Source: Paragordius varius
Lineage: Eukaryota > Animalia > Nematomorpha
Direction of reading: 5' to 3'
NCBI GenBank assembly: GCA_964247055.1
Contig: OZ176055.1
Span: forward strand, 2,170,001 to 2,234,000
DNA length: 64,000 bases
Shown: positions 1 to 64,000 of the stretch, piece after piece
Layout of the letters: each line of letters opens with the position of its first letter
How positions within the stretch are numbered: position 1 is the first letter of the stretch
Position numbers and translations under genes: made by a program
Notes under the pieces: model-generated
Seen by the model: only the letters and a program-made list of their open reading frames with translations
What the model was told of the DNA's origin: nothing
Database searches by the model: none

Positions 1-1051
1 GAAAAATCGTGTCTTTGAGACAATTTTCCAAAAAACGTGCTGGACCATTCAATTTCTAATATGATTATTTTTATTTTTTTTCGATTGCGCCGAACCTAGC
101 AGGCTTATAATTTAGGCTCTCTTTTTACCCGTTCCCCCCGTAAAATACATTTTTTTTCAAAAAAACTAAATAATTTTTTGCCCAAGGTATGAAACCTTTA
201 AAATTCACTAAAAATTCGACGTATTCTCTGTTAAAAGGCAAAATTAATCTTCCGTTTTTTATATATTGGCTGCTATGTACACAGATTAAAACTGCGCCAC
301 TATATTGAAATTGCGTTGTTTTATAGCTAATGTAAAGAAAATTTATTAAGCCATATGAGCTTATTGAAAGCTGCAAATATTACCCGTAACTAGGTAAAAA
401 TTAAGGTCGGGTTTCTTGTTAGCCTCTAATTTGGGGCCTTTATGCCCTAAAACGCCATCATATAACGATTTAGTCTTAAGGTATTTTTTCGAATAACCCA
501 TGAGACGATGGTATCAACATGATTCCAAATATTTGCCCTATAAAGGCAAAGAATTTAACTCAGCGCTTTTTCTATATAGGTCCATGGGTAGGGGTCAACC
601 GGTTTAAAACTGAGACGCCATATAAAATATGAATAATTTTGGAGCTAATTTTCAAAAAACTAAGATGCCATACGAGTTCAGTTAGACACATCTGGGAATT
701 TGTATAATATTATATTTTCCTATAAAAAGGGACTACATATGTACTATTTATATCCCTTGATCCCTGGTGTATGAACACAATTTCAAATTAAAACTTTTAA
801 CCATGATTTCTTAAAACGAAAATCTTAAAATAAATCCCATGATGGTTGAATATTAACTTTAATAAGGGACAGATTTATGTTCAATTTTGAATAAACAATA
901 TTTCAGCCTATGCAAAAGCCCGTAAAAAAATAATTAAAGACATTCTTGTTTATTTTTTTCTTATCTCCATTAACTCTATTTATTGCAAATAATTATTTAG
1001 ATTAATTATCGGTGAGACTACGCCACACCGAAGCGTGACAGGGCTAGCTAG
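1..1051 (+). mobile_element. Non-autonomous Helitron-like element (family H); 5' part lies outside the window
   Basis: Ends in an imperfect hairpin (cacaccgaagcgtg) followed ~10 nt later by CTAG (1048-1051) then T, the canonical Helitron 3' end. The body is homologous to ~17020-18071 (same strand) and 1304-1900 (reverse). Confidence 0.7.
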
Positions 1052-1204
1052 TATCTTGTATAAATTTACTATGAATCAAAAAAAGTTATAGAAATTTATA
1101 AAAAATGTAGATTTATTTTTGTCAATCTTTCAAAAACAAAATCCTGATAAATAATATCAATAAATTTCTAAGTGTTATTTTGAAGAAACTATTATTTTTC
1201 GTTT

Positions 1205-1277
1205 ATATTTGTTGGGGTCGTTAAGAAACTTGCAATCATTAATGGGGTCGGGAACTAAAAAAGTTTAAGAAGCCCTG
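1205..1277 (-). repeat. hAT-type MITE terminus fragment
   Basis: Reverse complement reads CAGGGCTTCTTAAACTTTTTTAGTTCCCGACCCC, a typical CAGGG hAT-MITE end. It lies in the spacer between two Helitron 3' ends. Confidence 0.45.
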
Positions 1278-1303
1278 ATCTAATGTTTACGTTTTATACA
1301 AAA

Positions 1304-2990
1304 CTAGCTGGCCCTGTAACGCTTCGCTGTGACGTAGTCTTAACGAGGATTATTCTTAATAATTTGGAATAAATAGAGGTAATGGAGATAAAATAATGAA
1401 AAACATATTAAATAAAAAAATGTCTATAATTATTCTTTTACGGGTTTTTGCATAGGCTCAAATATTGTTTACTCTAAATTAACCATATTTAAACTGTCCC
1501 TAATGAAAATTAATAAATAATCAACTATCATTATATTTAATTTAAGATTTTCGTTTTACGTAATTATGGTTAAAAGTTTTATTTAGAAATTGTGTTCACA
1601 CAGCTGGGATCAAGGGATATAAAAAGTAACTCATTTTTGTTCCCTTTTTAAAGGTAAGAATGATATACAAATTCGCCGAAATGTGTTTAACTAAACTCTT
1701 ATGTCTTCTTAAGTTTTTTAATCAGCTCCAAAACCTCGCCATTTTTGTATGGCGTCTCAGTTTTAAACCGGTAGACCCCTACCCATAGACCTATATGGAA
1801 AAAGCGCTGAGTTAAATTCTTTGCCTTTATAGGGCAAATATTTGGAATCATCTTTGATACCATGGGTTATTCGAAATAATACCTTAACACTAAATAATCG
1901 TTATATAATGGCGTATTTTTAGAGGTATATAGGCCCAAAGTTAACGGCTGATAATAAAAGGCCTGACCTCTTTTATCTGGCGGTATTTCGAGCTTTTAAT
2001 GATATAGCTTCAAATTTGTAAATTGGTCCAAAACAACGCGATTTCTATATAGTGGTGCATTTTTTCGGGCAGCCCCTTACCCAGCCGTTGGGATAAAAAA
2101 AGCGTTGACAAAATTTTGCCTTTATATGGGGAATATCTGGAATTATCATGGATTTCATATTTTCATATTAGACACATATGTTTTCTGAAATTTGGTTCCA
2201 AAGGCATGTTGTATCGATATGGTGTCGCAGTTTTATGCGGGTAGTTCCCTCACCAGGGGCGTAAACAAAAAACGCTCGATTAAAATTTTTGCCTTAATTC
2301 GGGTAATACCTGGAATTATGATTGATACCATTTGCTCTCGTAGGATTTTAGAAAAATTGCCTCAAAACCAATAAGTCATTCTATGGTGGCGCATTTTTAG
2401 GGCAAGGAATTAATTAAGGGGTAATTTAATAAAACCCTTCTACTTAAATTTTTGCCTTTTTATGGGTAATATTCAGGCCCTTATTGAACTCATATGGCCT
2501 AAGTAATTTTAATCTGCCTCCAAAGTGACGCTGTATCGATATAGTGGCGCAGCTGTTGGCGGGTAGCCCCCTACCCAGAGCAAAACAACGTTCGAAAATT
2601 TTTTTACCTTTACAAGGAATGCCTGGAATCATCATTCATTCCATATGTTCTTATAAGTTTTTTGAAAAATGGCTTCAAAACTAAATAATAGTTCGCTGAT
2701 AGAGCATTTTTTAGGGCGTAAAGGCCCTAATCAACGGATAATTTTAAAAAATCGTGCAAACTAAATTTTTGCCTTGTTACGGGTAATAATTTAGGCCCTT
2801 ATTAAACTTATATGGCCTGATAAGTTTTCTGAAATTCAACCCCGAAGAGACGCTATTTCGATATGGCGGGTCAGTTTTAATCGGGTATCTCCTTACCGAA
2901 CAACTATCATCAAAGAAACGCTGACTAAAATTTTTGCCTTTTAACAGGAACACCTGGAATCCTTATTGAATTTTTACGGTCTTTTACTTT
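1304..2990 (-). mobile_element. Helitron-like element (family H), inverted relative to 1-1051, with internal ~160-bp tandem subrepeats
   Basis: CTAG at 1304-1307; the reverse complement reads tcacagcgaagcgttacagggccagCTAGt. 1304-1900 is the reverse complement of ~440-1051. The core aaattttgcctt recurs near 2112, 2285, 2448, 2600, 2763 and 2930. Confidence 0.7.
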
Positions 2991-3444
2991 GGGGGAAAAA
3001 TCTAAATAATCCTAGACCAGACTTGGATTTAAAAAACATTAAATTCTATTAATAACCGAGAATACAGCCGAATTCAATTCTAACTAAAAAATTATTGTGC
3101 CCTTTTCTGGGGTTTTTGTATAATTTAGGTATTAAATGATTTATTATTGATCGTTATGCAATGGGAATCTTTTGGATGTCATTTGATTCGAATCATATAG
3201 CTAACCAACTATGTGGCCAAAGTTTTTTCATTGTGCCCAAAAATAATAGCGTTCAGATTGAAATTATTTTTATATAAAAACAAAGTTTGACAGTCTCCAA
3301 ATTTTGTTTCTGTTTGATCTCGGTGTGATCGGCTGTGTTTCATATTAATCTGTCGGTGCTATTTAAAAAATAACCGTTCTGTTAATAATTTTATTTATAT
3401 TTCTTGGATTGTCCATTTACAACTAGGGTTATCTCGACCAATTT

Positions 3445-3725
3445 ATACAATAAAAACTATGATTATACGGACGAAACGTGAATATAAAGACAAATATTTT
3501 TTTTGAAAAGACGGGTCTCTACTTTTTAAATCTTGATTTTTAGTAAAACTCATTGTTTACAGCGTAAAGTATAAAATAGAGATGTATATTGGTAACACAA
3601 TCAATTAGGTATTTTACAATTGTAATTAAATAATTTATATAGAAAAAATTAAGGTATAATAAAGTATGTTTGTTGCTTTTGAAAAAAATATTTTTTATAT
3701 TTACGTTTTACTCGTATAATATAGA
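3445..3725. mobile_element. Tc1/mariner-type MITE (family C), degenerate copy
   Basis: TIR-derived tatacggacgaaacgtgaatataaagacaaa ... tttatatttacgttttactcgtata, shared with copies at 7282, 7560, 8190 and 47922. Confidence 0.6.
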
Positions 3726-3859
3726 TTTTCTCTGAAATAAATTAACCGAACAATAAATTCTCTAAGACATTGGTTTATTTATATGTATTGGATAGTGTTG
3801 GTCGTTAATATTCCATTACTTTTTGGAGTAGTTTTATTTTCCAGAACAATTTAGAATTT

Positions 3860-4720
3860 GAATATCTTAAAAAGTAAATAAGGTATTAATCCGAATTTAA
3901 AAATATGTATTCTTTAGCCTTTTAAGCGCATTATACAAAATTTTTCAGAAAAATATAAAATAAAAAAAATATTCTCATCTAAAACTATTTGCCGCCATTT
4001 TTTTTAATTTTAAAATCGCTAACGTAACAGACAAATATTTGTATATTATGGTTAAAAATATAATTGATTAACTTAAAAAATCTTCTATATTTTACCAGCA
4101 AAATCTGGACATATTTTGACTTTATTTTTAGCTGTTCAATTAAAATCGTTTTGGAGCTGTTCTGCGGTAATAAATATAAGATTATTTATCTGATACATGA
4201 GAACAAAGCTTGATAATTAAATATTAACTAAAATAACTCTCAAGCAGTTTATTTATATAATTGAGTTCTGGGACATAAAACTAACCCAAATAAACTAGGA
4301 CAAAAAGTGAAAAAATAATGAAGTGTTTAAAAACATTGATATTTGGTAAAAAAAATAAAAAAGAGATAATAGATATTTAAATGGACAAGAATTAGGCTCA
4401 TTATATTTATTCCCTTCAACGAAATTTCATTTGAAGATTACATTCAGGGGAAATTTTATCTCAAAGCCAAAATTTGAAACTACTAGGATAAAAAAGCTTT
4501 ATTGGCAGTTTCTGACTGGTACCCAATGGGGGCCTGTTGTTTTAACAATTTAAAAAATCGATTAAAATGGCGGCGAAAACTTTTGAGATCAGGATTTTTT
4601 TACAATTTTACATTTTCTCAAAAAAATCGAATAATGCGCCTAAAAGACTAAAAGCATATTTTTAAATTTGGCCCAATACCTTCAATACTTTATATGATAT
4701 TCAAATTTTAAATCGCTTTC
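3860..4720. repeat. Long imperfect inverted repeat (MITE-like)
   Basis: 3860-4010 (aaggtattaatccgaatttaaaaatatg...aagcgcattat...ttttgccgccatttt) is approximately the reverse complement of 4560-4700 (aaaatggcggcgaaaa...ataatgcgcct...catatttttaaatttggcccaatacctt). Confidence 0.5.
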
Positions 4721-5730
4721 CGATATAAAAGTATCCCAAAAGGTAAAGGAAGTGTTATAAAAATGTATATAATTGCAATTTAAGTTTAACCATTAAACGA
4801 TTATTTGATTGAATATATCTTGGATTTGACAATTCACACAATATTTTCCTTAAATTCCAACCAAATTTGGCGAAAACATAACATATGGAACAACTAAGAC
4901 TGCTAACATAAGCAATTTAATCCAATCCGAATGAGCATTTTACAGCGACCAATTTATAATTTACTCAAAAAGTTTCATTATATATATTTGGAAAAATTTT
5001 GTGCTATGGAAAACTTTTACCTATTTAAATGGTAAAATAACTTTTATTATATAGTTAATGTCTAGCCATGTTCGTTTTTTGAGATTAAAACACATCTATA
5101 TTTTCTCATAAATATATGACATAGTTGTGAAAAATTTCGGAAAAAAATAAAACTAATTAACAAATTAATATAAATACAAAATATTTTTCAAGGAAATATA
5201 GAAGACTAGACACCAAAAAACCAATTATTTTTTATTATCGGAAATTATTATTTATTAAATCATTAAATAGCACAAAATTTTTTTTAAAAAAAACGGAAAC
5301 GGTCTAATACTTCTTCTTTTTATATTTTAATAGAAAATTTTTCTTTGGGTATATATTTTTAACTTAACTTGTAATATAAATTTTAAATTGCCTGAGGGAA
5401 ATATATTTTAATAACTAAACTATTTATAATTAAAATAAAATTGTTATAAAGAGAACATATCATATATATATATATAATTTACATAAATTTGCGAAAAATA
5501 TAAAAGCTAGTACCAACATGTAAAAAATGAATTTAAAGTGAAATGTCCTATATTTCTAGGAAAAATATTCACGTTTATTTCCCTTTCACTGAAAAAGTAG
5601 GTCCACTGTTCTTGTAATAAATTAATTTTTATTTAAAAAATTTTGTTTCGATAAAAAGCGATTTTTATTGTAATTTAAATTTTACAATTTCGATTTTTTT
5701 TCAAAAATAATAAATCTGGTTTTAGAAAAT

Positions 5731-8700
5731 ATGGGCTCAGAAAAATGTAATAAGCTCTCATCCCGATTTGGCGGAATGGATGTCCATTGTCTTTCCATGG
5801 GTTGGACCTTCTTTAAAATGGTAATTTATTTTTAATATAAAATTTTATAATTTTTAAATAAAATTTATTCTTACATAATATGTTGTGGTTTAAAATATAG
5901 TTAATGTTTTTTTAATTAATATTAATAATTGTATTTTGTTTTTGAAAACTCCTGGTAATTTTGAATAAAATTAATTAGATATACAAATAATTAATAATTT
6001 TGATTATATTATATAGTTTTCACTTTTGGGTTTAAACGGTTACCTATTTTGGTATTTAAATAACGCTGAAACTATCACGTTGAATCAATCATCAAATCAA
6101 ACTTTGCGTCAAAACCAATACGCACAAGATTGGAATTTTAAGATTAACAACATGGAAAATGATAACAATTTAGCTCAAAATTCTAATTCCGAGAATTTAA
6201 ATTTTTCTATAACTGAACCCTGGAAAATAGAGAAGCAAAATACGGTTTATATAACAACTGCAAATAATGCAACACGGCTAGATATAAATACCACATTTTG
6301 GCGTAGAAAATGGTTTTATCAACAACCAACTCAACAAAAAACGAAGAAGAAAGATGGGCCAAAAACGATTGAACCCAAACCTTTTAATCCCTCAAATGAC
6401 TTTTTTACTGACGCAGAATATTATCTTCAAGATCCTGAAATGGAAAAACTTTACAAAGATATTATTATTAGTGAAGAGCCATCAGATTTTAGTGAATACG
6501 AAATTAACAGCACAGATAATATAAATTTGACAAAACAACCCCAAAATGATAAAAATCTATCAAACTATATCGAACCAAATGATATGGTCTATTTGAATTA
6601 CGATCCAAGCTCAACAATTATATTGGCTATGTATCCTTTAGCAGAAAAATTGGGATGGAATAAAAGTTTTTTCTAATATTTAATATTTTTTTTGCAAAAT
6701 TAATAAACTAAAAATAAACCATTTCTGAGCCATCCATAATTATCAATGACTCATTTTTTTGTTCCAAATCTATTAATATAAAATTAATTATAGGTAAAAA
6801 ATATGTATTATGGATAAATTTTTTTAAATTAATATAATTAAGTTTTCAAGGTAAAAATATAAAGACAAAATATTTAATTTTGTTGCCATTAAAAAAATAT
6901 GTATTCAATACAGCACATTTTTTTACCAATTCTTCGGTTTTACGAAATTTCATTTAATGCATTATTTAAAGATAATGTATAAAAATTAATGTTAAGTTAA
7001 TTATTTATATATAAAGCAAATCTTGATGGTTATTAAATGCACATAATATCGATAGTTTTCAATTTTAAATGCGCATCGTTAAAAATTATTTTAAACATAA
7101 CAAATTTGATTTATTTTTCTTGAAATTTGTTATAGCTGTAATGTGGCAATCCCTGTACATGGCTGTATTTGGCATTCTCAGTTCCTTGTTAAATCTTTAC
7201 GGAATGATGAGAGTAAAAAATTTTTTTATCTTAATTTATTAATAAACTTTTGATGCTTCGAAACGGCTTATTGGATTATTACAGTAAAAATTTAAATACG
7301 GACAAAACGTAAAAATTAAAAGACAAATATTTTTTTGAAAAAAAAAACAACCATACCTTTTTAAACCTTGATATTTTACACATAAACTATACGATCACAA
7401 TATTGAAATATAGAATTGAGATGGTTACCACATACATCTCTATTTCTTTGTTTGTATACGTTACATTCGAAAAATAAGGGCTTAAAAAATATGGGTGATT
7501 GGTTGTATTTTAATTTTTACATTTAGTCTGTATAATTTCAACTTTTACTGTAAATTATGCAATAAAAATTGAAAATGTACGGACAAAATGTAAATATAAA
7601 GTCAAATCTTAATATCTAAAGACAACCATACTTTTTTCAACCTTAAATTTTATTTATAAGCTATTTAGTTACATTGTAAAATATAAAATTTATTGTATCA
7701 GTAATATATTTATATTTCACACTGCCATTTTAAACAATATTTAAAATTTGACTAGAGTATGGTTGGTTGTCTAAATGTTGTCTTTATATTTTGACGTTTT
7801 GTCTGTATAATTGCAGTTTTTACTGTAATTTATTGCATTTTATAACCCTTATAAAGAAATCTGGATATTTCATGATGCCTTTTCTAATCTTCTTATGCAC
7901 CGAACTATTTTCCATGACCGTTCTCATCAATGTTTGGAAAACACCATTAAATATGGTATATGGTATTTTTTTACTCTCTTTGGTTTTTTTTAGTTTATCA
8001 AACAAAATATTTTACATTTATTTATTTTTTATTGATATAGGCATTGGTTAGTTTAGTTGAAATGCAAGAAGATGCTTACGTTATTATGGGATGCTATATA
8101 GCGCTTTACTTAATCTATGCATTTATTCACGTAAACCAAAACACTTTTTTTCAATAATAAAATCTTCAAATAATAAAATAAAAAATATACAGTAAATATT
8201 GAAATTATACGGACAAAACCTAAATAAAGACAAATGTTTTTATTCTAAAAGACAACCCCATACTTTTTTAACCTTCATTTTTAAAAAGATAACTTAATGT
8301 TTTAAATTTCAAAGTTTAAAATTTTTATCTACATTAGATACACAATCAATTATATATTTTACAATTGTAATTATATAATTTATATGAGGAAAATTAATAA
8401 GCTTTATAAAAGTATGGTTGTCTTAGAAAAAATATATCTTTTTATATTTTTCCATTTTGTACGTACAATTTCAGTTTTTACTGTATATATTTTACAAAAG
8501 CTTTTTTTATTGCAGGTATTTTTCTTATATGTTTGCGCGGTATCTTTCGGCAATATTATGCATTTAAATCAACTCAAATCTAAGAGATATGCTAATGACA
8601 ACCTCACATACATAATACAACGAGACGAAGAGCAGGTTAATTCCATAATAATTTTTTAAATATATGTAATCCAAAATGGAATAAAAATGTAAAAAATTAT

Positions 8701-8856
8701 GTTTTTAAAACTTTTATATGAAAAAAATCAGGAAATAAGTTAACATTTATAATAAAAATTAAATTCGGAAAAAATATACGTTGGTAATTATTTATCAATA
8801 TTTATTTTACTATATAGGTGGAACAAAAGGACAATGATTTGAAAGTAAATCCATAG
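5731..8856 (+). CDS. Four-transmembrane membrane protein with a large first loop (LAPTM-like topology); 7 exons
   Basis: Phase-consistent GT-AG exons: 5731-5820 (MGSEKC...FFKM), 6017-~6665 (FSLLGLNGYLFWY + long loop), 7136-7212 (VMWQSLYMAVFGILSSLLNLYGMMR), 7857-7955 (KSGYFMMPFLIFLCTELFSM...), 8041-8130, 8516-8635, 8818-8856 (stop). There are four hydrophobic stretches. The exon 2 donor is uncertain; the family is inferred from topology only. Confidence 0.65.
7282..7825. mobile_element. Two tandem Tc1/mariner-type MITEs (family C; 7282-7550 and 7560-7825) in an intron
   Basis: TA|CAGTAAAAATT...AAGACAAA terminal inverted repeats ending ...TTTTACTG|TA; TA target duplication; ~270 bp each. Confidence 0.75.
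8190..8483. mobile_element. Tc1/mariner-type MITE (family C) in an intron
   Basis: TA|CAGTAAATATTGAAATTATACGGAC ... TTTCAGTTTTTACTG|TA. Confidence 0.75.
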
Positions 8857-9495
8857 CTAATGCTATTGCTATATGCCAAAAAATTTAAAATTTTACCTTG
8901 ATTAATACATACAATCATTTGCTATTATATCTTTATGTGTATATGCGTACATTAAAAATAATTGAATAAATAAATTTTTGATTCGACATTTTAATAACTG
9001 TAAAGCAAATTTATGAAATCCGCTAAGCAACGTATATAATGTTATAAATATAATATATATATAATATCTATCACATTCTAAAAATTTTGTTTAAACATCA
9101 ATTTGATGCAAAGTAAAAACATGAATAAAAAGCGTTAAAAATTATCATGTATGTGCAGAGAAAATATTTTTTGGTATTTTTATTCTACAAATCTTATTCT
9201 CATAAAAATTCCACGAGAGATTCAAAGAATACAGTGTCCACATTTAAGCTGACCTATTCACATTATTGTAGGCCATTCTGCAACACAGTAGTGTGTATGG
9301 GTAAAAACAATAAAATGTTAAAATTAAAACATTTTTTCACAACATAATAAATTTGTTTTGGTTAATTATGGACAAAATTTGTTTAAAACACACGCTACTC
9401 TATATTACTTACCAATTTGCAATACATACAATGGATATGAATATGCCAGCATTAATGTGCATTACTGTACTAAAAATTAACAAAACATTTCGTCC

Positions 9496-14550
<5,055 letters not shown>

Positions 14551-15414
14551 AAAAAATGTGGACCATATGCGATAAAGAAAATCATAACAAAATCATGTTT
14601 TAACATAGAAATTTATACTTAGAAATTTTTTGATTTTATATCTGCGGCTTATGCCTATAAACCATAATGTATTAATTGTAGTTTTCTACTCTAAATAACC
14701 AATATAAACATCTTAAAAGTAGCTCCCGAAATATATTTAAAATATGCATTTTCAGAATTTAAAATCATGGGTTTAAAAAAGGTATAAGTGAAATTAAAAG
14801 TTCACCTCCACCTTTTAGGCGCATTGTTTTTGGTAGTAGCTAAAAAGAAAAAATTGCATAATATAAACTTTAATAATATTTATAATATTTTTTCGGATAA
14901 TGCGCCCAAAATATAATCGTGAATGTAGCGTTAACATTTAACCGGGAAACTATTAAATTTATAAAAATACTACACGAATTTTATTTTTTAATAATCTCAA
15001 ATATTGTTTGATAAAGATATATATTCAGGTAGAACATATTGATGATGGGGCTTTTGTCAACAATATATACTCATTTTTTGCAATCACAGTCATAAAATCT
15101 GCATATTTTAAAAATTTACCTATTATCATCAATGATTTTTGAAAATATTGCTCGTTCATTACCTGGTAATGTTCATCAAAATACTGTCTTTGTAAAAAAT
15201 ATAAATAGATATTTGCGAATTTGTTGATAAAATATCTTTAACACTTGGATACAATACCTTTTTTTCACTCCTTAGATTCAAATTGGGTTGGATACCTAAG
15301 GCCTGTTAAGAACTTAATACTTCAAAAATTATCAAAGGAAGTGAAACCATGGCAAATGCTAGCACTATTTCAATATTAATGAACCAAAATGTATATATTT
15401 AAAAAAATGAAAAA

Positions 15415-16625
15415 TGGTGGCTTTGTGATCTATTGCCGGAAAACCGTAGACCCATTCAAATACAAATATCAAAAAATATAATCATTAATGAATGCTCCAA
15501 CAATAGCTTCACCCTTTTTTGAATTAGGTCCCCAATTCGGGCCACCCCGTGTAAAAAACGGGGATTTTTTGAGATCAAAAGTCCACAAAAATCGTGTATT
15601 TAAATAATTTTCCGGGACACGTGTTGAACCATTATGATTTTTTACTTATTTTTGATAGCGCCGTACATAGTCAGCTCGTTTTAGGCCCTCTTTTAACCCG
15701 TTTCCCCCGTAAAATGCCATTTTTCTAAAAAAATTAAGTATACAAAAATAATTTTTCAAATCTATTTTTCTCAAAAGTATGAGACCGTAAAAATTTAATA
15801 AGGATGTATTCCCTGTTAAAAGGCAAAAATTTCAATCAAGCGTTTCTTTAATGATAGATGCTGGGTAAGAAGATACCCGCTAAAAACTGACCAGTCAAAT
15901 CCAAATAGCGGGCTTTTGGGGCTAAATTTCATAAAACCTATCATCCCATATAAGATTAAAAGCTGCTTAAAAATTTAGATCGTGCCGTCTTTTAAAATTA
16001 GCCGTTAATTAAGCCCTACACGCCCTGAAAAATGCTCCCATAGAATGATTTTTTTATTTTGAGCAATTTTTCCAAAAACTAATGAGAGCATATGGAATCC
16101 ATTCCATAAAAAGGCAAAATTTTAATCAAGCCCCTTTTTGTATCAGCTTCTGCTGGGTAGGGCTACCCGCTTAAAACTGCGCCACAATATCAAAATTGAG
16201 TTGTTTAGGAGTTAATTTTTAGAAAACTTATAGACCATATAAGTTTTTTAAGGGCCTGAAATATTACCCAAATACAGGCGAAAATTCAAGTCGACGGGTC
16301 TTTTTAAATTGACGGTTAAATAAGCCTTTTAGCCCTGAAATTGCGCCATCATTGAACTATTATTTAGTTTTGAAGCCATTCTTCTCTAAACTATTAAGAA
16401 CATATGGAATAAATGATGATTCCAGTTATTCCCATATAAAGGCAAAAAAATTTATCAAACTTCTTTTTTATATTGGCCTCTGGGTAAGGGGCTACTACCC
16501 GCCTATAACTGCGCCACCATATCGATACAGCATGCCTTTAGAGCCAAATTTCAGAAATCCTATGAGTCCATATAAATCATTCCAAAACTTCATGCCGCAT
16601 AATAAAATTGCTTATAAAATCAAAA
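15415..16625 (+). mobile_element. Family H (Helitron-like) copy with internal subrepeats; 3' end not seen
   Basis: 15580-15780 is homologous to 1-220; aaggcaaaa subrepeat cores near 15820, 16110, 16275 and 16440; the 5' module matches the reverse complement of 46780-46960. Confidence 0.6.
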
Positions 16626-16879
16626 ATATTATACTTTTTTCAAATAAAATTATCCTCAATATTCAAACAAGGACAATCATCGCAAATTATAATCCTGCTT
16701 TTTCACTCGCAAATTTTTTAAGGAAGAGACAGTTATAATAAGATCATTGATATCACATAAGAGTCACGTAGATTAGCAATAGCGATATAGGAAATAGTTT
16801 CATAATTTATAAACGCTTTGAACCGAGTTTGCCGGGGATTTTTTTAATGATCAATTAGACTTTATTGATTTTAAACATA

Positions 16880-18071
16880 TAATAGTATTACCGGTAGACC
16901 CATTCGAATCCAAATGTCGAAAATATATAATCAAAAGGAATGCCACTTTGCCCTTTTTTGAATTAGGCCCCCTGTTCGGGCCCACAGCCTATAAAAAACG
17001 GTTTTTAAGAAAACAAAAATCCACAAAAATCGTGTCCTTGAGACAATTTTCCGGAAAACGTGTTAAACCATTTGATTTCAATTATGGTTTTTTCACTTAT
17101 TTTCGGTTGCGTCTAACATAGTTGGGTCGCTTTATTTAGGCCCTTTTTTACCCGCTCCCCCCGTATGCCATTTTTTTAAAAGTCACAAAAATAGCTTTTT
17201 GTATCTATTTTTTGTCCAAGGTATGAGACCGTAAAAATTTAATGAGGATGTGGCGTTTTCTGTTAAAATGTATAAATTTAAGTGCGTTTTACTTATAACG
17301 GTTGGGTAAGGAAATACCGGTTAAAACCTGCCCCGTCCTATCAAAATGTCGCGTCTTTGGGACTAAATTTCAGAAATACAGGCCATGACAGTTCAATAGG
17401 TTAAAATATTACCCGTAACAAGGCAAAGTTCAGCTCGTGTGGTTTTATAAATTGAGGGTTAAATAGGCCTTTTACGCCCTAAAATCGCGCCATTATTGAT
17501 TTATTATTTAATTTTTGAAGATATTCTTCCATAAACTATTAAGAACAGGTGGAATGAATGATGAATCCACGTATTCCCTACATAAAGGCAAAATTACGTG
17601 CCCCTGGGTAGGGGGCTATCCAAAAACTGGGCAATCATACAAAAATGGCGTAGTTTTGGAGCTGATTAAAAAACTTATGAAGACATACGAGTTCAATTAA
17701 ACACATTTCTGGCGAATTTGTATATCATTCTTTCCTTTAAAAAGAGGACCAAAAATGAGTTACTTTTTATATCCCTTGCTCTTAGCTGTGTAAACACAAT
17801 TTCAAAATAAAACTTTTAACCATAATTCTGTAAAACAAAAATCTTAAATTAAATCCAATGATAATTAAATATTAACTTTCATAAACAATTTAAATATGGT
17901 TAATTTAGAGTAAACAATATTTGAGCCTATGCGAAAACCCGTAAATGAATAATTAATGACATTTTTTATTTAATATGTTTTTCGTTATTTTTATCTACAT
18001 TACCTCTATTCATTGTAAGAATAATTATTGCTGAGACTGCGTCAAAGCGAAGCGTTTAAGGGATCAGCTAG
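16880..18071 (+). mobile_element. Family H (Helitron-like) copy with intact 3' terminus
   Basis: Colinear with 1-1051 from ~17020; ends gcgtcaaagcgaagcgtttaagggatcagCTAG(18068-18071)T. Confidence 0.72.
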
Positions 18072-18177
18072 TATATAAAATTCATTCAAAAATATTTGAT
18101 ATTAATTATTTTACGGTAAAACCCAAAAAGAATAATTTTATCATAATCACTTTTTGTTTCCATCAATATTAGATGTC

Positions 18178-18719
18178 CCGCTTTGATTCGAATTGGGTAT
18201 CTAAATACCCCAAGGCAATATTTAAGTTGATATTTTGAAAATACTACTGAAAAAACGGTCCCAATTTAAATATATGCTTTTATCCTAAATTATAAAAATA
18301 AGCCAAAATATCTAAAAAAATTTGGTTTTGGTAAAAAAGTTCGGTTTGAAACTACTTGGATGCTATTTTTTTGCAAAACTTGTTTTTTAATCCAAGCTAA
18401 AATTTAGTTTACTTTTTTTTATTAAAATCACATTTAACATTGATATAAAAAGAAAAAGTGGCATATTTTGCATTATTTTTATATTTAGCTTACGCACATA
18501 TTTCATGTTGTCTATTTGGGTTTTACCTCTAAATAAGTAATATCAAGTATTTTTGAGTGGCTTTTTTTCTATAATTTTGATTCATTAATGTTAGATAAGT
18601 GGTAACTTTTGCCTTGATTTCGATTTATTTCAAATTTTCAAAATAATTAATTATAAAAAAGCCTGGGGTATTAAACAACCCCAATTTAAATCGTAAAATG
18701 AATGTGTTGTATCTAAGTG
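18178..18719 (-). mobile_element. piggyBac-like MITE (family B), reverse copy
   Basis: Reverse complement of the 18892-19465 consensus; terminates ...aagtg|ttaa at 18719-18723. Confidence 0.65.
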
Positions 18720-18891
18720 TTAAATAAGAAATTAATTGAATAAACTCGATGTTATGAAAAAATGGCGTCAAAGTAGTTCGATATTTTTTATTAATTAAAT
18801 TTTATTTGGATATAGGCTTATATATATATAATTTTTATTAGGATATAAGCATAAATATAAATTGGGACTGTTTATTTTAGTAGTTTTGTAA

Positions 18892-19465
18892 CACTTGTAT
18901 ACAACACTCTCATTTTAGTCCTTCGATTCAAATTGGGGTAGTTGGATATTCCAGGCTTGTTTAAAATTAAATTCTTTTAAAAATATAGAAGGAATCGAAA
19001 CCATGGCAAAATTTTGCACTTATCTAACATTAACAAACCGAAATATATAAAAAATTTTCAAAAATACTTGATATTACTTATTTTAAGCTAAAATCGAAAG
19101 GTAAAAATTTCGTCATCGTGGCATGTATCAAAGAATTCAAAAATAATACAAAATAAACCGCTTTTTTTATTTCTATCAATGTTAGATGTAATTTATATTG
19201 AAAATAAGCTTTAGTTTTACCCTTAAAATTAAATGAAGACAATATTTTGCAAAATATTCGTAAAATAAAAATGGCGTCGAAGTAGTTTCAGGTGGAACTT
19301 TTTTTTCAAAACAACATTTTATCAAGATATTTTGGCATATTTATATAATATTTATCAGGATAGAAGCATAAATTTAAATTGAGACCATTTCCTTCAGTAG
19401 TTTTTTAAAAATATTAATTTAAATTTGGTCTGGGGTATTTAGATACCCCAAATTGAATCGAAGTG
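18892..19465 (+). mobile_element. piggyBac-like MITE (family B)
   Basis: CACTT...GAAGTG|TTAA; subterminal inverted repeat cttcgattcaaattggggta; ~570 bp; near-identical to 44523-45101 and 55236-55809. Confidence 0.75.
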
Positions 19466-19598
19466 TTAAATATCAACTTATAATCTGTATTTTCTTTATG
19501 GAATAGTTATATTAACATTATCTTCTAAAATATACGAAGCTTATCATATTATAAAATATTATTAGAAAGTCTATATAAAATGGAGCAATTATAATTAA

Positions 19599-20155
19599 CA
19601 CTCGGATACAGCACATTTATTTTAGTCCTTCAATTCAAATTGGGGTAGTTAGATACCCCAGCCAAAAATTAAATACATTATAAATTATGGAGAAAATTAA
19701 AGTCATGGCAAAATTGTGCACTTAAATAACATTAATAAACCAAAGTATATAAAAATTATTATTCAAAAATACCTGATATTATTTATTTTAATGTAAAACC
19801 CAAATGTATAAATTTAGTCAACGTAACATGTGTGTATTGGCTAAATTGAAAAATATTACAAAATTTTATTTCTATCACTGTTTGATGTAATTTAAATAAA
19901 AAATTAGCTTTAATTTTACCTTAAAAATGAAATGAACACTATATTTTGCTAAAATTTTGTAAAATAAATATGGCATCGAAGTAGTTTGACATGGAACTTT
20001 TTTTCAAATCAAAATTTTTTTTTGGATGTTTTGCCTTATTTATATAATTTTTATTAGTATAGAAGCATAAATTTAAATTGGAACCATTTCCTTTTGTACT
20101 TTTTATAAATTTTTATTTAAATTTAATCTGGGATATCCCAATTTGAATCGAAGTG
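19599..20155 (+). mobile_element. piggyBac-like MITE (family B), 50 nt upstream of the DPH1 ATG
   Basis: TTAA|CACTC...GAAGTG|TTAA with TTAA on both sides. Confidence 0.78.
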
Positions 20156-20205
20156 TTAATTTATAAAAATATTTATGACATTTTTCACTCCTATTGTGCG
20201 ACCAC

Positions 20206-21660
20206 ATGGATATACAAGTGTATAAAGCAAGTCCAAAGAAAAAATTTGGTTTTCAGGTCCTCAATAAAATACCGCCGGAAATATTGTTAGATACAATATT
20301 GAATAATGAAATTGATGCCTTACTCCCTAAAAATTACAATTTTGAAGTTCACAAAACTATATGGAAGATCGAAACCACTCAGGCTCGAAATATTGCCTTA
20401 CAACTCCCTGAAGGATTGGCAATATTTGCATGCACAATAAGTGACATTATTGAAAATTATTTTAAACGCAAGGGAGATTTGAATTTTTTAAAAAATATTT
20501 TTATTTTTGGGGATGTTACTTATGGCGCATGTTGCATCGACGATTTTACTTGCAAATCCCTCAATATCGAATTATTGATTCATTATGGACATAGCTGTTT
20601 AATTCCAACCCAAATTACTAATGTTCAAGATGAAACTAATCCCCTCACTTTTTCTGTCCTATATGTCTTTGTCGAAATATTGTTTGACTGCACGCATTTC
20701 GTAGAATCGGTTAAACACAATTTTCCCCAAAACTCACATATATATGTGGGCGCTACTGTGCAATTTATTGGATCACTGCCTAAAATCATTACTTCTCTAT
20801 CATCATACTTGTCAGAAAAGGGTAAAGTTACCTACATAGATCGACAAATGCCTCTTTCCCGAGGTGAGGTTCTAGGTTGCACCGCACCTCGAATCCAATT
20901 GCAAGAAAACCAAGCTGAAATGGTCCAAAACGTTATAATTTTTATAGCAGATGGACGTTTTCACCTGGAAGCTCTTATGATAGCAAACCATGATTTTCCA
21001 GGAAATTTTTACCTTTACAACCCTTATGATAAAAAGTTAACCAGAGAAACGTATGATACTTCGGCCACTTTTGTTGATCGAACCAAAGCTATACAATCAT
21101 CTATTGACATTATGTTTAAATCTATTTTGGTACCTGAACATCTATGCAATATTGGAATTATTTTAAGTACGCTTGGGAGACAAGGATCACCCAATATACT
21201 TAATGTTTTAACGGATAACATACATAAGCTTAATTCACTTATTGAACGTAAAGTTGAACTCAATACATCCTCAACCGTGCCCAGGCTTAATTACATAACA
21301 GTGTTAATGTCTGAAATATCGCCGGAAAAATTAGCTTTATTCTCGGGTTCTGATGCAGAAAATACGCATACTAGCCCAAATATTTGGATTCAAATAGGTT
21401 GCCCTAGACTTTCAATTGATTGGGCCGCTTCAAATTACACGTGTCCCTTGTTAAACCCGTATGAAGCTATACAAACCTTTAACCATGTTGAACAATTTTT
21501 AATGCAGGAAAATGGTGACCACCTCATCATTAATAAAAAAGAAACATTTCCATTGTTAAAAGATTATCCTATGGATTATTATGCGTATGAGAGTGGTGGT
21601 CCATGGACCCCTGCTCATAAACCAGACTACCCTAAAGCTAAATGTAAATGCAAAAGTTAA
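20206..21660 (+). CDS. DPH1: 2-(3-amino-3-carboxypropyl)histidine synthase subunit 1 (diphthamide biosynthesis), intronless
   Basis: Single ORF (first in-frame ATG 20206) with LPKNYNFEVHKTIW, QLPEGL, GDVTYGACCIDD, HYGHSCL, GEVLGCT, DGRFHLE, LSTLGRQG, CPRLSIDW and YPMDYY, including the Fe-S-ligating cysteine motifs. Confidence 0.95.
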   Translation: MDIQVYKASPKKKFGFQVLNKIPPEILLDTILNNEIDALLPKNYNFEVHKTIWKIETTQARNIALQLPEGLAIFACTISDIIENYFKRKGDLNFLKNIFIFGDVTYGACCIDDFTCKSLNIELLIHYGHSCLIPTQITNVQDETNPLTFSVLYVFVEILFDCTHFVESVKHNFPQNSHIYVGATVQFIGSLPKIITSLSSYLSEKGKVTYIDRQMPLSRGEVLGCTAPRIQLQENQAEMVQNVIIFIADGRFHLEALMIANHDFPGNFYLYNPYDKKLTRETYDTSATFVDRTKAIQSSIDIMFKSILVPEHLCNIGIILSTLGRQGSPNILNVLTDNIHKLNSLIERKVELNTSSTVPRLNYITVLMSEISPEKLALFSGSDAENTHTSPNIWIQIGCPRLSIDWAASNYTCPLLNPYEAIQTFNHVEQFLMQENGDHLIINKKETFPLLKDYPMDYYAYESGGPWTPAHKPDYPKAKCKCKS

Positions 21661-21906
21661 ATGAAAACATAATTATGATGACAAAAAAGTTATTTGCAAA
21701 ATTTCGTAGAAACGGGTAATTCTTTCATTCACATCTGAAACCACCAAATTATAACATACTTGGCAATATTTTGCAATATGTTTCCTCTTAACATAATCAT
21801 TTAGAATCTAAAAAATACGAATACGAAATAAAATAGCAAATATATATATCATTTATTATTTTGCATTAAAATATAAATATATAACAGCACATGGTGGTGC
21901 ATTTAA

Positions 21907-23890
21907 TCAAAGTTTTAAAGCAACAAAAGCCGAAGTTAATACAGTCAAAACCAGCACTGTAATCCCGGTGGCATAGACGGTGGGAATTCGAAATCCCTTG
22001 CCCACGTCCCAATTCTCCATACAAAATAAATTATATTATATAATTGTAATAATAAATTCATGACATTATCTATTGTTGGGTAATTTTTCTGTTAAGTTAT
22101 CCTAACGAAATATTATTTTAAATAATTTTACCTAAGGTATACCCTTTGCACTTGTCCTTTTTTAATGGATTGAAAGTGAAAAAGTTGAATTAATGAAATG
22201 ACAAATGTCTTTACATTTTATTCTGTTATACTTAATAAAACTTTATTAAGGATTAAATGGAAATTAAACCATAATCTTTTTGTAACCGTTTAAAAGCTTA
22301 AAAAGGGTGTTATATTCTTTATTAACTTTTTACAGGAATGTAACATACAATATTATAATTTTAATTTGTTTCTAATTTACATTTTACACAATTTAATAAA
22401 AAATAAAACAATATTTGACCAAAATAACGTTAAATAAAACCAGACTTCGAACCATAGTTTCAAAAAAATGTAAAATCGTTTGTGAATACAAAATATGTGA
22501 AACGAAAACCAAACCCAGTTTGTTTCATTCCAATTTCTCTTATATACTCAAAAATTAAGGACAAAATCGTTGATAAAAATAAAACCAAGTGTCGTATTCC
22601 GTTAAAAGCGTGATATGCCACAGGGCAAACGAGCACAAATTTGATTGAATTCCAAACGTGAGGATGCCATCCCAAAGAATGCAACCAATCAATGTAGTAG
22701 GGGATAGAATTTGGTAACAAAAACAAACCCAAAGCCGCCAATGTGACACCTAAAATGACATAATAAAACATAATGGTGAATATCAAAATTGTAAGGTTAT
22801 AAATCTAGGGTTATAAATTTAAAATTCTATTGGATTTATACTATTTATCCTTAATTTTTTACATATTATATCACTGATTCGGTTAGGCAAATTGAGTCCC
22901 CCTTGTCTTATATTTTGCAATCCTAATTGCCTAGGTCATTTAATATTAATTAACTTGTTATAACAAAATTCTCTAAAAACAAAGGTTTATATAATTAATT
23001 TTCAGGTTACCTTTCAATAATTTAGCAAAATTATTGAGACGCTTAAAATGGTTTTTAACAGTATATGAAATGTATTAAAAGTTAATACAAAAATTATTTT
23101 GTAATTTGATGAGTGGGAATCGATATTTCCATAACATATTGACGTATATGTCAATTAATACTTTTATCAGTGTTAATATAAGAGAAGTAACAGTATATTG
23201 ATATTTTTTAATATCTCAACACATATAGAAATTTATCATATCAATGTGTTTTACAGCTTTATATAGAACCCATAGAGTAAAGAATTATTTATTCTTATGG
23301 AGAGTGTAAACCAAAGGTTCTCAAACCGCAGCTTTAAAGGTAATTTTTTATGTCCCTGAATTATTCATTTAATTTTTTATGAACCTATTTAGAGTATAAC
23401 TATCTGCATATGTGTAAAATAGCAATCCAATATTGTCGGTATCTGAGAATGAATGTGGCAAGAATAATAATAATTTGTATGGCTCTTAAATTTTTTTGGT
23501 GATATCACTGGTTTAAACATATAATTTACTATCCAAATTATATACCTATATTTATAATAACTGGAAATATTGAGTAGGCACATAAAAAAAGATTTAGTTT
23601 TTTTATTTTGAGTATAATTATGGAAAATTTTTATAACCTGCATATATTGCGACACCAGTAACTCGATGATATAAGGATAACTGCATAGGTAAATGCATGT
23701 GATAAGCGGTCCAAGGGGATTTAGGTCGATTTAAGGCCCAATTTTTTTGATAAAACTTCCACTGTGGTTCTTCCATTTGAGATGTGTAACATCTAACATC
23801 ATTTTGTCTCAAAATTAATTTGTTGGCATTAATAATTTGGCCGATTCGAAGTATTTTGTTTGCCCTACTGTGAAGTTTTAGAGAAAACAT
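21907..23890 (-). CDS. SDHC: Succinate dehydrogenase cytochrome b560 subunit; 3 exons
   Basis: Exons 23890-23638 (presequence-like N-terminus, NRPKSP...SLYHRVTG), 22749-22586 (KFVLVCPVAYHAFNGIRHL) and 22014-21907 (NWDVGKGFRIPTVYATGITVLVL...stop); junction phases match. Confidence 0.92.
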
Positions 23891-23941
23891 TTGTTTAAGG
23901 TGAACACACACGCAATCATACTCTAGCACCCTTGATACCAC

Positions 23942-26900
23942 ATGGCTAATCTAGATCAAAATATTCGAAACGCAATTAGAGATGGTAGAACGGATATTAT
24001 TTTGACTCTATTAAGTATAATCATATATATTGTGCCTTAGATTATAAAAACACAGAAGAAGATCCAAATACGTCCTCTTTGTTAAACAGAATCATTGATG
24101 AAGATGGAACTATGCTACATATAGCCACAAAAGTTCTCTATAAATTCATTGTAATAGTTAGGGGATTTGGATATAACAAGATTACTATTATCTTTGAATC
24201 CTGATTTAACCATTTGCAACAAAAGTGGTCTGACACCATTTAAGATGATTTCTCCCAAGGATCACGCTATTAAGGAAGTTTACCTTCAAAACTTTTGTCA
24301 ACAAATTACAACTAACAAGTAATTTGATTATTCAATATGATAACTTTACAGTTTAAATGGTTTAAAACGTTTGATTGAGGGAGGAATAAACCCAAAAGAT
24401 GTTACATTGTCATTCATGAACAATTCGACACCAATGCATTGGGCTGCTCTGTATGGTACACCGGAAACTATCACTTTTTTATATGGTATTTCAAAAAAAT
24501 TCACAAAAAAACTTTTTGTCAAATAAAAGAAAAAAAGATTAAATTTGTCAAAATTATACTTAATGGTAAAATTGTCCTTTGAGCATACATCTATTTTTTT
24601 ATATTATATCTTATAAAAGTTTATTTGTTCGATATCTTTTTATTCCTTTTATGGTTTAACTTAAAATTTTAATTTTATATAGAAAAGGGGGTCGATATAT
24701 ATTCATACAATGATAAAGGGTACACCGTATTACACGAAGCTATCGTGAGCCAAAAACTTGAAAATGCACGTTGTATTTTACAATTGGAACCATCTCTTGC
24801 TAAATATAAACCACTTCAGGGGTAATCCGATCCATATGATTTAGTTTTTCGTTTTTTAAAAAATATAAAAAGTTTCGAAAAAATTATAATATACAATAGC
24901 GTATTATCATTTGTATTTTTTGGAAAATTTACGATTTTCTGAAACACGGGGGCCCAACACAAATGCCGTCTCCGGCCGCATTTGTAATTGTATAGGCATT
25001 CATGCTTAATTTATTAAATTTCAAACATAAGACTGCACAAAAGAAAACACTTGATTCAATTATACTGACTAATTTATAAAAATTGTATCAATTTTTGGTA
25101 AATTTTGTGTTCATGCTTGTTCTGAAAGTTTTTAAACCCAAATTATGATCAATATAATTTTGAAATTATAGAGCAATTTCCCATTATCTAATTACTTCTA
25201 ATTTACTTATAACTTTGTCGTGTTTATCATGTGATATGGGATAAAACTAAAATAATTATAAAAATAACTATGATCAAAATTATTAACATTTCTTTATTTT
25301 TAATCATATAATTAAACTTTAACGTTTTAGTTAAATTTATAGCAAGTAACTACAATAAAATCATTACGGTTAAGGCCATTTGTAAATGTATTATTATGTT
25401 ATGATATTTTTTTAAAAAAAAATTAAATTACGTATTCTCACAACAATTTCTATTTAAATTATATGTATATAATTTCTAGAATTTTTAAATGGTTATATTG
25501 GGGTTAACATTTTGGATATATACATATTTTTTAACAGGGGTGTCACATATGCGCCATCTTGTAATAATTCTTTAGTTCGCGCTAATTTTAAATTAAAAAT
25601 CGCACTAACATTATTTAAAATTGTTTTTTTCAATAAATTTTCTTGAATGATCTTTCCCAATTTTAGGAAGGAACTAACAAAAATTTTAAATTAAACGGTA
25701 GTTTTTTTAGTTTTTTATTTTAATGCTAATAAAATATTTGTAGATGCCCATATATACCATTTATAGTTCAAATTCACCCTAAAAATAAATTATGTGTTTT
25801 CGCAATATAACTTATTATTAACAAAAAATATATCTTTATGGCATTATCATTTTTTCAGTATTAATTTTGATCTAAAACAAATTTTATAAATTTATAGGTA
25901 TTTTTAATCTTAAAAAACATATACTTTATTTGAGGGTGAATTTGAATTGTAAATGGTATATTTGCGAATGCGACCCATGAGGCCATTTGTGTTGGACACC
26001 CCTGTTTGCCAATGCCAATATTACTTCTCAATAATATGACAAATATTTTTTTGATTTAATATTTTTTTAAAAATTTGATTTCCATTTTTTTATATTTTAC
26101 ATAGTTTAACGTTTAAATTCATTTTTATGTATAAAATCAATAACGGTTGAAATAAAATAATTTTTTATATTTTCAATAAAGACTTACAATAAAAGTCGAA
26201 AATTAAAATTTATATCTTATCATATACGCTTTTAGCTTAATTTTCAATATTATTAAATAATATGTTTATTTGTATGAGTTATATTATAGCAATTTTTAAC
26301 CTTTTATAATCTTTAGGATTTATAAGGACAAAGAAATCATTGAATTAACCAAGGCAGTTTATCCTGACAGTCGCGGAAGTAACGTCCAAAACCTATTAGA
26401 TGAGGTATAAAACACTTCTTAATTATTACATAATTAAAATAATTTTTAATTTTAACCTTGTCAGGGATTGATTGGTATATAAGAATCTATAGTTTTGAGA
26501 CTATGAGATGATATTTCTGTTTTGAAAATATATTGTTTTATTTTTTCATTTTTAAATATTGTAAAGGTAAATGACGGATTGATAATGTTTTGTAATAACA
26601 GTTGTTAAAGATATAAACGAAAATATAAAAATTAGAAAAAAATAAATTTTAAACTGAAAATATTGAATGATATGTGAAACCCTTTGGTCAATCGTAATCG
26701 CACACTAGTTTCATGCTTGTTAGCACTTATCATTACGACACAACTATTTGACTACTTGAGGTTTTCTCGTATCAAATTCCTACTATAAATTCAACTTTTT
26801 CTTTGGTATAAATGCAGTCGAATTTAAATGTAATTGACATTTATGCTGAAAATATGAAAATAGACTGAATTTAACACTAGAATTATCCTTTGATTTAGAG

Positions 26901-27518
26901 TATAGCTACTTTAGGATTCACAAGAACTATTGTTTACTATTTTATTTGTGCCCATATAAAAATAATTTTTATTTATTTAAAAAAAATTATTAAACACAAT
27001 AAAATTTGCTGGTTTTCATTATGTATTACAAAGTAATTTTTTCGATTTTAAGTGCTTTTGAATGAATCTTAAACATAAATATTTGTATAGTTCAATTTCG
27101 TATCGAACCTTTAGTAGATTTTAAAACTACAATATCGGGAATAATTTACCATTTCGAAGAAAAAAATACTTTGGCCCAGAATCCAAAGGTCTTGCCAACT
27201 ATTTTTTTCAATTGTTAATAAAAAAATTTTTAACTCCACATGTATTTATAATAGTTTAGGTGTTTAAGTAATGAACTGATTTTTCATTTAGATATCCAAC
27301 CTTTCCCTTATCAACAATGGCATTACAAATGAAAAACAACAAAACAGCTTTAAAGAATCTAAGCAGGATAATAATGCAATAAAATGTGTAAAAAGTGTTG
27401 CATGTAATAATAATAATTCGATTGATTGTGAACAAAATGATATATTTAAGATACTTTGGCCTCGACCACGTAACATTACCAATAATATGGAGGACAATTT
27501 TATTCATAACGAAAAGTA

Positions 27519-27557
<39 letters not shown>

Positions 27558-30500
27558 ATTTGCATTAAGTATAAATTAAACGTTTAAAAATAAATTTTAA
27601 ACATATATATTATATTACCCTTAAACATGTCGATTTGACTAATTAATATTTTAATATAATCAAAACTTTTGATACAAAAAATTGTTATATATGACTAAAA
27701 TATATTTGATATGGATTGTTTAGACTATAAGCATATATTTTTTAGGGTTAAATTTTACATGTTCTGAGTAGGATTGTTTAAACTTGATATATATATATAT
27801 ATATACATATATATTATATGATCAAAATTTAATACCCAAAAAGAATTTAAAATTAAGGATAAACATGTGTTTATATCAGCTCAAAAAAATTAAAAAATAT
27901 AGCATTTTACACAAAAAACTATATACCTCTCATTTTATATTCAATTCCACCCACAGTAGCCAAAACACTCTTGATAACCAAATCAAGGGCCAATCTAACT
28001 CACCTAAAACATCTTTTATCCTTCCACCGCATGTTAATGTTTGCCTCATGAGTAAAATCCCGACCGTTATAACGGTCATAAAGATGTGGGAGGTTTGGGA
28101 AATTTTTCGTGAAAGTTTTTCTGCCCTCGGTTCTGTTCTTATGATGGTGCCTGCGCCTCAAAAACAACAGAGTCAGATAGTTTGCTGTATGACACCTCAT
28201 TACAATAGTTTTTTGAACAAAAAACCTGCCCTAAAGCAAACTAACATTAATGATAAAGAACGCAAAGAAAGTTTGTGTGGGCACAACTCTACTTCTGATT
28301 GGAATGGAAGTTTAGAACAGGGTTATCGTATAACTGTTACGGGAAAACAGGTATTTTTACATGCATAATTAATTTGAACGTAATTTGTCATTTATTTTTG
28401 GAAAGTTTTAAGGGGTGTTTTTAAGTATTTTTGCATAATTTTTTAATATTAATTAATTACTGCTTTGGATGGTGCAATATTTTATATATCCGAAAATTTT
28501 TGATATAACTATTTATGTAAATGACAAATTATGTGAATCTTTTAAGCATTTCTCATAGTTTTGCACAATTTTTAAAATTAATTTAATAGTTGAATAATGA
28601 TTTGTGCTTTAAAGAAAATTTTTTACGTATTTTGCTCAATTTTATAGTAATTATTAATTGAACAGTTTGATTGTAATTAGTTTGGTAATGAATATGTAAA
28701 TTTTTAAAACTTTTGTTTTTAGTTAAAATAATCAATTTTAATTTAATGGATATTTTGATTTTTTGGGGACGGTTAGATTATTATATTGTGTCGCGATATC
28801 CCTGGCTTGTATTATGGGATTATGTGCGTACGTGAAACTTTACGTGCTGTACCTGACTTTATAATTCCTCGTGTTACGGTAATTAATTTTTTAGATAATA
28901 ATTTTAGGTCCTTTTTTTTATCTTTTCTAAAAAAAATTTTTATTTGTCGAAAATTGAATTTTGCATGATAATTATCCAATAACCTTATAGATATTTGGAT
29001 TTATAAACAAAATTTTTCTCTAAAAAATGGAAAATTTATGAACTTGTTTAACATTAAATTGTTAATTTATATTCGTTAATAATTTTTTTAAATATTTTTC
29101 TTTAATTCTCCAATATCGAAAACATATTTTTAATTAACTTAAGTTTTATATTTATTCCTTTGTTTAATTTCCCATAAATTTGTTTAAATTAGTAATAAAA
29201 TTGAAAAAACTAAATAACACTTTCATCTAATTTCTTGTATCAATGTAAAATAATAAATTTTTTGTAAATATACCATTTACATTTTTAATTCACCCTTAAA
29301 CAATTCAAATTCACTCTTGAACAATTCAGATTTACTTTAAAATAAATTTTGTGTTTTTAAGAGTAAAAATTACCTAATATTAAAAAAATACTGAAAAAAT
29401 AATAAACTATGCTATATTAAAGATATACATATTATTATTGAGATATATTACCCGAATATTACTATAATTTATTTTAGGGTGAATTTGAATTGTTTAAGGG
29501 TGAATTTGAATTGTAAATGGTATATTAATACTTTGAAATGAAAGAATGTTATGTATGATATATCATTTACAGTTCAAATTCACCCTCTAACAATTCACGT
29601 TCACCCTTGAACAAATCAAATTCCCCAAAAAATAAATTTTGTCTTTTCGAACAAATATAACTCATTATTTAATGTAATATATCTTTATGGCATAGTTTAT
29701 TATTTTATCACTATTATTTTAGTTTAAAATAAAATTTTATTTTTTAAAAATATATAAAAATATAGGTAATTTTTAATCTCAAAAGACATATATTATATTT
29801 GAGGGTGAAATTGAATTGTCCAAGGGTAAATATGAATGTTCAAGGGTGAGATTTGTTCAAGGGTGAATTCGAATAAATGCTATATCATGCATAATATTCT
29901 TTCATTTTAAATTAAAGTAATAATATACTATTTACAATCCAAATTCACCCTCGAACAATTCAAATTTATTCACTTTAAAACTAAATTTGGGCCCCAATAT
30001 AACTCATCATTAATATGAAAAATATCTTTATGGCATAATTTATTATTTTTAATATTTTAGATTAAAACAAAATAATATAGGTTTTAAAAGACATATATTT
30101 TATTTTTAGGGTTTATGAATTTGATTTGTTCAAAGGTAAATTTGAATTGTTCAATGTTGAATTTGTATTGTTTAAGGGTGGAAATCGTTCAAGGGTAATT
30201 CGAATCGTAAATGGTATATCATACTAAAAAAATTTTTATTTTAAATTTAAAGTAACAATGTACCATTTACAATCCAATTTCACCCTCGAACAATTTAACT
30301 TCATTCATTTTAAAAATAAATTAACTCATTATTAATATGAAATATATCTTTAGGCATAATATATTATTGTTTCAGTATTATTTTAATATTGGGTAATTTT
30401 TACTCTTAAAAAAACGTATAATTTATGCGACGGTGAGTTTGAATGTTCGAGCGTGAATTTGAATTGTTCAAGGGTAATTTATTACAATGAAAGAATTTGA

Positions 30501-33500
30501 ATTCTAAATTTATACTTTAAAAGAATTAATATCTGATATTCAAATTAATCCCTACTATTAAGATAAAAGATTGGCCCTGTTTTCCGTGTCGCGCAGTATT
30601 GATTGATATATCACATAATGGGGGTCGAATCCCTAAAATTGGTTATCTTACACGTTTTATCGATCTATTGGCTGCACTCAAATACAACAAGGTAAAAAAG
30701 CGTATTTTTTCGCTTTAAAAAAATCTTTTTTTTTATTTTAAATACAATATTTTTACAATCGAAATATGTATGAGTTGGTTGGATTTTTGCCTTTATTTCA
30801 ATAATATTTGAAATTTATTATTTCAAATTGTTAACTAGAAATGGATTAATTTTAATAAAAGATTGATTAAATTTAAATAAAATAGCTTATGCGCAAATAC
30901 AGATATAACTAAATATTTTTGAGTTGAATCCTTTAATATGTATAGAGAAATCGAAAGACTATTGAGTTTTCAATATGTTGCTTTATTAAATGTTTTTTCT
31001 TTTAGTTTTAAATGTCTTTTTTTAGATTTTAACTGATTTCTAGAATTAAAGAGATATTATCTGGAAAATTAAAAAAGGAATGGATAACCCATTATAGCAA
31101 AAAATAAATTAAAACTATTAAAAAAAATTTTTTTACACTTGAACCATTTTGTCTTGGTAGGTTTATTTATATTTAAATTAAAAAACAACGATTTACACAT
31201 AATTTTTTAAATATACCATTTACAGTTCGAATTCACCCTTCAATAATTCAAATTCACCTAAAATAAATTATGTGTTTTTCTACATTAAAAATTACTTTTG
31301 TTTTTTAATATTTTCAAATATGGGAATTCTGTTTAAAATTAGTATAATGCTGAAAAATAAACTATGTCGTTAAAATATATTTCATTTGATGAGTTATATT
31401 AGCCAAAAACACATAATTTATTTTTATGGTGAATTTCAAATGTTCAAGGGTGAATTTGATTTGTTCAAGGGGGAATTTGAATTGTTTAAGAGTGAATTTG
31501 AATTGTTCAAGGGTATTTAAATTTGAGTAAATGATATATTTTATTTTTACTATAGTTATATCTTCATTATTCGGCTACCATATATTCCAATATGGAATCT
31601 AAAAATGCCCGAACCTCATCACCTTATACACCTCTAGATATTTTATTCCTTGAACGGTATTGTCAAGAATGTTGTATTCAACTCTTACCAGCCATAGATG
31701 TCTCTATTATAACACCTAAAATAGAAAGTTCTTTCGGGGAAATCAATGATACAAAGAGCTTAGAATCTAATTTTAAATCCATAGAAAAGTAAGTTTGAAT
31801 TGCAAAAATTTATTCATAAATAGTTTAGAATTCCGGATACAATTTTTTTTAGCCTAATCCATAATAATATTTATTATATACCATTTACACCTCAAATTTA
31901 CCCTAAAATAAATTATGTTTTTAAGGTTAAAATTATCTATATTTTTATATTATTAAGAAAATAAAATTTTGTTTAAAATCTAAATAATAATGTAAAAATA
32001 ATTAACTACATAAACTTATATTTCATATTTATGATAAATTATATTAGTCCAATAACAATATTTAGGGTAAATTTAAACTTTTTTAGGGTGAAAAAGAATC
32101 GTTCGAGAGTGAATTTGATATGTAAATGGTATAATTAAGAATTTATATTGAATATACAGTAACAAGCTATATTTAATGGTTTTATAGGTATTTTTATTTC
32201 TGCATGCAAAGCGAGAGAGAGGGAAATAATTACAGTAGTGTATGGTATAAAAGAACTGACCTGCATAATTAAATAAACATAATTAATGTTATGGGTGAGG
32301 GGTGGAATATTTGGTGAAAGCATTTGTGTTTTTTTTACCATACATTTTTGTAGTTTTTTTTTATAATATATTTATTGCTTATATAGTTATATACCCTTTT
32401 AATAAGAAAAAAGTATATATGCTGACTTAATAAATTAAAATTTTTTTTAAAGTCCCATTGAACTAAATATTTTACTTGTCACGCTTTATTATTTTTTCCA
32501 TATTTACCATAGAATAATTGATGGGGAAAAGGATTGTATCAAACGGCTATTATGTCAATATTTGAATTCTTTTAGTTGTGCAAAGTATATATTTTATTTT
32601 CACGATTAAGCTTTCTTGTTAAATATTTAAAGGATATTTAAATGACTTGTAATTTTGTTTTAAAAAAATACTTTTTTGCATTTTAATTAATATATTATCT
32701 CTATTTTGCAAATTCTATATCGATTTATTTTGCAGAGACATTTATGTGGGATCTAATCTATCGCATCATATCATAAACGAAATATCCGCAAACTATGTAA
32801 ATACCACTACAGAAGGTTTGGAATTTATTATATACCATTTACCAAATTCACCCTTGAGTAATTCAAATTCACCCTTAAAATAAATTATTTTTCGCTGATT
32901 ATTAATATATACATCTTTATAACATTATTATTTTTCTGTATGATATTAATTTTAAACGAATTAAAAATATAAAAAATATAGGTAATTTTCAATCTTAAAA
33001 AACAAATAATTTGTTTTAGGGTTTTCAATTGATTGAGGGTAAATTTGAATTGTTTAAGGGTGAATTTAAACTGTAAATTGTATATTTTAAATATTTTTAT
33101 ATCTTTAGGGGATGACACCGACCTCCTTAGTTTTAATTCTTGCTGGTTAAATTTATTGCAATCACAGTATGGTTTGGGTGAAACTAATTTGTCGCTTCAA
33201 TGGAATGCCACCGCGCCACACGGAAATATTAAGTTAATTTCATCATTGGAAAAAATTGAATGCGTACTTGGCCAATTGGCACCTGATATCAATATATCAT
33301 TAACCATATCTCCACAAGTAAAAATATTTTATTCACCCACGTTTTAATTTGTTAGCTTATAAACTTTTAATTTAACTTTAATAAATGGGGGTAAAAGGAG
33401 ATTTGAATTAAAGATATAGAAAATTTGATTTTTAGAATAAAAAAACTAAAAATCGTTTTAACACTTTTTTTATAATAATTTAATTTTTTAATATAATAAT

Positions 33501-35269
33501 TTAATTTTTTATAAATAATTTCAATTAAAATGATATTCCCTAACATTAGTTATTATTATTAAGATGAACTTTTTTTCGGTTATAGAATGATTGGAATGAG
33601 CAATGCAAAATTATCAATGTGTTGGAACAAACTGGGTATTTTTTATCTAATGTCTATAATTTAGTCTTTAATTTAAATAATAGTTTCTGATTTTATGGAA
33701 ATTGTACAATTATAAGTGCTAGTAACCACATCATCAACTAAAGTATAAAATGAAATATATCATGGCAATTTCAAAATAATAAATTCAGAATATAGAAGAT
33801 TATATTTAGTGAAAAAAATAATTTTCACTCATTCTTAATTTCGAACATTAATAATATATAAAATATTCTCCACAGGTTTCATTTATATATTTATAAACGC
33901 ATTATATTTTTAAATGTTCAAAAACTATTTAAGTGAAACAAAAATATAAAACATTTGTAGCAAGAAATCCATTTTTAAACTGTGTATTAATTATCTCAAC
34001 GAGAAAAAAAAATAATAATCCCATTTTTCATATAGATGTCCGTATACTATTACATGTCAAAGTGCATGGTATAACAGTCTAGCAGGGAATTTCAAATCCG
34101 ACTTTCCAAACCATTTTAACATGCGCGAGGGAAAAAAGTACCACCAATCATCTAACCAGCTTGTTGAACAAAGCAATGAAACTAAAAACCTAAATTCTAA
34201 CATAGATGATGATATAAATTGCCAAAATTTAAGTTTGGATGATAAGAATGCAATGTTTAAGGCAGAACAATTTTTACACCCGCATGGTTATATCTATGCC
34301 ATTGGAAATTTTAATGGTGTAACGCACACAGAATGTGATAATCCTGCTTTTGTTGACCATTTGTTTGCGTGGCCTGCGTTATTAAGTAAGTAATGGGATA
34401 TTTTTTGTGTACATATATTACAGTAGCGTATGGCATAAAACAATATTTGTCCATAAAAGAATAATTAAATGTTTTTTTAAAAAACAACAACCCTAGTTGT
34501 ATATAGACATATCCATAATATCCCCTTGTTTTAAATATCTTTTATGAAATAATTTTTATGTCATACACTACTGTATAACTATGGTATAGTAGTAGTTAGG
34601 GCGCCGGACTCTTACACTGCGTGCCAGAGTTCTAACCCCATAGGCCTGGGCAGGCGAGTGTAAGCCTACATGTCCAGATACAATTTAAGTCCTTATTCTT
34701 TAATAAACAAAAAAAGGAAAAAAAGAGACTTTAAACTGTATATTTATTTATATTATAATTAAACAAGTGCTAATATTGAAATTGGAATAACGTAATTGTA
34801 AGTGTTTTTATTAATTATATAATAATCAACTTTTTAGAGGTTTTGATGTGATTAGCTACATTAACATTAAAAATGAGTTTTTGGGATAATTAAAGTGCTT
34901 ACATTTAAAATGTTGAATTCAATTAATCACTCTTTTGATTTTAGCCCAATCCATTTTAACATTTACAAAAATGATCAATCTAAATATTTTATATTTTATT
35001 TCAGCAGCTAAAAAGTCGTATTGTCTAACCTTATACTGTATTTAATAGAAAAGCTATAAAATATACTGCAAAATGTTTTGCAATATAAGGTTATATAGGA
35101 ATATATGTAATTTTTTTTATCGAGCATTTTTGCATATATTTTACATATATTATCGCTTTTTTTCAATTTATAGCACTATCCTCCTACCTTTGGAGCGGAA
35201 CCCTAATAAAGGTTAGTTTGATAATTAAATTTTTTTGAAAGAAAGATTAATTACATAGCATATACATTA

Positions 35270-35302
<33 letters not shown>

Positions 35303-38300
35303 GTTTTAAATGCATTGATATAAAAATTCTGCGCTGATTTTTTACATTATTTTACCGCTATTTAATTATTTTCCTTTTAATAACGAAAAATGGAAAAGGA
35401 ATAATTTTATTAGTTTATTCCACCACACCTTTGTTGGAAATCAATGCCCCTTCCATTTCTTTTACAATTAATATATTTTTATAATTCGAAAATCTTTTTT
35501 TTGCAAAAAAATACAGAATTAAAACGCATTTTTTTGCCAGGATTTAATTATTTTTCAAACGATTTTACAATTTATAGTTTGAAAAGTTTTAATAAAGAAA
35601 GAATATCTGTTTTTAATCAGGACATTTATGTATGGAGATATATGACACCAAACATCACATGCAATTAATTAATTGATCACAAATTTGTTAGAAATTGCAT
35701 TTTTTTTATAATAACGTTATATACTATCTTATATAGATAGATAGATAAGAATTTAAATTTTTTAAATATTGTTGTAGAGTTCATTTCCGTTGATGGTATA
35801 TTTTTGAAATAATGAAAATGAATTAATTTTTATGCTTTATATATAATTTAAAATGCATATTTTCATTGCAAAAAATATTAAAGATAAAAGGAAACCTAGG
35901 TGCATATGGTGAATAATCCTTTTTAAATTTACATATATGTACTTTTGCCATGAATTAAAAAATATCTAACATTGATTGCGATTGCACGCTTGAGTATATT
36001 TTTAGACTCACTAATGCGCAAATATATACGTAAACATGAATAGTCATAGATGGTGTTTACATTTTTAATTGTCCCTAAAAGTTGTAAAATGCAATATCCA
36101 ATGGTAATTTTTTTATTGTACCTATATATATTCATTTTATATAATAACCTTTACCCCCTATGTGTTGTAACTTATGTGTATGTTTTAAGCATACACTTGA
36201 ACTCTATATCCTTTTGTATATAAGAATTGAACGTTATTATTTTATTTCTTCTGTATTAATATTAAAAATATGTATTGATTGATTTAGGTAAAATTGAAAT
36301 TTTATCTTTAACTAAAAGATGTATATGGTATAAATGAGTGTATATATGAACACCCTATAAAGATATCATATTTAAGGATCTCTTACAGTAAAAATATGGA
36401 AATCTATATATATATATAGGCTCTTTTCTGTTTGCAAATTTTATGTTGACATTGATTTTAAGATATATAAGGGATGTATGTATATATGTTTATAAATCTT
36501 GCATTTCATATTGATTTTTATGGCCGTTATTATAAAAATATATGTAGATTTATATATAATTAAGATAGCGTGGTTTTTTCCAAGATATATAGCTTACATT
36601 ATAAATGGAAAATTGAAATGAAATATATATACCCTTGTTTGTAAATTTTAAATAAAATTGTAGAGTGTTATATATAATATAATTTTTGTAGCCGAATAAT
36701 ATATTATTTAGCATAGGCACGCTTCAGAATTAATGCATAAATGCCATATATATTCAAAAAATCTCTGCATATAAAATTTTTATATAGCCAAATTTTTAGC
36801 GTGTTTAGGGTCAAAATTTTTTATTTTTTACTGTTTACAAGCTATTTTATATTAGAATACTGTCCACAATCTATCATAGATTTTTAAAATCTTAAAAATA
36901 TGGAGAAACCATTTGTTTCAGATTTTACATTGAACAAAATTTATATATTTATATTTATTTAAGATTTTATCAATGCACCTAATAAAATAACTCTATCTTG
37001 TATTAGGACGATATATTTTATAATATAGACTATTGTCAAAAATGATTACCCCAATTTCACAATAAAAATCTCAAAAGAAACGTTTATTTTAAAATATATT
37101 ATTATTAATGAATATTGACACATAAATATCTCAGTTGATTTAAAGTTTTTATGGATTAAACAAACTTTAAAATGATACACAAAGACACACCTGGTTTATG
37201 GATATAAATAGATAAATATAAATAACTTAAGCCCTAAAGAAGATTGATCTTAATTGAATGGTATGTGTGACCTATAAAAAAAGTTTTGTTTTGATTATTT
37301 CCTGCAGACGAAGTCAAATCAAAAGTTTTTTTTGCAAAAAATATTTTTATTCACTTCAAGAAGCTAAAATATTTTGTATTTATCGTATATAATTTTGGTG
37401 AAAAAAAAACATACAAATATATATTCACCTGGCACTCTTTTGTTTAATTTAACTTGTTTCTCATTAACATTCTTGCCCTATGTGTGACATTGTTAAACAA
37501 AGTTAAATACATTAATGTTTAAGGGTCGAACAACAATAAACTAAACTATGTTTTTACTATGAAAATGTCATCTAAAACAATGGTATGTGGTACGCACCAA
37601 AAAAATTTGAAGGGCTAAAAAAATATTTTTTTTGTCTCAAGGGGCCATAATACCGATATAAATTTCATAGATGTTAAACAGATTTGCAGATATTTAATAA
37701 GTAAAACAAAAAATTCAATAAATTATGGCTCGGCCGCGGTTTGAGTATCCCCTGATCTAAAATGTATATTCTGTCATACTTGTATAAATTAGTTTGCGGT
37801 TCTAAATATCGTTTTACCCACAAATTTTTTTAGTGTGTAAAATTCATATAGCTTATCATATCTTAAAATAAATGTGTGTTGTTTTTCAGGAACAATTTTA
37901 TGGAAAAACGCTTCCTTACATCCTTAGTTGGCACATCTTTCCACAAGATGTGGAATGCGTTTTATCAAACACCCTGCTTGAGTTGATGGCCATAGAAAAT
38001 GATTTAAATTGTAAGGCTGGTGGGAACTTTAATCCAGGTGAAATAGATGACTCATGTAACTTAACATCGTTTGCCTATCAAATTTTGAAGTGTCCAGACG
38101 AAGTTGATATCCAAAATTTTACAGTGGAATATTTTAATGTAAGTATAGTATTTAATATTAGGAGACTTTAAACCAACTTTTAAATGTCACAGTTTTTTTG
38201 AGAGAAATTTTTAGCACAAATTTTGATATCTTTTGAAAAGATTAAAATTTTTAGAAATTAATAACTATATTGCATGATAGTTGACTTACATATAATGCTA

Positions 38301-40071
38301 AAAACATTTATTGCCCACATAGAAAATGGTGAAAATTTTACGGAAAATTAATAATAATCTTACGGCTTGGCAAAAAAAGCATGAAAATGCTCTGGAACAG
38401 GAACGACAAAAACCAGGTTCTTCCTCGTCCCAAATCCCATCTTCTGACAAAACAATGGTGTTGGCAAATGTAGGCAATCAAAAGGGCTTAGCTAATACCG
38501 CTAAAACCGGTTCCTTAGCCCTAGATAACTCGGTTAATACAGAGAGACCTCAGTCTCCAACATCTTTCTTTTCGAGTGGTTCGTTAGGTTTTCATTTTTT
38601 ATTCTCCCCTAACTTTTGAAGGAGAACATTTCTAGCTAATCTTTTAATTTTCTCTCCACCCCAGATAGTAGTAACCACACAAATACAGCTAATAGTAATA
38701 TGGGACCGTCACCTACGTTTCAAAGTCCGTTGGATACGTTAATATCCAACCTCTATTCCACGATTGAATTGTTAACGCTTGCTTGTAAGATTGCTAAAGC
38801 GCTTTTAAGCGCTGGTATACCTACGAATTCATCAACAACGACTACACCACTCCTCTCAACGCAAAATGGTACTACTACCAACTCTGTTGCCAATAAAATT
38901 ATTATAAATCCTGGCATAACTAATATCAATTCAATCGCAAAGACTGATTTAGCCAACAAGTATTTAAACTATAATTTGAGTATATTAAATATTCATCTAG
39001 TTTAGGAAAATTATATTTTACTTCAGAGGTAAGCAAATTATATAAAAGATATTATGGTGGTGTTTTGACAGAATTTTTTTGTTAATGATAATAATAAGTG
39101 TCGCACATCTAACAATACCGTTTCTTTGAAGTTTCATTTTTTTGTTATGTAATATAATTAAAAGGTCTCATTCACTTATAAAAAAGATGACAAACAACAA
39201 ATTGAAAATAGGATTGATAGATTTATTGAAGGATAAATTAATTAAATCTCAAATATTATTTAATTGTGTTGTATGGCCAAAAAATTGTTTTCAATATAGT
39301 GGTAAGAGGCAGCACGTTTTCAAACATATAAATTATTGTGTAGTTTGTTTCGATTTAAATATATATGATAGTATTATAATACTTATCTTATTGATTGCAT
39401 CAAGTACGTGTTTAGCTCTCATGAGTTTTTGTAAATTTTATTTTTTAAAATTAATTTTTCCCTTTCTTTTATAAAAAGTTGTTTAAGAAAAAAAGTTAAT
39501 TTGCTGACTATTAATTTTATCAATAACAAACTTGAGGTACATCATTATAAAAAGGTAATAATAAAGCTCCTTTTGATTTTTTTATTATAATCGATTCGTG
39601 AGAATTTTAAGAGTTCTAAATGACAATTGTCATATTTGTCTACTTATATACCTATAATATAATACTAAATTAAAAACGTACTTAATTTGTTTTTTTTAAA
39701 AAATAGATAATTTTCCAAGATTATTTTTTGCAATATTTTTTGCACCTATTTATATATGGCTTAATTTGCAATTTTTACCTATTTATTTATTTAGGGCAGA
39801 TGCCTACTAGATACTACTTATTAAATTTAGTTTTCAAATAAAAATTACAATAATATATATAAATTTAAAATAAATATATTTTTATATTGTTTGTAAATAT
39901 TTATGTTTTGCGATTATTTTTATATCATCATACAGAGTTTTAGACACTATAGCCACATTTAAGGCAAATTGGTTAGAACATTACATGGATATTAATCTCG
40001 ATGCAAATGTCGTTTATTTAGAACGCTTATTTCACCAATTGGTCCCAGGTCAAAAACTGGAAAATCTTTAA
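23942..40071 (+). CDS. Ankyrin-repeat + GH20b/GH20 hexosaminidase-like fusion protein (probable pseudoenzyme); 21 exons
   Basis: Phase-consistent exon chain: 23942-24014, 24041-24132, 24158-24318, 24352-24485, 24683-24821, 26317-26404, 27292-27515, 27957-28350, 28777-28878, 30563-30691, 31556-31788, 32513-32584, 32736-32815, 33109-33317, 33586-33635, 34036-34385, 35174-35211, 37890-38138, 38323-38587, 38665-38959, 39936-40071. Ankyrin motifs: GTMLHIATK, STPMHWAALYG, GYTVLHEA. GH20-type motifs: ILWPRP, GYRITV, GLYYG, IKDWPCFPCRAVLIDISHNGGRIP, YCQECCIQLLPAID, WYNSLAG. Confidence 0.8.
25535..26004. mobile_element. hAT-type MITE (10-bp TIR CAGGGGTGTC) containing a family D foldback element
   Basis: caggggtgtc at 25535 and gacacccctg ending at 26004; internal tataccatttatag...gtaaatggtata at ~25750-25960. 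The 8-bp TSD is only partial (ttttttaa/tttgccaa). Confidence 0.6.
27519..27552. repeat. (TA)n microsatellite; similar tracts near 27787, 35275, 46325 and 49628
   Basis: Directly visible dinucleotide runs. Confidence 0.9.
29269..30484. mobile_element. Tandem array of four foldback-like MITEs (family D) in an intron
   Basis: Units 29269-29524, ~29559-29884, 29924-30218 and ~30259-30484 (truncated). Each has TATACCATTTAC...GTAAATGGTATA TIRs and subterminal ~21-bp repeats (aagggtgaatttgaattgttc). Confidence 0.75.
31211..31540. mobile_element. Family D foldback-like MITE
   Basis: atataccatttacag left end; four tandem 21-bp units at 31430-31515. Confidence 0.7.
31877..32133. mobile_element. Family D foldback-like MITE
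   Basis: tataccatttacacc ... tgtaaatggtata. Confidence 0.7.
32831..33085. mobile_element. Family D foldback-like MITE filling most of intron 32816-33108
   Basis: tataccatttacc ... ctgtaaattgtata. Confidence 0.7.
34582..34650 (+). other. Degenerate tRNA-like sequence (possible SINE head or tRNA pseudogene)
   Basis: GC-rich island with an A-box-like tggtatagtagtagttagggcg and a B-box-like gagttctaaccc at tRNA-like spacing. The cloverleaf stems are poor. Confidence 0.3.
37560..37757 (-). repeat. hAT-type MITE end
   Basis: Reverse complement reads CAGGGGATACTCAAACCGCGGCCGAGCC; related GC-rich ends occur at 23310, 24945, 45545-45800 and 62664. Confidence 0.45.
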
Positions 40072-40397
40072 TTAGCAAGCAAATTCATTTTTTGTTTTGA
40101 TACTATCTATACACTTTTATTTAATTATTTTACTTTTAATATGATATAGCAAATATTGACAAACTTGTTTTTATTCATTAATCAGCTAGATTTGGTATGG
40201 GGCAATTTTTTATTTAATTTTATGTTAACCATAACAATTTTCAACATTTTAGCGATATTTAGTAAAAAATAGTATTTTATAATATAATATTATGTATAAA
40301 CATTGCATTCATTATTAGTAAACATGCATTTTATAGCAAAATAAATTTAGAGAAAACATAAAATATGTATTATTTATTTATTACAATTTCAAATAAG

Positions 40398-41112
40398 TCA
40401 AATAATTTTTTGAGCGATTTCAAGCAACTTTGTACAATCAGCCGCGCCACGATTTTGTCCTCGGCTCAGTGTTGTACGTCGCATTGTGTAACCCGAAACA
40501 GGAACTGTTATTCTTTTTCCCAAGGGGGCGTCTTTATCATCGACCAAAGCGATGACATTTTCATCATATTGGGGTATCATGGGTCTCTGTCTTTGCCTAC
40601 AACCTAAATATATTATATGAACGGTTGAAATCGAAAAAAATCGATTTTAGTAAGCTACAAAGTTATGAGGAAAATATTAAAATGCAGTCTAACCAAAAAA
40701 CTTTCTCAGGCACAGAAATATCCTTAAAAAAACCAAAATATACTAAAATTATTAGGTTTGATTCCATAACCCTATAATCTGACTTCTTTGTCCCGAATTT
40801 TTGTAAAAATTACGCGTCAATATGCCTAATTTGATTATTTCTAAACCGTATTACTATACTTTTATTTCGAAAACTTTACAAAAAAAATTATTATTTATGT
40901 GTGATGAGTTACCTATTACAATAGCTTTTCTTTTTTGTCCCATTATAGTAACTAAAATACGGTCTCCGATCCCGGCTTTTTTTGTATGATGATCGTAAAC
41001 ATGAATACATCTAGCATTTTTCCCAACTAATTTAGCTTCCTGAGCCAATTTGCTATCATCAACCACGTCACAGCGTGTCGTAAAAACGACATGATTTTGA
41101 GGGCGAGTTAAA
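40398..41112 (-). CDS. MRPL14: Mitochondrial ribosomal protein uL14m; exons 41112-40913 and 40603-40398, candidate first exon 43189-43161
   Basis: TRCDVVDDSKL...RCIHVY...AGIGDRILVTIMGQKRKAIVIG|CRQRQRPMIPQYDENVIALVDDKDAPLGKRITVPV...KLLEIAQKII matches the uL14m pattern. There is no in-frame ATG directly upstream of the 41112 acceptor. Confidence 0.85.
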
Positions 41113-41636
41113 CTTTTAGTTACAAAAACAAAATAATTTAAGGGTTTTTAAAACAAAAATATGCTTTTAAAATAAACGGTTTTTTAAAAAATTAATCTAT
41201 GGACCCAATAATTATATATAAAATTTATTACAGATACGATATATAGGTAAATTAATTGATATCTAAAGAGTTTGAAATGAAAAATTCTTGTGAATCAGTT
41301 TTGGACTCAAATTTATTGTTTGATGTAATAAAAAAGGGCGCCTTTGATCAAATGGAGAAAAGAAATGTAAAATAATTGCCCGAAAACATTAAAAATTTAA
41401 TTTGCGATGTTTGACTCAAAATAGGTTGTGATTTTTAGGAAAAATCCCTAAAATCTATAAATGCAAGAGTAATACATAATCAAACAAGTGTGTGGTTGCG
41501 TATACTGCCAACATTGTTGATTTGTGGTATAAATTACAAAATATATCAGTTAAAAAAACATTATAAAGTTCATATATAAAAATGTATAAATCATGATTAA
41601 AATGCCGGTGCACGTTTTTAACATCATCCATCCATT

Positions 41637-43016
41637 TCATTTTTTAAACAGGGTACGTTTATGTTTTGAAAATTGATGTCTTCGAACCATTGCATTGGTA
41701 CTTCTGGTAGAATTATTGTTATTTGCATTTTCAGAAGCCAAATCACCGGTAAGGTTGGTTCCACTCCAACTTTTGCTTTTAGTTTTAAAGTGTCGCAAAT
41801 CATTTTTATGGTCACTGTGTAGCATAGGCTTATACCCACGCGGTTCGCAGTGCTCGGCATACGATTCGTAAAAGGCCTTGTAGCCACCCTCCAAAACATA
41901 AATTTCTGGGTAAGTTAACCGAGGATAACTTTCTGAATTGATTTGGCGATCATAATTTCGGAAAAAACTGTAAAGCCGAGGTCCACGTTCTTGTGAATAT
42001 TCACAATGGAAGATATAAATATGATTATTATTATTATTGGTCTTATTACCAACGGATCTTTTAATCGGTGCAACATTTTCATCGTGATAAGTTGCTTCGC
42101 GGGTTGGGAAAAAGCGCTGTATAAGAGTGTCCCTGGTAAAGATATTAATTGCATTTTTGATGTGACCACCCTCATACTCGTATGGAAAACGACAATCAAT
42201 AATCGTGTAAGCGTCGACATTGGGAAACTTATTATTTAACAAATCATTTACGGTTTCAGGTCTCAAGGCCTTTAGCTCCGGATTTTTGGGCGAGGTGGTT
42301 AACGGAAGCAGATGTTTGCGTGAAAAATCACCGATGTAATCATCAACGGGCCCAGTACTTAAGTCATGTTTGATAATTTTATTTGAAGAGGGTGTATTCA
42401 ATTTTGGTGAATTACTAAGCTGAGGAATAACAACCTGATTTTTTAGATCATTATGATGAATTTTGTTGGAAACAGATCTACGTTGTTCATTGGTCGAACG
42501 ATTTTGATGCTGATTACCAAGTATAATGTTTTTAATTTCACCCAAACAACGCCGTGGTTGAGCTTGTTGAATACGGCCAAAAGCGTTAAGTTTTTTAACT
42601 AATGCGGAAGATTGGGCGAAGGGACTTTGGACTGTAGGTTTTGTTATTGATACGTTGGGATGCTTTGAAATAATTTTCGGTACTACAGGGGACGAATGAG
42701 CCTCGGGGTGCCCGATAATATTGTTTGCGCGGGGTGATATTATTGAAGGATGAAAATTATCAATGATTTGATTGATTGAATTGTAAGGTGACAGTAACAA
42801 TTTGGCGTTTTCAAACATTTTTTCGTTAAAAGCACAGGACATGTTATGTGATGTATTTAAAACATGATTCAATTCAAAATCATTATCAATTTGAGAATCA
42901 TTATGTGATGTTATATGAGCAAAATGTTTAAAAGAAGGCGTAGCTGGACTATAGCTACGATTTAATGGAATACCTTCCATTCGAAAAGATAAAACTGATT
43001 CACAAGAATCGTTCAT
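41637..43016 (-). CDS. CDC25: M-phase inducer phosphatase Cdc25/string, intronless CDS
   Basis: 459-aa ORF with IGDFSRKHLLP, IIDCRFPYEYEGGHIKNAIN, catalytic HCEYSQERGP (HCX5R) and YPEIYVLEGGYKAFY. Confidence 0.95.
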   Translation of the reverse strand: MNDSCESVLSFRMEGIPLNRSYSPATPSFKHFAHITSHNDSQIDNDFELNHVLNTSHNMSCAFNEKMFENAKLLLSPYNSINQIIDNFHPSIISPRANNIIGHPEAHSSPVVPKIISKHPNVSITKPTVQSPFAQSSALVKKLNAFGRIQQAQPRRCLGEIKNIILGNQHQNRSTNEQRRSVSNKIHHNDLKNQVVIPQLSNSPKLNTPSSNKIIKHDLSTGPVDDYIGDFSRKHLLPLTTSPKNPELKALRPETVNDLLNNKFPNVDAYTIIDCRFPYEYEGGHIKNAINIFTRDTLIQRFFPTREATYHDENVAPIKRSVGNKTNNNNNHIYIFHCEYSQERGPRLYSFFRNYDRQINSESYPRLTYPEIYVLEGGYKAFYESYAEHCEPRGYKPMLHSDHKNDLRHFKTKSKSWSGTNLTGDLASENANNNNSTRSTNAMVRRHQFSKHKRTLFKK

Positions 43017-43482
43017 TTAGTTAACGTTAGTTAAAATTAATAAATTACTTACAAAAGATTTCGTGTTTGATTAATTTGAGCCAAACACCTAATTAAATTT
43101 TTTTATATAAAATGGATAAAAATATAATATATTGTTAAAAAACAAAAAAACAAAATATACCTCAAACCGAACATATTTATGGAATACATTGGCGGGATAG
43201 TGGTAAAATCAGATATGACAAAATATGTATTATATTTATATAATAAAAATTATTATAACCCTTTTAAATATTTTCCTAATACATTATATATATTTTATAA
43301 TAGATAATAAAAAGTATTTGCTAAAATACATGCGAATTAAAATTTCTAAAATTATATTACTCAATAAATTTTACGGTACATATTGGGGACGGAAAATAAT
43401 ATCCTCTGAATTATATATATTCGTGTAAAAATGATCAGGATTCTGTTAGTGTTTTTGGTTTAAGGTTGTACAACTCATTTAA

Positions 43483-43810
43483 CACTTGGAAACACTTCAG
43501 TTCTTCGATTCAAATTGGGGTAGTTGAAGGTTTGTTCATAAATTGAAACTATGGCAAAAGTTTTAAATATATTAAGGAATCAAAATATAAAATATTTATA
43601 TTACTTTAGAGGTAAAACCCAAAGAAAATTTTCCCAATAACACGTTTATAACTTAAATATAAAATAATGCAAAACATGCAAATTTTTAGATCAATGTAAC
43701 GCTTCAATATTGGGTATCTAAATACCCCAGACGATATTTAAATTGATAGTTTTTAAGACTCCAAAAAAACGGTTTCAAATTTAATTTAAACTTCTATCCT
43801 AAAATAAATT
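43483..43810. mobile_element. Rearranged/partial family B MITE pieces
   Basis: TTAA|CACTTGG...cttcgattcaaattggggtag left end, followed by an inverted right-end piece (gggtatctaaatacccc). Confidence 0.5.
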
Positions 43811-44522
43811 GTATAAATAAGCCCAAATTATATTTAGCATTGGAAATGTAAATTGTAGAAAGTCCCCACAAACTTTTTCGCCGTCTTTCTCTCTTCCTTT
43901 TTTAAATCATGAATACAACAGGCTATATATATTATTGTTTTATAAATTTTACTCTGGCAAGCTTTCATATTACAAGGTAGATTTCAATATTTAATGCTTT
44001 ATTCTCAACTTTCCGTTTCAATCTGTTATAAGTTAAGAAACAGCAAATATTCCAAGTTTTTTTATACATATGAGGGTTTGATAATTATATTTTATACTAA
44101 ACAACTTTCAAAACAGTAGTTTTTTAGGGTAAAAAACTAAAATCTCATCGCAATGTAAAAAAGCGTTAATATACTTATGTACAAATTTATGGTAAGAAAA
44201 TATATTTTGACCCAGCAAAAATAAGTAAGTTCATGTCATTTCCTTTTGGAATAGGTTTCCACCCCAATGCTATTTTAAACTTAAGAAAAATTTATTATAT
44301 TGGGCTAAATCTAATAGGCATTCCTTAGCCGATCCAAGATTTAAACAATGCAAAATAAAAAAATCTTTTTCCACACTTTTTTGCCGTCATTTTTTTCAAA
44401 AAGTAGTATGATAGGGAAATAAATCTAATAAAAAATGTAAATTATGCGTTAGAGAACTTAATTTTTTGTGAATTCAAAATATTTTATTAATTATGTTATT
44501 TTTATTTATGAAGGTATATTAA

Positions 44523-45101
44523 CACCTGGATACAAGACACTCATTTTAGTCCTTCAATTTCAAATTGGGGTAGTAGGATACCCCAGGCCTGTTTAAAATC
44601 AAATACTTTAAAAAGTATAGAAGGAATCAAAACCATGGCAAAATTTTGCACTTATATAACATTAATAAACCGAAATATATAAAAAATTTTATTCAAAAAT
44701 ACTTGATATTACTTTTTTAAGCTAAAACCGAAAGGTATAAATTTCGTCAACGTGACATGGGTCAAATTGTAAAATTGAAAAATTATACAAACTAAACCGC
44801 TTTTTCTATTTATATCAATGTTAGATGTAATTTAAATAAAAAATTAGCTATAGTTTTACCCTTAAAATTAAATAAAGACGATCTTTTGCAAAAATTTTGT
44901 AAAATAAAAATGGCGTCGAAGTAGTTTGAGATGGAGCTTTTTTTAAAACAAAATTTTGTCAAGATATTTTGGCATATTTATATAATATTTATCAGGATAG
45001 AAGCATGAATTTAAATTGAGACCGTTTCCTTCGGTAGTTTTTTAAAAATATTAATTCAAATTTAGTCTGGGGTATTTAGATCCCCAATTTGAATCGAAGT
45101 G
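44523..45101 (+). mobile_element. piggyBac-like MITE (family B), full length
   Basis: TTAA|CACCTGG...GAAGTG|TTAA. Confidence 0.8.
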
Positions 45102-46322
45102 TTAAGGTTTTTTAAAGTTAAAAATCTTTAAAAAAATTAGCGTTTTTAATTACTGATGATTGTAATTTAAGATTTAACCAAATCAGCTTTCAAAACAGCT
45201 GTTTATTTACAAATAAAAGTTCTGAAACCTAAAACTACCCTAATGTAATCGTCTAAAAAAGAGAATGCAGGATCAAATCGGTGTTTGGTAATTTGGAGCA
45301 TGAAACGGCATAAAAAATAAAATATTAAAAAAACGTTGTCAATATAATCAGATGCTAAACTGTCTCAAAATATTATGATTAAGTTTTTTTGTAGCCGATC
45401 ACATTTTGGGGTGGTTTTTTGCGCTAATTTTTTTTTAAAAAAACTATTGTTTTGAAAGATTATTGGTTGAAATTATCAAGTTATCCTGTATTAGTTAAAA
45501 ATTTATATTTTTTGGAATTATCAGCTTGTCTAACACAAATGGCTTAGCGGGCCGCATTTTTTACCCAAAAAACGGGTGGGCCGGATTTAAAATATATGGG
45601 AATTATTAAGGAATTCATTATAATTCAAAAAATGCAAGCACCAAAGCAATTTCATATAACTTATACCAATTTGATATTTTTTAAAAATGTTTAGGAATTA
45701 TCAAATGTTGTAAGCATATTGTAATATATGGATTTTAAAATTTTATTCGGGGGAGGGGGGCACATAAAGTCTCGGAGGGCCGTGTGTTGGCCAGCCCTGA
45801 TTTATTGTATAGAATTAGGATGCCTCCATAACCCAATTGAAACAATCAGCTGATTTTTATTTAATATTGACAATTTGCTGCTAAACTTAAAATACTCTCT
45901 AGATTTAATTATTTTTTTAACCAATATATCTATACATTTATTTTCCAGTTATGTTAGCAAAATTAAAGATCCAAAAAAATGGAGGATAAAGTTCGAATTG
46001 AGCATTTGATTTTTTACAAGTTTATATAATTTTAGTTTAATCATCCGCATAAAAGACTAATTAATGCACATCTTTAAATTTAGCCCGAAAATTGAACACA
46101 TTGGTACTACAAAGGTAATTAATAGTTAAAAAGATTCTTTCATTTTTGTGCGATTTTTTAAATAAACTCAATTGATATTTAAAAATATAAAGAAGCGGAC
46201 CGCTGTACTGGACAACCTTGATCTAGAATATATAAAAGTAGTTATCAAGCAAGGAAACTATGAGTTTATTTAAGAAAACTAGTCCATTTTAGAGGAGTCC
46301 TAAAATTTGAGGTTTTCTTAAT

Positions 46323-46353
<31 letters not shown>

Positions 46354-46415
46354 GATTTAGGAACTTTATTTAAGAAAAATACAGTAGGAGTATATTAATA
46401 AATATATTTTAAATA

Positions 46416-46960
46416 CTAGCGTAAATCTCGTGCTGCTGCGCAGACCAAGGAAGTCCTTCGGACATCTGGGGGAGAGGGGCTATTTGAAAAAAGGGACAAT
46501 AAAATGATCCACATATGTGGATTATTTCGAAATATTATTTAATAGCTATGATCTCATAGGAATTTCAAAACGGATAAATTCAAAAAATTATTTTTGGACT
46601 TATTTTTTTTGAAAAAATGGCATTTTACGGGGGACCGGGTAAAAAGAGGGACTAAATTAAAAAAGCGAGACAACTATGTTCGGCGCAATCGAAAATAAAA
46701 AAACAAAATCATATTTGAAATTGAATGGTCCACCACGTTCTCCGGAAAATTGTCTCAAAGACACGATTTTTGTGGACTTCTTTTATAAAAAAACCCGTTT
46801 ACACGGGATGGGCCCGAACTGGGGCCTATTTCAAAAAAAGGGCGAAGCTATTGTCGGGGCATTCATTAATGATTATATTTTTTCGATGTTTGGATATGGA
46901 TGGGTACCGGTTTTCCGGAAACAGATCCCAAAGCCATGCAGGAAAAGGCGAAAAAGTACT
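46416..46960 (-). mobile_element. Short Helitron-like element sharing the family H 5' module but with a different 3' end
   Basis: 46620-46960 is the reverse complement of 1-150 and 15420-15720; CTAG at 46416-46419 is preceded (on -) by a GC-rich ctgcgcagcagcacgag segment. Confidence 0.55.
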
Positions 46961-47009
46961 TCAGGTCAATTATATTGCTCTTGCTGTATATGCTATACCA
47001 AAAAATACA

Positions 47010-47280
47010 ATATTTATTGAAATTATATGGACAAAACGTAAAATATATAAACAAATATTTTTTCAAAAGACAACCATACTTTATTAAGATTTAATTTCAC
47101 CACAATATGAAATACAATTGTAAAATATGAAACTTATTGAGTTATCAATATGCATTTCTTTGCACTTTTAAAGAAAGATATATATAAAGAGATTTAAAAG
47201 GTATGGTTGTGTTTAAAAAAATAATATTTGTCCCTATATTTTTACGTTTTGTCCGTATAATATCAATTTTTACTCTACTT
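47010..47280. mobile_element. Family C MITE
   Basis: ggacaaaacgtaaaatata ... tatatttttacgttttgtccgtata. Confidence 0.65.
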
Positions 47281-47651
47281 ATTCATAGTGTAATGTAAGC
47301 AAGTTTTATTTTTTGATAACTTACGGAAAAAGTGGATATGTGAATTCTGGTATATTTTCCTATCAGAATATATAAACCACAGGTTTTTATTTAATGAAAT
47401 TATAGTTATAATATTTTTGATATAACCGTTTAGTAATTAACGAAAATCATTAAAATTCTAAATTGCTATAGAATAGGATATTGATATACGAAAATCGAAA
47501 AAGATGGCAAGCAGAGGATATACCAAAAATCTTTCACAACAAAAATTGGTATTTTTAAACGCTTAGTACTAAAATGTGACAAAATACAAAAAATCGATGA
47601 AATATTTATCTGAATTTACAACTATAACATAACTGCTATAATATCGAATAA

Positions 47652-50600
47652 TTATTCAATTGGCATTATGGATTTAACTAAAATATCTAAAAGTTTATCC
47701 TGCTCAGACATTGTCCTGTTTTCAAAAACATGTGGTTTAAGTCCATCACTGGTGATCTAATATAAAATCATATGCATTATATGCTACTAAAACGAAAATT
47801 AAGTTACAAGAATAAAATCCAAATTAACATGATAATAAAACTTTAAATTTCGAATTTGCAAAGACAAATTTTTGCCCATATATTTTCCTATTTTATCTCA
47901 CACATCGCTTATTATAAATTACAGTAAATATTGAAATTATACGGACAAAACCTAAAAATATAAAGACAAATGTTTTTTTACAAGAAAATTATACTTTTTA
48001 AAATTTCATTTTTAAAAAGATAACTTATTGTTTTATATTGCAAAAATATAAAATTGATATGTATATTGCTTACACAATCAATTAAATATTTTAGAATTGT
48101 AATTATATAATTGTGAGGAAAAGCTTTTTAAAAGTATGGTTTCTTTTAGAAAAAATTATTTGTCTTTATATTTTTACGTTTTGTCAGTATAATTTCAGTT
48201 TTTACTCTATGTTTAAAATATTTTTTGTGTCACACCAGCTATACAATTAGAAATGGTTTATATATAATTATAATTTAATATATGAAAGTGCCCGATTAAA
48301 ACTACAGAAAATTACCTGAGGATTGGTTTGAGTGTCAATACTCTTTGTTTTGTTATTAGCTTGCGTAGGCCCTATAGCAGGCGCCAATATATTAAGCAAT
48401 TCATTCTTCACATTTTTATTTGTGTCAAGATCTAACAATTTATCTTTCAAATATTTTGGAATTTCATGGGATCGTAACCAATCATAAGAGGCATTCAAAT
48501 TAAAATAATTTTCGTCCGATTTTGCCTTAACGTTTTCTCGTTCGATCCTTTGTTTCTCTAATGCCAATAACTTTAACACTTCCAATGCTTGTTGGGAAAA
48601 TCGGGAACCTAATTGTGATTCAGTTTTTTCTTTGTCACTATTTAACATACACTTTTATAAATTAAAGCAATTTTTTGCAACTATACTATAATTATCAATC
48701 AGTTAAATGGTTGCCAAAAATATTGCAAAAATGACAGAATGTACAAATTAATGGGCAGAAATTTTATAAGAGACCCATTAAACTTGAATTTTTAATAACG
48801 ACTTGATTCAAACAGCAATGTATGAAATGACAATTGTAATAAAACAATTTTTATATGAAAAAATAAGGTTTTAAAAAAGTATGGTTGCATTTTAAAAAAC
48901 ATTGCTTTTAGTTATTACCTTTTGTCTGCATAATTTAAATTTTTAATTTATTTTTCTAAAAAACTAACCGATCGTTTTCGAGACGCTTTATCATAGCTTC
49001 GATAGAGACCAAACTTTCTTCATTCTGATTTACTGAATTGTTGAGCTTGGTGTTCTTGTCCTCCATAGTTGATTTTGTTACATTAGCGTCAACTGGAAGT
49101 ATATTTGATTCCTTTATTTCTTTATTTTGGTTAAATCGTTTTTCCGACCATAATTTTAAAAGGTCATCAATTCCTTTGGACCATTCAGCCATGTTTTGTG
49201 CTGTGAGAATATCTGAGTGTCTTCGCTCACTACCGCTTAAAGCAATCATCTATTCACATACAAAACATAATTTTTTATAGGGGTTTGGAATAAAGATTCG
49301 ATTACAAAATTCCTTAATAGAATTCGAAATTGATTCAATATATAAAAGTAAACCTGGTTATTCCACATTTGAGACATGTTATGCTTTTCACGATCGAAAT
49401 TCCGCTTGGATTGTGATAAGGCCATTTTAGCGGTTTCCAGCATTTCTCCTTTTATGCCATTCCAATCCGAATGAATTTGTCGGGCTAGGGCCTGGGCTCT
49501 CTCTTGGCCCCATTCAGTGTAGCATTGATCTCGTTTACGTTCCCAATCACGTAACAGGGATTTAGCCAGACCCCTTAAATCATCTTTTCGCCTTTCGAAA
49601 GACATGATTAGATTTTCTTTTCCTGAAATATATATATATATATATATATATATGTGGAAATTAATGTGATGCAGTAAAAAATGTATGTAAAAATAGGATG
49701 TAAAAAAAGTAAGGAGATAAAAAAGTTTTATTTGGATGTTAAATATGAAGAGTATTGCTTAATAAAAATAATTTGTTTTATGTTCCAAAGTATTTTAAGT
49801 AATTTTTAACGGTAGGGTAGCTTAAAGAAGATGTATTTTATTTTAAGTTGTTTTACCATTGCTTTTTGGCCAAAATGAATTCAATTTAGTTAACCTCTAC
49901 CGACTTCTATCATATTAATAATTTTCTACTTGTATTTCCTTTATCAATCATATCTTCAGCCCATTCCTTTATAACGTCATCGAATTTATGGGTCCATCGA
50001 TCAACCAGTCCATTTTTTAGTGCTATATACTCTTGTTGCATTTGATCGTGTCTTTCATTACATCGCTGTTCCCAGGTTTGAAAAGCTAAAATTCGATCTG
50101 ATTCCCATTCTGATAATATATCACCTAATGGCAATAAATTAAAGTTTTGATAAAGTACAGAATTGATTTTTATAATTTATACAAATTAGTTTTGGAACAT
50201 CTAATATAATAAGAAATATCCTATCTTTTTAATTACAACATATGGGGCCAAATGAATTATGGTAATGATTAGAATAACTTTTGTATGACTCAAGGATTCC
50301 ATCATTTCGAAATATTGGTATTTCATACGAATTTGATCAATAATATACAATTAATACAAAAGAATAATATATTTTATCAAGATTATTGGAAAATAATTCG
50401 CTCCATGTAAATTTTTGAGACTCGCTTAAAAATATTTTCGAATACTTTAAACATATATGCAAAATTTTTTTTTATTACCCATACGGCTCGAAATCAACCC
50501 AATTTCTATTTTTTACTAATTAATGAGCTGATTTTATCTTATCTAGATATATGAAAATACCAACATTTTTAGTTATCCATTGATTCTTGACTACTATTTA

Positions 50601-51757
50601 AACTCCATGTTTTTATTTAAACTTAACAAAACTAAACCTTTTTGTTTATCCCATAACTCAAGCATAGCATCATGACTCTCCTCAAACAAAGTATTGCTCC
50701 GTTCTCGCAACTGTGTAGCTAGAGATTGAACGTCATCTTTTATAGTCCATGCCTCCTTTTCAAAGTGATTGATGGTTCGATTGAATACACGATCACAACC
50801 CCTCACCATATTGCCAAAGAAAGTGTCCCCATTTTGTTTTAACCATTCGGATTGAGCCATTTTCCTGTCGGCATGCCAACTCGCTAAAGCTTGGAGTCTC
50901 ATGCGTTTCCATTCACGTTCTGCTTCTGTTCGTAATCTAACGCCTTCCTCTTGGATAAGTTGGGGGATCATGCTTTGGGAACGATCTAATACGTTGGTTG
51001 TTTTCGTTGATGTGGTAACCATCATATCTGGTTGATTTGGGGTTGAGTTAATTATGTTGCCATTGGTTTTAACAATTCTTGTGTCGGTATCAACATAATT
51101 TTGATAGTTTTTAGGATGAGCGTTGTTATCGATTGAATAATGATCATTGTCCGAATAATGTTGGTGTGACAATAGATTGGTAGGTATTTTGATATCAAAC
51201 TATATACGAAACAGAAAATGGTTATTTCATCAAAATAAAAACAATACTGATAAAAAGTTAAAATATTGGGGATTAAATTGGGATTTGGTTAAATTGAATT
51301 CCAAATAAGATGAAAAAAAGATAACTTCAATAGTTGGCACATTGGAATTGTTTGTATCATGTTTGGGTGTTTTGAAAGTATTGATGCGAATCGGTGGAGA
51401 AGTGAGACTTGGTTGAGGTGTCCGTGAACCGATTTTAGAATGTTCGGCTGAAAGAATATTTAGTATTCTGCCTTTTCTGCTATCCGTTTCACGGATTTCT
51501 TCATCTGGACTCGGTATCCGTTGTAGCGCCCCTTCAGAATCTACAAAGTGATCATGGGACGTTTGTTGTTTTATCTCATTAGTCAAATAATTTTTTGGGG
51601 GATTACTTTGAGTTTGACTTTCCTCCATACTCCCAGTGGTTTTTAAAAGTTCTCTAACACCTAAACTTCGCTTGGGACTTTTTGAAGTGGATTGCCCACT
51701 ACCTCCTAAAACAATAAGATCTTCCTCAGAATCGCTAAATTCGTCAGGAGATTTCAT
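47652..51757 (-). CDS. Uncharacterised helical protein with 11-residue Trp-periodic repeats; 7 exons
   Basis: Phase-consistent exons 51757-51326, 51199-50638, 50124-49930, 49622-49354, 49249-~48965, 48651-48316, 47756-47652. No recognised family; a further upstream exon is possible. Confidence 0.75.
47922..48207. mobile_element. Family C MITE in the last intron of the 11-mer repeat gene
   Basis: TA|CAGTAAATATTGAAATTATACGGAC ... TTTCAGTTTTTACTC|TA. Confidence 0.72.
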
Positions 51758-53734
51758 GACTGGCAAAAGAGACAAATATATGTTGAAATCATTCAAAAAA
51801 CTTAAAAATATATATATATTTTGAAATATAATAGTTTTTTTACCAGCTAAAAATAATTAAACAGAGTTAGTTTACAAACTAAATAACTATATAACAATCA
51901 AAAGTATTGTTATACACATTATCTTAATTAACAAATGGAAAAATGCACCATTTACATATTATTTTAATAGTATAAAATGGAAGCTATTTTACATTGGGAT
52001 ATATATTGTAAGTCAAATATTATTATAATTAAAATTTAGATTTAAAGTTTTATAAAAGTAAACAATGTTTTATATATTTTTTATACTTTTATTATGATAT
52101 TCCTAACATGCCTTTTGCTTTATTCAAAATACCCAAGAGTTATTTACAATATGGCGTTTATTCATTAGTTTTTCAATTGCATTATATAAGTTTTTTAACC
52201 ATTTATTTTACAGTCAATATATTATTATAAAATTACAATTTTTTCCATCAGTGTTTGCATACAAAATTCAGATAAACATGCTTTATTAAAGTTATATCAA
52301 CATTTATGGTAGTTTATAATAATCGAAAACCGCAAAGCTACTCACATGCCAAATAACAATTTTAGGTGAAACAAATTGTTTTAAATACAAAAAATATTGT
52401 TCTTACATATAAATTATATTTTGCTAAACAATGTTGCATATCATTTTAATATTTTTTGTTTTCGGCTGAGTAGTGACATTAGACTTAACACAAATAAGTC
52501 GGGATATAGCGAGGTTTTTTTATTGCTTGAAATACAATATTTTTGAATAAGTACATAAATTTATTAATGTAATATAAAAAAATTTAAATAACATTTTTAA
52601 CTTGATATTAATATTCCCATCAAAATTCTGAAGATTTTTCTATCAAATTTTTTAATGCATTTTTTGTGTTTTGAAAAGGTTAAATAAAGTTGGTGATGCA
52701 CAAATTATAAAATAAATTTTGATGTCATCAAAATAGCGACATCAAATAATTGTGCAAAAATATGATTTTTTTACGTTGGACGTCCTTTTTAACAAATGAT
52801 TAAATGCCAAATCGAAAAAAACCGAAAATTATTTATGATTAAAAAAATAAAACAAAATATGTTTAATTTTAACCATTTAAATTATTTTCCTATTGATAAA
52901 TAGTTTGAGGTTGCGATTAAGTTAATTTATTAAAACGGTAATTTTATAATAAACTATAAAAAATTTAATGGAAATCACAAAATGCTCTTTTATTTTTAAT
53001 TTAACCATTAAAGTCTGATTAAAAAAACCTAAATGCCTAATTCAAATAATAAAATTATTATAGTTATAGAACTAATTCATTAACACTCCATCCATTGGGG
53101 TAGTTTTCCCAGAGCGATTTCACATCTTAAAAATATTAAGGCTGTTAAGCCGAATTCGAAAAGGTGCTTAGCCTTTCATGCCCCTAAGCAGCGTTTTTCA
53201 AAAATATCATCCTCTTCACCCAATTCATATACGTTAATTAGCAAAAATATCAAATAAAAAGTTTATAACATTAAAAAAGGTTCCAATTATATATACTTAA
53301 ATATCTAAACAGTTTCCAAAATAATATTATTCATATTTTTGAATCTGTCAAGTGTGCCCTACACCACTCTTAAAAATATCCAAGTTCTACTTGATCATAT
53401 GATTTTTTATCACCTCCAAATAAAGTTGTTATGCGACTTAAGTCTCCTATATTTTTTTATCACTTGACGCAAGCCATGGCTTGAAAAACTTGGAAGTCTA
53501 GTTGAAAAATTTTTTTTATCACCCCATCTATTATCCAAGAGCGTTAAACCGTTTACATCATGACTCAAAATTGTATGAAATGAACTTCAACAAAATTTTG
53601 CTAAAAATATAATTTTAGAAGGTATGCATCTTAAAAATATTTTCGTTGGCATTTTAATTTAGCGTATATTAAAATTTTTATCTTGCGATCCCGGCATGTC
53701 GTTTATTTTAAGAGGACTAGGCCATTTTGGAGTA

Positions 53735-55025
53735 GGAAATTTGGAACTTTCGGAGCCCACATTTAAAAATTAAATTTTTTGAATATACTTTTTGCTTTTA
53801 ATATGTAGTTTATGATATATTTTAGTTTCTTTAGAAAAATGTATCACCAAAAAAATTTTATTTAAACAAATTTGCGCAAATTTTGCCATTTTCTGATATG
53901 AATCATTTACCACATATTAATCTAAGGGTCAAAACTAAATGCATCTAAAGCATCCTGATACATTTATTAATTAGATTATCTTCTCCCGGATTTTTGTCGC
54001 ACTGTAATGCATTAAAAAGTTTGTAGCTATATATTAACAGAAAATTTGAAATACTTTAATTTTAATAGCATATTCGTTTCAAGCAGAATTAGGAAGTCAA
54101 AAACTCTAAAAATATAAGCTTTCTATCTAATACACACAATGTACACAAAAAACATCATGATAAAATATATATACTATTGTAATTATCAGGAATCTCATAG
54201 TAGATTATGTGGCTAAAAGTGTTTTAATAATGTTATTTACATTTTTGTGGTAAGTGTTCCATATCAGAAAATGGCGCCAAAGCTAAATGTTTCATTCTAA
54301 ATAATATCACTAATCATAAACTACCTATAAAAAAATAAAATTATTAAAAATAATTTTTTTTGATTCGGGATCCGAAAGTCACAATCTTTTCCCTCCTTCT
54401 AAATAGATTACTTTAATAACGCAAAAACAACCCAGGGCTCATGCCATATTATATGCTAAATTTTGATATCAACTAAAAATATTTTTTAAAAAGGCAAAAT
54501 GGAAGCGGTATAAAAGCACCCAAAGACATTTTAGGACACCTTTATGCTAAAGGTTTCTACAACATCAAAATATGATTTAAACATTCGTTCGTTTTCACAA
54601 TTATATCAAATTTGTGTTTTTTTTACAAAAATTCAAAATTTAAAGCAAAAAGAGTTTTAATATAAATTCTGATGTGATAGAATGCATCACAAATTATCTT
54701 AAATAGTCGTTTTTATAAAGTCTTAAAGCTTTTTTGTACCGTTTTCATAATGCCTCAAAGTATGTACCTTCAACAAAATTTCATAAAAATTAAAATTTTG
54801 AAAAAAGTGTGCATAATTTTGTTTATTTATCGCATTTCTGGATTTTTGCGTTCTAGAGTGAAAACAATTTGGACTTTCGGAGTCCAAATAATATATTTTT
54901 AAAAAATATTGTTTTGCTTTTTATAGTTGATTCAAGACAAATTTTAGTGAAATTTTTTGATGGAACCATTAAGCTTTCACACATTATTAAAAAAGGTGTG
55001 CAAATTTCGCTATTTGATATAAGGA
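53735..55025. repeat. Dispersed direct and inverted copies of an unclassified repeat
   Basis: ctttcggag(c/t)cc and gcaaattt(t/c)gc(c/t)att motifs at 53740-53900 and 54860-55020 (direct) and 54250-54385 (inverted). Confidence 0.4.
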
Positions 55026-55235
55026 GCACTTAAAAATGTTAATACTTTCCAAAACATTTGTAAGCCCCAAAACCAAGAGCACCATGAAATTTCTAGCGCA
55101 ACTTTTTATCAAATTATATTTTTTCATCAATTTTGTATACTGTCGATATGAACATAATTTTTGAAAATTTCTAAGAAAATATTTTTAAAAAAATAATTAT
55201 TTACAAAATAGAGCATTGCATTGAATATGTATTAA

Positions 55236-55809
55236 CACTTGTATACAACACACTCATTTTAGTCCTTCGAAAATTGGGGTAGTTGGATACCCCAGGCCTG
55301 TTTAAAATCAAATACTTTAAAAAGTATGGAAGAAATCGAAACCATGGCAAAATTTTGCACTTCTATAACATTAATAAATCGAAATGTATAAAAAAATTTA
55401 TTTAAAAATACTTGATATTACTTATTTTAAGCTAAAACGGGTAAAAATTTCGTCAACGTGCCATGTATCAAATTGTAAAATTAAGGAATAATACAAAATA
55501 AACCGCTTTTTCTATTTCTATCAATGTTAGATGTAATATATATAAAAATTTAGCTTAAATTTTACCCTTAAAATATAATGAAGACGATATTTTGAAAAAA
55601 TTTTGTAAAATAAAAATGGCGTCGAAGTAGTTTGAGATGGAACTTTTTTTTCAAAACATAATTTTATCAGGATATTATGTCATAATTATATAATTTTTAT
55701 GAGGATAGAAGCATAATTTAAATTTGGACCGTTTTCTTCAGTAGTTTTATTTAAATATTAATTTAAATTTAGTCTGCGGTATTTAGATACCCCAATTTGA
55801 ATCGAGGTG
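55236..55809 (+). mobile_element. piggyBac-like MITE (family B), full length
   Basis: TTAA|CACTTG...GAGGTG|TTAA. Confidence 0.8.
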
Positions 55810-56323
55810 TTAATGCACACATGTTATGTTGACCAAATTTTTACCTTAAGGTTTATCCATAAATAATTTAATGAATATTTTTTAAATAATCGCTACATTA
55901 ATTCTATTAAGTGCACATTTGCAATGGTTTTGATTTGTTTTATATCTATAAGAATATTTTGTTTTAAACAGGCCTGAGGTTTCCAAACACCGAATTGGAG
56001 GACGGAAATAAATGCAATGTATCGAAGTGCTAAACTTGCAAGTAAACTACTATATTAAAAAAGGTTTGGCTTTTTGTATAATAAATACCTTCAATAAGGC
56101 CTTTTTATTAAAATAAAAAATTATTATTAAAAATATTTTTTTGGGCGACCAATTTTCTTTGTCCCAGATGACAACATTTTTAATGAACAACGCATGATGT
56201 TTAAATTTTTGAAAAAACATCCTAAAAAATTTGCTTTAGCAGGTTGTTTAACGCTTTATGGCTCCAAGTTTTTGTATGTAAGGCACAAGTTTAAAAAATA
56301 ATTATGTAAGGGAAAATAAATTA

Positions 56324-58339
56324 ATGGAATTATATTGTAATAAATCCGCGATGTATGGCGATGTTAGTTTAGCGTCACCCTATCATCAACTTAGTCAATT
56401 ATATGTTGCAATGGACTGTAGCAAGGATAAATTGTTAGATTCTACAGTGTCCTACTTTAAAACCTATATAACACCAGTAATTAATTTATGTGGCATATCT
56501 TTGGACTTTCTTAAAGTATATCCCAATTTAAAATAAGTTATTTAATTTAGATCCACAACTATTATTTGACAATGAACATATCAAATCATTAAGCCAAAAT
56601 ATTGTCAGACATAATAATCAAAGCGCTAAACTGATGATGATGGTTTTAGGTACCAATGACACACGACAAATATTGCTAAATTTGATCAAGCAAAATACAA
56701 ATCAAACAAATTATTTATCTAATCACATCGTTTTGACCTATTATCCTTTTAACGTTCCCATTTATAAATTGATAAAAACGCGATACTCATCTTTTGTTCC
56801 ATTAGTGTCGCCAAAATCTAACAATATTGATGAAATTAGTAATTCCAAATTTGACAACGTGTTTTTCAAAGTATTTCCGTACGATTTTCATCGTTTAAAA
56901 AACTTATCTTATATTTTAAAATCCATGATATCATTGATACAATTGGATAATGACGATAAAAAAGATGATTTGGATAATAAATTTCCCGTTATGGATGCGT
57001 TTGACATAAATGGGTTTGTTAAATCGGCATCAAATACGTTTTCTACTGAATATATCTCATTTGATAATCTTCACATTGGTGATAGAGATAATATCAAAAC
57101 CATGTCTCAATTAATAAATTCTTGTGTAGCAGACGACAATAAATGCCCATTATCACGTAATAAAAACTCTCAACAATTATCGGTAAATTTTGAATAAATA
57201 CAAATTAATCGTTTAAATTTTAAACGCGTTTTATAGTATAGGATTTAAAAATTTTAAATATTTTAGACAGTTAAATTTTGATTATATTTATATGAAATAG
57301 AGTAATAAACCAAAATCATTCAATGTTACACTCAACATTAAATATTTTGTTGATGAAATGGATGCAAAATTATCTGGATGGGTGGATTTAGCAATGAAAC
57401 ACATTGGAGATATTCTAATTAGACGGCTTATTCGTCGTAAATCTTTCATCTTTTAGTTTTATCAAAAAAATATTTTATATATTTTTAGTCATCTGAACTG
57501 CTTTTATATTTTAAATAATTTATAATATTTAGGATTTTGACATATTATCTATTTTTTCACTGTTGTTAGCTAAAAGGCTAAAATCGATTCAATTCAAAAT
57601 CCAATCTTGTTCGCATTTCACCATCTTAAACGAAAGTAACAATCTAAGACAATTGGGTTACATTCAAAGAGATAACCAGTTAATACCCCAAAATTCAAGC
57701 TATATCCGATTTTTAGCCGTTCCAAATCTACAAAACGCTACCAATTTTTCAGATACGCTAAATCATAATGACCAAATTTTAAATTCATATGAGAATCGAG
57801 AAATCGTGACATGGAATGATTCAAACAATGTTTCACAAGAAAAGTAAAATTTGAAAATACCCTTTAACTGTATAATATGATAATCACATAATGACGCAAA
57901 ACTTTTTTTCAAAGAATTCTTATCTAAATTCTCAATTAAAATATAATTATTAACGATCTTCTAAACTTTTCCATTTTATTTCAATAGGGAGGGAAGTATA
58001 CAAGATTTAAGTTGTGCAAACGCGTATAATTTGCTAGATTCAAATCATATACTGGAAATACCAATGTGCAATGTTGACTCCATCGATTTAAATATTTCAA
58101 CATGCGAATCCAATAATACATATGATATAGCGAATCCAAATTATTTGACTCATATTAGTTTATTAACAGAAAATGAAATTTTTGAACTAACAAAAAATAA
58201 GGAAGTAGAAATTGAAAGTCAAAAGATTACAGAAACATCGGACTCTAAAAATAATGATGTCTTTGACCATATTTCTCCAAACCTATCGATTAAAATTCTG
58301 CCGAATTTTTGTCGGATTCAAAAGTTGGAATACGAATAA
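56324..58339 (+). CDS. Uncharacterised protein; about 4 exons
   Basis: Coding-like segments 56324-~56515, 56551-57182, 57533-57842 and 57988-58339. The last two junctions are GT-AG and in phase; the first junction is unresolved. Confidence 0.55.
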
Positions 58340-58528
58340 ATTATATGCACATATATTTTCAAATTTATGTATGTATAAATATGCGGCATAAAAATTCCAG
58401 GTAAATTTGTAAGTTATGTGCTTATTTAACAATTTGGAAAAAGTGATTAAAATTAAAATATCACCGGTATTGTGTTTAGAAAGCATTTCAGAATATTTGT
58501 TTAGCATCAAGCTATTTTGTGCTTACGG

Positions 58529-61500
58529 TTAGAATTTGCCTTCACACATGATTGGTGGAAAAAATTTATCACATTGCTTATAGGAGTTTGGGCGAGGCAA
58601 AAAATCATCCATCTGTTTAGCTTTCTGTATTTTATTGATTGGCATAAAATCATCGAGTGTTTTATTATTGCCACTTTTGTTGGTGTTATATACATCGTTT
58701 CCTTCATGGCGGTATTTGAACCATCTTTTATGGAGAGTTAACATATTCCTGGGACCATTGTAATATTTTAGAAAAGAACGGGCCGCTGATTTTGTAAATG
58801 TAGGAGTCGATAAACCCAATCCTTGTTTAGAACCGTAAGTACTTAAAATTTTGGGATGTTCTCGGCTCGACAGATTATTATTCATATATGTATATATCAT
58901 GGCAGATAACATGAGTAAGATAATAAGCATAACACTAATCATAATTGCGATCATATTATTTGGTGCAAAACACCAAGTTTTTTCATCCATTGACCAATTG
59001 TTTGGGTTACCTTTAAGGTTGTTGTCTAAATTGGAGAAAGATGATTTAATCGAGGTTTTACTGCCTACGGCATTTATATTTTGTAATTTTTTTTCCAAGT
59101 CTGACCGCGAATAAAAGAATCGATCTAAATTATAAATAAAATAATCATAGTTATTTTAGAATAAATGATGTTTAAATTTTGCTTAAAAGATTATACCATC
59201 ACTTAAAACTGCTCCTTTATCTCCTGGTATCATAACAGCGATAGAACTGAATAGATTGACCGTTTTTGCCATACTGATGGTTGAATTTGTGTTATTCAGC
59301 CCTGATATATTATTTTTATTAGCGAGTTCAAACATAGCCAAATTACTTTCGTTTAGGGGCAAAAATGTATCATCGATTGGCACATAACCGTTATGGATTT
59401 TGGTTGAAAGGTGTCTTTTAAAAATTTTGTTGGAGAAGGGCTTGTCAAGGATAGAAGGTATGGCAGATCTTTTGGATCTATCATTTGAGTGATTTGGGGG
59501 AGGTGGTCTATTACCCATTAAAGGTAGTCTCATTTCTACACCTTCATCATTTCTATCTCCTAACATAATGTGTTCTTCCGGATTTTGATTCAATAGCAAA
59601 GATTGTTCTGTAGGACGGCCATTCTCGCCAATTTCATCATTCATTACATCTCCCATGAATTCACCTCTGTAACTGCTAGTGGGATTACCATACTCTGGAG
59701 CCAAATTATTAGGGTTCATTACATTAACTCTTCGGGGTTGAGACCGGGATCCTGGTATCCCTCCATTTGATGGTCCGGAGTTGAGATTATAGTTGGGATG
59801 ATTTGCGTAAAACATATCTCTTGCTCCCTTTGGCGCAGCGGCATAATTAATGTATCGTTTGACGTCACAAGATGGCTAAACAATTAACAATGAGTGAGTA
59901 TACATTGCTTTCATTATTATTGCCAGATAGCTTAAAAATGAAAGAGGCCATCTAATTGGCCCATAGTTATTATTTTCGCTTTTTACTGCTATCATCCAAT
60001 AAAACTCTTTTCTTTTTAAGCTATCTAGTAATAAAAAATAGGTAATGTTCTACTCTCACTATATATTATATTAAACTAACCACTAAAATATTATAGTTTA
60101 ATTTTAATATGGTTTTAATCCAAATTGTAAACGATGTTATCTATGATATCAAGTAAGCACACTCTACCTTGGGACATTCTTTGTAACATATTTGGACATA
60201 GCAATCGAAATAAACATTAGGCACATCAGGGAATTTGAAAACGTTGAATGGCGCATAAACATGTTTCTCAAACGTGTCATAATTGGCACCTTCTGTCATC
60301 TTTTCAAGCACTCTTTCACTCCGGCTTTGTGAACCAATTAAATTATCATTTTCTGGACATCTTAATCCAAAAAAAGTTATTTAAAAATATAAAAAAATAT
60401 ATAGTTTCAAGTAGTTCATATATGATATCCCTTATATACCCATTTTCATCGATAAGTCTGATCTTCTCATTGCCCATACCATCGTGTGCATAACAATCAA
60501 ACAAGTACAGATCAAAAAGACCTAAGCAATAATAATTGAATATAAATTTTATAAAAACTTTATTTGTATTATAAGCATTAACATATCGCTTAATAGACTT
60601 TTATGTTAAAATATGGCCACCTTTTTTATCATACACCATAACATCAAGGGTTCCATTCTCTCCAAGCAATAAGTATTTGGCCGGATTACCGAAAGGATTT
60701 TCGCCTTCGAGTACACGTAACCAGGCATCGGGAACTATATTAGCCCTTGCTTTTATCTTAGTAGTTTCAAATTTTCTATAAATTTTGAATGGTAATAATA
60801 TTTTTTAATGAATATTAGGGTTGTTTAATTAATCAATACTAAACCTGGGAATGAAGCCGGTGATGTGATGGATGTATGATAAAACGATATGCCAAATTTA
60901 ATATATCAATAAAAAGGGTCGAATTTTCACAATCCTAGAACTTATAAAATGTAAAACGACGTACACACTATCTACTACCTTTTTTATCTTTAAATGTAAC
61001 GTCTAATACCCCATCACTACCGAGCTCAAGCATATTCCCAGGCTTAGAAAATGGATTTTTCCCTGGAATAATATTTAATCTAGCTTGAGGAATGATATCA
61101 GAACGAGATGAAAAGTTTTCGAAAGGAACTCTATAACAAAATTGTATTTATAAAGAATGAATATCTATATTGAAAATAATATATTTTAATCCAAAAATGT
61201 AATCGGTCTAACTTTATTTAATATGTCGCAAATATACTTATTATTACTCGAGGTTTCTATAAAGGTATTTATGGGATATGTGCGCCGTATAGTCGTCAAA
61301 CTATGATTTTTAAATTATTTAAGTTTATGAATGATTTTTTAGAACCAGGAATAAAAAAGGGACAACATCGAAATTCATGCATCACACAGCATCCACTGCT
61401 TTATTCAGAAAACGACAGTTAAAAAAGTCCCATAAGAATAGAAAATAAAAAAGTCTCTAGTCTAAATGCTATTTTCAAGCTTTGATGCTTAACCAACAAG

Positions 61501-62021
61501 CATAAATAAAGTTTTTTTAAAGTTTCGTTGCAACTCTTCAAATAAGTTTATCGAGTAAAATAAATTCATACGTAACATCCAATCCACCGTTGACCCTTTT
61601 GACTCCGGTGGTGTCGATCTCACATGTAACATGGAAGGCTTTATCTTTGCCCTCTAAAACGCCGTTTTTAGTTGAAAACATGACAATGACTGTATTGTGA
61701 AATGATAAAACACCATTCTCCAATTGCTTAACCTAATGTCAAATATTTTAATTAATGACATTATATCAACATAATCTATATAAAGAATAGGGCACATTTT
61801 GCGTTTTCATGTAAAATTTATGAAATTTACCTCGTTTTCCTGAGCAGTGCCGCACCCGTCCAGAGGTAGTCGAATAGATACTTGAGTTTCACTGTTTCCA
61901 TTCACACGACAATATTCGCTTTTGTAATAACCTTTGGAGTAAATGACACCATTGAAAGGTCTGGCAAAGGATAATATTATAGCCATACTTTCGTCATATA
62001 TGTCACATTGAACATTAATAT
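58529..62021 (-). CDS. ZP-domain single-pass membrane protein (cuticlin/dusky-like); 5' exon(s) not resolved
   Basis: Exons 62021-61831 (VQC...PFNGVIYSKG...C...LDGCG, ZP-N), 61732-61572 (NTVIV...AFHVTC), alternative exons 61130-60979 or 60775-60621, 60521-60440 (DCYAHDG...LIDENG), 60360-60168 (CP...FKFPDVPNVYFDCYVQICYKECP, ZP-C), 59875-~59200 (furin-like RSKR) and 59100-58529 (TM IAIMISVMLIILLMLSAMIY). Confidence 0.88.
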
Positions 62022-62663
62022 CTAATATCATATCGTGGAATACACATAAAAATAATATTTAACATGTTTTTTTACTATATACATTTGTAAAGTTAAAGCA
62101 ATTTTATGCATTTAACACAAAGATAAATTATTTTTAAATTACTACATAACATCCAACAAAAGACCACCCGAGTAATTTTTTGATTATCTAATGCTAATCA
62201 TGACACTAAACCCAAATTAAAATCGTAAGTTAAACAAAAAATATCATTTAATAATTTTACAATAGCAACTAAAAAGGCATGGAATGAATTATTTAAACCT
62301 CTTTCATAAAAATAATTTTAAATTTGAAGCGGGAAACAAGGCCGGTAAGGTTCAATGAATATGCTTGTTATGAGAAATGAATCCCTCACAAACATTAAAC
62401 AAGATTTATGCATTTTAAAGCATAATATGTAAAAATTCATATGCTAAAATTTCACCATAATGTTTTTGATACGGATATAATATGAAACATTTTTAGTTTA
62501 TTTAAAATATGAAAATGAAACTACATAGGTGGGACATTTAAATTAAGTATTATAGATACCAATGAAAAATAATCAACTGATACAGTTTGAACAACTTAAA
62601 ATACAAAATCAAACCGTTTCTATTTAATTCAATTCCTTTACCATTTTGTGTTATAGTGTAATG

Positions 62664-64000
62664 CAGTGATACTAACCGCGGCCCGCGAGCCGCATGCGGC
62701 CCTAAGAGAGATTTAAAATTGCCCTATCACTATATTGATAATTAAATTATTTTTTTATTAATGAATTTTAAAATGCACATAAAATTTCGCTTATTATAAT
62801 ATTAATTTATTTTCTTCAGATTTACTTTTGGTAATTTTAGTTTTTACCCAATTCGAAATGTAGAAAAATTTTCCTATATTAAAATGATTTCAAAATTTTG
62901 GCACACGTCTATTTATTTTCTTTATTTTGAAATTTTTATTGGATTCCTTTTTTGTATTTAAGCAAGCTTTTCGCCAAAACTTGCATGTACATATTCTTTT
63001 CATTGCTATCCTGCATCATTTTTTATAACTCATTCCCATAAAATATTTTGCAAATAAACATTAAATTTTAACCTGTTTTTTATAGCATAAAATTAAATTA
63101 TATTCCTATTTTTTGAAAAAATTTACATAATATTTAAACATAAATTCAAATGATGACATATAATGCTAAACAACGTAAATTATCCGATAAAAATTTCCCT
63201 TTAAAAAAGAATGGGAAGAAAAATTCTTTGTCTATTTAAATTTTTGCCAATGAATAATACCACTAAAGGAAGTGATTTTCTCAAAAGAATTAACACTTTT
63301 TTAGATAATAATGGTAGAAATTGGTTTCGATCCGCACAGATGGCTGTCCCTCTATGAAACCAAAGGATTATTCTTCTTTTGAAAAACAAATATAATTTGC
63401 AAAATATTTTATCCTTTCACTGCTTTATTCATCAGAAAAACTTGGTTTCGCGGTAAAAGATGAATCACTCAATAAATTAATTAAAACGGTTGTGGATATA
63501 GTTAACCATATCCGTGGCAGAAATTCTACCGCCGTAAATTCAAAAACCTTCTGAAAGATATCCACAGTGAGTCTGATGATATTCTTTTGTACATCGCTGA
63601 GATATGGCTAAGCCTTAGCGAAGTATTAAATAGATTTTTTGTTTTAAGACATGAAATTCTATCATTATAAAAGATAACAGAAAGTTTGACGAGAAAATTA
63701 ATAGTGACAAATGCTGGGTTTTGCCTACCTTTGCAACATTACTTATAAACTTGGTATTTTTAATACGTCATCAAGGGAGCAAAATAACAATTTAATTTGC
63801 TAATCAAATATTTGCTTTTGAAGAAAAATTTATTATATATAAACAAGATTGCATAAATAAACACTCCTATATTTTTCAACACATACCGCGGAGACTAATT
63901 AATAATAGACAAATCATTTAACATTTTTAGCTAATGAGATGAAATTTAGATTTCAAAAATTAAGAAATATTAAAAAATGCTTAAAATTCGTTGAAAATCC
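62664..64000 (+). mobile_element. Decayed hAT (Buster/Charlie-type) DNA transposon: left end plus frameshifted transposase
   Basis: Left end CAGTGATACTAACCGCGGCCCGCGAGCCGCATGCGGCCC at 62664. Broken frames at ~63210-63960 give LPMNNTTKGSDF, TDGCPSM, HCFIHQ, VVDIVNHIR and EIWLSLSEVLNRFFVLRHEI, which are hAT catalytic-core motifs, interrupted by stops and frameshifts. Confidence 0.8.

Follow-up and report, generated by a model that had tools for sequence, protein, structure and literature searches.

A tandem exon pair, probably mutually exclusive, and a predicted exon-derived RNA stem in a hairworm cuticlin-type ZP gene

We describe two adjacent, homologous exons, A and B, in a hairworm gene that appears to encode a cuticlin-type ZP protein, within the 64-kb stretch of DNA analysed here (the window). 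Exon A (60979..61130, 152 nt) and exon B (60621..60775, 155 nt) lie on the minus strand, as do all other parts of the gene given below, and are separated by a 203-nt GT-AG intron (the A-B intron, 60776..60978). Each would supply an alternative version of the same segment, the second half of the linker between the ZP-N and ZP-C domains and the first ZP-C strands. Judging from the gene structure and the pattern of codon changes, we think it probable that both exons are used, and that they are used mutually exclusively.

Both exons are bordered by AG and GT and have the same phase; each opens with 1 nt that completes a split codon and carries 1 nt out (AG|A...AAG|GT), and their 3' ends are alike (GATAAAAAAG|GT). 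An initial annotation of this DNA had given these coordinates, lengths, borders and ends together with both translations, all of which matched on re-reading, and it had placed the flanking junctions correctly at the donor 61572 of the upstream exon (...GTTAC) and at the acceptor 60521. The homology that it had claimed was borne out by BLASTP, in which the two proteins were identical at 20 of 43 residues (47%, E 9e-15), so that the tandem homology is far beyond chance. The divergence is greatest in the linker half, which has a net charge of -1 in exon A and of +3 in exon B; beyond it, both exons have the common core I-x-P-x-A-x-L ... G-x-N-P-F ... L-x-L-G-x-x-G-x-L-D-V. When the 64-kb window was searched in six frames with tblastn, A and B were the only copies of the exon (E 1.5e-10), and there was no third sense copy.

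Because the lengths of A and B are each 2 mod 3, a translatable mRNA results only when exactly one of them is present. Local joining with short flanks showed that the A-only and B-only joins are open and in frame, that the A+B join runs into a stop 7 codons into B, and that skipping of both exons leads to a stop after 2 codons. The earlier proposal that either exon fits in frame, while both together shift the frame, was therefore confirmed, and the rule that exactly one exon must be used is fully supported by the gene structure.

The host gene and the place of the exon pair

The exons around the pair point to a membrane-anchored cuticlin-type ZP gene. On the upstream side, E1 (61831..62021) carries Cys 1-3 of ZP-N and, scanned as a single exon, matched Pfam CUT_N above the cut-off (28.8 bits, cut-off 27), with a ZP-N E-value of 0.0016. 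E2 (61572..61732), the second ZP-N exon, carries Cys 4 and the first ~12 linker residues and ends with 2 nt of a split codon before the donor GTATGA; read from E1 and E2, all four ZP-N cysteines are present. Downstream of the pair, the constitutive exon E5 (60440..60521) encodes a ZP-C strand with Cys 5 (FDC motif), and E6 (60168..60360) contains the remaining cysteines. A Pfam scan of E6 as a single exon gave a ZP-C match to profile positions 95-132 of 133 with E 1.1e-4, its score of 22.8 bits lying below the cut-off of 24.6, and a CUT_C match with E 2.9e-4.

In translation, the tail exon E7 (59197..59875) shows a putative furin-type site, RSKR, ahead of a hydrophobic stretch that may be the external hydrophobic patch, and the probable donor of this exon is G|GTATAA at 59196; no Pfam family was found for it in a single-exon scan. 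A candidate donor of the same exon at 59202 was dropped, its GT being lost by a G>A change at 59202 in a second sample (described below). The last exon, E8 (58529..59124), reads in translation as a transmembrane helix, a cytoplasmic tail and a stop codon. Taken together, the order from E1 to E8 appears to follow the layout usual for precursors of polymerising ZP proteins.

Exons A, B and E5 gave no Pfam match when scanned singly, even at E 10, and searches of PDB sequences and of the ESM Atlas with single exons gave no match either. The pair was therefore placed in the domain by position, cysteine spacing and Pfam back-projection rather than by a direct domain match. The ZP-C model start, projected back from the E6 match, falls at about residue 14 of exon A/B, and Cys 4 and Cys 5 are about 76 residues apart, close to the distance of about 80 residues in uromodulin (UMOD). 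Based on these two measures, A/B most likely comprises the second half of the ZP-N/ZP-C linker, followed by ZP-C strand A (the internal hydrophobic patch, IHP) and strand B. The initial description of the pair as the start of ZP-C thus stands by position and by back-projection from E6, but it finds no direct counterpart in Pfam, which neither exon alone matches.

The linker and the start of ZP-C had also been said to govern ZP polymerisation. This is established for uromodulin, in which the linker and strand A with its internal hydrophobic patch have a role in polymerisation, and in whose filaments the same elements take part in a donor-strand-like interlocking of subunits (PMC7737619). The predicted hairworm protein resembles the uromodulin/ZP3-type ZP module (PMC7737619) in its ZP-N with four cysteines and in its putative ZP-C, furin-type site, hydrophobic stretch and membrane anchor, as well as in the spacing of Cys 4 and Cys 5. 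The swapped exon would stand at the position of linker beta1 and strand A/IHP, a mapping that is based only on spacing and Pfam back-projection. The hairworm gene differs in the spacer between ZP-C and the furin-type site, which at about 130 residues is unusually long.

A signal-peptide exon upstream of E1 was not found in the window; it could be located on the far side of the high-copy repeat starting at 62514, or past the window end. Such a missing 5' end would also fit a gene that as a whole is an unexpressed pseudogene. We consider it very improbable either that the gene is such a pseudogene or that both exons are joined through an unrecognised phase-correcting splice site. All eight exons have kept open frames and canonical splice sites, and all ZP cysteines are retained; about half of the tail-exon variants listed for a sample that is 3-4% diverged are synonymous; and a product with both exons would carry the linker twice, and likewise the first strands of what is one beta-sandwich domain.

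The surroundings of the gene showed two further features. Directly upstream of it, in the window interval 62514-64000, contig depth rises from ~300 to 200,000-300,000 (~700-fold) in all samples, marking a repeat of very high copy number in which internal joints and variants are frequent. On the plus strand, open frames of 70, 187, 94 and 102 aa at 56324-58339 converge on the 3' end of the ZP gene; they showed no significant Pfam family and are noted here as a neighbouring gene without a family match.

Age of the duplication and constraint on both copies

We compared A and B codon by codon. Among the 43 alignable codons, 22, 9 and 28 differences were found at the first, second and third positions, respectively, with pN 0.376 and pS 0.743. 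The synonymous sites are saturated, indicating that the A/B duplication is old. Under the hypothesis of a neutral copy, about 51% of second positions would be expected to differ, as opposed to the 21% observed (binomial P 4e-5), so that long-standing neutral decay of either copy since the duplication is rejected. The codon-position pattern shows long-term selection at the protein level on both A and B, in agreement with the initial view that both are under selection; the recent death of one copy may still be compatible with this comparison. The probability that a 50-codon frame is open by chance at the local intron composition is 0.014. The GC content of exon A (0.349) and of exon B (0.387) resembles that of the other exons (0.337-0.404), as opposed to 0.21-0.28 in the introns.

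A search for sequencing runs that contain the locus found no RNA run. The contigs of the four runs examined (X1, X3, X4 and X5) are DNA and run through the introns, as does, for example, the X3 contig over 60592-61237. Among the variants listed for other samples, only one lies in exons A and B, at 60989, and it is synonymous. For the last exon, E8, the variants listed for the second sample comprise 10 synonymous and 9 nonsynonymous changes; over both tail exons, about half of those listed are synonymous, as expected of a moderately constrained gene.

The second sample itself (X3, X4; same species label) showed about 3-4% substitutions against the window over 58400-62500, plus indels, among them the loss of 42 nt (61381-61422) from the intron that precedes exon A. 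It may represent a diverged strain or a cryptic species. Run X5, which has another organism label, contained pieces identical to parts of window positions 58454-62678 at the very low depth of 3-8 (60793-60963, for instance, showed no differences), suggesting mislabelling, contamination or very close kinship.

These data bear on the possibility that only one exon is still used, the other being a recently silenced duplicate without visible decay, so that the gene makes one protein. We regard this as unlikely. Frames are open and splice-site pairs intact in A and B alike, both have an exon-like GC content while the introns are far more AT-rich, and the conservation of second positions shows that both were retained for most of the time since the duplication; the sole listed variant in the pair, being synonymous, points the same way. 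On the other hand, protein searches gave no transcript or gene model with either exon, and the RNA pairing described in the next section also speaks in favour of silencing.

The protein searches were as follows. A word search of proteins with the A+B alignment gave no match, and an A+B profile run with HMMER against 1.84 billion representative proteins gave no orthologue; its six matches were rejected as spurious, all of them being bacterial repeat proteins (DUF5801, cadherin, B_lectin, DUF5122). A word search of proteins with a 230-aa query from the tail exon gave no match.

We also looked at a neighbouring locus. A single-exon Cdc25 gene (459 aa) has its best relative in Gordionus sp. m RMFG-2023, with 56% identity. 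It is nested in the MRPL14 gene on the same strand (window 40398-43016), and Cdc25 has an annotated position within MRPL14 in the Gordionus genome as well (OX940787.2 of GCA_954871325.2, locus 9790-13337), showing that this arrangement is conserved between two hairworm-type genomes. The 21-kb Gordionus Cdc25/MRPL14 locus, whose AT-richness is similar to that of the window, contained no ZP exon.

A predicted RNA stem over the 5' splice site of exon B

The A-B intron contains an arm (60835..60900, minus strand) that is an antisense, degenerate copy of the 3' end of exon B together with the exon B donor and the first 13 nt of the intron that follows. Its counterpart, the exon B arm (60608..60678, minus strand), begins 58 nt before the end of exon B, runs over the 5' splice site G|GUGGCC and reaches 13 nt into the intron. 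Local alignment of the intronic arm to exon B scored 40, compared with 20.1 +/- 3.1 for dinucleotide shuffles, none of which reached it (0/500), and the five other intron/exon combinations scored at background. The arm is about 17% diverged from exon B in a 36-nt core, its GC content is 0.364 against 0.241 in the remaining A-B intron, and a search for it as a repeat revealed no further copy in the window.

As RNA, the two arms can pair over 55 bp (18 GC, 32 AU, 5 GU) with an energy of -56.4 kcal/mol, compared with -28.6 +/- 4.2 kcal/mol in shuffles (0/1000), the arm boundaries having been chosen post hoc. A less biased test, in which the whole intron was allowed to pair, gave -60.1 against -49.6 +/- 5.4, a value reached by 1 of 60 shuffles. 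The 55-bp stem was also present in the unconstrained MFE fold of a 609-nt region (z -2.75). All 7 positions of the splice site G|GUGGCC are paired in the stem, and the exon B donor, GTGGCC, is the weakest in the gene.

As a control internal to the gene, the 3' arms of seven exons were paired with every 71-nt intronic window (1,122 pairs), giving a median of -18.5 and a first percentile of -33.4 kcal/mol. In this control, the best intronic partner of exon B reached -57.2 kcal/mol, compared with -27 to -33 kcal/mol for every other exon, and no stem comparable to that of exon B was found for exon A (best -32.5 kcal/mol) or for the constitutive exons. When the intronic arm was paired with the homologous part of exon A, the energy stayed at background (-32 to -36 kcal/mol). 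A 14-nt antisense match between the arm and exon A (60839-60852 / 61034-61047) was not above chance (44/500 shuffles). We observed that this match covers 13 of 14 nt (CTAAGCCTGGGAAT), and that the arm looks mixed, in part A-like and in part B-like.

The initial annotation had called for a search for docking and selector pairings in the flanking introns. The search yielded one strong stem, over the 5' splice site of exon B, but no set of the Dscam type. Because exon A is without a comparable partner, the A/B system is not a Dscam-type docking/selector system.

The stem could equally well go with a permanent silencing of exon B. If one copy is silent, it is more likely to be exon B, because the 55-bp stem takes in the 5' splice site of this exon and no donor in the gene is weaker. 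The pairing of the whole of G|GUGGCC speaks for this reading, and so does the low divergence of the antisense arm: at about 17%, it dates the inverted copy to long after the A/B split, perhaps too recently for decay to have become visible.

A further possibility is that the duplex between exon B and the intron is a substrate for A-to-I editing, with the intronic arm as the editing complementary sequence, or that it is the neutral trace of a recent partial duplication in inverted orientation, and that other factors set the choice of exon. We consider this improbable. Imperfect pairing between exon and intron over some 55 bp is what is classically seen at ADAR recoding sites, and there is only one pair of arms, as opposed to a docking site and one selector per exon; both points would suit this explanation. 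However, the duplex covers the 5' splice site itself, which is hard to square with no effect on splicing, and the GC content of the arm is well above that of the remaining intron.

Proposed mechanism and comparison with known systems

We propose the following course of events, in which both exons are used mutually exclusively. An old tandem duplication produced two versions of one ZP exon. Transcripts that include both or skip both would meet an early stop and presumably be removed by nonsense-mediated decay. The gene would thus make two proteins with different polymerisation interfaces, of opposite charge in the linker half (-1 in A, +3 in B) and of 47% identity elsewhere; they may also differ in their assembly and be specific to certain stages, as the initial annotation had supposed. 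The choice between the exons is probably biased by the 55-bp stem that the antisense remnant of exon B in the A-B intron can form with the 3' end of exon B. This stem would bury the 5' splice site of exon B and loop out its 3' splice site, so that exon A would be the default, while inclusion of exon B would depend on opening of the stem.

In its full form, the proposal is that a hairworm cuticle ZP gene swaps its polymerisation interface by mutually exclusive splicing to make two matrix subunits with differing partner or assembly specificity, and that the switch is an inverted partial copy of the exon in the preceding intron that locks the 5' splice site. We offer this complete chain tentatively, as a possibility that we would not yet call probable. 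If it is true, an exon-derived lock would be a route to the regulation of mutually exclusive exons unlike that of the docking/selector model.

Egg coats, the uromodulin filament of urine, the tectorial membrane and the cuticles of moulting animals are all made from ZP modules, and structural work has put the interdomain linker and ZP-C strand A at the centre of filament assembly. A natural swap of exactly this segment, if true, would be a ready-made experiment on the interface and on polymer specificity. It would also hint at how one matrix gene can be retuned in a parasite whose cuticle differs greatly between its larval, parasitic and free-living phases. For practical purposes the finding will gain more than limited value only once RNA from this little-studied phylum reveals the use of both exons. 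The exon-derived antisense arm is a simple case, open to testing, of the way in which a tandem exon pair may come under the control of RNA structure, and it is a mechanistically interesting extra of an otherwise known type of exon pair.

As to that type, criteria for predicting mutually exclusive exons were given by Pillmann et al. 2011 (PMC3228551), and the A/B pair agrees with every one of those at the sequence level, namely adjacency, length, phase, splice sites and homology. Like the tandem-duplication pairs known from that work and from the human landscape of Hatje et al. 2017 (PMC5740500), A and B lie within one would-be intron, are of near-equal length, have the same phase and show protein homology. 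They differ in that the host is a nematomorph ZP-module gene and that the pair is known from genomic sequence alone. Enforcement by frame shift is an accepted class of regulation of mutually exclusive exons (PMC5740500), and the pair resembles this frame shift/NMD class in that the lengths of A and B are not divisible by three and that joint inclusion shifts the frame. Of 6,541 human candidates predicted by homology, 1,399, about a fifth, were verified by RNA-seq (PMC5740500); set against this rate, the present pair is compact, old and demonstrably constrained. In open-access literature text, we found no description of a mutually exclusive exon pair within a ZP module.

With the docking/selector systems (Dscam, 14-3-3 zeta, srp), in the origin model of Ivanov and Pervouchine 2018 (PMC6071210), the hairworm gene shares a long-range RNA pairing that lies beside a tandem exon pair and is born of local sequence duplication. 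In those systems, however, one docking site pairs with a selector beside each exon, whereas here a single stem connects the intron to the body and 5' splice site of exon B. The arm here is an inverted copy of the exon, and not a duplicated intronic stem arm.

Stem-loops are known to mask the 5' splice site of alternative exons, as in tau exon 10. The likeness to tau is that the 5' splice site of the regulated exon is base-paired, which would limit access of U1. In the hairworm gene, the pairing partner is found in the preceding intron, about 160 nt upstream, so that the 3' splice site of the exon would be looped out as well, and the stem, at about 55 bp, is far longer than the tau hairpin. Finally, exons 9 and 10 of C. 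elegans let-2 (collagen IV) are stage-regulated and mutually exclusive, documented by RNA and genetics, with regulation by protein factors. As is probable for the hairworm gene, a matrix protein of a moulting animal is there made with one of two alternative exons; let-2 differs from the ZP gene in protein family, in this documentation of its exons and in its regulation by protein factors.
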